A stretch of 63,708 nucleotides of DNA, the filler included, from Folioceros fuciformis (lineage: Eukaryota): assembly GCA_049999805.1 (NCBI GenBank). It is 18 parts of 18 records of this genome, joined end to end, with 100 filler letters (N's around TTAATTAATTAA, not from the genome) between each part and the next. Parts side by side here need not be neighbours in the genome. Positions count along the whole stretch, not along the records: positions 47,260 to 60,363 come from JBNGIO010006905.1; 17 more parts are not named here. The stretch is one strand, 5' to 3'. This document shows positions 1 through 63,708 of this stretch, in pieces. Made by a program: the position numbers and the translations under genes. Within the stretch, counting starts at the first letter, position 1. Each line of letters starts with the position of its first letter. The notes beneath the pieces were generated by a model. The model was not told the DNA's origin. It saw only the letters and a program-made list of their open reading frames with translations, and did not search any database.

Positions 1-45
1 GCTTGTTTCAGGCTGAGCAGCTAATGTGATTTGTGACATGTGCAG

Positions 46-3000
46 GAGTTGGAATGGGTTTTTGGGTTCTCCAGCCAAATCACTGGAGGAGCTGTGGATT
101 TGCGAACTGACTCCAGGGATTTGGTATGCTATGTAGCTGGCCACACTATCGTCATTTTTAATCGAACGACTTGTCAGCAGGTGACGATCAAAGAATCCTG
201 TGCTGCTTCTGAAATTCAAGGCCTTTTCGAAGGTGTTGACCCTGACGACATGCTATGCCCTTTCTTAAGTTCTCTGCGTCGTTCCTTGCAGATTGATCTT
301 CAAGGCCATGTGCATCAGATACAATGCCTTGTGTCGGACCCTCAAAGAGTGTTTATCTTGTCAGCAGATTGTGGCTCTGACGCCTCTCTTATCCTCTGGG
401 ATGTTACCACTGGTCAGGTTGGTTTTTGCTTTCTCAGTAAGTTGGACTTACTCTTTATGTGCTTACCAATCTCGTTTTTGCGTTCCTACAGGTGCAAAAG
501 GCCGTGATGCTGGAGCAAGCAGGGGGAATCATCGCCATGGACGTCTCCTCCGACAGTTCTCTGATTGCTACCCTAAGTGCTGTTTGTAAGTCACCTGGCC
601 CCTAAATTCTGTGTTGATCTCGGCCCTTGGAAGGAACTCCTGAATTTATGACAAACAAGCAATTGGTCATCAAATGGGAAACGTATTCTAGTAACTAGAC
701 ATGTTGAGGATGTCGCAGATTCAGGATCTGTTCAGGACCTAAGCATATGGGATAACTTACTTAGTAATGATAAACCGCTCGTCACGGCCCATATACCCTT
801 GCAGGAGCGCCAGGTATGACGTGCCCCCTTGCTATCCCACATCTTGCGTACCCAGGCAGCTTGTTAGTGTTCTCCTGTGTTTCCTGATAAGCGTGGTTCT
901 ACGTGCTGTTCACTCAGGTCTTGCTGCACATAATGTGCATGATCTGGCACCCTTTTTGGACATTGTCTCAAACTTATAACCCTTGTCTTGCCTGTAGCCA
1001 GACGTGTGTGCGCTTCAATGTGTCCGACATGGATGAACTCGTTACGAATGGAAGGGCAACAGCGTTTTTTTGGAGGCACCAGAAGGTTGGGCACTTATTT
1101 TGTAGTTCAGAATAAAGCTTTGAGCCTCATCAGTGTTTGGAGTCAAACTTCTTCTTTTCTCGATAGGAGGAGAATGAAATAGGCGTCACCCAGCATTTTC
1201 TAGATTGTAAACAAGGTGAGGTGAAGGCAAAAGAGCTGAAGCAGACACTTGGGGCCTTCACACACTCTGCTTTCATCCCTAACACACAACATGCTTTAAC
1301 TGGGACTGTTGATGGAGATCTTGTAACATGGATTGAACCTAGGTACCAGAGCATTTAAGAAGTTGTTTACCATGTTCGTGTCTGACAGGGAACAAAAATA
1401 ATCGTATGATCCGGTTTACGTTTTGTCCTTTTGTATAGCTCCATTCCTGAGGAAAGCCAATCTGGTGCAAAGAAGAAGGCCAGACTCATGCGCGCAGTCA
1501 AGGTGGTGAGGGTCCATGCTACTGCAATAACAGCTCTGGTTACACCAGGAAATTATATTGCAACAGGAGATGCTGGTGGATTTGTTCGATTTTTTGATTC
1601 CCGGTTAGGCCTCATAGCCTGGTTTGAAGAGCTCATGGCAGGTAGGCGCAGTGCAAGCATGGTCTCATAAAGATTTCAATTTCTTTTCTGGAGAAAATGT
1701 GATGACCTTTTCGAGAAAATAAAAGCAGCGATTGTTTGCAGGTCCAATATCTTCCCTCTCTTTCTCAGCAATGGACCCTTTGAGACACAATGACGCCCTC
1801 TATGCTCTGCAAGTTGCACCCTTTTTGATTGGCACAAAGAATGCTCATCTGATCCTACTGCGTGCGGCAATCTTTGAGCAGCAACCAGGGTCTATAGAGT
1901 GCAAGGTATGCGTTCATGATGAAGAAATGCTTTTGAAGTATCTATAACTGCATTATGCGTACAAAACATTCAAGGCGATGTCATACAGTAGGCACTGCAT
2001 CCGGTTGTCATGAACAAATCTGAATGATTATCTTCTAATTGTTCTTTGCCTTCGAAGGAAGGCCAGTAGGGAGAAGAGGTGGTGGAGCCTATGCCTGAAA
2101 AGGTTGAAATGCTGTCAGCGCATCCGTCACAAAGTCACTTTGCAGTTATGAGTGCTGGCAATGTACTGCAGGTCAGCTTTAACAGGCTCTGTCGATTACT
2201 TCTTGCACCTTTACTAGGACAGCGTATGTGGCTTCATTTTTCCTACTAAGTGGGTCTTGATAGGTGGGCCATGACTCGCTTTGCAGATACAGGACTACGA
2301 AACACGACGAATGTTTGCAAGACGAGAGTTTGCTAAACTCAAGGTGACCAGATTCCCGTGACCAAAATATGCATTAGCTTGTTGTGTATCGCTTGATTGA
2401 CAGGTAAGATGCTTGCGAAGCTGCGTGAAACATGAGGCTTGTGTTTTTCGTTACGTGCAGCTTTCATGTGTGAAGTACTCGCCACTGGGAACAACCATAG
2501 CATGTGCGTTCTCAAACGGGGTCTTGAAGGTGTGCCCTGTTATTCATGTTGAAATGAAATGTTTGCGAGGATGCATGAATTTCTTACGGTATAGTTGTCT
2601 GTCTTTGCACCTCAACAATTGGACGTCATGTCTCCAGTGTGCTTGAGAACCCTAGTTTGCTTAAAAAACCACTAATCTATCGCAGATAGTGAGTTCAACG
2701 TCATTACAAGATGTGCAAAACTTTTCATTCACGAGATTGAGTGTCCCCCTGGTACAGAGCTCTGTTCCCCTGGAAAGTGGAATCTCGATCATTGTGCTTG
2801 CATCTCTTAAGCCCTAGCCAATTCACTGTTTTGTCGCTACATCAGATAACATTTTCAAGTGATGGTAACTACATAGCAGTTTCTGACGCGGGTGGGAACG
2901 TTGCTGTTCTCTCGTTTGAACCAGTACGTGTACTCTTTACTGTGTCCGCTGTTGACAGGCTATCTATCCGCTTACAGTGCTTCTCTGGCAATGGCAAACA

Positions 3001-4945
3001 GATCAAGGGGAGATGGGAGTACAGAGGAAAATACAAGTCACACGCCCGTCCAATTGTGGCTCTCCATTTTGCCACGGATGAAGACAGGGTGAACAGGATG
3101 TTTTCCATTGGCCTTGTAAGACTCTGTAAAGGTTTAAGGGTGATATGTGTAGTATATGCGTATGGTTGTATAAGACACATGACATGGAGACTGACGTGTA
3201 GGCTTCTTGATTCTTAGGACGTGAGGGTGGTTGAGTACGATCTTCCTGCTTCTGTCAGAGGAGACGGCTTGAAACTGAAGGGAACGTGGCCCCTCAATTA
3301 CCATAATACCCCCACTGCGATTGTCTCGGACGCCACAACGAAGCTGGGGCAGGTCTGCCCTAACATTCCTTCTCCAAGGTCATTTCGAGAGAGTGACTGG
3401 ACCTGCAGAAATGAGGCTGACGTTCGGTCGTGGCTCCCTGCAGTTGCAGCTAGTAATCTGCGACAATGGGTACAAAGTGCGTTTGTATGACACTGAGAGG
3501 TTTCAGTGCAAGAAGACTTTCCGTGGTCCAACATTTGGCTCACCAGTGGCTCAAATGTTGCGCATTCGTGAGCCAGAGGAAGAGAAGGTAAGCCGTAGAA
3601 TGGCTGTCCGCTGACTGATGAGACGCATACGACAATTGACAAGATAAGGGGCACGCAGGTGTACCTTGTTTATGCATTGAAGAATCAGGTGCTGGGACTC
3701 ATGACCTATCCGTCGAAGAAAAGAAAGAACCTCCAAGTTATAGGAGTCGTGGGGCATTCTGGTCCCATCTCATCCATCGCTGTCTCCTACGATGCTAAAT
3801 ATCTCATAACTTCGGGCCAAGGTGACAGGTTAGCAGTCTCACAAACCTGCCATCCCACCTCCTGGGTCTATCCTTCCAAATGCACGCTAAGTTCTGGTTC
3901 TCTAAAACTTGCCCTGCAGGTTGTGTCTTTCCTCTTGTGGGCCAGTCACTAAAGTGTAACATTTGGAGGCTTGATCACATTCAGTGTCGTGAACGTGTGG
4001 CGGGTGGATCTGGGGTTGCTGAACGACTTATTTGAGCGCGAGGCAGAAATCCTCGGTGGCCATCCAGCTCTGTTTCAAGGCCCAGACGGACAAGTTCTTC
4101 TACAGGAGCTAAGAGAGACCTTTTTCTGTGCGCAAATCCGGTCTCAGGTTTCACAGAGCTGGCTCTTCCTGTCACAATCTCTTTTATGATTTGCTTAATC
4201 GACCGCGAGCTAGCTGACCATGTTCCTCACAGGGGGAAGAGTCATCCCACGAACGCAATCTTGACGACACTTTGCAACTTGACCAGCTACCTGAGCTGCT
4301 GAGGGCCCTAAAAGTTGACATTTCCACTTCTGATATCCGAGACATCCTGCAAGAAATTGGGAGACCACTGTAAGAGCCAGAACCGATGGTCGACTGATTT
4401 CACTTCGCTGTTTGAATTTGCGTATTTACACCACTTCCATTTCAGCAAACAAGGAGGATTAGACCTTCCAAAGAGGATCAAGTTCACAGATTTCATATCG
4501 ATATACGCTAATCATAGACCAGTCGTTCCACTTGAAGAGAGTCAGGTTAAAAGCGCGTTCGCCGTAAGCACCTGTAACCAACCCTCGGTAAAGGTTCTTC
4601 TTCATGCCAGTATACTGTCTGAGCATCTTTCTCCTCCAGGAACTTGGAGCAAACGCTGAGACGGGGGAGCTGCAACGCGACACTCTGGTGAAAGCTCTGT
4701 GTGAAGAAGGGGATGCTCTGACCAAGTCAGAATTCCGAACTCAAACCCGTTTGTTTTGTAGGCCCTTTGCACATGGCAAAATACATGATTGGATTTGTTG
4801 GAATGTTACGCACAGGGATGAACTGCGCGACGTTTTGGCACTGTGCGTGGGAGAGTCTCCTGCAGAGGATTTGTGTCTGCCTGAAGAGAAAGTGAAAGCA
4901 ACATGGTTCGCTAAGAATGTGCTCTACTTGCAACCCTTCGACTAG
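46..4945 (+). CDS. CFAP251: Cilia/flagella-associated WD40 + EF-hand-like protein (CFAP251/WDR66), multi-exon, 5' end lies before the window
   Basis: Spliced exons give ELEWVFG...LQGHVHQIQCL...ILSADCGSDASLILWD, YIATGDAGGFVRFFDSRLGLIAWFE, RWEYRGKYKSHARPI, CKKTFRGPTFGSP, GVVGHSGPISSIAVSYD, ELRETFFCAQIRSQG and IKFTDFISIYANHRPV, ending LQPFD* at 4943-4945. These match my recollection of WDR66 blocks. Over 20 short GT-AG introns. Confidence 0.85.
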
Positions 4946-5418
4946 AGCAAGCCATAGAGCTGTACTTCCTCCTTGCAACAAACAATTGAGCCACACGGCG
5001 AACTTGCCCCTTGTGATGTACTCGGTTTTGCCCGCTTATGTCATGAGCTTGGATTGCAACTCCAGTAATTTCACACACCGATTATCATCTGTGATACCGC
5101 ATCAGCTCCCTCGCGAGAAAGCTGAGGCACCAAAACAATGTGTCAAATAAGTCTTTTCCGAGAAAATTCCAACACTCTTCCGGGTTCGGAGGCTCACCAG
5201 TGGCACAGGCCGGAGCTCTTTGCGCGGAGGCAGCATGGTGTCCTGTGTGGATGCTTCCTGCATGGTGGGTCCGGTTGGACACGGTGCAGATTGTCCACTA
5301 TGCCGACAGCTTACATACGCAGCAGCCACCTCCAGCTGTGGGTGCCATCGTTAGGACGTCTCCGGCTGTCCATTCTCGATGCCTTCTGTACTCGAGCTCG
5401 CGGGCTGAGGTTGCGAGG

Positions 5419-7550
5419 ATGACGGAGGGTGTTACAAATGACAAGCAGCATCACGCACCCGGAGGAGGATTTAGAAATCCATGGCCTTCCTTTGGTTTGG
5501 AGATGACAGTGAACCAGCGCTTTAAGGCTGTCGGCGTAAGAAGTTGTAACGTTGGAACTTGAATTGAAGGCGTTTGCCCGCAGTATAGGTAGGATCAATG
5601 TGCGGGCTCGGCTTGCTATTGCAGGAATATCTCAGGAATCGCGAAAAGGTCACCAGTGATCTGAGGAGGCAGCTAGCAAGTCCTGTGAGCACGAACATTG
5701 GTGCATTGCGAGATCCCCCAAAGGATGTTATTCAGGTTGGTATTTCAGGTTGTGTGACGAGCTGTTTGGATCTCTCGTTTGACACCTTTGTGGTAACTTA
5801 CTCTTCTTGAACCCGCTGTTTCTTGACCCGGAGATGTTCTATCGCTCGGCTGTATGTTCGGTTTGACTGCAGGCTACCTGGGTTGGTCATGCAACTTTTC
5901 TCGTTCAATTTGAGGGACTGAACGTGCTGACTGATCCAGGTCGGATTCAGAGCTGCCGATTCTGAGCGATTGTGTAAAACGACAGACGAAATGGTGATCT
6001 AAGCCTCTTGATTCTTCTTGTGCAGTCTGGTCAGATCGTTGCTCCCCTTCCCAGCATATTGGTCCCAAGCGGTGAGAAGAGGTGACGTGAATCTTAAGGT
6101 TTCTCGTTGTAAAGCGATGAGCGAAACCTCATGCTGGCATTTCGTGTGTCAGGATTGTGCCAGTTCCCTTCCCTCTCAGAGACTTACCTCGTGTGGATGC
6201 GGTTATTATCTCACATAACCATTATGGTGAGTGTGTCTCCACATTTCCTTCCGTGCATTGTGATGATGTCGATTTTCAGCAAGGTTTATTTTTCGTGCAG
6301 ACCACTTGGACGAAGGAACTGTGAAGAAGCTGGGCAACAAGCCTCTGTACCTTGTACCACTTGGAGTAAAGAGCTGGTAAAGTACCGAGTAGTTCCATTC
6401 ATTCAGGTCCATTCATCCTGTTTTGATCACTGATGTGTCGTCCATGTCCCAGGTTTACTCAATTAGGTGTCACCAATGTGGTAAGCCTGAAGCCTGCGAA
6501 AACAGCAGAAGCCACCTCCTGCTACATAGTTTGTATTGTTCAATCACCTATGCACATCGCTCACGGTTCACTGAATCCGTTCCTTGTTGCATGTGCACAC
6601 TCAGGTTGAACTAGACTGGTGGCAAGAGCACAAGTTCTGCGTGACTGATGAGGGTACGAGCAAATGCTTCACGGCAACGTGCACCCCGTGCCAACATTTC
6701 TCTGGTCGTGGCCTCTTTGACAGAAACAAGGCAGGACTACAGTTGCAAAATGAGGAACTTTCAGTCTCCCTTGCGCTCGGTCACAGCTGCTCACTGTGAT
6801 TGCATGCGTGGCAGACACTCTGGGCCTCCTGGGTTCTTGAAGGTCAATCTCGCAAGATATATTTTGCAGGCGACACAGGACTCTGCTCAGTGTCGAAGTC
6901 AAGTGACCAGGCAGAGGAAGTTGCAGAAAAGCCGCCCGTTTGTTCAGCTTTTTCGGATATCGGGAAGAAGTTCGGTCCGTTCGATGTTGCTCTCATTCCA
7001 ATAGGAGCATACAGCCCTCGTTGGTTCATGAGCCAAATCCATTGTTCTCCTGGTCAGTCCATCGGCTAACGGGTTTTCGGAAGTGATACTTTGTCACGGT
7101 GAGCGATTTTCTGTCCATCTGACATCCTTTCCACGCTACGGTTTCAGAGGATGCCGTTGCAATTCATCTAGCTGTCGGAGCTAAGCAGTCCATCGGCATG
7201 CATTGGGGTGAGTATAAGCACCGAATGTTTGTCAGCTGCCTTCTCCACATGGCGGGGTTGGTACATGCTTGTCGTTGAAACTGTTGTTCATGGCAATTCT
7301 GCTGGAGGGACCTAATATTACCCTTTGTCGTTCACGCAGGGACCTTCGTGCTCACAGATGAACCGATCTTGGAGCCTCCTATCAGGCTGCGGAAGGTTGG
7401 TGTTCGATCAATGTTTTGCTTCTCTGGCCCCATTGTCGACCAGTCTATTGATATCTGTGGTTGTTGCGGGAGCAGGAATTGTCAAGGCTGCATCTTGATC
7501 CCGGAGCTTTCATCACTATGAAGCATGGCGAGACCAAGAGCTTTCCCTGA
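5419..7550 (+). CDS. NAPEPLD: N-acyl-phosphatidylethanolamine-hydrolysing phospholipase D-like protein (metallo-beta-lactamase fold), about 12 exons
   Basis: Starts MTEGVTNDKQHHAPGGGFRNPWPSF. Spliced motifs: ATWVGHATFLVQ, LTDPVWSDRCSP, SHNHYDHLD (HxHxDH), [76 protein letters not shown]. Ends KHGETKSFP*. One GC-AG intron at 6731-6814. Confidence 0.9.
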
Positions 7551-8355
7551 GCTTCGTTCTTCATGCTGGGTTGAAAGAAATACATATGGGCCGTGGCCAG
7601 TGTAGCTTGCTCGTTGGAGCTCAAATTGAGACGGTGTGATGACGATATTGGGGATGGAAGGACCGACATACGGTCATGACATCACTCGAAGAGAAATTAG
7701 CTCTAGAAGAGAGATTACAGAGATGCTACACTGTCGGGAGTAGTCAGTGTCAATGCATTCCTGGTGGCTGATGTAAGGGTTGGTAGCAAAAATGGTCAGT
7801 GGGCTGAGTGGCAGCCTGTCACCTAATTTGGGCAGCGATTCCAGAGGCCTCACAGCATGACGATATTGTTCTTCTGCATAAGCGTCTCCTCGGCATCCAG
7901 AGTGGAAGATGGGGACAACAAGAGTGCCTGAATTGGTAGAGAGCTTCTCGTCTGTCCAAACGGAATCGATGAAGTGTGCACCCCATCTCTCTTTGGTAGA
8001 CGAAGGATCCAATAACGATTTCAGCTCCGCAACAAAGAAAAATGGGGGAGAAACCACTACAAGGCTCAAGGCAAGGCGGACTAGCTCTGGCACTTGTTTA
8101 CCGTGCAACAAGCGATCTCTTTCAGGGTATCGCAGTTTGGGTCAAGGACAAGCCTATTGTCACCCGAACCCTTCAGCTGTAGTTTTGCAGGGTTAAGCAA
8201 CGGCAACTGGAGTTTGACGCATGCTACCGCATTGGCCTGACCTGAGTCTGTCAATGCTTCAAGGTGACGGACGCGCGTTGCCTGGCCCATCTCCTATAAG
8301 TAAATGTTTATGTAAGGTTAGCGCAGCTGTAGTGTAGTAGGGCAGGACGAGAGCC

Positions 8356-8460
8356 ATGGCATCCAAATGCTGCCGCATGTGTGGGTGTTGTTCATGCCTC
8401 ATCGTGGCCTTCGTGATCTCGCTCATCGTATGGCTCGCAATCATGCCGAACAATGTTGAC
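8356..8460 (+). CDS. 5' fragment of an NDR1/HIN1-like (LEA_2) membrane protein, cut by an assembly gap
   Basis: MASKCCRMCGCCSCLIVAFVISLIVWLAIMPNNVD: Cys-rich N-terminus, a hydrophobic helix and WLxxxP, typical of NHL proteins. TATA-like CTATAAG near 8294. Too short for the ORF track. Confidence 0.5.
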
Positions 8461-8560
8461 NNNNNNNNNNNNNNNNNNNNNNNNNNNNNNNNNNNNNNNN
8501 NNNNTTAATTAATTAANNNNNNNNNNNNNNNNNNNNNNNNNNNNNNNNNNNNNNNNNNNN
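8461..8560. other. Artificial assembly spacer N44-TTAATTAATTAA-N44 (first of 17)
   Basis: Identical 100-bp spacers start at about 8461, 10531, 12531, 15638, 20749, 22757, 24167, 28581, 31424, 34373, 35577, 42110, 43647, 44985, 47160, 60364 and 62136. The core gives stops in all six frames. Confidence 0.98.
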
Positions 8561-9149
8561 TATCTATACCATACTATCTAAATCGTATAAAATAAAGGGG
8601 GGGTTATACGTATACGATCCCGGTCTCTAAAAAACATCTTGATAGTCAAGGCATAACACAACCATAGACAAAGATGATAGTGAGACATAACATAGTAACA
8701 GACAAAACTTGTGCAAGTGAAGGAAAAAATAGGAATGCTTATTAGCATCATTGAAAGCCAGCCTTCAAGACATCGTCAAGACTTTGCTCTCAGTAGGAAC
8801 CTCTTGCACACAACACCATTACGGAAAAGAATGCTCGAATGTTAGGCCCTTACCCCAAGTACTCCTAAATCCCTCGAGAAGAATTTCTAGCCTCATCTCA
8901 AAGTGACAAAGATGAATATCTCCCTAGATGCGCACTAACTGCGTGCACAACGTCCGGCCTATTTGTAAAGTAGGTGTATTTTATATCCAGCTATGTATCT
9001 TCTGCAGATAGGTCCTACGAGAGCCGGCCTCAAAATCCTGTCCTAAGCGGGTTTTTTTTTAAATTTTCCTCTCCTAGCGAATCTCTCCAGCCGGAAAAGG
9101 ATGCGCAACTTCCAAGGAGCTCCGAAGGAAGGCAAGAGTGTAGAGGAAA

Positions 9150-10530
9150 ATGGATGTGAGCGTCTTGCTTCTGCAGTTGCTTACGATTCTTGGGGCCGCA
9201 TTTGTGTTTGTTCGATGGATGCAAATGGGCAAGGCTGGGGCCAAACTGAATTTTCCACCGGAACCCCCGACTTGGCCCCTGATTGGGCACCTCCACCTGT
9301 TTCTGAGATCTCCTCATCCTCACCGTGAGATGGACAGGATGGCGGAGCAGTATGGACCCATTTTGCATATCCGCCTGGCAGGGAGGTCTATGGTGCTCAT
9401 CTCGTCCCCAGACATGGACCGGGAAGGGCTCAAGAATCAGGACCGGAATTTCGCTTCTGGACCTCCCTTCACAGTCTTCCAGGGATTGACAATCGTCGAT
9501 GGATCCATAGCCTCCACCCCTTACGGACCACACTGGAGATACCTCAGGTCTGTTGGTGCTTTCCTTCCTTGAGAATGGTATTGTTAGCGATGCAGAATGC
9601 CAGCTTATTCGGGCTGAAATCATCGCAGGAAGGTGGCTACTGTTGAGCTCCTCACGAAGAAGCGGATTAGTCAGTTTGCGGCGGCAAGGCAGCAAGAAAT
9701 GTCTGACATGGTGCTCTCCATTTTGGACGACATCGCCAAGGACGTGGGAGTCGGCTTGAACGATAAGCTTGCTGCTCTGACCATGAATCTCATGACCAGA
9801 CAGCTATGGGGGAAACGGCTTTTCAACCAAGGAAGCTCGCATCAGGCAGGCCTGGTTTGCTTGTCCTCACCAGGTAGCTGTGACGTGGTTTTCCCATTGT
9901 CTCTTGCAGGAAGGTTTCCTGCCAGGGCTTTGTAGGCTGAATCGGTGGGTCCAGAACTCAAGAAAACGCTGAACGAGTTCTTCCACCTGTACGGAATTCG
10001 AATGGTGGGAGATCATTCTCGGTACCTGGCATTTTTGGACTGGTGGCCCAAGAAGCAGATTGCCAATTTGCACGCAAAGCTGGACAAGTTCCTGAGCAAG
10101 GAGAGAGGAGGAGCACAGAAAACAGAATGCGGTGCAGCACAAAGCAGAAGCAGAGCAGGACTTCATGGATGTGCTGATTTCTCTACGGGCTGAGGAGGGA
10201 GCTATGCCCAACACCGACAACGTGATCAAAGGGCTAACACTGGTTAGTTGCTGCACCAGACCTGCCTCACACCCGAACACTTGAGGCATGTTCCTCTCGT
10301 CGGAAGCAGGAATTCAGGATGTCTTATCATGTTTTTTGTGTGTTGCTGGATTTGATCGGTGTGGGAGTGGACACCTCTGCAGTGACTATTGAGTGGGCTA
10401 TGGCAGAGGCTATTCGCAACCCTGACGTTATGAAACGGGCTCACAAGGAGCTTGATTTGGTAGTCGGGCGAGACCGCAGGCTGCAGGAATCAGACATTTC
10501 GAATCTGCCCTATCTCCAAGCTATCGTCAA
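9150..10530 (+). pseudogene. Cytochrome P450 (CYP71-clan-like) pseudogene, 3' end lost in a gap
   Basis: Membrane anchor, then PPEPPTWPLIGHL, PYGPHWRYLRK, DFMDVL, I-helix [15 protein letters not shown] and LPYLQAIV. Lesions: in-frame TAG at 9933-9935, a frameshift near 10100-10110, and an acceptor reading TG instead of AG at about 10347. Confidence 0.85.
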
Positions 10531-10630
10531 NNNNNNNNNNNNNNNNNNNNNNNNNNNNNNNNNNNNNNNNNNNNTTAATTAATTAANNNNNNNNNNNNNN
10601 NNNNNNNNNNNNNNNNNNNNNNNNNNNNNN

Positions 10631-12530
10631 AGGTCCCTATACAAGAGGGTTGAGGTCATTGTCACCAGCTCAGACCCTTGGATTTGGTCTATCATCTATA
10701 GAGGGCTATGAGATAGATGCCCTTGGATTTCTTCCATCTTTTGCAAGAAATAAAGTCTCTCTAGAGGCAATGACAAACTCCACCTTTTAGAGACTGAGGT
10801 TATAGAAGGCCTATTCTCACAGTTGGGATTTTCAAAAATGGTGTGAGGAAGCATTCATAGAAAACAGACCATTAACTCCTCAATTCAGGACCAAGTTGGA
10901 TGAGGCAAATGTCATATACGACAAGTTCCAAGTGATAGATAGTAGCAAAAAAAATGAAACGATGACACAAGGAGTATAAAACCATGTGTCTTACGTTTTT
11001 CTCATGTAGAGATAGAAGGAAGGCTGTTTTTTTGGCATACGATAATAGCAAGACAATTTAAATGGTTTGGGTCAACCCGTTTTCTCACATTTTAGGGTCC
11101 CTTCTAGTAAGCTTTTTAGCCCTTTGGGTTTTTCTTATGATAAAGTTCCTCGACCTTGAGTGGACTTGCAAGGATTTGCTTAACCTTAAGCGTCAAGGTT
11201 TCTAGTGGCACTAGTCTATGAACATGGCGAGGACTTCAAAAGGAGGCCAAGCTAGTGGCAACTATAGGGCGCGCAAGAGGGGAGGGGTGTCAATGAAACA
11301 AGTGCCAAGGACCTTCACTTGCTTAAGAGGGCAACTAAGCTCCAAGGACTTTTACAAATTTTGACCATGGGTACGAGAGGGCATCCAATTACACTAGGTG
11401 TATGGAAGATCTTGGTTCTTTTCATACCACAGGCTTATGCTATTTGAGTTTGCAATGGAATGATGATGAGTTAACATCTCTCTTCAAGAAGAATATAAGA
11501 ACTGACCCATGGTGTTGGACTATGAGGAGCATTTAGCAAGTGTATGAAAGGCTAGAAGACAAGAGTCATACGTGATGCAATCTAATGGACAAGATAACTG
11601 ACAAAAGTGCTCGTGCTCGACGACTCCTTCGCTCTCAAATGGAATAGTAGATATGTGGGTAGGAGGTCTTCACATCCAGAACAAAAATGGATGGTGCATC
11701 AACCAAATCAAGGAGTCAAAGTAGAGATTGTTCACCAAGATTGTCTCTAGTCTAATCAAATAATTACCAATAAATCTAATACTTCAGGGATAAATTCTTG
11801 CACTTTCTATGCATCGGTACAGTACATAGGGAAAGGTCTAATAACTGAGGGCTAATCATGTATGAAACTTACACCTACCATTAGGAAAAATGATTAAGGC
11901 TCTAATATCATAAATGAGGAAGATGCTCAACTGTGTTCCATGTTAATGAAAAAATAGCTCACAAACGAGGAATATATTGAGGTTGAGTGATTGTTTACTA
12001 TCATTCTCCTAGGGGTTTCCATGCTGTTACATACTGATTGCAGTGGTAGTAGGAGCAATCAAATACGTAGAGAACCCCTACATGATGCCCAACCCTCATA
12101 GACCAGCCTTGAAGAACAAGGAGAGAGAACAAACAATTTGGTAGAAGAGGAACAATGGAAAACCCTCCTTAGATCCCCTAGTCATGGGATGATGGGTTGG
12201 GTGTCATTTTCATTACATATAGAACTTAATCATAAAGTGGAAGAAAAGTTTTAGACCGTAGGTCTAAAATTAACTCATCCATAAAGATGAGTTAATATAG
12301 GCTTATATGGATCTTATCCTATGTTACCAATGAATAGACACCCTTTAAGAGCACATAAGACTACATTGTTAGTACTTAAAGCATCACTCATTATTGTTCT
12401 TCTAATTATGGTATGCATCTAATTATGGTATGCATCTTTCTTGCTCTTTATTACTCCTTCTTGATTCATGCTCTTTTTGCTCTCATCTTTTTTTTAGCAA
12501 GTCATGCTATACATATACCATGCTATACAT
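10631..12530. mobile_element. AT-rich, ORF-free contig; probably a decayed transposon remnant
   Basis: No ORF of 60 aa or more in 1.9 kb and composition unlike the genic contigs. No diagnostic motif was recognised. Confidence 0.25.
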
Positions 12531-12630
12531 NNNNNNNNNNNNNNNNNNNNNNNNNNNNNNNNNNNNNNNNNNNNTTAATTAATTAANNNNNNNNNNNNNN
12601 NNNNNNNNNNNNNNNNNNNNNNNNNNNNNN

Positions 12631-13161
12631 TCGCAGCTCTACCTCTTCAGCGACATGGATGTCGGGCTTCCCAAACCGCCGCCGCCACTTCCTAAGACCT
12701 CCGGCCTCCTGGACGCAATCAAGATGGAGTTGCCGGGCTTAGGGTTGGCAGCCCCTCCTCCGATGCCGCCCCCCGGGTGGAAGCCCGGCATGCCCGTGGA
12801 CATCCCTCCAGGGTGGAAGCCCGGCATGCCCGTGGACATTCCCCTGGGCTGGAAGCCCGGAATGCCTGTCAGCTTCCCGGAGGGCCTCGACTTCATCAAC
12901 GTGCCGCATGGGTGGAAGCCAGGGGACGCTGTGGTGCTGCCGCCGGAGGTGCACGTCCCGCAGCGCGCCGCCCTGCCGCCTCCTTCTGAGATCCTGCTCA
13001 AGGCCAGGGACCTGCCCGCGCCTCCTCCCCCGGAGCATGGTACCATACAGGTCGACCATGTGCAGCTGGATCTGAACCCGGAGTTGGAAGACGACGACTA
13101 CGGCAGCGAGTACGGGAGTGAGGATGCGGCCAGCTCCGATGAAGACGACGACGATGAATGA
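12631..13161 (+). CDS. 3' part of an unidentified protein with Pro-rich PPGWKPGMPVDI repeats and an acidic tail
   Basis: Open frame from the contig start with strong GC3 bias, three 12-aa repeats plus a degenerate HGWKPGD copy, then IQVDHVQLD and a D/E tail. Stop at 13159-13161. Confidence 0.7.
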   Translation, partial: SQLYLFSDMDVGLPKPPPPLPKTSGLLDAIKMELPGLGLAAPPPMPPPGWKPGMPVDIPPGWKPGMPVDIPLGWKPGMPVSFPEGLDFINVPHGWKPGDAVVLPPEVHVPQRAALPPPSEILLKARDLPAPPPPEHGTIQVDHVQLDLNPELEDDDYGSEYGSEDAASSDEDDDDE

Positions 13162-13872
13162 AGCATTCGGGCAGCTGTGAGCACAATTCCTCCGCTTCCT
13201 CAAGTTCTTTGGTACTGTGATCCGTTGGCAGTCCTCTCTCGTTCGCTGATGTGCTCTACATCCTTCCGCGTTCATCCGCGAAATTGTACTTGGGTGACGT
13301 GACCTCACACAACTTTGTAGGCAGCCAAGCAAGCCCCGTCGCTGGGATGGCGTATGCCACGGTATACGCTGAGCGTACGCTATGTTCCAGAGCCTGGAAC
13401 ATCCGTACGTACACGAGCACCTCATGACTCACCGGGAAGAAATCGTCACTCAGCAAAGCGAAATAATCGTTTTGCTATGTAACCTCTGGAACTTGGTGGT
13501 TCTCCAATGAAGAACTCTCTGGAACCACCCAAACAAATCTAATTGCACAGAGAGACACACTCCCTCCAATCGCCAATACAATGGTAGGACACCAAGCGGT
13601 TATGGAAGATCTTGCAATGAATTATGGTCCATTAAATGCAGTTTATCTGGTAATATCTTCACAACAATCTTTTGACCTTCCCGATTTCGCTGGGGCGTCT
13701 CTCCCAAACGAACAGTCGTGAACAGCCCGGGCCCATTGGGGCTGGTTTTGGGAGATCGAAATTTCGTGTCTCTGCATAAGGGACCTAGACTCCTAGGTGT
13801 GCTTTCCCGCGCTTCAGTGTTTGAAGTGACGAACCTCTTCCCTTGTCGATGATCAGGTGACGTCGGGAGACA

Positions 13873-15230
13873 ATGCGCGGGAGGGGACGCGGCAAAAGGG
13901 GTGTGCGCAACCTGCCTCAAATACCGCGCGACATTGACGGGGCAGAGAGTACGCTGCCTCGAATACCGCTTGACTCTGACAGGGCAGAGAGTAGAGTTGC
14001 ATTGGTCAAGATTCCTAACACGCTGGCTGAATCATGGCAGCAGGTGCGAGATGCAGGATCGTCAGATCCCTTGGGATAGGTGATCTGCACATGGAATCTG
14101 CAGAGCCCCGAGTCTCCTCCTCAGGTGCGATCACAGACACTGCATTCGCTGTCGTTAATTTGCTGCTGTGCCAAAGCTTGTGTGGTTTAAGTTTGAATTG
14201 TAGAGGTGAGTTTGAGGATAACCGGCATTCTGGCTTTGCTTTCGCAGCTATCCTTGGAGTTGGCTGGGAAGAATGGAGAGTTGCAACTAACGTCCGTCAT
14301 GACGAATTGTCGTTGCGTGGTGGCAGCACGCTAGCTTGTGAGGGTGACAAAGTGAATCAGATCCTGAATGGAGATTTCGGGTCCTGTTGTGGTCAGGCAT
14401 ACCGTGTGCATGTGCAGGTCAGCTTGTAGCGGAGGGAACGGTGTCCAGCAAATTCGACCTTCAGCAGCCGATTGGCCAGAGTATGAACGAGTATAGCAAG
14501 ATTTGGCGCCACAGGTTTTCGGAGTTCGATGTCAAAACGCGAACTTTACAGGTTTGCAGCATGGAGATCTCTTTCACATACAGTATGTCCTGCTTGCGCG
14601 TCAGACTATTATTACTTCTTAAGTATTGTATGTTCCCCGGTCTCAGGTGATCTCAGACGGAAACCACATGTGGCAAGTGCATCCGCCAATCAGGCGTACG
14701 GTACAGTGTGCTATATCTTCCCGATTCCTACGCTTCCATGCAACACTATCTCTGCAACTTCCGGTTTCAACAGAGAGCCAATATGTACAGGTGTTTTCAT
14801 CTTCTCAGGAGGTGTGCACACAGTCGACTGCAAAAAGAAAACTAGAAGACGTAGAGATGTGGAAGGTACAGTACAGGGTGCTGCCTGTCTTCAATCCGAT
14901 TCCCACTTCATACTCTTCCAAGCAGCAATATGTGCAGCTGCCCTTAACTAAGCTGCATGTCAACGAGCTCATGTTCATCTCCTCAGGATAAAAAGGAGTG
15001 GCTCTAAGTTTAGAAGACAGGTGTCCGGCTGCGAAGTTTTCTCGGACTGTGAAGGTACAGTACAGTGTCTGCTTGTGTTTCATTCCGACTCGCAATTCAT
15101 ACGTCCTACCCTCGACAAAGCATGTCAACGAGCATATGGTCGTTTCGTTTCCTCATAGGAAGGAGAAGATCCAAGTGCCTGCAAAATTAAGAAAAGACAA
15201 GTCCCTTCTGCAAAGTCTAATAAAGCATAT
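13873..15230 (+). pseudogene. Divergent TFIIF beta subunit (RAP30/GTF2F2)-like pseudogene
   Basis: Exons read LDSDRAESRVALVKIPNTLAESWQQ, LSLELAGKNG (from 14248), GQLVAEGTVSSKFDLQQPIGQSMNEYSKIWRHRFSEFDVKTRTLQ-VISDGNHM and KKKTRRRRDVE. These are colinear with plant TFIIF-beta (VWLMKCP..W; FTMELAG; GKLAVEGK...KFDM...EYGKLCRER...KNRQIQVI; KRTRRDR). In-frame TAG at 14077-14079; no winged-helix domain visible. Confidence 0.7.
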
Positions 15231-15344
15231 GTAGTGTGCTGTTTGTGTTTAGTTCCGCCGCCCACTCAATCGCTTCCATGTAGCACGATTTGCAACTGCC
15301 GGTAAGTAGAAAATGCTGATGACAGTACAATCAAACCCCTCTAA

Positions 15345-15620
15345 TTGGGACCCACCCCTTGGGACCCGTATAGGGAACCCTTTAAATGGGATTGGGACCC
15401 CTATAAATATAAATGGGAACCCCTTGGGACCTGTATAAATGGAACCCTTTACATGAGATTGGGCCCCGTATAAATGGGAACCCCTTGGGACCTGTATAAA
15501 TGGGAACCCTTTAAATGAGATTGGGACCTTCTGGCTTTCTCCCTTGACCGTGCTATATGCTAAATGAGAAATTTTTAATTTGTAAATGGAAACCTTTAAT
15601 TTGTAAATGGGAACCCTCTA
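15345..15620. repeat. Degenerate minisatellite of AAATGGGAACCC/TTGGGACC units (about 60-bp period)
   Basis: Repeated ataaatgggaaccccttgggacctgt and ttt...gagattggg blocks running up to the contig end. Confidence 0.8.
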
Positions 15621-15738
15621 AGGAACAATGCAAGTACNNNNNNNNNNNNNNNNNNNNNNNNNNNNNNNNNNNNNNNNNNNNTTAATTAATTAANNNNNNN
15701 NNNNNNNNNNNNNNNNNNNNNNNNNNNNNNNNNNNNNG

Positions 15739-16860
15739 GGGATCCACACCATGTCCTTCGCCAAGGTGGATAACTACGAGAACCAGATCCAGTTCGCGCT
15801 GGAACGAGGATTGCCGGCCATGATCGCCTTCCTGGGGGGTTCGCGGCTGCCGTATCCGAGCCGGGCGTTCGAGATGGTGCATTGCTCGCGGTGTCGGGTT
15901 GCATGGCATGAGAAGGACGGGGCGTATCTCATGGAGGTGGACAGGCTGCTCAGGATTGGAGGGTTTTTTGTGTATTCGGCCCCGCCGGTGTACAATTCCC
16001 GCCGTCCGTTCAAGGGGCAGTGGGATTTCATGGTGAACTTGGCGGATTACATGTGCTGGAAGCTGGTGTCGCAGGACGCGCGGACGGCGGTGTGGCGGAA
16101 GACGGCAGGGAAGAAGTGCCAGTTGAGGATGAAGACGTATAAGTATATCACGGTGTGTGAGGACAATGATATGGACAAGGCCTGGAATGTGCCGCTCCAG
16201 AAGTGCGTTTATCCGCTGGAGGACGCCAGCGAGGTGGAAAGGCTCCCCAGGCAGCCTGACAGGCTGCATTATTTCCCCAGGAGGATGGGGAAGGTGTCGG
16301 ACAAGTATACAGAGGAGAAGTATAAGGAGGACTCGGCGCTGTGGGAGAAGCATGTTGAATTCTACTGGAAGGTGATGGGGGTCGATGATAGTGCCATAAG
16401 GAACGTGATGGATATGAATGCCATTCTTGGAGGGTTTGCTGCGGCGTTGGTGGAGAAGCCGTTGTGGGTTATGAATGTGGTGCCTGTGGGGATGAAGAAC
16501 ACTCTCCCTGTTATTTATGACAGAGGGCTGCTTGGGGTTGCGCATGACTGGGCTGAACCCTTCGGGACCTACCCTCGGACCTACGACCTCATCCACTCCT
16601 ACAGGCTCATTTCCACTCTGCTCAAGAAGTCTGGCAAAGTGGGTAACCAGATTGTGGACCTCATGCTGGAAATGGACCGGATTCTGCGACCGAAGGGCTG
16701 GGTCATCATCCGGGACTCTTCAGCCTATGTGCAACAGGTTGCGGAGTTGGCTCCCAAGTTCTTGTGGAAAGCAGACATTCACCATATTTATGTGGGTGGC
16801 GAAGTCGACGACCATGAGCTCATACTGGTGTGCCAGAAACAGTTCTGGGTCATTCAATGA
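15739..16860 (+). CDS. Probable SAM-dependent pectin methyltransferase (PMT, Methyltransf_29/DUF248), 5' truncated, intronless
   Basis: ENQIQFALERGLPA, RLPYPSRAFEMVHCSRC, EVDRLLRIGGFF, IRNVMDMNAILGGFAAAL, VIYDRGLLG..HDWAEPFGTYPRTYDLIH, EMDRILRP. Confidence 0.93.
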   Translation, partial: GIHTMSFAKVDNYENQIQFALERGLPAMIAFLGGSRLPYPSRAFEMVHCSRCRVAWHEKDGAYLMEVDRLLRIGGFFVYSAPPVYNSRRPFKGQWDFMVNLADYMCWKLVSQDARTAVWRKTAGKKCQLRMKTYKYITVCEDNDMDKAWNVPLQKCVYPLEDASEVERLPRQPDRLHYFPRRMGKVSDKYTEEKYKEDSALWEKHVEFYWKVMGVDDSAIRNVMDMNAILGGFAAALVEKPLWVMNVVPVGMKNTLPVIYDRGLLGVAHDWAEPFGTYPRTYDLIHSYRLISTLLKKSGKVGNQIVDLMLEMDRILRPKGWVIIRDSSAYVQQVAELAPKFLWKADIHHIYVGGEVDDHELILVCQKQFWVIQ

Positions 16861-17407
16861 TTTCCCATTCCACGAGCACAAGTGTCAGCAGTTATTCTGT
16901 GCCAACTGAAGGTCGTTCCCATCTCCTCCGAACACAAGTGTTGACAGTCAGTGATGGATTTCGTGCCGAATACTCGTCTTTCCCTCCTCTTCAGCGAAAG
17001 GCTGCCAGCACACACAGAGACTTACCTGTTGCACGAATGTGACCGAAAGCATCGAAATTTTGTACTTGCTGCCCTCTGCAGGCGCTCGCAAATCGCGGTT
17101 CCAGCTTACTGTAGGATTTGGTAGATGCGGCGGTGAACAACACGAAAACCTGGCCTGTTTGTACAGATGAGCAATTTCCCGGTTCCACCTGCGTGCCCTT
17201 TCTTCCAAGATTGTCGGGGCAACGACACGCACTGCTTTTTTTCGTACTCGGCATTTGCTTGCTCTAAATTGACCCATTATTGCGAGTATATTTCACGTTG
17301 AGCCATTGCTGTTTTCGCACCGAGCCATTGCTTGTTTCAGACTCAGACACTTCATACTGATCCAATATCCATACCTCCTTGTCTACTATAGTCGATAAGC
17401 TTAAGCC

Positions 17408-18745
17408 ATGGCCGGAGGGATGGCTTACGGTGAAGAGCCTGTACAGTTCGTACAGCTTCCCGATGGAAGAAAATTTCTTACAGAGTGCAAGGAGCCAGTC
17501 AAGACGATGCTAAGCACAACCTCCTCGTCCTCCACGGCCTGGGATCTTCCAGAAAGGCTGGCATGCCCGGTCAGAATCCCGAACTTCACATTCATTTCCT
17601 TCACATTCATTCACATTCATCCCTTTCATTCCTTCTCTGAACTTTGATTCCTTCACTTGGTACAACGGTAAACGAACAACTGCTGCCTGGTCGCGTGTGT
17701 AGGTGTTTCTTACGGCTTGCTCAAGGAGTTCGGTGTGCGAATGGTTGCAATTGACAGACCGGGCACGGGACAGAGTGACCCCGACTACCAACAAAGTTTC
17801 TTGTCCGTCTCCCAAGACGTTGACTACATCATTGACAGCCTGGACATGGGTGAGAAAGTGTGGATACTGGGATTCTCGTGTGGCGGTGGCTATTCCTGGG
17901 CTGCTGCTTACCGCATTCCCCACCGTATTGCTGGTCTCATCCTCTTCTGTCCCGTCGGGAACTACAGCTGGAAGGTCTGCATTTAGTCCTTCAATCCATT
18001 CTTCCTTGCGCGGCACACTACTCTCTGCATGCCTATCCTCGTGCCCACACACGCACGTTTCGCGTGTGCTATCCTGGTACACCGAGCTTCGCTAACGCCA
18101 TGTCTCTGCTGGCCAGGGCATCACCCGGGAAGACAGGCGAGAAATGGCAACCAGCTTAACAGCTTCCACTTACATGGCTATGGGGAAATACATACCCGTC
18201 TGGCTCACCGCCTGGTACATGCGTACCATTATCGTTCCACGGGCCGGCGCGGCATGCGTGCAGTCGTGCCAGAACAAGCTGTCCCCCCCTGATCGCGCTC
18301 ACCTGCTGGAATCGGAAGCTTCAAAAGATTTGATGCGCAGGTGAGCACGTGTACCATTCCTCACCACCTTGCTCGTTTGGAAATTCATCAATTCGAACTA
18401 GGATTCTCATACACTGTGACCAACGTTGCCTCTTTCAGGGACAATCTAGAGTCTCTCACCCTGAGCCAGGGTTACGGCATGGCCAAGGACCTTGAAATCG
18501 TTTCCCGAGACTGGGGCTTTGAACCACAAGACATTCCCAAGGCTTTCCAAGGACCCATCCACCTATGGCAAGGAGACCAGGACTGGCTGGTGCCCCTCAA
18601 GCTCCAGCAGTGGATCAAATCCCAAATTCCTGAAGCAGTAACTCTTCATGTACTGGAAGGAGAAGGGCACCTATCCTGGTTCTGCTCTAACGACAGAGCA
18701 CATCTGCAAGTCTTCAACACAGCATTCCGGAGCCCCGATATCTAG
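17408..18745 (+). CDS. Alpha/beta hydrolase, 4 exons, with an apparent 1-nt frameshift in exon 1
   Basis: LPDGRK(+A)ISYRVQG...VLHGLGSSR, IDRPGTGQSDP, nucleophile elbow GFSCGG, HLWQGDQDWLVP and GEGHLS. One A is missing in the run at 17470-17473. Confidence 0.85.
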
Positions 18746-19320
18746 AAGCCTGAAGGAGAATCATGATGGGGGTCGAAATCCCATGCAAACATTCGATCAA
18801 CACTCTACTCAGCCTTAAACCAAGCCAGAACAGATCCTCCATCCTGAGCAACGTGGAGTGCACTTAGAAGCAACCCATCTCTAAACGTCGTGTGACCAAA
18901 CTTAATATTAAGATGAAACACTAGGAGCACTCGTAAGGGATGGCGATAGCTCATAACTCCGATATGCGTCAAGCCCCGGTAATTACGAGGGGCTGTTCTT
19001 AGAATCGATCATTCTGCGCCCAGCCCTATAGTTATAATTATGGGAGGCCTTTCATAGAATACATCACTTCGGAAACCCCTGATATTTTGAGTGACACTTT
19101 ACATCGGTAGGAGAAGTGGAAGCAAGAAGGATGAGACCAAGAATCATTATCGTTAAGATAGTAACTTAAGATGGTAAAGTGGTATGACACCAGGGGCTGT
19201 GGTATCCTCCTATTTTGTTCCACCTCTAAGAACAAGATCATTGGAATACCTGCCTTCTACATCTTTGGCCTCAACATCTTCTTCTAGCGTACTACCTTCT
19301 TCATCTTTGGGCTCAGCATC

Positions 19321-19408
19321 TTGTTCACTAGAGCACAAACCACCAACTCCTCCAAGTTCGAGTTGTTCACTAGAGCACAAAGCACCAACTCCTCCTAGTT
19401 TGGGTTGC
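19321..19408. repeat. Two-copy 42-bp tandem repeat within probable transposon-derived sequence
   Basis: ttgttcactagagcacaaa(c/g)caccaactcctcc(a/t)agtt occurs twice in tandem. Confidence 0.7.
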
Positions 19409-20848
19409 TCATTGAAGCGTTTCTCCAATCCCTTTTTCAACACCTAAGCACTTGCATGGTACTTATGAGGGAATCGCTACGCCCACACTCCCTCTCTGTC
19501 CGATACGCCCGCCTATACGCCGCTCTTGTCTGCCGAGTTTGCTCCCCGATGACGCTTCCGCTGTGGTTGCGCTCCACTTTGAAAATACCTCTGACACTTG
19601 GGTCCTTACTTAAGGTTTTCACTAGTCCACGACATTTTAGTTTCCACTACCACTCCGGGGTTTCTGCTACCACGACGACGGCTGCCCATCTTTTGCAACT
19701 GCCGCCGGGTCTCGACTACCTCTCTTCTCAAGCCTAAGTCCACAGATCCTCCTCCGAGCTAATCACCACTAAATCTATAGATATGGGGTAGCCCTCGTTA
19801 TATAGGCTTTTAGGACTTGTTCAAAAGCCAAAGGCCAAAGAACAAGCAGCACCCCAACTTGTCTACGAACCAATTATTGATCAAACCAACCCGCAACTTA
19901 AAAACTTCATGGGCCAATAGCTCTTGAGCATAAATACCCAGCCTACTCCCAACCTAACCCGGTTTCACACCACACTTAACAAAAAAACAAAAAAACCACT
20001 TAGTCACACACTTTGGTAAGGGATTCCTAAACATTTTTTCGTTTACACCAAGCTACCCTTCTATCTTTCTCCTCATTTACTAAGGATAAGCTTTGGGGGT
20101 TGCATGCATCCCTACTACAGAAGCATTATATGTAGGTTCAATTGGCCATTCCATAGAACTACTCAATTCTTAAGCCCACTTGACTACACTCTTGCTTGGA
20201 AAAGGAGCTAGAGCTTGGCTTCTAGCTTAACCTAGCATTTTGGTGTTCTACATCACACCAATAATTCTCCACCTTGATGTGTTTTTGCATGAGTTTGGTT
20301 CATCCTGATGGTAGACAGATTTATAACCAAACAATTTAGTTGCTACTGTAGCCCGGCATTCCGAAACCGTTATATTTCCTCTGTACATATGTTTTCTGTT
20401 GCACCCTAATGAACACACATTTTTCTGCCTATGCGCACGTTTTCGTTTCCAGCCACGGCTCGTGCATCTACCTGCGCGGATGGCAGCCTCTGGATACTGT
20501 TATGGTATCAGAGCTTTCCTCTGAGGGTTTCATGAAAATTTCCCAGCATGCCGAGGCGACACGGAAGGGATGGCGCTGATTGCACCCAATCTCGTCCAGC
20601 ACAATTTCTTTGTCCAGAGTGTAGAGAGAGGGAACTTGGCGACAAATCCTCTCCTTCACCACTGCTGAGGCACCAACGGCAAGCTTCCAAGATCTGGGCT
20701 TCAAGGAATGCTACGCCACTGTGCTTCAGACCCGTTATAGGCTTTTCCNNNNNNNNNNNNNNNNNNNNNNNNNNNNNNNNNNNNNNNNNNNNTTAATTAA
20801 TTAANNNNNNNNNNNNNNNNNNNNNNNNNNNNNNNNNNNNNNNNNNNN

Positions 20849-21781
20849 GTGTGAGGACGATGCTCGCTGGGAGGGTGCTGAGGCGGGTGACTGCACTGGA
20901 CGCTCGGGTATGTGGTTTTGATGCCCGTGCGTTTTAAGCTGGGCCGTTGGCACCAGGGTGGCCCCGTATCCTCAGCGCTTGCTGGGAAGTCTGTTTTACG
21001 GTTTGTGCACAATTTTTTTTTTCTCGGGTTAGGGTTTTCTTTAATGTTTTGATATCACGAATTTGCAGGGTTAGGAGCGGATGGCTCTGACCTGGATGAT
21101 GATAGGTATCCGGATGATAGCTCGAATTGGGAGAAGTCCTCTATGGGTGCTATGCCTCCTCGCAGTCTGGAACTTGCTATGTATACGCAGATTTTTAACA
21201 ATGCCATCGCTCACCATGAGAGCAGAGATGTGAGCGGGGTGCAGGTGCTTAAGACAATGCCGATCCCTCCCACCAAGGATTTGAGGGTCCCAGTCAAAGA
21301 TCTCTCCTACCAAGGATCCCTCCAACCAAGGATTCAAGGGTCCCAGTCCCAGCCGAAGCCGTTTGCTACCATTATTCCTCCAACTGGTCCTCGGCCTCTT
21401 GGTCGGCCAAGGAAAGATGGGCTTACAGGGTACAGTGTTTTGGCACCTATGCCGTTACCCACTGATGCGACGGAATGTAGTAAACTGCTCAAAGTGGCTA
21501 TTCAAAAGTATATCACCTTGATGAAGAGCGGTTTGCGGGAGGCCCCGCCTGTGATGGACGTTGATTTCATGACAACACCTAAGCCCTGTCCACGTTGTAG
21601 GTTTATGGTGACGGATATTGAGGGTGCCCTGGCTTGTGACACTTGTGACGAGGTTTATCACCTGCCGTGTGTGAGAGTATTTGATAGGGTTGACATTCCA
21701 GAAGGAGACTGGCATTGCTGGGAGTGTTTGATGAAGGAAAGGACCCTCCCCAACTCCGTCCGGGATCCTGCCACTTCATGA
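20849..21781 (+). CDS. PHD-finger protein with an AT-hook-like motif, 5' truncated, at least 2 exons
   Basis: A GT-AG intron at about 20908-21068 keeps the frame. PLGRPRKD, then C4HC3: CPRC...CDTCDEVYHLPC...PEGDWHCWEC. Confidence 0.8.
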
Positions 21782-24266
21782 TCAGGTGTTCAGCGGTGGC
21801 CCTGGCCAATCAGTGGACGCGGAAGATGTCATAGCACACGAATATCTGAACCTGGATTCCAATGCTCGGGGCTGGTTCGAACCCTGGATCGTTGGCCATG
21901 ACGGCCTCCTCTACTAGTGGCTTGGTGCCAAATCCTAAAGGTTCCACAACCTTTGAGTCAGGTGGCGAGCGTATTCAGAGACGTCAGCGACAGTCGAGAG
22001 TTGGGCTTCACAGCATATCCGGTGGCCGTCCGGGTCCACACAAGGTCCGGTTGGTGGACAGCCAGCGGCTTCGGATGGCCGTGTTATGTCCGGGTGTTCG
22101 AATGGGATATGGGCTGAGGCACAGGGAAGGAGTCCCGGGTTGCCGAGCATGTGGGTTGTATATGTGAAGGGTTACAGTGTAGGGTCTTGAAACACCTTGT
22201 GGATATGACGTTTGAGTGTAATTATGTAGTATGAAGTCAGAGGCCGGTGTCCGGACGCAGGGACATAGTATCTTTTAACCGTGTTCGTGAGGAACTTCGT
22301 TTCAGGAAGACTATCCACGGCTTTCTGAAAGCATTCCATGCTCCAGTTGGCCATTTTTGTGCTTGGAGATCCGAGGGTGTCATCAAACTGGTTTTTAAGG
22401 AACCATGTGCCAGGAGGACTCTTAAATGCGCTGTATGCTGCTCAAACGCTGACGAGAATTGTGTGTGCCCACGGATTTGGACCACAGGGGACCCTTAAAA
22501 GTAGCTACAGGATGTCAGGATGCTGACAGAAAGAGCCTGTTTGTTGGAGTCTTGGAGGGAATGACGGGTGTAGAGGAGGGGGCCCATGGACCACGTGTTG
22601 AAGCATTGTAAGTTTTGAGTTGAGGATGTTTTAAACGTTGACACACATGGGGCGGCCCTTCAAGAGATGCACCAACCAAACACGCAGAGAATTCTGGAAG
22701 AGGGCGGACTTGCAGCTGGTTACGAGGAACTAAATACACCTTGAGCGGACATATGTNNNNNNNNNNNNNNNNNNNNNNNNNNNNNNNNNNNNNNNNNNNN
22801 TTAATTAATTAANNNNNNNNNNNNNNNNNNNNNNNNNNNNNNNNNNNNNNNNNNNNGCTTGCTATTATAAGCCGGATTTTCACCATCTTTTAAGCTCTGC
22901 AACGTTTAATGCGAGGTTTCGCCGGGCGCAGACCCCGAGGCGGACCCGCAGGGCGCGGACCGGGACCGGGACCGGGACGGAACCGGCACCCGGACTCGGA
23001 CCCGGGCCCAGCAGCCAACTCCAGGTTCGGCAACCACACTTGCCCTACCAGGTGTAAACACGTCGGGCGTCGTCGCGTGATGCGCGTTTCCATTTCCTCC
23101 ATGTTCCCTTCTTCTTCGTCGGCGCACGGGCCGGGCGTCCCATGGGACCAGATCTGCCCTGCCCCTTTCCTTTCCTTTTCTTTCCTTTCTCCCGCCTCCC
23201 CAAAACCGTTACCCTCTCGCTCCCGCTCCCGCTCCCGCTCCCGCTCCAGCTCCAGCTCCCGGGGCCGCCTCTTGTATGTGTAACCTTAATCGCTTGCCGT
23301 GTGTGAGAGAGCGAGACAGCGCAATGCTGGCTTCTAATTCGCGCCGCATGCTCCTCTGACGCGCGCCGCCCACAAGACGACCGCTCAGCTAATCATTTTG
23401 GGGCATCAGGAAATATATCTCAGCAATCCTGCCCATCGCCCTGGGACGCAAGCATGAGTGGGCACAATCACTTGGCTTGATCTTCTCGGGACTCACCATT
23501 CTGAGCGTAAATGGACATCACACCGCACCACACCACGCCACACCGAGAGTTACACTCCAGCCGCATACAGATTCGGAAGTGATCATGCAGAAATGCAGAT
23601 CATGCCCAGATGCTCCGTGGCAAGAATCACACATTACATACTTGTAGGCAGGCCGTCAGCCAGCCAGCCAGCCAGCCAGCCCTGCTCCAACATTTGTACA
23701 CTCCCCTCCCGTGTCAAACAAGACAATTCCTTCGGGTACACCGGGAATTGCTTGGAAACCCAACTTATTTTATCTTAAGTGTACTTACTATTAAGTTGTA
23801 TTTATATTGTACCCTCCTTCTTGTACTTACGTTGTACTAGGCATTGGTTTATACCAAGACACTCGCATGAGAACAAGCTATCCGGTAACAACTTGTGTCC
23901 GGAACACTCTCTAGTACATATTCCTCTTTATTCTTTATAATTTTAGTCATATCTTGTAGATCTGAGAATATTATCATCTTTTGGTACTCTCTAGTAAAAT
24001 GAAAATTTCACAACATCCTTACAGAATCCGCTGTCAACATTACGTACTTGAGGTTTGTTTTCGGGTACTCTTGATGAAAATCAAAATTTCACTTGGTTCT
24101 CAAAGAATCCTATGTCTTCCTTGTCTTGAAATGTGATGGTAAAAGAATATGCAATGTGTATATATANNNNNNNNNNNNNNNNNNNNNNNNNNNNNNNNNN
24201 NNNNNNNNNNTTAATTAATTAANNNNNNNNNNNNNNNNNNNNNNNNNNNNNNNNNNNNNNNNNNNN

Positions 24267-25600
24267 AGGGGAGGACCAGCAGGCGCATCAGAACCAGCAC
24301 CCCCGGGGGGAGGTGGTGGTCGGGCAGGAGGAGCCCCAGCTGGAGGAGCAGGTACACCATTCACAGGCGCGGCGGCAGCCTTCATCATTTCTTGCAGCTT
24401 GGACTTGAAGTACAATTGCAGCTGCACAAGGACAGGACAGTACCAGCCCTTCAGTAAATTCTGAATCCACGACGACAGGCCAGCCTCCTAAACACTGCTG
24501 TGACCAAAACCCTGAAACGGCGCAGGCCCTTACCGTGAACATCTTGGAGTCAGGGTCCCAGTGAGTGAAGAACTTATTGGCTACCTTGTCGATTTCTGTA
24601 CTTGGGATCTGCAAACGAGAAACTCAATGTTCAGTGTGCGTTGCAACCTCAGCACCAATTGAGCTTCTTCAGAAACGCTCCATACCTTGAAAGCAATGAT
24701 CTCATACGGCTCTGCCGCGAACAAAAGGTATTGATACTGCTTGTCACACGCTTGCACTCTCTGCAAACTCACACAGCACATGGAAAAGCGGTTAACCAAA
24801 ATGCTGTCAACCCCACACATGTAATCAGCAGGCATGTTTCCAACACCACTGCCACAGAGTCGAAAAATACCTGCTCATACGACGACATGAAACGATGTCT
24901 TGGCTTCGCATTGTCCTCAATCTCTGGATACTCTATCTGAACAGATGGAGTGTGTAAGTATTCTCTGCCGGCTCGATGCTACATAAATGCGCTGTTCACA
25001 TGCTTTCATCCATGACAAGCAATACGCACCTGGAAAAGCAAGGATCTCTGGCGGGTTTCATTGTCGTACTGCTTCGTCACTCTGTACCCAGGCCTCCCAA
25101 TCTTAACTGGAGTTCAAAGACAGATGACTGTCATCTCCATATCAGAACGGAACCCTACCAAACTCCATGCCAACAAAAACTAAGACCAGCTAACCTGTCT
25201 TTCGAGGAGCTATCTTCCGCTTGTTCGGCTGCGGCTGCGCAGGAGCATCCTTAGCTTCTCGAGCTGCCCGCTTGGCCAAATTCGTCTGGTGCCGCTTCCC
25301 CTGCGTGTGCGCCAAATAGTTGCCCTCGTTGTTGTGGAGCGTCAAACACAGTTTGCATTCGTAACTGTAGAGAACAGCAGAGAGTCAGAAATTTCCGAAG
25401 CTGCAACAACTTTGAGCCATCGACAGGAATCCAGATGCAGTTCCGCACCTTCCAAGATGGTTGCGCATAAAATAGGGATCCTTCGCCAGGTCGATCGTCT
25501 CCAATGCCAGTCGGCGCAGCCGCTCCCGCCGATCGATGGCTTCATTTTGCGCAGTCGCGGCCCCTCCGCTGCCAGGCTTGCTGCCCCACTCCCGGTCCAT
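24267..25600 (-). CDS. SF3A2: Splicing factor 3A subunit 2 (SF3a66/PRP11), multi-exon, 3' end in a gap
   Basis: MDREWGSKPGSGG...DRRERLRRLALETIDLAKDPYFMRNHLG, HTQGKRHQTNLAKRAAREA, KIGRPGYRVTKQ, QYLLFAAEPYEIIAFK, KFFTHWDPDSKMFT, then a Pro-rich tail. Confidence 0.97.
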
Positions 25601-26213
25601 GGCGCCAAATCTTCGAAGCCGCTCCTACCAGACTACGCAAGCCCTAACTCAAAAAACTCGTCTTTACTCGCCTTCCTCCTAATAACGTGCCCGAGCTGCG
25701 ACCCTGCCTTCAACTGTTCACCACCACGGCTCGCTCGCCAGGGGCGGCGCTTGCACGGTACACACAGAGCTACTATGGTCCCTTCTTGTTCGAGCAGCAG
25801 AGCAAGACAGACGACTATCTAAACAACTACTGGCATCAGAACAAATCGCAAAGTGAGTAGCAAGGCCGAAACGTGTCTCCGTTTCCCTTTCATAAGCCTC
25901 ACGTCCATCTAGTCGTGAGGTTGTGTATCCCAAGGTATCGTCTTCCCCCAACTCGCACTCGTATGCAGAAGACTACTGCGTCCAGATGCGCGCAGGTCAT
26001 CTTCCCGCACAGGCACGGCACTGAGACCCGGTGCAGGTGTAACGGGAGGAGGATATGTATTTGAAAGGAGAACATCCACTTAACATAATGACTTCCATAG
26101 TCGGCCATGTTGCAACTAGAATACATTAGAGCGCCTGTCCACGCATGTTATGTACACGTCCGGCTCACATGAGATGGTATGCCGTTAGGTTACGATAAGT
26201 TAATGATGACGGT

Positions 26214-27687
26214 CTACAACCTGGACTGTATAGCGGCCTGCGGCCTGGCCAGGGAAGCCTCAATGGTGCCATGCGGCTCATCTGTAGGCGTGTAGACGTC
26301 GTTCTCAAACTGCGACCACAACAAGCGGCAGGGTCAGATATGCCATTCCTGGTAAACCGCAAGGACACAACCACGGACGTACCTTTAGCCCAATGCCGGG
26401 CATGTGAGTTGGCAGAAAATGCAGGTTGGGCATTTTCAGCTTGATAGATTCTACTTCCGGAAAGCTATGTGGCAGCAAGACAGGAAGGTCAGTTACAAAA
26501 CCTAAGGCAAAAGACATCACTCAAGCACAAGACAACCAGCTCCCCACCTCTTCAGCACAGCTTCACCCATAAGAAACAAGGTGTTCTGCACCGACGGGCT
26601 GTACACTCCCCCAGAAGGGGGACCATAAAACTTGTTCAAAAGCAGCGTCTGCACCGCTGCAAAACTATCATCGTAAGATAGCTTTGGTTTGCAGTTGTAG
26701 CTGCAGGACGGAGGGCACGAACGTCAGTATCCTCCCCATTTTTGACTCCTCCCTCAGGCCAGCCAAGGAAAGACATCAACCTCCATGTGGCAGTGATGGA
26801 CGAAGCTAACATCCGCTCTGTCACGTCTGGGAGGAGCGTGTACTGGTCGTGGATGAAGTTCTCAAATCCTGACTGGGGGAAGCAAGGTAGAAAATTTGAG
26901 AGTGTGTTTACCAAGAAGACAAGGTCGACACCTCAGTACATCGCAACCAAACGCAGTGTACCTGTGTTGTCTTTAGAACGGAGACGTTTTGAAAGCCGGA
27001 TGTCACGCTGAGGTGACCGTTAGCTGTCACAACTTCTGCTGTTCGAATACCTGACCCGAGCCGGAAGCCTGCGAGTCACAAGTCGGACAGACCATCACAA
27101 ATGACACACAATTCGGACCCCGTCAAAATTCTGAGTTCAAAGCTCACCATGGTCATGCTGCTGGCCATTTTCCTGAACACGTTGCCAGGGTTTCTCGGTC
27201 AGGGAAATCTTCGCTCCTGTCACCTGCCACGCCAACACACGAATTCAGCACACAAAACCATTGAACAAAGAGCACGTTTCGACAGGAAACCGGACAGTTC
27301 GCACCACCTCATCGTAAACGGAAACGAAGTGTTGGGCTGCAACTATGCCGAAGTCTTCCAGAGACAAAGGCTGATTGCACTGCTTGGCAAGCCAGTAGAT
27401 CTGCACGGCAGCTGGAAAATGTTGGCGAAAAGATAGAATGCAAGTTGGCAATTTCCGCTAGGTGCGATTTCCAAAGCTGGAGCCGGTACCGTGTTTTTGA
27501 TGGTGTCAGTGGCCACAATAGCAGAGTTGTCGCCAATAGTGAAGGCGTCATCGCAGACAGACGTGAGCGACACGTCCACACTCCACTCCACAAATACTTG
27601 CCGCGGGCCCTGTCGCCAGACGCGGCCGACGCGGACCCGGGACTTCCCATGCTGATGCAGCAGGCTCCACTGAAGTTCTGCCGCCAT
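26214..27687 (-). CDS. UOX: Uricase (urate oxidase), peroxisomal, multi-exon
   Basis: HGKSRVRVGRVWR, GDNSAIVATDTIKNT, VLKTTQSGFENF, MPNLHFLP; last exon FENDVYTPTDEPHGTIEASL...QSRL* ends in a PTS1 signal (SRL). Confidence 0.97.
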
Positions 27688-27792
27688 GCTTCCTTGTTCC
27701 CGGGGAGACTGAAGTCCTCGCCTGTTTAGGGTTGTTGTGCACTAAGGTTACACATACAGTCAGTACAGTCCTCATTGCTGGGACGCGGCGCC
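27688..27792. promoter_or_regulatory. 105-bp divergent spacer between the uricase and CPSF73-I start codons (candidate bidirectional promoter)
   Basis: ATGs at 27687 (minus) and 27793 (plus). Contains a telo-box-like TTTAGGGTT at 27725-27733. Confidence 0.7.
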
Positions 27793-30430
27793 ATGGCCAC
27801 AGCGAAGCGCAAAGATTTTTCGGCACCCGACGAGGGTGATAAGTTGGAAGTCACGCCTCTCGGCGCAGGGAATGAAGTCGGTCGATCATGCGTGTACATG
27901 ACATACAAGGGGAAGACTGTTCTGGTGATCACAGCTTATTGACCACCTTCTTAGTCTTTTCATCCCTGTGCCATGCTTGGAAATCCTCACTCTGGCAACG
28001 CTTGGTCTATTGGATGTTGCAGTTCGACTGCGGGATTCATCCAGCCTATTCGGGAATGGCTGCCTTGCCTTACTTTGATGAAATTGATATATCCACAGTC
28101 GATGTCCTTCTCATCACTCAGTGAGACCTCGCGGATTGATTTTGTCTCGCAATCTCTCTTTGCTTGGGTGGGGTGACTGATGGACGCCCTGACTTGATCG
28201 ATTGTCCTACCTAACGGATATGTCTTTGCGTGCAGTTTCCACCTGGATCATTGTGCTTCTCTGCCCTATTTTTTAGAAAAGGTATTGGCTTCTTATGTTG
28301 ATTCACGTTTAGGTGGTATGCAAATGCTGATGACCAGGTTCTGCGGTGTGAAATATGCGAAGAATTCATCGGTCCGTTTTGACATTTTCCAGACCACGTT
28401 CAGGGGAAGAGTATTCATGACGCATGCTACCAAAGCGATTTACAAGTTGATGCTCTCGGACTACGTGAAGATCAGTAAGGTCTCCGTTAATGAAATGTTA
28501 TACGATGAGCAGGATATTGTGAACACGATGGAGAAAATTGAGGTGCCACCTTTTAACCTTCTGCGGATGTCCTGTTGGCANNNNNNNNNNNNNNNNNNNN
28601 NNNNNNNNNNNNNNNNNNNNNNNNTTAATTAATTAANNNNNNNNNNNNNNNNNNNNNNNNNNNNNNNNNNNNNNNNNNNNGTGGGGTGGAGGTTTGGAGT
28701 CAGAGATGGGGTCTGATTAGTTGTTTGCCGCTCAGAAGTCAGAACTAAGGAGGTTACTTTTCTGCTGATGGTATCTGATGTTCCACGTCATGGGTGCATC
28801 GCGTTGGGTACAGGTCATTGATTTCCACCAGACCATGGAGGTCAATGGAATTCGCTTCTGGTGCTATACAGCGGGTCATGTGCTTGGTGCTGCAATGTTC
28901 ATGGTGGACATAGCAGGTGTGCGGGTTCTATACACTGGTGACTATTCAAGAGAGGAAGATCGCCATTTGAAAGCAGCTGAGATGCCTCAGTTCTCACCAG
29001 ACGTGTGTATAATCGAATCAACTTATGGAGTTCAGAGTCACCAACCACGGCACGTGAGGGAGAAAAAGTTCACAGATGCAGTGGCACAGGCAGTTAGCCA
29101 GGGTGGTAGAGTTTTGATTCCAGCTTTTGCTCTGGGTCGGGCTCAAGAGTTATTGCTAATTCTGGATGAGTTTTGGGAGGCTCACCCAGAGCTACACAGA
29201 GTACCGATCTTCTATGCTTCTCCGTTGGCTAAAAGGTGTATGGCAGTGTATCAGACTTATATCAATGCCATGAATGACAAGATTAGGAGCCAGTATGAAG
29301 TGGCAAATCCGTTTGATTTCAAGCACATTCAGCCCTTGAAGAGTATTGACCACTTTGAGGATAACGGAGCATGTGTAGTGATGGCCAGTCCTGGTGGGCT
29401 TCAAAGTGGACTTTCTCGCCAGCTTTTTGACCTTTGGTGTCAGGACAAGAAGAATGTGTGTGTTATTCCTGGGTATGTGGTTGAAGGTAGCTTGGCAAAG
29501 ACCATAATCAACGACCCTAAAGAGGTGACGTTAACAAGTGGACTAGTAGTGCCACTGCATATGCGGGTGCAGTACATATCTTTTTCTGCACATGCAGACT
29601 TTGCGCAGACAAGCGGCTTCTTGAGCGAGTTGAGGCCACCTAACATTATTTTGGTTCACGGAGAAGCAAATGAGATGGGCCGGCTGAAATCCAAGCTCTT
29701 ACAGCACGTGTTTCCTGATGGCCAGGTGAAGGTGTTGACCCCAAAGAATTGTCAGACTGTGGAGATGTATTTCAAGGGAGAGAAGACGGCAAAAGCGGTG
29801 GGACGTTTAGCAGAGAAGGTTCCAAAGGAGGGGGAGCCTGTGAGTGGTTTGTTGACAAGGAAGGGGTTCAACTACCAGCTGATGGCACCAGATGACCTGC
29901 ACACCTACACACAACTGTCCACAGGCAGTGTTTTACAAAGGCAGTCCATCCCTTACAAAGGAGCGTTTGCAGTACTGCGGCAACGAGTGCAAAGCATGTT
30001 TGATGGAGTGACGACAGAAAACAGCGGTGGTGGGGTCACGTTGCAGATAAGTGAAAATGTGAAACTGGTTCAGGAGAGTAGTGAGCATGCGGTGATGGAG
30101 TGGGCTTCCGACCCGGTAAGCGACATGATTGCAGATGCGGTGGTTGCCATGATTTTGAACTTAGAGGCCCAGTGTGAGCAGGGGAGCAACTTGGGGGAGC
30201 GAGTAGAGAGAGATGAGATTAGGATAGTGTACTCGCTGTTGCTTTCGTTGTTCGGACCAGATGTTCAGTTGAATGACGAATTGCAGACTCTGACTGTTGG
30301 TGTGGATGGGCTTATCGCAACAATTGACCACGCCAAAAAGGATATCGATTGTGGAGATGAGAACTTGAAAGAGCGGATCAAGGTGGCTCTCCGAAGAGTC
30401 CAAACAGCTCTGTATCCTCTAGATTTGTAG
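27793..30430 (+). CDS. CPSF73-I: Cleavage and polyadenylation specificity factor 73-I (CPSF3)
   Basis: [85 protein letters not shown]. One intron spans the spacer at 28581-28680 and the frame is continuous (EKIE-VIDFHQT). Confidence 0.98.
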
Positions 30431-31353
30431 CACTGCTGCATAGAGAACCAGGTCACATGGATGTTGTCGGCAAGTTTCTAATTCCTGCCTAGTCATGCTG
30501 AAGCATCACAGATGCGGTCCAGACTGAGGTGGTGACAGGAGCTGATTGACACAGTTGAGCACAGCTGGTCTGTGTCAAGTCAGGTCAGTCATGGTCGTCG
30601 TCAGGGCGATCTTAATTATGTTCAAATTTTGGAACCGACCTGTCCAGCCCTCCACAAGAGTAGTATGCATACTCTTGTGTTTCCCGGTACCCTCCTTTAT
30701 GTTGTTGCTCCGGGTGCTGCCATCCCAGCCTTTCACACGGGTAACAGTGCTTCAGGGCATGACTATGTTTTGAAGTGGATGCCATATCAAATGGTCTGGA
30801 CAGGGTAAACGGAGATTGGCTGCAAGCCATGCAACTGCATCAGCTAGTACTTCTGAGGTTACTTTTGATGCCCAGGTGTTTTGTAAATCAACAGAATGTC
30901 CTCACCGGAGGAGTCACCTGCTCAGTTGTTTTGTATGTTTCCAGTATCTCATAGGAAGGGTTTAAAGTACCAAAGCTGTTAACCAACTCGTGGGTAGGCA
31001 ATGACAGATGACAGTGACTGCGACGCCCCCCGTTGACTTTAAATCAAAATTGCTGTGGGGGCAAAGATTACCTGTTCCGAATGAAAAAAGACAGTCTGGT
31101 GACTGTTGCATTATGTTGGGGCGACGTCTACCTAGGGCATTAAGTTCTGGTGGGCACCGCCACAAATTTGGAGCTAGTCCATACTAGCATACGTCCAGAC
31201 CATGACCAGTCTGTTGTTGCTGCAGAATTCTTGAGGCAAAACGGCATGGTTCTGGCACAGAGCCATGCCGGCCTCCATAACAAACTTATCATCCCCACGC
31301 TCCTGACTACAGGATGGTGCACCCATAGCTTACGAATCCTCCCACAGCGTGGA

Positions 31354-31423
31354 TTGATCATTCCTATCAAACCTCGATCGATCATTCCTATCAAATCTCC
31401 ATTGATCATTCCTGTCAAACCCT
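31354..31423. repeat. 24-bp tandem repeat (3 copies) running into a gap
   Basis: t(t/c)gatcattcct(a/g)tcaaa..c... three times. Confidence 0.75.
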
Positions 31424-32216
31424 NNNNNNNNNNNNNNNNNNNNNNNNNNNNNNNNNNNNNNNNNNNNTTAATTAATTAANNNNNNNNNNNNNNNNNNNNN
31501 NNNNNNNNNNNNNNNNNNNNNNNCGTCCAAAGGACGCGCACCTAGCCTGTAGTACATAGTACGTAGTCCGTCCCATTAATGACCCTACAGTTTAGATAGA
31601 TGCTGGTCTCGTAATCGAGGTCCCTACAGTTGAAGCGGGTGGGCTTATATTGGGGTTGCTTCCTACCACGTGATCTGTGTGTATGGTGGAGAGGGGACGA
31701 AACGCAATAAGTTGATAGAATAACTAATCCTTATGAATAGAATAATGATATAGTGCGGTTGCTATAGGAAGGAACATTTTGATATCTCATAGCTTGCTTT
31801 TCACACTCTATAAGTTAAACAGATTAACAAGTTTATTTTAAACTAAATAAACCCGCCACATTAGTTGACAGCATACCCTTCAGCTCCACCTCGTTGAATC
31901 GACCCCAGTTAACATCCTAACTTCATGTTTTCACATGGCTCGGCCTGAGCCTGTCTAGCACTCTCGATTTGTGGCTTGGTCTACCTGAGATTAGAAGTGT
32001 TGAGAAAATACAGTCCGTCTCTTGGTGCTTGCTAACACTGGGTAAGGTAAGGAAGTTACTTCTACATTTTAGGAAATCTTTTTCTACCATGGGTATGCCC
32101 AGCTACATGTTATATCTACGGGCCACCTTGCTTGGCAATGGGCCAAGATGTGCTCTCTTGAGGCTGCTTCCCATCCACTGTCATCAAAAGGAATTCAAGT
32201 TGATACCCCACTTCAG

Positions 32217-33745
32217 TCAGGTTTTTCCACCCTCCTCGTCGTCAGAATCATCTCCCTTATCCCGAAATCGCGGATTTCTCTCCTGCGAAGACTCCAAGCG
32301 TGTGTCAGGGTAAAACCTATTAGGTGGATGATGGTATTCATCAGCTACAGAAAGAAGTGAGGCCTACCAGTCTGTTCTGATGCGCAGCTCGTTTGACACC
32401 GTCAGCGAGCATATGGTCATCACCCCTTTCACGCTTTCGGCTACCTTCTTTCACAAGTGAGTCCGATACGAGACAGGATTACCAGAACAGTCAAACTCAG
32501 CAACAAATCTGACAGACCTGCAGCTGTGGCTTATCGCACAGATATATCGTTCAGCTAAAAACACAAGGGCTGGCGGTATACCTCTTCCATGATGGTGGCC
32601 TCCATGACCACCATGCCCGCCACCAACTGCAAGGTGCAAAACGAGTGTCAAGTGTGACAATCAATTCAGCACATTGAAGCCGTTCCAGAAAAGTCTTAGC
32701 AAAACTAAGTTCCAATTGTGGAGGCCTGTCCAACATTGATTGCCTGAGTAAGATCTTGAATAGGATGGCACTCCAACAGAGCCTCCATAGTCAACAAGCT
32801 GCCGACCCTCTAGTTCCTTCTGCACAATCTTTCCATATCCTCCTCGACGTGTAAACCAGTTAGGGAGCACATCTCAAAAACTGCGCTAGTATACAATTCA
32901 CGAGCAGAATAACAAAATCCCAGACAAAAGCTCCATCAAAACTCATCCTCCTCTTCACTCAATCGTTTTAAGGATATCTGGATCATAATCCGTGCGGTAC
33001 TCGTCCCGGACCTGCAACAACTCAACCACTTCCAATCAGAAAATTTGTTCCAGACTAGTCCAAGGCAAACATCCAGCAATGAAGATCATTCACTCGGGCA
33101 GAAAAAGAGTGGCATCACAAGCAGAACTAACTTGTCCACCACTTCTTCCACGACCCCACTGACGACCCTCTTGGAAACCCCAGTCGAAGTCCACACGTAT
33201 AGGCCGGTCGTCGACAACTGTCCCGCTGATGTATTTCACAGCATCGTCTGCATCCTCTCTCGTGTAGAATCTGTTACACAACTCCACCACGAAACCCATC
33301 GAGGGACCAAATCAGCAGACAGTTACCAAGCAATGATTCCCCAAAGTGTCCTCACTGTGAACCTGACATTTACACAGCAAGCCGGCGACTCCGCAATCCG
33401 AAACTTACAGGACAAAGCAAAAACCACAGGGGGTCTTATTGTTCTTGTCCAAGCCCATGATAATCTTCTTAATTTCTCCTACATGAGAGAAGACCTCGTA
33501 TATTTGCTCCTCTGTTGTGAAGAATGTCAGGTTCCCCACATACACAGTCACGGAAGTCTTGAGAGCTTCATCAAACTCCTCCTGCGATCCTGAGAACCTC
33601 CGATCTCGATACGCAGACAGCTGGTCTTTCTGCCAATCAACCATGAGTCAGTCAAATCCTCACTAACCGCAGCAGCTCTGCACACAGAGACACAACACAC
33701 CTACGGAAAAGAAAATTTCGTGCAAACCTTGAAAAGCCGCGCCAT
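32217..33745 (-). CDS. CBP20: Nuclear cap-binding protein subunit 2 (CBP20), 8 exons
   Basis: [18 protein letters not shown]...[15 protein letters not shown]...[12 protein letters not shown]...[41 protein letters not shown]-terminus [21 protein letters not shown]. Confidence 0.97.
32849..32977 (-). other. U12-type AT-AC intron in CBP20
   Basis: On the minus strand: donor ATATCCTT, branch-like TCCCTAAC about 10 nt before the acceptor, end TTTACAC. Splicing restores DYDPG-RGGYG. Confidence 0.93.
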
Positions 33746-34040
33746 TGCGACCAGCCCTCTCTCACCAGCTCAGCGCGACCCTGGCTGCCTGGTTCACCCT
33801 TGCATGTCCTCTAGCCAAATTGGCATGCCGGTCTTCAATCTGAAACCTCGGTGCCGAAGGCCTCGCAGACGAAACTTTTAGGGTTCCATACTTCGAGCGC
33901 GTTTCAGATCGACTACCAACCTTCACCTGTACATCAACGGCAGATGCGCTGTGGACCAGACCACCACGCACTCGTCTTCCAGCATCATGGAATATTTGTT
34001 TGCCTCGGTCCCGGCTTCCTGGTCCATGTGTTGCTGAGAT

Positions 34041-34372
34041 ATGTGTGGAACGAGCACTATGGGCAAGCCCAACATAATCGCTGGTCTGGTTCCGCAGACA
34101 AGGAGGACGGGAGAGTTCTGGATGGCCTCTTCTGGTGTTGGAGCGCGGACAGGCAGCTCCTTGTTGGCGGGAGAATTCAAACTTTTCCTTTGTTCGGGCG
34201 TGGAGGGTTTTCTGGAGACCCTCTACAGCCAGCTCCTGGTGCGGAGACTAAGTTCTGGATGTGGAGAAGGTGATGGACAAGGCCAAGGGATGGTACACGA
34301 AGATGATTCGTGGCCTGGTTTCTCATGTTTGAATGCCTGGCATGCAGATGGTGTGAGGGATGTGAAAGGGTC
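34041..34372 (+). CDS. Possible 5' end of an unidentified gene divergent from CBP20
   Basis: Open frame running into the gap about 300 bp from the CBP20 ATG. No recognisable domain. Confidence 0.3.
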
Positions 34373-35676
34373 NNNNNNNNNNNNNNNNNNNNNNNNNNNN
34401 NNNNNNNNNNNNNNNNTTAATTAATTAANNNNNNNNNNNNNNNNNNNNNNNNNNNNNNNNNNNNNNNNNNNNAGCACCCTTCTGTAGATATGTTCTCAAC
34501 CCTGTACACTTTGTTATCAACGTAGTCACCTAATCCACACAGTTTGGGCGTAGTCAACCATCCCTTGATCACTTAATCCACACCGAAAGAAGATCCGCCT
34601 CTTCGAAAGATCGCTTCACTCCAAGGTTGATCACCAATGTGCTCCACCACCTGCAAAGTCCGCTTCGCTTAAAGGTTGTTGCTTTGAATAGACAACTCAT
34701 GCACATCCAAGGGTTTATAGAGTATGAATGCAATGTAGGGTTTACAGAGTGAATCCATAGGATTTAGGGTTCATTATACAAGTATTGCATAATCATGTAA
34801 TTACAACCATTCAAAAGAAACTCAAATATAAAATATGTTCATTAATAATTATGATGCTTGAATTGGATAATAAGCTGTGGTGCACTTGAAATGTAAAATA
34901 TTATTATTATTAAGAAACATTAATACCGTGCTCCAAATTAGCCCGCGGCCTGCCACTCCGGCCAGCGCTGCCTCTTTTAGGGCGGCCGGGATCCTCCTTC
35001 AGCACGGGGCTGCATTGGCCCCGCTCGAGGCTCGCGGTCCAATGACGGCCCGGGTGAGGCAGGCCTGCGCTCTGCAACTATGACGAAACGTCGGCTGAGG
35101 TGGGTGGAGAGTGGTGAGGCCGGTGTTCCTGCGTCGTGATGGCAGATACGGCTGGTGTGGATTCTTGGTGCGGGTGATCTCAATACAGTGTTGGCTGTGC
35201 CCACACCGAGTCTGGAGTTCGAGAACCAGCGAAACCTAGGCCAGAGATGCAGTGTCCCCTACGAGAGGGAAGAAGAGGTGCAGCGTCTCTTGTTAGAAAT
35301 CAGAATGTCTGCGTTGCTTGAAAGATGGATCGTCATTCCATTGACATGGTCCGTCCTCTTGGAATCTTTGTAAACAGCCTGAGGGAGCAACACGGTGGCA
35401 AATGGCAAATGCGGCTTCCCTGGGGACAAATGTGACCGTCTTCCCCTCTAACTCAAGCGCCGACGCCACTTGCTCTGCCATGGTCCCCACCTCAGCCTGC
35501 ACAAGCGGCTGGACGAAGAATTTCACATCATATGAGTGTAGGGAAGTCCGATTTGCAAGCTACATCTTTCCTACCTNNNNNNNNNNNNNNNNNNNNNNNN
35601 NNNNNNNNNNNNNNNNNNNNTTAATTAATTAANNNNNNNNNNNNNNNNNNNNNNNNNNNNNNNNNNNNNNNNNNNN

Positions 35677-36954
35677 TGCAGATGGGAGCGTACCGGGGCG
35701 GGGAGAGCACGTTCGCGGTCGTGGGGCTCTCCTCCCGCCGGCTGCACGACGTGGGCAGCCCCTGGTTCCGTTGCGCGTGGGAGGAGCCCGGGGAGCGCCA
35801 GGTGCGCGGGGCGGTCGAGGTTCTCAAGCCGGACTGGGGCATGGGCCAAATCTACACCGTCCTGGTGCTCAATTGCTCCTTCCCGGGCCCCGTCGGGACG
35901 CTCGCCCGGGGAGGCTCTCTGGTCGTTGAAGCCGGCTACGGCAAGTCCGACAGCTTCTCCCCGCCGGAGATTTTCACCGCGCTGGAGGAGGCCTCGGGGG
36001 AGTACAATTCCCGGCTCTATTCCTGGGAGGAGCCCCCCGCGCACGACTTCCTCTTCTGCGGCTCGCCCTTGTTCGGAAGCCCCAACCCGCAGCGGATACG
36101 GGAGTGGGTGGCGTACCACGCGCGCCTCTTCGGCACAAGATCCCTCTTCGTCTTCCACGACGCCGGGGGAATTGACGGTGCAGTCCGGGAGGTGCTCCAG
36201 CCCTGGGAGCAGGTGGGGCTGCTCGTCGTGGAAAATGTGCGCAACCAGGCTCGCTACGACGGGTACTACTACAACCAGTTCCTGGTGCTCAACGACTGCC
36301 TCCACCGCGCACGTTTCTTGGCTCGCTGGGTCTTCTTCTTCGACATCGACGAGTTCCTGGTGCTGGAGCCGGGGGCGACGCTGCTGGAAGTCATGAACGG
36401 CTTCCGTAACTTCACCCAAGTGCTCATCCCACAGCGGCGCATGTCCGACAAGCTCTGTGCGTACGGCACCGATTCCGAGTAAGTTCTGGACAAGGGCGTG
36501 CTGTGTCCGCGAGGAATATGGGGTAATTGCGTTGGGCTTTGCTGATGGTGTGAGCGGGTGTTGCTCTTCTTGTGGCAGCGACCAGGAGCACTGGGCGGAG
36601 GAGAGGCTGGTGTACAAGGCGGTGGTGGCAAGGGAGCTGGAAACCAAGTACGCGGTGCAGCCCGGGAACGTATATGCCACAGGCGTGCATCGCACAGAGC
36701 AGTTTCAGGGACAAAGCACGATTGCTGAGGCGGACAGGTTGCGGTATTACCATTTTCATGGCAGCATCGGCTACAAGGGCCAGGTGTGTCGGGAAGTCCC
36801 TCGCCGGGATCTCACCCACTCCTCTCTCTTCAGGAGCTCGGAAGGCGGTGTTTTCGAGCTCGATGACGGCTTGGCGAGGTCCATTCCCTCCGTTCGAGAG
36901 TTTGAGTTGGCAGCCACAGGACGGCAACCTTTCGTTCCTGGAATCGTGTCGTGA
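35677..36954 (+). CDS. GALS: Galactan beta-1,4-galactosyltransferase (GT92/DUF23), copy 1, 5' truncated; intron 36479-36578
   Basis: QMGAYRGG..TFAVVGLSS, PDWGMGQIYTVLVLNCSF, CGSPLFG, REWVAYH, YYYNQFLVLNDCLHR, FFFDIDE, KYAVQP, YYHFHG. Confidence 0.93.
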
Positions 36955-39033
36955 CAGGGAATGCGTTCCAAATGGGAAAGATCTCAGGAAGGTGCGGCCG
37001 AGAATGGGATCTCCTGCATGTTCTTGGACCGTTGCTGCATGTGATGCCGCATCGGGGGACATGGTTCAGCTTGTGTGATGGTGGGTAGGGTTGGAATGTG
37101 CAGTGCATGACTATACCGTCGAGCCAGCTTTGTCCAGGGCTTCTCAGCCACAGCTCAGAGCAGTTGGTACAAGGATACTGCCTACACGGTAACACGCCAG
37201 TGTGACGGCAATCAGGTCATGGGCTAGACGATGGAACGTACAGTGGGAGCCAGCTCATAATATGTGATCTTCATCTGCGAGCTGGTAAGTAAGTTGGTGA
37301 CAGAGCCACGGGAGTAGCGCTTTTAGTCTTCCATAAACTTCAGCATGAAAGCTTCGGCGTCAGTCTGGAAGTATCCGCTACGCCGTTTTGCGCACCCACA
37401 AGATTCATCGCCTAAGAATCAGGAAGGGACTCTCACTACCTGCACTCTCTCCTTTCCTCTTGTGTGCGCAACGTAGTCCAAGAGCTGTACTTTGATGATG
37501 AGCTCCTCTCCCCCTACCGGATCCTCTGAAGCAGGTTTTCTCAGATGTATTCCGTTAAGACGGACTCTGTAAGCGTCATAAGGGGCTGGATGAGCGCTGT
37601 CCATCACCTGCACAGCCTACCTCCTCCTTGCCCTACACAACCCAGCCATGAGAAACATTGATGTATAAGAACCTACCTCGTTACCAGATCCTCCTCTTGG
37701 TCCTGCACTGGGGTAACACGAGCAAGCATAACAAGCAATCGCGAACTCCCTGTGATCCCTTGTCATCGTGTGAAAGGTGGCCAAGGTGTTGTTGATTCTG
37801 CCGAAGTAACCCCCCTTGAAGAAGACGGTGAAAAGAACGCGCACAGAGACGCACAGCTACGGAAGTGGCAGTCCAGGACGGATGTGGAACAACAGCTCCA
37901 TTTCTAGCTCAAGGCTGCCATACCTCCACGTATGGCTTCTCAGTTGAACTCGAGCTGGGGACGCTCTTCTTGCGCATCTTGAGGCAGCGGTGGAGAGCAT
38001 TGATCTAGTCGGGTGTTGGGTTCCCAAGGTGAAGCCTGTAAAGCTCCAATCTTTTGAGTTCCATGTACCCTGGCAGCCAAAGGCAGGTTGGTGTGTGTGG
38101 CTGAGACGGGTCCCCCACCCTGTCAGGGAAGCTTTGTTATGCAGACACTCCACAAGCCCTTCAACGATGGTAGGGAACTGGTACTGCAGCAGGCAATGCA
38201 TTCACCTTCGCCTTGGCTGCGCAGCAGGCCAGGCGACAACTGAAAACCAAGAGGCCACAGAAGTGGCCAAGGATTGAGTGCTTCCGCCGGCGCAGATGGG
38301 GCAGGGCTCCCCGCAGCACCCGTTGACATGAAGGTCCGCTACTCATCAGTCCTTCAAGACTGTACCGCTGCGCATGTAGCAAACAGATCTTCGTACCTCC
38401 GTTGCACAGGCCAAGACATTCGTGCGTGTGGCACGCAATTCAGTTCACCTGTGACTGAATCTCCAACTTCAGAGTTCGCAATGCTGAAGCCGAAGGGGCC
38501 GACTGGACAGCGGAAGGACATGGTGGACAACGGTACACATCTCTTCCATTCCTCCCCAAAGCTTACACATTTCTAGAAGAAGCGACGATTTCGAGTACCT
38601 GCACACATCCACATTAGCCACTTCCTGTCCAGGAAACCTGACTCATCTTAAGAGGTTGAAAACTACATACGTAGCCCGTGTCCCGTTTCTCCATCCCCAC
38701 CTCGATGGTAGCAGTAGTCGGCCCAGGGAGATTGCGCGACTGTGGGTCCGCCTGTAAAATTAGATCTGAAATCTCAACAAGGAGCCAGGTTTTGCAGATA
38801 TGTGCTTTCTGGCTGGCTGCACATCAGCTTGCCAGCCTGTCCTGTGGGCGATGAGCGAAGCATCCCTCACACTGCCCTCCTGATCGCATTCAGTTTGTGG
38901 CCGGAGCCCATCTGGACCCATTGCGGCTCTGATCCACCTTGGCTTCTCTGGCAAGTTCTCTGCATTAAGGGCTAGGCTACATGAGGGACATTCGATCTTC
39001 AGCTGTAGCACGCGGTTTGTGTGCGCGAGCAGG

Positions 39034-40569
39034 ATGAAGCTCAACGCGAAGGTGCGGCAGGCGCCGGAAGGCTGCCTCCAAATGGCGGTGGCGGGCCTGC
39101 TCACGGTCGGCGGCCTCGTTGCGCTGCTCACCATGATCTGGCCGTCGCTGCTCCTCGGGCCGCGGCCCCCGCGACTGCAGGCCTCAGGAGCCGACTCCGG
39201 AGAGCAAGGCAGCCTCGGAGGCCACGGCCGGCTGCGGCAGTTCACGGAGCACGGCCGGGTGGCCGCTCTCTTCGTTCAGATGGGCGCATACCGAGGCGGG
39301 GACAACACATTCGCGGTCGTGGGCCTCTCGTCCCGCCGGCTGCACGACCTGGGCAACCCTTGGTTCCATTGCGACTGGGCGGAGCCCGGGAGGCGCTCGG
39401 TGCACGGCTGGGTGCTGGTGCAGAAGCCGGACTGGGGGCTGGGCCGGATCTACACCGTCCTGGTCCTCAACTGCTCCTTCCCCAGGCCCGTGGGCACGCG
39501 GGGTCGCGGAGGCTCCCTCCTCCTCACCGCCGGGTACGGCAACTCCGACAACTTTTCCCGCCCGGAGGAGTTCTCGGCGCTGGAGGAGGCCCCGGGGGAG
39601 TACAACCCTCGGCTGTATTCCGGACAGGACGCCCCGGCCTATGACTTCGTCTTCTGCGGCTCGCCGTTGTACGGGGACCTTAGCCCGCAGCGGACTCGGG
39701 AGTGGGTGGCGTACCATGCGCGCCTCTTCGGCCCGAGATCGCTTTTCGTGTTCCACGACGCCGGGGGAGTCGAGGGCGGAGTCCGGACGGTGCTGGCGCC
39801 ATGGGAAAAGCTGGGGCGGGTCGCTGTAGAGAATGTGCGCAACCAGGCCCGGTACGACGGGTACTACTACAACCAGTTCTTGGTGCTCAACGACTGCTTG
39901 CACCGCGCCAGGTTCCTGGCCCGCTGGATCTTCTTCTTCGACGTGGACGAGTTCGTGGCGGTGCCGTCCGGGGAGACGCTGCACCAGCTGATGGAGGATC
40001 TCGGCAACTACACCCAGGTTATGATCCCGCAGCAATTCATGTCCGCCCGATTCTGCGCGGACGAACGGAAAGACTTCGATACTGCGTAAGTGTGTGGATG
40101 AACCCCCGGGGCCTCCACAAGCAATATGGGTTAAATCCGTTAGGGTTTCTTGGCTGATTTGTGTCTCTTGGTGTGTTGTGTCACTCGTGTGCGTGGCAGG
40201 GACGAGGAGCACTGGGCAGTGGAGAAGCTGGTCTACCGGGCGGTGGAGCCGTGGGGCAGGCAGCTGGATCCCAAGTACGCGGTGCAGCCGAGGAACGTGT
40301 TCGCCACCGGGGTGCATCGCACAGAGAATTTGCTGGGATTCACCAAGTTTGCTGAGCCGGATAGGTTGCGATATTATCATTTCCATGGCAGCCTCAACAA
40401 CAGGGGCCCTGCGTGCCTAGAATTCCCTTCCCCGGATCCCAGCAACTCCTCTCTTTTTCGGAGCTCGGATGGCGCCGCGTTTGAGGTTGATTACGGGTTG
40501 GCGCGCTCTATTCCCCTCGTGAAAGAGTTTGAGCTGGAAACGATAGGACGGCAACCCTTCGTTCCATGA
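39034..40569 (+). CDS. GALS: Galactan beta-1,4-galactosyltransferase (GT92/DUF23), copy 2, complete; intron 40086-40199
   Basis: N-terminal TM helix (type II Golgi topology), the same GT92 motifs (FFFDVDE) and the same intron position as copy 1. Confidence 0.95.
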
Positions 40570-43500
40570 GGCATGACAAGTCAAGACTTGCTTGTGGAGG
40601 CCGCAGCCTTGACTCAGCCTGCTTGCGTCCTCCAAGTTCGGCAGCGGATCTCAGAAAGATGTGGCCCGGGAATGAGCTCTGTTGCGTGTTCTGATTTGTT
40701 GCTGCATATGGTTCGACGTTGGACCACATGGCTCACCATGTGTCTTACCAGGGTTGGAACGTGGAGTTCATGGCAACAGGTGGCGGGGTGACTCGGCAGC
40801 TCGCAACAGGCCACAGGTCTAGGGTTGTCCAGTATGTCACAGCATCTTGCAGTGGCTGTTCAGCGTGAAGACAATGAGGGGACGGGCCAACCTGTTTCTA
40901 CCTCCAGGTCGCAATTGAAGCCTCTCTGATCTTCTAGCCGGCATCCGAGTAGGTGACGTCAAATCAGAAGATGCAGACGGATGGCTTATGTTCATTCCGC
41001 TGCTGTCATTTCTCGCAGCACCTCATTCTCTTGGTTACGTCTGTCGCCAAAGGAGAGCCACTGCTCCGCGAGGGCACAGGGCTCTGCATCTTGTATCAAT
41101 TGAACGGCCTACAGTATCTTCACCCCACAATCAGGAAGTGCTCGCTCGCTATAATCTCCACTCTCTCCTGCCTCCATGTGCATGCCAATGAAATCTACCT
41201 AACTATGCGTTTGGACTCCTAGGGTAATCTACTCTCCATCTTCAGCCGAGCGTCCGGAGCCAGTGCACCGAAGGCTTCATCCCTTCCAGGAATGACTCTG
41301 TGTACGGCACAGGTAGATACAGCATTGCTAATCAGGACATCTTATTTCCTTGAAGGATCGAACAGTGTGTACCCCAGATAAGTATCTGTGCGCAGGTGAC
41401 CACACCCGCTCCTGCCTTTCTATCCGTAGGAAGAAGCAAGTATGTATACGAACGGCGCCAAGTAGAGGACAGTCATGGCAGCCGAATCAAATTAAGTTCA
41501 TAAGTCTGTCTCGAGGATGGATGACGGACGGCTCCATGCCGTACTCATGTATTTGTGTTAGCGGCCTGAAGGCGAGTTGAACTTGGCGAGATCAAGTGAA
41601 TTAGAGCCGTTGGCGCAGTTAAGGGTCAGGACTAGACGTTCACTGAAGCCGCGAGAGCCGGAGTCCGCTCGCGAGTGCACGTATAGAGTAGCGGCATTGC
41701 TACATGGTATCAGGAGGCCGTGTTTTCTGCCTTGGACTCCGCTCTGAGAGTCAGACGCGGGGTCCTGTGCCTGCCTTCGTCTTTCCTCCCCGCCTGGCTT
41801 GACCTGGCCTCTCCGATCTCACATCGAGGAGTACGACCGGTCCGACATCTCCCTTGTGCGTCATCCCCAATTCCACAATTTTCTGGGTCCGGCTCGGGCC
41901 CGGCGTCCTGTCCCAAGCATCCGGCGCGGATCTCGTGGCGTCTTTGCATGTTCCGCTAGTCGGTCTGGGTTCTAACGCATCGGATTGCTGCTTCCCGGAA
42001 GGAGCCCGCACTCTGAATCCTGTCGGGAGGACGGGAATGGAGTTGTCGCACTGGGGGCAGGCGGCGAAGGCAGGGCCTCGGGAGGAGGCCCGGGGAGGAG
42101 TGTGTGCGGNNNNNNNNNNNNNNNNNNNNNNNNNNNNNNNNNNNNNNNNNNNNTTAATTAATTAANNNNNNNNNNNNNNNNNNNNNNNNNNNNNNNNNNN
42201 NNNNNNNNNGTGCAGGGGAAGGGGCAACAGGAGGGCAAAGGCGAGGGGGCCGGTGCCGGTAGCGGGGCGTGGAGGATTTTGTCACGGTCTTGTGTTAGCG
42301 GCGGTCCAAGAAGGAGGAGCCCGGGACTCCCAGGCTGGAGGGGAAAAGAAGGGCGAATTGCTGGACCCATGACGGGCTCAAGAAGTTCATCTTCTTCCGA
42401 GTCGACGTCGGCTTGGGCTTGGGCTTGGGCTTGGACTTGGACTTGCACTACCAGGCGACCACATTCGCCAAAGCCTCTCCTGGATGCTCACAAGGCAAAG
42501 CGAAGGCGAAGGCTGGCCAGGTTGCAAGGGCAAGACGAGCTTCCCGCTCCAAGGCTCGCGGCCAACCGATCCGGATCCAACGGATGGCACGTAAACAGCA
42601 GCCGCATCGCACGGCGCGCTGGGTAACTGCCTCCTCGCCAATTGGACTACCCATCACCCAGACCACCACCGGCAGTTAACACCACGTGCCCACCGGCATT
42701 TACCGGTCACTTTGTCCCGTCCATGTGACTATACCGACCCTCTCCGCTTTTCTCATCGCGCTGCTAAACTTCCGACGCACGGCCCCGGCCCGCCTCACCC
42801 GTGCTTTTTCTTCTACCACCTTTAACTTACACCCTACCATATTTTCTTGCGACTACCTACCTACGTACCTACCAACACCTAAACAAGGTAGGTTGCCCAC
42901 AACACTCACAACCAAGTGTATAACTCGATATACAACATATGAGACACACGAGGAGCGTATGTACTACTACTTCTCATGTTAACCGAAAGAAGTTATCTCA
43001 AATTTTGTGAATAAGTATATTATTACTTCTTAAGTTAAATTACATATTAAAATAGGTTAAAAATTTTCACATATATTTTTTATCAATGGCTAAAGAAACA
43101 TTCATTAGGCCGATCACAAAGAATTTGAATTGTAAGATGCCAACATACAAACCTTTTCCACAGCCAAGCTATTATGATATAAGAACTTGGCCTTGTAAAC
43201 TCAAGCAAAAACAAAACTTTCTTTGCCAAAGGCCAGAGGCCATGGTATGGTTACCCCTTATAGTAGGGGCTAAGGTCAATATGCATGTGGTAGAGTGCTT
43301 GAAGGAGCGGTTCTTAATTAAAGAAAGAGCTATCTTCAAAACGCTTTGTGATTTGTTAAATTGTGCAATTATGCAACCCAATGTACCCTAGCTTCATATG
43401 GACATATACGACATAGCCACATTAATTTATGCTTCTCCTCATGAGTTTTATCACCTAAACTTGCATTTCCACACCCGACTTTCCATAAGTAGGATCAAGG

Positions 43501-43746
43501 GTTTCTAAACTCATCAATTTCAAGTGGAGGTTCTAAATCAAGTTTTTAAAAATATGCATTTCTTACATGTGAAGCGATCTAGAAAGAAAGCAATGCAAAT
43601 GCAGAGAGCATTTGCCTAATCTATTGCTGAGTGTACATATGGAGACNNNNNNNNNNNNNNNNNNNNNNNNNNNNNNNNNNNNNNNNNNNNTTAATTAATT
43701 AANNNNNNNNNNNNNNNNNNNNNNNNNNNNNNNNNNNNNNNNNNNN

Positions 43747-44984
43747 TAAGTGGGCAAGGGAAGGAGATGGTCCGTCTAAGTTCTTTTTTGATAAGATGGC
43801 TGCGAATCGGCACAGGTCGCGTATCCCTGCGCTCCCGGACACGCAAGGAGTGGTGCAGGATTTGCTTGAACGTTTGAAAAAGCTCATTACCCTCTTTTTT
43901 GTGGGAATTTTCTCTAGCGTTGGGAAGGTGGCTGGGTGGGAACGACTCTGGTCATCTTCCTACGGGACTTTCTTGGCTAAAGTGTCTGAAGACCAGCGCA
44001 GGGCGCTGGATAAGCCGATTACTGCTGATGAAGTTCTTCAAGCACTGAAGGGGATGCCGAGGAATAAATCCCCGGGACATGACGAAATCCCGCCTGAGTT
44101 TCTGCTTTGGGGGTGGGAGTTTATGGAGCCTTTATTCATGGAGGCGGTGGGCATGATCTGGGAGGAAGGCAGCATGGGGAGCTGGTTTAACATGGGGGTC
44201 ATCGCCTTGCTCCCTAAGCAGGACGCTAGTTTATCAATCTCCAATTGGCGTCCAATCACGTTGCTTACAACTACATACAAGGTGATAGCTAAGGTTTTGG
44301 CCAATCGCATCAAGCCTTTCCTGGATGACTGGATTGAGAAAGAGCAATGGGGGTTCATCCAAAATAGATGCATCTTGTACAACATTCTACTTTTGCGGGA
44401 AGCTAAATATAATACGCAGGTCCAGAAGAAAGCTGCAGTTTTTCATTTCCCTGGATTTTTATAAGGCGTATGACTCCATAGAGTGGCACTTCTTGTGGAG
44501 GTGTCTACGTAGCTTTGGGTTCGGGAATACCTTCTGCAGGTGGATCGCTATTTTGTGTGAAGACGCAGGGGCGAAGGTAGCCGCTGTCAATGGAGCCTTT
44601 ACGGAGCATTTTGGCATCCATCGGTCGGTACGTCAGGGTTGTCCCCTCGCTCCCTTCTTGTTTATCATTGTTACTGACTTCTTCCTCCGAGCAGTCAAAC
44701 AAGACCAGGCTGTCGCGGGTATCTGCACCCCAGACGGATCGCAGTTAAGGGTCTCGGTGTTTGCCGATGATACCCTTATTTTTTCCTTGGCAGAGGAGGC
44801 TTCTTTGAATGCTTTGCTCCAGCAGGTCAAGGTCTTTGGGGAGTTATCGGGTTGCAAGGTCAATTTGAATAAGACCCGCATGATGTGTTTACACACGGAA
44901 GGGGAGCTTCCTCCATGCATTCGGCACATTCGGAGGATGACGCAGGGGTCCTCTCACAAATATCTAGGTCTTCCCTTCCATGAG
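43747..44984 (+). mobile_element. Non-LTR retrotransposon (LINE, L1/Tx1-like) ORF2 reverse transcriptase fragment with a frameshift
   Basis: KSPGHDEIP, NWRPITLL...YKVIAKVLANR, QWGF, LDFYKAYD, RQGCPLAPFLF, FADD, KVNLNKT, KYLG. Frame change near 44440. Confidence 0.92.
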
Positions 44985-45535
44985 NNNNNNNNNNNNNNNN
45001 NNNNNNNNNNNNNNNNNNNNNNNNNNNNTTAATTAATTAANNNNNNNNNNNNNNNNNNNNNNNNNNNNNNNNNNNNNNNNNNNNCGTGACGTGCAGCATT
45101 CGCCGGAACGCCCAACCTGCACTTGCTAACTCTGCTACTTTTTTATTCTTTTTCTTATTATAAAACCCTTGTACAAAACATATCTAATCAATACCCATCT
45201 TTCTATCCAAAGCCCCAACATGGATTTGATTCCCTCGCCACAACCAAAGACAAGGACGTCCATGTATTACCACTATATCTCATTACCAAATTTCACTTCC
45301 TCATATTCAATATAGAATTATGATGAAAAGTGATCCTCACTTATTCCATTCTTTTTTTTTCCTAAACACTTTTTAATTAGTCCTTTCCCTTATATAGTTC
45401 CAAGTAAAGTGCTAGCATGGTAAAGGAACATGGTATCAGCTCTAAAAATAATTTTTTTATTCAAAATTGAACTTTAAAATATTAATATTCATTAATCATA
45501 ATTTATTGATAATTAATAACTTTAATAATTTATGG

Positions 45536-45597
45536 CTAACCCTAAACCCTCATGTCATTCTCCATTCACTAAACCCTAAACTCTAAACCCTAAACCC
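45536..45597 (+). repeat. Short interstitial plant telomere-like (CCCTAAA) / telo-box cluster
   Basis: ctaaccctaaaccct...ctaaaccctaaactctaaaccctaaacc. Confidence 0.7.
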
Positions 45598-46019
45598 ATT
45601 TTTTATGACTTTGATTTAATCTTATATTTTTCTAAATAAGATGCTATAATTAAACTGTGTAAGAAACCCTATCCTACTAATTATGAGAACCCTTTACATC
45701 GTCCTTCACTTTTAAACTTGGCAGACTTAATCCTCTCCATATGAGATAAATCAACTCATTACTTCTTGCTTGTTCTTCTTCTTCTTCAAGTCTTATAGTT
45801 TTGTGATCTTCAATTGGATTATTACATAGAGTTTGGAGCAAGGGCCATCGAAGGGAACAAGTTGTAGGCCTGTGATCTCACCTTTGTCATGTGATCCTAT
45901 TCTTTCTTTGTTTCTTTCAAAGAAGAAGAAGAACATACTTATTTGCCTACTCGCTGAGAAGATTAAGTTTTGGGTGCTTATTGATTGAAAGCGCGGTGAT
46001 CATAGAGAGTGCACACAAA

Positions 46020-46824
46020 ATGAATTCCTTTCCATCGGAAGAAGTGTCACCGTCGTCATCCAACATGCAACAGCTATGGATAAGTCCACCCCAACAAGAA
46101 TCGCGTCCTTGGATCCCTGCCCCGAACAATGTATGGTTTAGGCCATTACCACCAAATGAAGAAGAAGGAGAACAAGAAGAACCACTCTTCTTTGAAGCAC
46201 ATGTTGTTGACAACCAAGATATGGGGAATGCTCCATCAAGGGCCTCAAGTCATTCTATGTCAATCGATGAATTTATTGCTGATATTATAGATAGGTTACC
46301 TGTAACAGCGATGAAGGTATGTATCTCATAAAAAGCATGTTGTTGAGATGTCATACGTATTGCTCTATGTCGATTATATCTTGTTGTAGGAGTTGTCAAA
46401 TTTTTGACCTTGCATGTCTTGCCTAATGTTGGCTCTTGCCACTTCACGTCTTTTTTGATGAATTAATTCTTGTATTATTTCTTACAATTACAATTTTTTC
46501 ATGCAGCCAACAGATCATGTTCAAGACAAATGTGTGTTTTGTTTAGAAACTCCATCATGTGGAGAGAGTGTGAAACGGCTTCCTTGCCTACACTTGTTTC
46601 ACCAAAAGGTAATCAAAGTTTAGTTTTTTGAGTTTGTATCTTAGATGCATCTAAACGTTAACATTTACTACAACTAATTATTTCTTTTATTTTATTTTAT
46701 TATTCTCTATGTGTAGTGTGTGGAGACATGGTTGGCTTCAAATCCTTCATGCCCTATTTGCAAAATCCCCATAGTGAGGATACAAGCACAATCATATGCG
46801 GTAGAACATTTTCCAAAATATTAA
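46020..46824 (+). CDS. Small RING-H2 E3 ubiquitin ligase-like gene, 3 coding exons; RING domain missed by the ORF track
   Basis: Phase-0 GT-AG introns join IDRLPVTAMK-PTDHVQDKCVFCLETPSCGESVKRLPCLHLFHQK-CVETWLASNPSCPICK..., giving a complete C3H2C3 RING-H2. Stop at 46822-46824. Confidence 0.85.
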
Positions 46825-47259
46825 TGATTATGAACAACAAGTATATTATAGTCAAATACAGTTACTATGGTGGTCACATGACTACAATAAAGCAACATGA
46901 ATTAAGACTAGTTAAGTCTCCTTCGTTTAGATTGAAGATAAAAAAATTACGAGTTAAGGGTATTTACCCTTTTTGTATAACCTTATCCCGTTCAGAGAGA
47001 GTTTTGATTGAACATTAAATCAAGCTTACGAAATGCTATTCTAGTCATAGAGTTTGCCTAATTTCTTATCTCAACAAACATAGCAAATGAGACCAAACTA
47101 GAAAACTTAGACATGTGAAATTAAGAAGAGAAGAAGGACCTAATCCCTAAAAAATATACNNNNNNNNNNNNNNNNNNNNNNNNNNNNNNNNNNNNNNNNN
47201 NNNTTAATTAATTAANNNNNNNNNNNNNNNNNNNNNNNNNNNNNNNNNNNNNNNNNNNN

Positions 47260-50200
47260 GGGGCGGAGGTATGGGGACTATGGGTGGGTTCTGGAGGGGT
47301 TTAAGTGTTTGGTGATGTTTGGGGAGTTGTTGCGGGGGCAGCTTGCAGAGCATTATGGTGGAGTTGTGGATGTGTTGCTGGAGAGTTTGGGTGCGGAAGG
47401 GAGGCCAGGGAATTTGCAACGTAGGTGCGTGGTGGGGTTGAGTACGACGGGGCTGACGTCGGGATGCCTGACTTCTCAGCAGTTGCACGGTTTGTTGCAC
47501 CTTAATGTTGAGCTGCTGTCGCTACAGGGGAGTGCGTTGAGTGGAGTAGCTGCTGGCAAGTTGGTGGAGTTTGGGTCCTCGTTTTCGAACCTTCGGCTTC
47601 ATCCTAACCGAACTGTGACGGGAATTGTGTCGGCTACTTACCTGCTGCTGCTGCAGCGGGGTTCTCCTGCTGTTAGGGACGTTGAAAGGTGCCTGGTTGA
47701 TGAGATGGTGGTGCTCAAGGGTTGTTTAGAGCAGAGTTGTGTGACAGGAGGTCGGACCAGGTGGGATGGTCAGAAGGAGCGTGGTTCGATTGGTGACGCC
47801 AAGGGGTTGTTATTTTTGTCGGATGCCGAATGTGTGGCATTGTTCCGGTTTGATCTGATGGCTTTGGTCGGTAGCGTATGTCTGGCAATGGAGACCGGGA
47901 ACATGGCTATAGGCATTGAAGAGAAAGGAAGTTATGCAGGGTCGGATTTGCACTCGCACGGCGTGAGTGTCCTGCTGAGGCTGAACGAATTGAGGAAGTG
48001 TATATGGGAGAAGCTGAATCCATTTAGTAACCCTCTACAGTGCTATCCTGATGTTCAACTCGCAATAGTGCGAGCGCTACACAGGTTGGATCGCGCCCGC
48101 CTCTGGAACCAGCGAGAGCTACCTCCTGAGGATACTAACGAGGTGAAGGAGTTTCTGTCAGCTGATGAAACTAAGCATGAGTTGGGTATAGAGCACCAAA
48201 GGTTATTTTTGTTTGAAAGCAGTCACATAATAGCTCAAGGCTTAAGTGCTTCTGCAAGCCTGTCTGTGAAGCTTGAAGTTTTGAATTGGATCAATAGCTT
48301 GTGCGAGGTAGTCTTCGTTTGCAGGCAAGCTGCCAACAAAGACAGAGACAGTGTGGCAATGAAGAGTGGCATTTGCAACGATTCTGCTGGCGGAGGAGTC
48401 AAGTCACCAGCAGCAGACTCTAGTATTGTGACCATTGGGCAGATAGTCCCTGCTATAGTCCCTGCAAATCTGCTGTGGATGCTCCTTGCAGCAGCGTCAG
48501 ACAAGGAATCGAAGGTGAGAGAGCGTGTGGCAGCAGTGCTGGAGGTGCTTTTACAAGCGGAGGTTATTGACGTATCTCAGGTGCACGCTGTAGCCATTGT
48601 TGCTCTGGAGCAGTTGGGTGACTCTGAGCCGGCATTGCAAATTGCGTACAGGCAAGTCCTGCTTGCCTACGGTCCTGCAGCTTTGTGGACCGACAATGGG
48701 AAGGCTGGTGCTGCAGGTGCCAGCCGTCCTGGCTTTTTTGGGTTCAATGACAGAAAACCTCAACATTGGAAGGCAATTTTTTCCTTGAAGCCATTTTCCC
48801 AACATTTGCGTGCTCAGCAACTCATTTGCATCCTGAATTATGTTGCACAGCGTTGGCAGGTTCTTCCCTCCCATTGGGTGCAAAGATTGGTGCACAGCTC
48901 TCCTAGCTATGTGAAGTCAGGGACCAAGCCTTTGGCAGAAGAAAATGTTCCACAGCATGATACTGTCGTGTCTGAAACCAGTGCAGAAGCCGTGGACCCC
49001 TTGGCGGCTGGGGTTTTTTACTTTCTGTCGAAGGCTTGCTCAAGCAACAACCTTGCAGCGCATTGGTGGTGTATTCAAGAGGCTGCACGCTATTGTGTGG
49101 CTGTCAGGCTCCGCACCCACCTTGGTGGGCCTACACAGACCTTCTCTGCTATAGAACGTATGCTGCTTGAAGTGGCACAGCTTTTGCAAGCAGATGGCCT
49201 GAGGGAGGTTGCAGGGCTTGGCAGTACGTCGAGTGTGCGTTTGTTGCCTATGCGCCTCTTGCTTGAATTCGTGGATGCGCTAAAGAAAAATGTTTATAAT
49301 GCTTTTGATGGGTCTCTAGTGTTACCTGCTGCACCATCTGCAAGTGCTCTCTTCTTTCGTGCAAACAAGAAAGTGTGTGAGGAGTGGTTCGTAAGAATTC
49401 GAGAAGCCTTGATGAATGCCAGCATTGCCATCCAATGTCATGCTGGCACGGTGGATCAAGCAACTTGGCGCTTGCAGGACCTGAGAGCCATGTCAGCCAG
49501 TGTCCTTCGAGAGCAGCCACCTCGTTCACAGATGTCTGACAGCATGAAGTTCAAGGTACAGCAGGATGTTGGCCGTCTTCTTCGGAATGCCTCTCTTGCT
49601 TTGTGCAGAGCACATGATGCCGATGGTTTGGTAGGTCTGCAAGTATGGGCCTCTTCAACCTTTGGTCCTCTCTTTGTCGATGACGGGTTGGTCTTGCAGA
49701 GGGCTAGCAGCCCAATGGGACCATTTGGCTGGATGGATGGGCTTGCATTTCAGGGTCGAGGGCAGTATGAGCAGGCAGCAGCTCACTTTGCTCACTTGCT
49801 GCAATCAGAGGAGGCATTGGGTGCCATGGGAGCCGATGGTGTGCAGTTTACAATAGCTCGGACGATTGAGAGCTATGTAGCAATTGCTGATTGGGAGTCT
49901 CTTGATTCGTGGTTGCAGACTTTGCAAATGCTCCGAGCAAAGCATGCTGGCAAAGCTTACTCGGGTGCTTTAACAACTGCTGGCAATGATATGAATTCCA
50001 TTCATGCTTTGGCCCGCTATGATGCAGGGGACTTGTCGGGAGCTTGGGGTTACCTGGATCTGACACCACAGAGCAGCAATGAACTCACTGCTGACCCTAG
50101 GCTGGCCCTTCAGCGAAGTGAACAAATGCTGTTGCAGGCAATGATGCACTCCGATGTCAAAAGGGAAGATGCCTTAAAGGAGATTTCAACTTCTAGAGCA

Positions 50201-53200
50201 ATGCTGGAGGAAGCGCTGCTGGTTGCAGGAATGGATGGTCTATCTGAGGCAGCGCCTTTTATTGTGCAGCTTGAGTCTGTCAGAGTCTTTGAGGAAGGGA
50301 TGGGTGACAGCTCAGTTTCAGTAGGGCAGCCATTGAAAAGGGCTGTGCTGAGTGCTATGCCTAATGTGATTTCATCTCCATACGAGATTCAGCATCAGGA
50401 TTGTTCCCTTTGGTTGAAACTTCTTAGAGTCTATCGAGCCACAAATCCAAGCTCACAGCTTACACTGCAACTTCAGCAGCAGCTTGTGAAACTGGCAAGA
50501 AAGCAGCATAATTTCAAGCTTTCCCATCGATTACTTCCGTCATCTTCAGTTGAGGAGGTGCTGAATGCAAGAGCTTCGACTGATTCGGGGTGGGAATCAC
50601 TGAAACTAAGTTTTGAGTTTGAAAGTATTCTTCTTGTGTTCGCTGAGGACAAGCAAGATGAAGCAGTTGAAAGATTATGGAATTTTGTCCATGATGATCT
50701 GGCACGCTGTTCACAGGGGCCTCCATTTGAAGCTGTGGATGGGAATAGGAGCTTCATCAAGGCGAAGGCCTGTTTGAAGCTTTCGTCCTGGCTAAGCTGC
50801 AAAAAGCACCATTTGTCTCCAAGTCTGTTGTTGAAGATGTCTCTGGACACACGTGGAAGTGTTGGCTGTGAAGAAGAGAACTTGTCCCAGGTCAGGGGAG
50901 AGTTGACCTGTCCTTCAAGTTTAGAGGAGGTTGTTGGGGCATCAATGAAGGTTGCCACCGCAATTTGTCCAGGAAGGGCCAAAGCCTGGTTTTCGTACGC
51001 CTGCTGGTGCTATGAACATACAAAGGGCTATTTCTCAGGAGCATCTCTGATGCCCAAGCCAACTGCGTTTTCGCAATTACTTGAATCAGAAGTGAATGGC
51101 AGTGACAGCAGTTTGACAGAACGCGAGGTGGCCATTATCCGCCACATCATTGTCACTGCTTCAGGTGGGCAAGCTTCAAGTTTGCTCGTGATTTCCGATT
51201 CAGAAAGTGTTGACGAAGGTAACGCAAGCTATGCTGAGTCCTTGGTTCAGCGCATTGTTTTTGTCATGCAAGCAGCTGCTGGAGCAGCAGGAGTTGAAGA
51301 TTCAGAGGGTGATTCTCCCGCGACTCTCCTTTCTTTCCAGCTGCAGCAGGAGCTGAAGGTCCTTCAGCTGAGTTCATCCCATTGCATCTCCCTTGTGAGT
51401 CAGCTGATGACCATATGGTGGGCATTGCGCCGACGAAGGGTTATTTTGTTTGGCCATGCTGCTCGTGGGTTCTTGCAGTACCTGTCCATGTCGAATTATC
51501 AGCAGAAATCAAGGACTCAGGCCAGTCTATTTGACAGAGGGAAAACAGAGAGGAAGGATACTAGTCTTCTTGCATCCTTGTATGTGCTCCGAATCCTGCT
51601 AAATTATGGTGTAGAGCTGGAAGAATCTCTTCAGCAAGGTCTGTCCATGGTGCCTCCTTCCCCTTGGCAGGCCATCACCCCCCAGCTCCTAGCCCGCCTG
51701 AGCAGTCATCCTGAACTGCGGGTGCGGAAACAGCTCCAAGGATTGCTGATTGCCTTGGCCAATGTTTCCCCTTGGGCAATTGTGTACCCAACTTTAGTGG
51801 ACTACAATGCGTGTGAGGGAAGTCCTTCAGATGAACTACAACATCTCTTAGGTTGCCTGGGAAATCTTCACCCTAAGCTTGTGGGGGATGTGCAAGTGAT
51901 GATTGCAGAGCTAGGATCGATTACTGTTCTTTGGGAGGAGCAGTGGCTAAGCACCCTCCAGGACTTGCACAGTGATGTAGCACGGCGGATCAACACGCTC
52001 AAAGAAGAAGCCACCAGAGTAGCTGAGAATCCTACATTGAGTCACACAGAGAAGGTGCGTATCAATGCAGCCAAGTATTCAGCCATGATGGCTCCAATTG
52101 CTGTTGCTTTGGAGCGTAGACTCACGTCAACATCAAGAACTCCTGCGACTCCTCATGAAGTATGGTTCCAGGAGCATTTTGGAGGTCAACTTAAGGCAGC
52201 AATTTCTGCTTTCAAACTACCCCCAAGTGGGTCGGCATTTCTAGGTGATGCATGGCGGCCCCTAGATTTGATTGCCGCATCTCTTGCAAATTACCAGAAG
52301 AAGTCAGCTACTGTTCTGGCTGATGTGTCTCCGTTGCTTGCTGCTTTGAAGTCATCTGAGGCACCCATGCCAGGGCTTGAAGTAGGTGTTTCAAACCACC
52401 ATGCTGAAATAGGTGGAGGGCTGAAAGGGCCCACTGTTGCTGAAACGGTCACCGTGGCCGCATTAGATGAGCAGGTCCTGATTTTGTCTACTAAGACAAA
52501 GCCAAAGAAACTGTCTCTGGTTGGGTCTGATGGCCAACGATACAGGTACTTGCTCAAAGGCCGAGAGGACCTTCGGCTCGATGCAAGGATTATGCAACTT
52601 TTGCATGCTGTGAATGGTATGCTATCTGCGAGTAGTCACACAAGACGGCAAGGACTCTCTGTGAGGTATTACTCTGTGACCCCTATAAGTGGCAGAGCTG
52701 GTTTAATACAGTGGGTTGATAACCTAACAAGCATGTACAGTGTATACAAGGCATGGCAGCAGCGCACGCAAGCTGCCCAGTTAGCCCCTAATCCTGCAGG
52801 CACTAGCGGTTCTAATGTTCCACCAGCCATTCCACGTCCCAGTGATATGTTTTATGGGAAGATAATACCTGCCCTGAAAGAGAAGGGTTTGCGGAAAGTG
52901 ATTTCGCGGAGGGACTGGCCCCAGGAAGTGAAGCGAAAGGTCTTGTTGGAGCTGATGAAGGAGACGCCTCGGCACGTTCTGTACAAAGAGCTCTGGTGTG
53001 CCAGCGAAGGGATTACTGCTTTCTCCTCAAAGTTGAAGCGGTTCTCTGGAAGTGTTGCTGTTATGAGTATGGTTGGCCATGTTTTGGGACTGGGGGACCG
53101 TCACCTAGACAATATTCTTGTGGATTTCAGTAGTGGCGATGTTATACACATTGACTACAATGTCTGCTTCGACAAGGGTTTACGCTTAAAAATTCCGGAA

Positions 53201-56200
53201 ATTGTTCCTTTTCGCCTTACGCAAACAATCCAAGCAGCTTTGGGTTTGACGGGGGTGGAAGGCACTTTTCGAGCAAGCTGTGAAGCAGTTCTGGAAGCCT
53301 TGCAAAGAAACAAAGAACTCATTTTGATGCTCTTGGAGGTGTTCGTATGGGACCCTCTGGTGGAATGGATGAGAGGTGATGGTCACGATGAGGCCACAAT
53401 TGGTGGAGAAGAACGGAAGGGGATGGAATTGGCTGTAAGTTTAAGTCTCTTTGCCTCGCGCGTCCAGGAAATCCGAGTTCCTCTGCAGGAGCATCATGAC
53501 CAGTTGCTTGCCACTCTTCCTGCTGCTGTGGACTCACTTCAGGCATTAGTAGAGGCGTCTGAGCACTTTGAGAAGGCAACCGCAAGTAGCTTACTGACAG
53601 AACAGAAAAAGTCCTCTGCTGCCAAAAATGAGGCTGCTGCGCGAGCTGTCATGAATGATGCGTCCTCAGTTCTAGATAAGGCTCGATTGACCTATGAGTC
53701 ACAAGCTGTGGAGTTCACGCTTGCTAAGACCCTCGTCACAGAAGCCGCCAAGGATTTTACACAGTGGATTGAGCACCAAGGTCGAGTCTTGGAGTCATTA
53801 CGCAGTGGTTCGGTGTCTGAAATGCAGGCCATAGGACAGCTTCCCAGTCCTGTTGAAGCATTATCACTCACAGCAGCAGTTCTTGCGGCCGGAGTTCCTC
53901 TGACAGTTGTGCCAGAGCCTGCACAAGTTCATTGCAAGGAGGTTGATAGGGAAGTGGCACAACTCACTGCTGCAAGACATGAGTATCTTCTGCATGCAGC
54001 CCGAGCACTTAGAGCCTACTCTCTGGCATTGCAGCGCCTTCTTCCACTGAACTATGTAGGAACTAGTCATGTGCATACTTGGGCTCAGATCCTGCAACGT
54101 TCTGTTAGACAGCTTTCACCAGATGTTCTTACTGCGGCTAAAAGACAAGCAGCTGACCTTATTGCTAGACGTTCTGGGGAACATGATGAAGCTGCACGGC
54201 ATAAATACGAGGCTGTACGCAGGCATGTTGAGAATCTCGTCGAGGAGTCAAAAATGTTGCGGGAGGCCCATGCTGAGATGGAGAAGTCTATTGATCCAGA
54301 TGCCGAGAAGAAGGCAAAGGATCGGTTGGTGGGGATTTTCACAAGACACCTTCACGGTGGTAGTCACTTGATGAAGAAGGAAGATGATGGCATTGACTTG
54401 AAGGACAAGGATCTGGAAAGTGAAGACAAAAAGCTGAAGCTGATTGTAGTACTGCAGGCTGCTGCAAGGACATTGTACACTGAGATTGCTGACGCGGTAT
54501 CAGAACTGTGTAATGCATCAGACCCTGCATTGAAATTAGGAAATAGTCAAGAGGATGAGAATGATCAGAAATGGTGTTTACCCATACTGCAGAACCTGAC
54601 AGAACGGTGTGTCCTTGTGTCTGAAATTTTGGATGAAATTCAGCGAAGCATTACTACTGACACTGAAAATCGATCTGTCTCTGCATGGAGTTCAGCCGCT
54701 CCTACATCTACAGAGTGGGCTGTGAGGTGCAGAGAGTGCATTGTAGGAGTGAAGGATCTTGTCAGCCAAATGGTTGCAGTGGTGCTTCCGGAGGCCATCA
54801 AAGCTGCACTATCAAATGACCCAGCAGTTCTGGAAGCCTTTGGTGCCCTTTCTGAAATCAGGGGGACTGTTGACTCAGCTCTGGAGAAAGTTTCGGAGAT
54901 TGAACGGCAAAGATCATCACTCGGTGAGTTGGAAAGGAGCTATCCGGCAAAGTTTGGTGAGATTTCCCAGCAACTAGCATCCCTGGAAGAAGCTGCAATG
55001 AGTGGTAGGGATCACCTCTCGTGGGAAGAGGCTGAAGAGCTTGCTAGTCAGGAAGAAGCTTGCCGTGCTATGCAAGATAAGTTACACAGAGCATGGGCCC
55101 AGCGGGGTGCACAAGCTAGTGCTTTGTCACGACAAGAAGCAGAAGTACAATCCTCTTTGATATCTGCAGAACAGCGATTTGATTCTCTGGTTGAGATTGA
55201 TAGAGATGCCGACTTGCACCTTATGCGAGGGAAAGTCCTGCTTGCAGCTTTTGCCAGGTTATTCTCTGGACTTGCAGGCCTGGATCAGGCACTGGGTGTC
55301 TATGAGCACGAGAGTTTGCAACAAAGAACGCGTGGTGGTCAATTGGACTTGATGAGGGGCTACATGCTTGAATCTGTCTGGAAGGCATCAACTATCCTAC
55401 AGGACAAAACATTTTTTGTATGGAAAGTTAGAGTGATGGACGCTTTACTCGAGAGTTGCATTCAAGATGCCTTACCATCGGCAGAGGTGGGTCTCACTAA
55501 TGACCAATTGCTCAGTGATCAGAGGAAAAGACGCGAGGAGCAGCTTCAAGGCTATTTGGACCAATATCTGAAGGAGAGAGTGTCTACTGTTCTTCTTGAC
55601 GGCCTGACAACTGGAAGACAATGGTTGGGGCCAAGCACCAGTGCTGAGGAGGATGAGGCTCATGTAATCGGAAAGGAAGCAGAGCCTGTGAAAAGAGCCT
55701 TGCGCCTGCTCCGAGAATATTGTGATATTCACGAAGCCGTTAGTGCGTCCAAAGCTGCTGCTGCGTCCATGAAGTTGCAACTACAGGATGTGACTCAAAG
55801 TTTGCAAAAAGCTCAGCTGGAAGCTGCCCAGTTGGAATGGCTGCATGAGGCTGCATTATCGCGATCCATTCCTCAAAGTCAGCTACTTGGCATGCCAGCC
55901 TCAGTGGCGGCAGATTCAACCTTACCTAATGTGGCATGGTGGAGTCGCCAACAAGTCCTTGGGAACCTTCGGTCCTCTATTGCTAATATCACACAAGCAA
56001 CAGAAGGTTTATTAGCATGCGATGTTCCAGGAAGCTCTGCTGAAGAACAACTAGATAGGGCTATGGCTTGGGCATGTGCTGGTTCTAGCAGTTCCACATC
56101 AAGTGGAAATACTTCAGTGAGGAATGTAGGTATTCCTCCAGAGTTCCATGAGCACCTTCGCCGAAGACGCCAGCTTTTATGGTCAGGTCAAGAGCAGGCT

Positions 56201-57595
56201 TCTGGCATTGTGAGGTTGTGTGAGGCTGTTGTGAACTTCGAGGAATCCAGAGACGGTTATCTCTTGACGACACCTGCTTCCAACAATGTTGATGAGAAAA
56301 CGGACTGGCAACAGGCATGCCAAAATCTGCTTTGTAGATTAGAAAATGTCTGCCTCTCTTTCACCAGATCTGATTTGCACTGCCAGGCATCCCTGAAAAG
56401 TAGAGAGGAGGCAGCTACTTTATTAACAAGTGCAGTGCAGGAATATAAACGAGCAGCCACAGAGGCAACCACTGCCACGCTGGAACTCCGGCGTACTAGC
56501 GAAGGACTTCAAGAATACATCGTCCACTCGGCAGCTGTGGTGAGTGCTTTTTGCCAGGTTTTATGTCACCACTCGGCGCTGTCAGTTGAAAGTGGCACCA
56601 TGCTTGAAGAGGTTTTAGCTATAACTGATGGAGCCGCGGGTGCCACAGAGGTGCATAGCCTGGCACAGGAAGCGTCAGCAGAGCATAGCCGGATGATGGT
56701 TGACCTGAATAAGGTTAGCGGACTGCTTCTGCCTGTGGAACCACTTCTGGCTGCCTGCTGTACAGCCATCACTAACAACAAGAGAGTAGGAGATGCCGAC
56801 ATTAAGGCAGATAGTCTGAACCTTTCATCGGTGCAGTCTTTTCGTCTGCGGGATGTTCTGCCTTCATGTGTGGGTATTGTGCCTGGTCTTCTTGACTCTG
56901 TGAGAAGACTGCACTCTACTCTCACTAAGTTGGCGCGTACTGCAAGTTCTGATGCTGGTGTGCTCCATAAAGCTTTGGAGGGGTTAGGTGAAAGCCAAGG
57001 GGTTAGATCTCAAGACATCGAGGCCCCAGGAGGCCTAGCCCATCCAGAAGTCCTATTCCCCAATGACCAAGCCGAGGGCACTGTTGAGCCATTGGTGGAG
57101 CTACGTGCAATGCATGGGGAGTCAGTCCTGGAAGAGGATCTTCTGTTGGATGATGATGAAGACAACTGGATCTCTCCTCCCGACAGTGACCAAACTGATG
57201 AATCAGCATACTTGTCCAACAGGACAACTTTGGATAATATCTCCCAGAACATGAAAGCCACAGGGGTACCCTCGACCAGTACTGCTGCTGAGAATCAAGA
57301 TGGGGAAGACGGGCGTCCGGGGATACAGTTGAAAGTGCAGAGGACAGCAAGTCCAGCTACTTACAGCAATGTGAACTCGTCGGCGTCTCTTCCGTCACCC
57401 CAAGTGGAACCTCAGAAAGAAAAAAATGCTTACGCCGTTTCTGTACTGAGACGTGTGCGAACAAAGCTGGAAGGTCGCGATATTGATGGCAGCAGGCATC
57501 TTCCTGTGTCAGAGCAAGTTGATCATCTGCTTCGTCAAGCCACAAGCATTGACAACTTGTGCAACATGTTTGAGGGATGGACTCCTTGGATTTGA
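47260..57595 (+). CDS. SMG1: SMG1 PIKK kinase (nonsense-mediated decay), 5' truncated, one uninterrupted 10.3-kb frame
   Basis: TKTKPKK, YLLKGREDLRLDARIMQ, LGLGDRHLDNIL, IHIDYNVCFDKG, PEIVPFRLT; a long insertion between kinase and FATC (SMG1 hallmark); FATC ...QATSIDNLCNMFEGWTPWI*. Confidence 0.97.
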
Positions 57596-59232
57596 TTTGC
57601 CACCTGCTGCTAGCACGGCTGGATAGACCCTCGGAGAAGAGTACAGATCTGGAACAGCGAAGAGGACAAGACGTGACCCACTCAAAGAATTGGAGGTATT
57701 GCTGACTTTGGGTCTTCTTGCAGTTGTATATGGAGTGCTGGATCATTGGACCACTGACATGTGTTTTGGCTTGGCCCAGGAGTGTGAAAGGACAATTGAA
57801 GTCCATAGTGACACGAAATTCCAAACTGTGCTTTCAAAGCTTATCTGGGCCAAATAAGGTGGTGGTCCCATGTTAAGCATGTGTCACTGCCCGCCCTTTT
57901 CGTGGATGTCTCATTTTCTGAAGTCATCTCTAGGTCTTCAATCACTTGTTTACGCAGTCAGGTCTTTCTGGGGTTGTGGTATGTCCTGCAAAGGCTGACA
58001 ACCGGTTGAAACTGTCAATCTGTTTTGGTAGACGGGCAACGCGGCTGGGGATCCACCCTAGGGCCGTGTTTGAGCTTGGGGAGGTACATCTGAGGTGGAA
58101 ACTGTTTCGATGTACGTAAGGGCTTGCTAGAATCCAGTATACGGTATACTTCGTACCAGTGCTAGGGACTGATGGTAGTAGCCGGGACTGTTGCTTGGTT
58201 CCCATGAAGCTACTCTTCGAAGAGGTTGACTCAAGAGAAAGCAATGGGTTCAACTTTGGCACAGAACGCTTGACGGTGTCCTCACTCACCATGGCGGTTG
58301 GAGAAGCAGAGAGCATGAACAGGATGATGCAAAGGTACACAAGAATCTTCTCCCATAGGTACAGATCATAACTTCTTTGGTCCACAGGCAAACGAATACA
58401 GGAGATGCTGCTGCAGACATTGAAAGTCTGGATGTAAGGAGATTTAACATGGAGAATTTGTGATGAAATAAACGAGGGAAACTTTGAAAAGCCAATGGAG
58501 GCTAGCCTTGTTATAAAACAAAACCGCCAATGCTCTCAGTCGGATAGGAGCGTCCGGTGTGTTGTTGGCTCTTGGCTTCTGCTGATTGTGACAATAATAT
58601 TACACGTACATGTGTGTGTGGTATATATGTTTGTCCAAACCTCTTGATAAACGATGTCGACAACGCCAAACCCAAAACACGCGACAAGGCCCCTTCACGT
58701 GCGAGCAGCCCTAATCCGGCTATGACAAGCCGTGAGCTACTGCTGCGTGCTGTCTGGTGTCACTTGAAGGTACAAGTTCCCACGCCATTGCAGAGGGGAA
58801 CATCCTATCCCAGCTTTTGGCTGGTCGGGAAGGGAAGATGAAGCGTACATCCTCACACTGGTGTACAGAACAATGTAAACCCCAGAAGACCCCAAACTTG
58901 GACTTGCTTCTTGGAACCAAGAACTCCCAGCTGTGTATGAATACAGCACGCTCTTCCCTACCCTCCCTGCACCTGGCAGCCAAGACCCATCGTCTGTTCA
59001 TCCACACTAGGCACCTGTGAGAGGACGTTCTTGCCAACCAGGAATCGAATCATGCATACAAAGGGAGGAGATGTGAGAAGATCGTATCAGAAGCAGTTCG
59101 ACGCACCAACAAACAGACAGTACAGTATGTAGCTAGAGACACTTGATAACTGACACGTGATGGAAGGCACTACAGGCACTGACCACACGTTCCTCATGCT
59201 AGCCAACCAGGCATGTGTAGATCATGGAGTGG

Positions 59233-59601
59233 TTAAGACCAGTATAGCTTTCCAGTGAGTGAGCTGAGGAGCTCGGGATACTGCACTCCCTGCATTTTGG
59301 TGACCTTGCCAATCACCCTTGTTAGAATGCTCACCACATCTTGGATTTGACAATGCTTTAATGATGGCTCTCATGAAAGCTATGGTGAAGTTTGTGCCTT
59401 CCTCAACATTTCTGAAGGATAAATCTCCAGGACTGGTGGAGAAGACGATGAGAAAATCTTTCGCATGATACAAGGGTCGAATTCTCTTGCTTGCAACTTG
59501 GCTTCCCTCAACGTTTGGCCCCTAGGCTTTGCTGGTAGTGACAAGGTTGGCGGGGCTCAACCCCTGTGCTTTCATGCTTATGTCTTTTTTATCCTTTAAA
59601 C
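59233..59601 (-). pseudogene. Decayed terminal exon encoding an animal-type caspase linker and small (p10) subunit
   Basis: After acceptor ccgtag (phase 1): (G)LKDKKD...KA*GPNVEGSQVASKRIRPLYHAKDFLIVFSTSPGDLSFRNVEEGTNFTIAFMRAI, a +1 shift near 59362, then LKHCQIQDVVSILTRVIGKVTKMQGVQYPELLSSLTGKLYWS*. In-frame TAG at 59522-59524. Confidence 0.75.
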
Positions 59602-59767
59602 CTACGGTTTGAAATTAATCATGACACAGGCAGAAAATATATTTTTTATCCTTGAAATCGGAAAAAAAAAGGGTTTATGAGAACAAAGAGTATGAATGGA
59701 CATTCCAAGAATTATGTGTGGACTTCCACATAGAGGAGCTCGGGATACTCTTCCACTCACCAAGATT

Positions 59768-59872
59768 GAGTGAGTCATACCTCGTGAGTTTGCAGGTCGT
59801 ATCATGCTTGGGAAATAGAGAGTGAGTCATACGTCGTGAGTTTGCAGGTGGTATCGTGCGTGGGAAATAGAG
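59768..59872. repeat. Two-copy 52-bp tandem repeat upstream of the caspase-like exon
   Basis: gagtgagtcatac.tcgtgagtttgcaggt.gtatc.tgc.tgggaaataga twice in tandem. Confidence 0.8.
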
Positions 59873-62836
59873 GTCCCGCAACAACAATTGCGTTTTTCTT
59901 ACTGCTCACCACAGAATAGCTTGTGGGGTTTGAGACAGCTCTCGAGCTTGAGACAGCTCTCCCATCCCGTAATGAAATCTGGTGCACACATCCACGGGAT
60001 GAAAGCTGTCCGCATTTCGTTCCCCACACTTTGGCGCATAGCTATTACCAATCCAGAGCAGTGACAGCAAACAAACGAGGTGGCACACCCTGCACCACAA
60101 ACGCAATCTGCGGGCATTTCGGCAGACATCAGACCGCACTTTCAGCAGTTGACTTGAAGTAGCGGGGCAACTTTCAGTTTTTTGGCATAAACGTGTTCAA
60201 GCCGTCCAGAACCGGGTTTAGGGTCGATTCAAGTGCCTCACCGAAACGATCCCGTTTCGTTCAACGCTCAAACCCGGTTTCGCGAGGCGAAGTCGGTACA
60301 CGACTGGCCGTATGTATTCAAGGGAGAACTCCGTAGGTATAGGAGAGAGGAGAGATGGAGAGCNNNNNNNNNNNNNNNNNNNNNNNNNNNNNNNNNNNNN
60401 NNNNNNNTTAATTAATTAANNNNNNNNNNNNNNNNNNNNNNNNNNNNNNNNNNNNNNNNNNNNTCGTAGAACTCGTACCCCAACTGCTCGCAGACCCGGC
60501 GCACAGCCTGTCATACCACGCCCTGCATTTCCTGAGCTCTGTCGTCCATTCAACCAGACCAACCCGGTGGCTACATTGTCCATTCTAGGCACTCTACTCC
60601 CCCGCCCACACCAACCTCGGCATACTTGGCAGCAGCCTCCCCCACGTAAGTCTGCCGCGTGCTGCTGTCCAGCACAATTGCACTCGCCTTCCTGGGCCGT
60701 GCGAACGCGTCCGCGGCTCCTGCCGCCACAGCCAGGGCAGCCCAGCTCATGCTCCAACTCCATCTCCAGCTCGGACCTGGCCCGGGCCTGTCCCCGTCCC
60801 CATCACCCCCTCCCCCGCCCGGGAAGAGGAAGGTGGGGCCGCAGCCTCCATCCCCGCCTGCCGGGAGCACGGGCATCGGATGCTGCTGCGCATTGCGGGC
60901 AATGCGGGGGTGGATCGGGACGGAGGGTCGTGGAGGCGGCAATGCAGCTCCCGGAGAGTGATGGGTTGGGCGATTGACGCCATTTGTGGGCGACAGCGGG
61001 AGCGCTGGGCAAGCCATGAGCGAGTGGAGGAGCTCACTGACCGGGCTGCCACCTTCACCTTTGACTCCACATTTGTAGCCTGCAGGCCCGGGCTCCGGGA
61101 AGCATGATTGCACTGCGCCACATTCTTCTCCTGCTTTTTGCACAGTGTTTCTGGTTTGCTCAGCTGTTTTTGCATCTGATCCTGGATTCCCTCGCATGTC
61201 CTCGGTGCTACCCTGTCCCATGTTTCGCTTCATTTGTAATAAGCTATGACGAAGTCATATCCTATCCTGGATATCCATCCATGGCAATATAGCAGGAAGA
61301 TTAGTCGTAAGGATATAAAAACCCAAACAAAACATTTTTCATTATTTAAATATGTCCCAATCAGCATGCCAAACTGATTCCTTCCTACTCCCATTCATAA
61401 GGAGGCGATGACTTATTTATTTTAGAAGAACTAGATGGAAAAATCATCTACCCCTTTCATAAATTCTTTCCAAATACAGCAGAAGCAAATCATAATATGT
61501 GCCCTGAAGCATAAATTTATATTTAGAGACATACCTTCCAAACGAGCATGTCATTATCATCAACCTTATGCTTTTTTTAGCATGCTAAGGAAATATCTCA
61601 TTACTTCAAAAGAATGCTCGACTACCTCTTACTGACTCTCATATAGTTGTCAACAATCCATTCGCAACTATCTAGACCAATTGTTTGTAAATTTAACTTC
61701 TAAAATAATTATTCACTAATAAATTATCTTTCTATCGTAACTTTTTATCTACTTGTTGTTTACTTGGGTTTAACGTGATGACTTTATCTTCCACCCACGC
61801 TCATTCCCCACTTGTTATTGGCTTGTATGAGATTTGTTTGCACAACAAGCTCAAACGGATGCAACTATAAACCCCATGACTTTCTAAGTCACAACAAGAT
61901 CTTACGTGGATAAACAAAGTTTAATATTTATTTATTTATGTATTCAATTTCACAAAACACATGTGTGCATTTCTCTCTATGGTGGTCAGATATCGTATGT
62001 GCATTAACTTTTGAAAGAGCAAATAACTTACTCAAGATGCAACGTATTAAATAAAAGTTATCAATTATTGAGATCATTTACAATCTTTACAATTGTCTAG
62101 CCTATGCTCTTGGCTAAAGTCTAGGTACTCAATCCNNNNNNNNNNNNNNNNNNNNNNNNNNNNNNNNNNNNNNNNNNNNTTAATTAATTAANNNNNNNNN
62201 NNNNNNNNNNNNNNNNNNNNNNNNNNNNNNNNNNNATGTTTAGCGATCCAATAGGGACATGCTTGCTACACTAATTTAGTTCTTGTTTCCTTATTTAATT
62301 AGTTTTTTAAATGTTAATTAAGTTATTCTATTTTGTGAAAGAAATAATATAATTATTGAAATAATTATATTAATTAATTCTAATTATTTATATTTAATTA
62401 CTATCAATAAAATATTAAAATGGATTGATTATAGTTAGGACCTGGTTTATTTGTGGTTCCTCGGCGGAAGGGGAGGGTTCCCAATGTCATTATGGGAAGG
62501 TTCCGATGTCATTTAGTGTTTTGATCTCCGGCCGGCTGTGGGCAGCTTCCGTAAGCTACGTCTTGTGTTTCGGATCCTGTTAGAGCATAGGAAAGTCTCG
62601 GTTGCGGCAGATGTACCAAGGAGTATCAATCTAATTATACTCAACCGAATTGATCTTGGGAAGTACGAAGGACAGGATGCTTAATCCGGTGTTGTTGTAA
62701 ACTTGCATCCGCTTGGACTAAGTGGTTAGGACTAACAGCTGCTGCTTCATAGCTCGCAGTGTCAGTAATACACGGAAGGGCGACACGTGGTGAAAGGCAG
62801 TGGGTGCAGTGTTAACAAGGTGGTGCAAGGAAGAAC

Positions 62837-63708
62837 ATGGTGCGAGCGAGGCGTGATGGAATGGCTCATCGGACTTCTGGCGAGGGTGGACAGGGCGAGG
62901 CATACTCGCTGGAGAAGTTCACACTGTACGAGACGCGAGCCAGGTTCTACCTAGTGGGGAGGGACAAGCAGCGGCAGCACTGGCGGGTGCTCAAGATCGA
63001 CCGCTCCGAGCCGGCGGAGCTCAACATCAGCGAGGACCCCGTCATATATACGCAACAGGAATGCCTAGCGCTGCTCAAGCGCGTTGCCGACGGCAACAAG
63101 GCTACCGGCGGGCTCGCCCTCGTCACCAAGGCCTACGGGATCGTGGGATTCGTGAAATTCATGGAGTCCTACTACATGATCCTGGTGACAAAGCGGCGGC
63201 AGGTGGGCTGCCTTTGCGGCCACGTCATCTATGGCATCGAGGAGAAGCAGCTCATCACCGTGCCGCATTCCACGGTGCAGACTGACCTGGCGCACTCCAA
63301 GACAGAGCAGCGCTACAAGAAGCTGCTCTCCGGGGTGGACCTCACCAAGGACTTCTTCTTCAGCTACACTTACAGGATTATGCACTGCCTGCAGAGGAAC
63401 GTGCAGGAGCAGCAGCCGGTTTACGATAACATGTTTGTGTGGAACGCCTTCCTCACCCGAGAGATTCGGGAGCGTCTCAACAACACGCGCTGGATCGTGG
63501 CGCTGGTGCACGGCTCCTTCGAGCAGCAAAAGCTCTCCCTTTTTGGCCGCATTTTTGTCATCACGCTCATCGCGCGCCGATCCCGGCACTTCGCCGGCAC
63601 CAGGTATCTCAAGCGCGGAGTGAATGACAACGGCCGGGTGGCTAACGATGTTGAGACGGAACAGATTGTGCTGGATGAGGAGTCAGAGCTCATCTCGCCA
63701 ATCGGCCA
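62837..63708 (+). CDS. SAC-domain phosphoinositide phosphatase (plant SAC1-5/FIG4 clade), runs off the window, intronless so far
   Basis: LEKFTLYETRARFYLVG...VLKIDRSEP, YGIVGFVKF, VDLTKDFFFSYTY, FVWNAFLT, LIARRSRHFAGTRYLKRGVNDNGRVANDVETEQIV. Absent from the ORF track because no stop lies in the window. Confidence 0.95.
   Translation, partial: MVRARRDGMAHRTSGEGGQGEAYSLEKFTLYETRARFYLVGRDKQRQHWRVLKIDRSEPAELNISEDPVIYTQQECLALLKRVADGNKATGGLALVTKAYGIVGFVKFMESYYMILVTKRRQVGCLCGHVIYGIEEKQLITVPHSTVQTDLAHSKTEQRYKKLLSGVDLTKDFFFSYTYRIMHCLQRNVQEQQPVYDNMFVWNAFLTREIRERLNNTRWIVALVHGSFEQQKLSLFGRIFVITLIARRSRHFAGTRYLKRGVNDNGRVANDVETEQIVLDEESELISPIG

Follow-up and report, generated by a model that had tools for sequence, protein, structure and literature searches.

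Does this plant carry a piece of an animal-style caspase, and if so, is the piece a resident of its genome or a stray? The question arises from a window of 63,708 nucleotides (the whole stretch of DNA that was analysed) of Folioceros fuciformis, in which a short minus-strand stretch near the gene for the kinase SMG1 resembles the small subunit (p10) of caspases. Excerpts of PMC5756287 and PMC10896300 describe caspases as restricted to animals and plants as having only metacaspases; the PMC5756287 excerpts also place metacaspases and caspases in a common Pfam family, PF00656, with a p20/p10 fold class, and passages of PMC11218826 mention caspases only as CARD domains. None of the literature matches listed describes, by title and abstract, a streptophyte caspase of animal type. 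On the view that plants have only metacaspases, plant 'caspase-like' activities are therefore assigned to unrelated proteases.

We found what appears to be an animal-style caspase piece in an unexpected host. The window copy is probably a pseudogene fragment, one of a caspase-like family that resides in the plant genome in many copies and is transcribed; on this reading, the stretch would be a defunct copy of the exon that ends the coding sequence of an animal-style caspase-like gene and encodes its small subunit (p10).

Organization of the locus

The window consists of 19 contigs of ~1-13 kb, strung together by 18 spacers of the form N44-TTAATTAATTAA-N44 that are 100 nt each (e.g., 8461-8560, 10531-10630 and 62136-62235), and contigs side by side in it are not necessarily genomic neighbours. 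The caspase-like piece and SMG1 share one ungapped contig, 47260-60363, the largest in the window, and the first-pass annotation was right to place them together within this interval. The caspase-like exon is convergent to SMG1 and lies ~600 nt past the 3′ end of the SMG1 mRNA; the contig stops 760 nt upstream of the exon (Table 1).

Table 1. Features of the SMG1 contig, in window coordinates
Feature	Coordinates	Strand	Remarks
SMG1 kinase gene, 3445-aa uninterrupted ORF	47261..57595	+	N-terminus lost at contig start
SMG1 3′UTR	57596..58623	+	X3 contig covers 57778-58623 and ends there
84-nt GT..AG intron in SMG1 3′UTR	57696..57779	+	~100 nt past stop; skipped in X3, retained in X1/X2
Multi-copy region	58760..60363	.	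Reaches contig end; from summed contig depth
Putative caspase-like p10, second half (frame B)	59233..59356	-	Stop at 59233-59235; Pfam below cut-off
Extra base, frameshift	59357..59357	-	Frames A and B meet; absent from one paralog contig each in X1 and X2
Caspase-like p10, first half (frame A)	59359..59521	-	Conserved core ~59362-59486; Pfam, phmmer, BLASTP
In-frame TAG upstream of conserved part	59522..59524	-	From sequence
Candidate linker part of exon	59525..59601	-	Behind AG at 59602-59603; U-rich tract then AG
17-nt exact second copy of 59266-59282 (codons ..YPELL..)	59733..59749	.	467 nt upstream
Two tandem 52-nt units, 92% alike	59768..59871	.	Inside repeated region, on exon upstream side

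Minus-strand 59222-59521 is a single open frame (frame A) that begins directly after the TAG; its residues 1-54 contain ..DFLIVFSTSPG..SFRN.., and the residues beyond are unrelated. Frame B, on the same strand, spans 59233-59370, where ..SILTRV..QYPELL..LYW is followed by a stop. The earlier description gave a single TAG plus a 1-nt insertion as the lesions of this stretch, correctly, because the frames switch at ~59357, where a paralog is one base shorter. Depending on where the exon starts, the TAG is either a second defect or intronic: the acceptor proposed earlier for an exon edge at 59601, where the exon would open within a split QACxG glycine, seems plausible from its U-rich tract followed by AG, and the exon may instead start at 59486, with the TAG possibly intronic, because one contig of an RNA-like run departs from the window there. 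The window copy has no intact reading frame, and with the insertion, the upstream TAG, and no p20 part within the remaining 760 nt, it is unable to make a protease.

Similarity to caspases

Frame A matched Pfam PF00656 over profile positions 151-193 with an E-value of 1.1e-4 and 22.4 bits, the cut-off being 21.4 bits, and frame B matched positions 194-233 of 233 (E 0.049) with 13.7 bits, below that cut-off; the two matches are exactly consecutive on the profile and reach its last position. With the 54-aa piece as query, phmmer found six matches at E<=1e-3 among 1.84 billion representative proteins (best E 5.5e-6). Four of the six are animal caspases, one of a cricket, one of a snail and two of oribatid mites, which themselves carry PF00656 at E 1e-65 to 6e-122; the remaining pair consists of a low-complexity protein and an Ig-repeat protein of 3397 aa. 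Against cricket caspase-1, BLASTP of the first half gave E 4e-8. In an Atlas feature search, 24 of 30 matches fell in the Peptidase_C14 set (top score 0.90). We also built a local caspase HMM from 12 caspase units of the four phmmer caspase matches; among 1877 six-frame ORFs of the window, it matched only the frame A ORF (E 8.8e-10), and it gave 44.5 bits to the read-through with an X at the break, although it is not fully independent, since the matches were picked using the query. Chance similarity was considered as an explanation and rejected on the results from Pfam PF00656, phmmer and the local HMM over the 1877 ORFs.

The stretch had previously been described as colinear with caspase-3 p10. 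On PF00656, the two frames are in colinear order, and the likeness was overstated for the second half: frame B alone gave a non-significant E of 8.8 in BLASTP against the cricket caspase and contributed 5 bits to a p10-only HMM, a score that 3 of 300 shuffles reached. The C-terminal tail motif of caspases is of the Q-x-P...L-T..L-Y-F type.

In caspases, the arginine of the p10 motif S-W-R-N lines the Asp-binding S1 pocket. The S-F-R-N of frame A aligns to the S-W-R-N of Spodoptera caspase-1 (by HMMER) and to that of cricket caspase-1; the S-x-R arginine is therefore retained, as the first-pass annotation had it, with S-F-R-N sitting on the SWRN of a solved insect caspase. The window piece resembles animal effector/initiator caspases (MEROPS C14A, e.g. 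insect caspase-1 and human caspase-3; p12 chains of Spodoptera caspase-1 and caspase-3) in that its p10 core, ..DFL..ST.PG..S.RN..G..F.., aligns with theirs. It differs from them in comprising only the C-terminal third, with a broken frame, in multiple copies and in a liverwort-like plant host. It also carries Phe in place of the Trp of SWRN and GTNF in place of GSWF; identity to the animal caspases matched by phmmer is at best 37-54% over 26-32 residues, and to known caspases at most 54% over 30 residues. These data support a caspase-type p10 fragment that keeps the S-x-R-N arginine. Only the C-terminal third of a caspase, ~90 residues, is represented, and the assignment is backed by these ~90 residues only, because the p20 part (His/Cys) was not found in the window: none of the 1877 six-frame ORFs matched it with the local caspase HMM, in agreement with the earlier remark that no p20 exon is visible here.

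A multi-copy family in DNA and RNA runs

Three public runs carrying the same organism label were compared with the window: X1 and X2 are DNA-like and come from one sample (2025), and X3 is RNA-like and comes from a separate study (2017). X3 skips the intron in the SMG1 3′UTR (a 5718-nt contig is spliced across it and ends at ~58623), whereas X1 and X2 contigs keep it; X3 thus holds spliced RNA, and X1 and X2 are DNA. Depth over SMG1 was 12.3-14.3 in X1 and 9.5-9.7 in X2, which is the single-copy level. From ~58760 to the contig end, the depth summed over contigs at least 90% alike was 39-346 in X1 and 31-214 in X2, with its peak over the caspase-like exon. The region thereby reaches 3-25x SMG1 depth, from many contigs 90-99% alike, and although summed contig depth is not copy number, many distinct variants exist. 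By likeness to the window, the 164 X1 pieces fell into 34 at >=99%, 47 at 95-99% and 83 at 90-95%, and up to seven variant contigs cover one position in X1 (59385); there are at least about eight sequence variants over single positions, with a summed depth some 20-25x that of the single-copy flank.

One paralog contig in each of X1 and X2 is without the base at 59357, at a depth of 12.7 of 42 in X1 and 10.9 of 26.2 in X2, the X2 contig being 202 nt long with 17 differences, and frame A continues into frame B there because the base is missing. Most copies differ from the window at several sites, such as Ile for Thr in ..NF(T/I)IAF.. and, in the Q-x-P-x tail, Cys for Tyr and Gln for Glu; going by the tail motif of caspases, some of these substitutions would make the sequence more caspase-like.

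In X3, depth was high over 58759-58937 and 59117-59653 (up to 1026, against 36 for SMG1), dropped to ~zero over 59654-60011 and returned to a moderate level after 60012, much as exons and an intron would appear. Copies 90-93% alike formed X3 contigs with depths of 112-247, and one X3 contig tracks the window as far as 59540. Each of the X3 pieces listed over the exon has 7-12 differences from the window, so none of the transcribed copies listed is the exact window copy. Paralogous copies are present in the DNA of the organism and diverged ones are transcribed. Paralogs elsewhere in the genome had been guessed at, and the copies in DNA and in X3, one of them free of the frameshift base, bear the guess out; the multi-copy state and the RNA evidence are new here and extend the earlier interpretation. 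Separately, the last 350 nt of the contig (60012-60363) are multi-copy in DNA too and ~94% like part of a 3051-nt X3 contig that reaches past the contig end.

Fragment amplification or a once-complete gene

The copies would derive from a once-complete caspase-like gene, and a member still intact, if there is any, should act as a cysteine protease whose S1 pocket is lined by arginine and accepts Asp. A realistic but less likely competing account is that only a gene fragment was amplified, that is, a p10-like exon in a mobile element or a tandem/mosaic repeat, with no complete caspase gene. Repetition extends over all of the 1.6 kb up to the contig end, non-coding sequence included, with the contig ending inside the repeat, and a 17-nt copy of exon sequence lies upstream of the exon. 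In one X3 contig, a 58862-58937-like block adjoins one that is 60276-60363-like, so that the block order differs in other copies. The 760 nt upstream lack p20, and the 10 exon variants listed comprise six nonsynonymous and four synonymous changes, which gives no sign of purifying selection among them. Each of these points favours amplification of a fragment. Against it, neither a transposase, a reverse transcriptase nor a terminal repeat was found in 58720-60196, where 10 flank ORFs gave nothing below E 0.03 against Pfam; the RNA-like depth looks like exon and intron, with high values on the exon and 3′ of it and values near zero over 59654-60011; and the X3 contig that departs from the window at 59486 runs 198 nt further with sequence absent from the window, which implies that other copies have more upstream sequence. 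No second copy turned up in the other 18 contigs when the window was compared with 58600-60363 by self-BLAST and with the two peptide pieces by tblastn.

Gene fragments are known to be amplified inside plant repeats by Pack-MULE and Helitron elements. The window piece is like such captures in being a partial exon without the rest of its gene, with many diverged copies, and transcribed; it is unlike them in that the 1.6 kb in the window has no element termini or transposase and the parent gene type is not known from plants.

The first 30 letters of the 198-nt X3 extension, translated by hand, are in frame with the exon and contain Ala-Cys-Arg 18 residues before the DF motif; the preceding codon ends in T and cannot be Gln. 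The Ala-Cys-Arg may be taken as a lead only towards a catalytic motif. A far bolder reading, which we regard as unlikely, is that the plant has an expanded, transcribed family of true Asp-directed C14A caspases, some of them catalytically intact, which it obtained by horizontal transfer from an animal or from an element associated with animals.

Assignment within the C14 group

Our preferred reading of a resident caspase-like family uses the C14A label, which is based on which proteins match, not on a tree. It is rather improbable that the stretch is instead the p10 of some other divergent C14 gene, be it a metacaspase, a paracaspase or an orthocaspase-like gene of bacterial or fungal type, which happens to score best against animal caspases. 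Such an origin is favoured by the breadth of PF00656, which spans all C14 groups, by there being only ~90 residues to judge from, and by rank 3 of the Atlas feature search, a Mucoromycota cluster with PF00656 in 26% of its members. The protein searches argue against it. A PDB search returned 89 distinct sequences at E<=10, and all 60 listed of the 89 are caspases, including insect caspase-1, caspase-3, a Drosophila caspase and an ancestral effector caspase; the four real matches among the 1.84e9 proteins are caspases as well. No metacaspase, paracaspase or orthocaspase was among the phmmer and PDB matches listed. Metacaspases and orthocaspases are far more numerous than caspases in genome and metagenome collections. 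With the NCBIfam (prokaryotic) models, both pieces together hit 0 families.

The plant, fungal and protist metacaspases (C14B) share Pfam family PF00656 and the p20/p10 fold class with the window piece; unlike it, they cleave after Arg/Lys and are without the SWRN arginine, to which its S-F-R-N aligns, and none is found among its listed phmmer and PDB matches. Two large protein searches gave no relatives among plant proteins; one of them, a word-indexed search of longer proteins with residues 1-56, returned five candidates, none of which scored. None of 25 pattern matches in a scan of viral contigs was confirmed, nor was any of 452 matches in a metagenome scan by protein patterns, and a metagenome scan with an exact 27-mer gave 0 matches; these viral and metagenome scans provided neither support for viral origin nor further copies.

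Plant host and probable continuity across the join

The contig had been taken as that of a plant host, and SMG1 agrees: its kinase region is 75% identical to that of Marchantia, 74-75% to those of two Riccia species and 72% to that of Calypogeia, with Ginkgo, a lycophyte and angiosperms as the next matches after the liverworts; the top match, at 82%, is a Logan protein. An Atlas search with the kinase part was uninformative on taxonomy. The other window contigs encode Methyltransf_29, a plant family, as well as GT92, P450, CPSF73 and a LINE reverse transcriptase. The host is therefore a bryophyte of liverwort-like kind.

The exact window variant is tiled by contigs over 58670-58838, 58813-59253, 59241-59429 and 59408-59698, with depths of 14.9-17.3 in X1 and 12.4-17.7 in X2, near the SMG1 level; the first, of 169 nt, bridges the unique flank into the repeat, and the second, of 441 nt, bridges the flank and the exon end. 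Continuity from SMG1 into the caspase-like exon is therefore likely. It is not independently proven, because X1 and X2 are one sample, possibly the source of the assembly, and no contig among those listed spans SMG1 to 59601 in one piece, some overlaps of the exact contigs being just 13-26 nt.

Contamination or a chimera, in which DNA of a small animal or other organism on the plant was mis-joined to the SMG1 contig, is very improbable. In its favour, every real match is an animal caspase, including two of oribatid mites, whose habitats are moss and soil, the join sits at a repeat, where assemblers err, and X1 and X2 come from one sample. Against it, the best identity to any animal caspase is just 37-54% over short spans, the exact window variant occurs at SMG1 depth in both runs with short contigs bridging the flank into the repeat, and a separate study, eight years earlier and under the same organism label, has the family in its run too. 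The GC content (0.46-0.51) and CpG observed/expected ratio of the exon region are like those of the SMG1 part, a weak argument against contamination, as the similarity in GC, GC3 and CpG is non-discriminating.

SMG1 and other contents of the window

The SMG1 coding sequence is intronless over 10.3 kb, which is unusual for a plant SMG1, and contigs of the DNA and RNA runs are colinear over 55000-57693. An 82%-identical relative of 3905 aa was found on a 24.7-kb Logan contig. Under established rules of nonsense-mediated mRNA decay (NMD), an intron as far past a stop as the one in the 3′UTR makes an mRNA an NMD target. Because this intron lies ~100 nt after the stop, the mRNA of SMG1, itself an NMD kinase, would be an NMD target, and an NMD feedback loop on SMG1 mRNA is possible.

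Elsewhere in the window, a glycosyltransferase-like protein of the GT92 family is encoded on the plus strand of each of two GC-rich (55-61%) contigs (35677-37000 and 38884-40569); the two proteins are similar and hence paralogs. A LINE-type reverse transcriptase occupies one contig (43748-44984, plus strand), and its two overlapping frames suggest that this copy is frameshifted.

Significance

As mentioned above, we consider the window copy to be, probably, a decayed fragment of a caspase-like family that resides in this genome in multiple copies and is transcribed. If the bolder reading, unlikely as it is, were true, no true caspases would have been found in plants before these members, and the window would hold a decayed member at a cluster edge. 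If only the fragment was amplified, the locus would still document an unusual gene transfer. A resident, multi-copy, transcribed bryophyte family that resembles animal caspases and retains the S1 arginine would reopen the view that caspases are confined to animals, if any member is intact.
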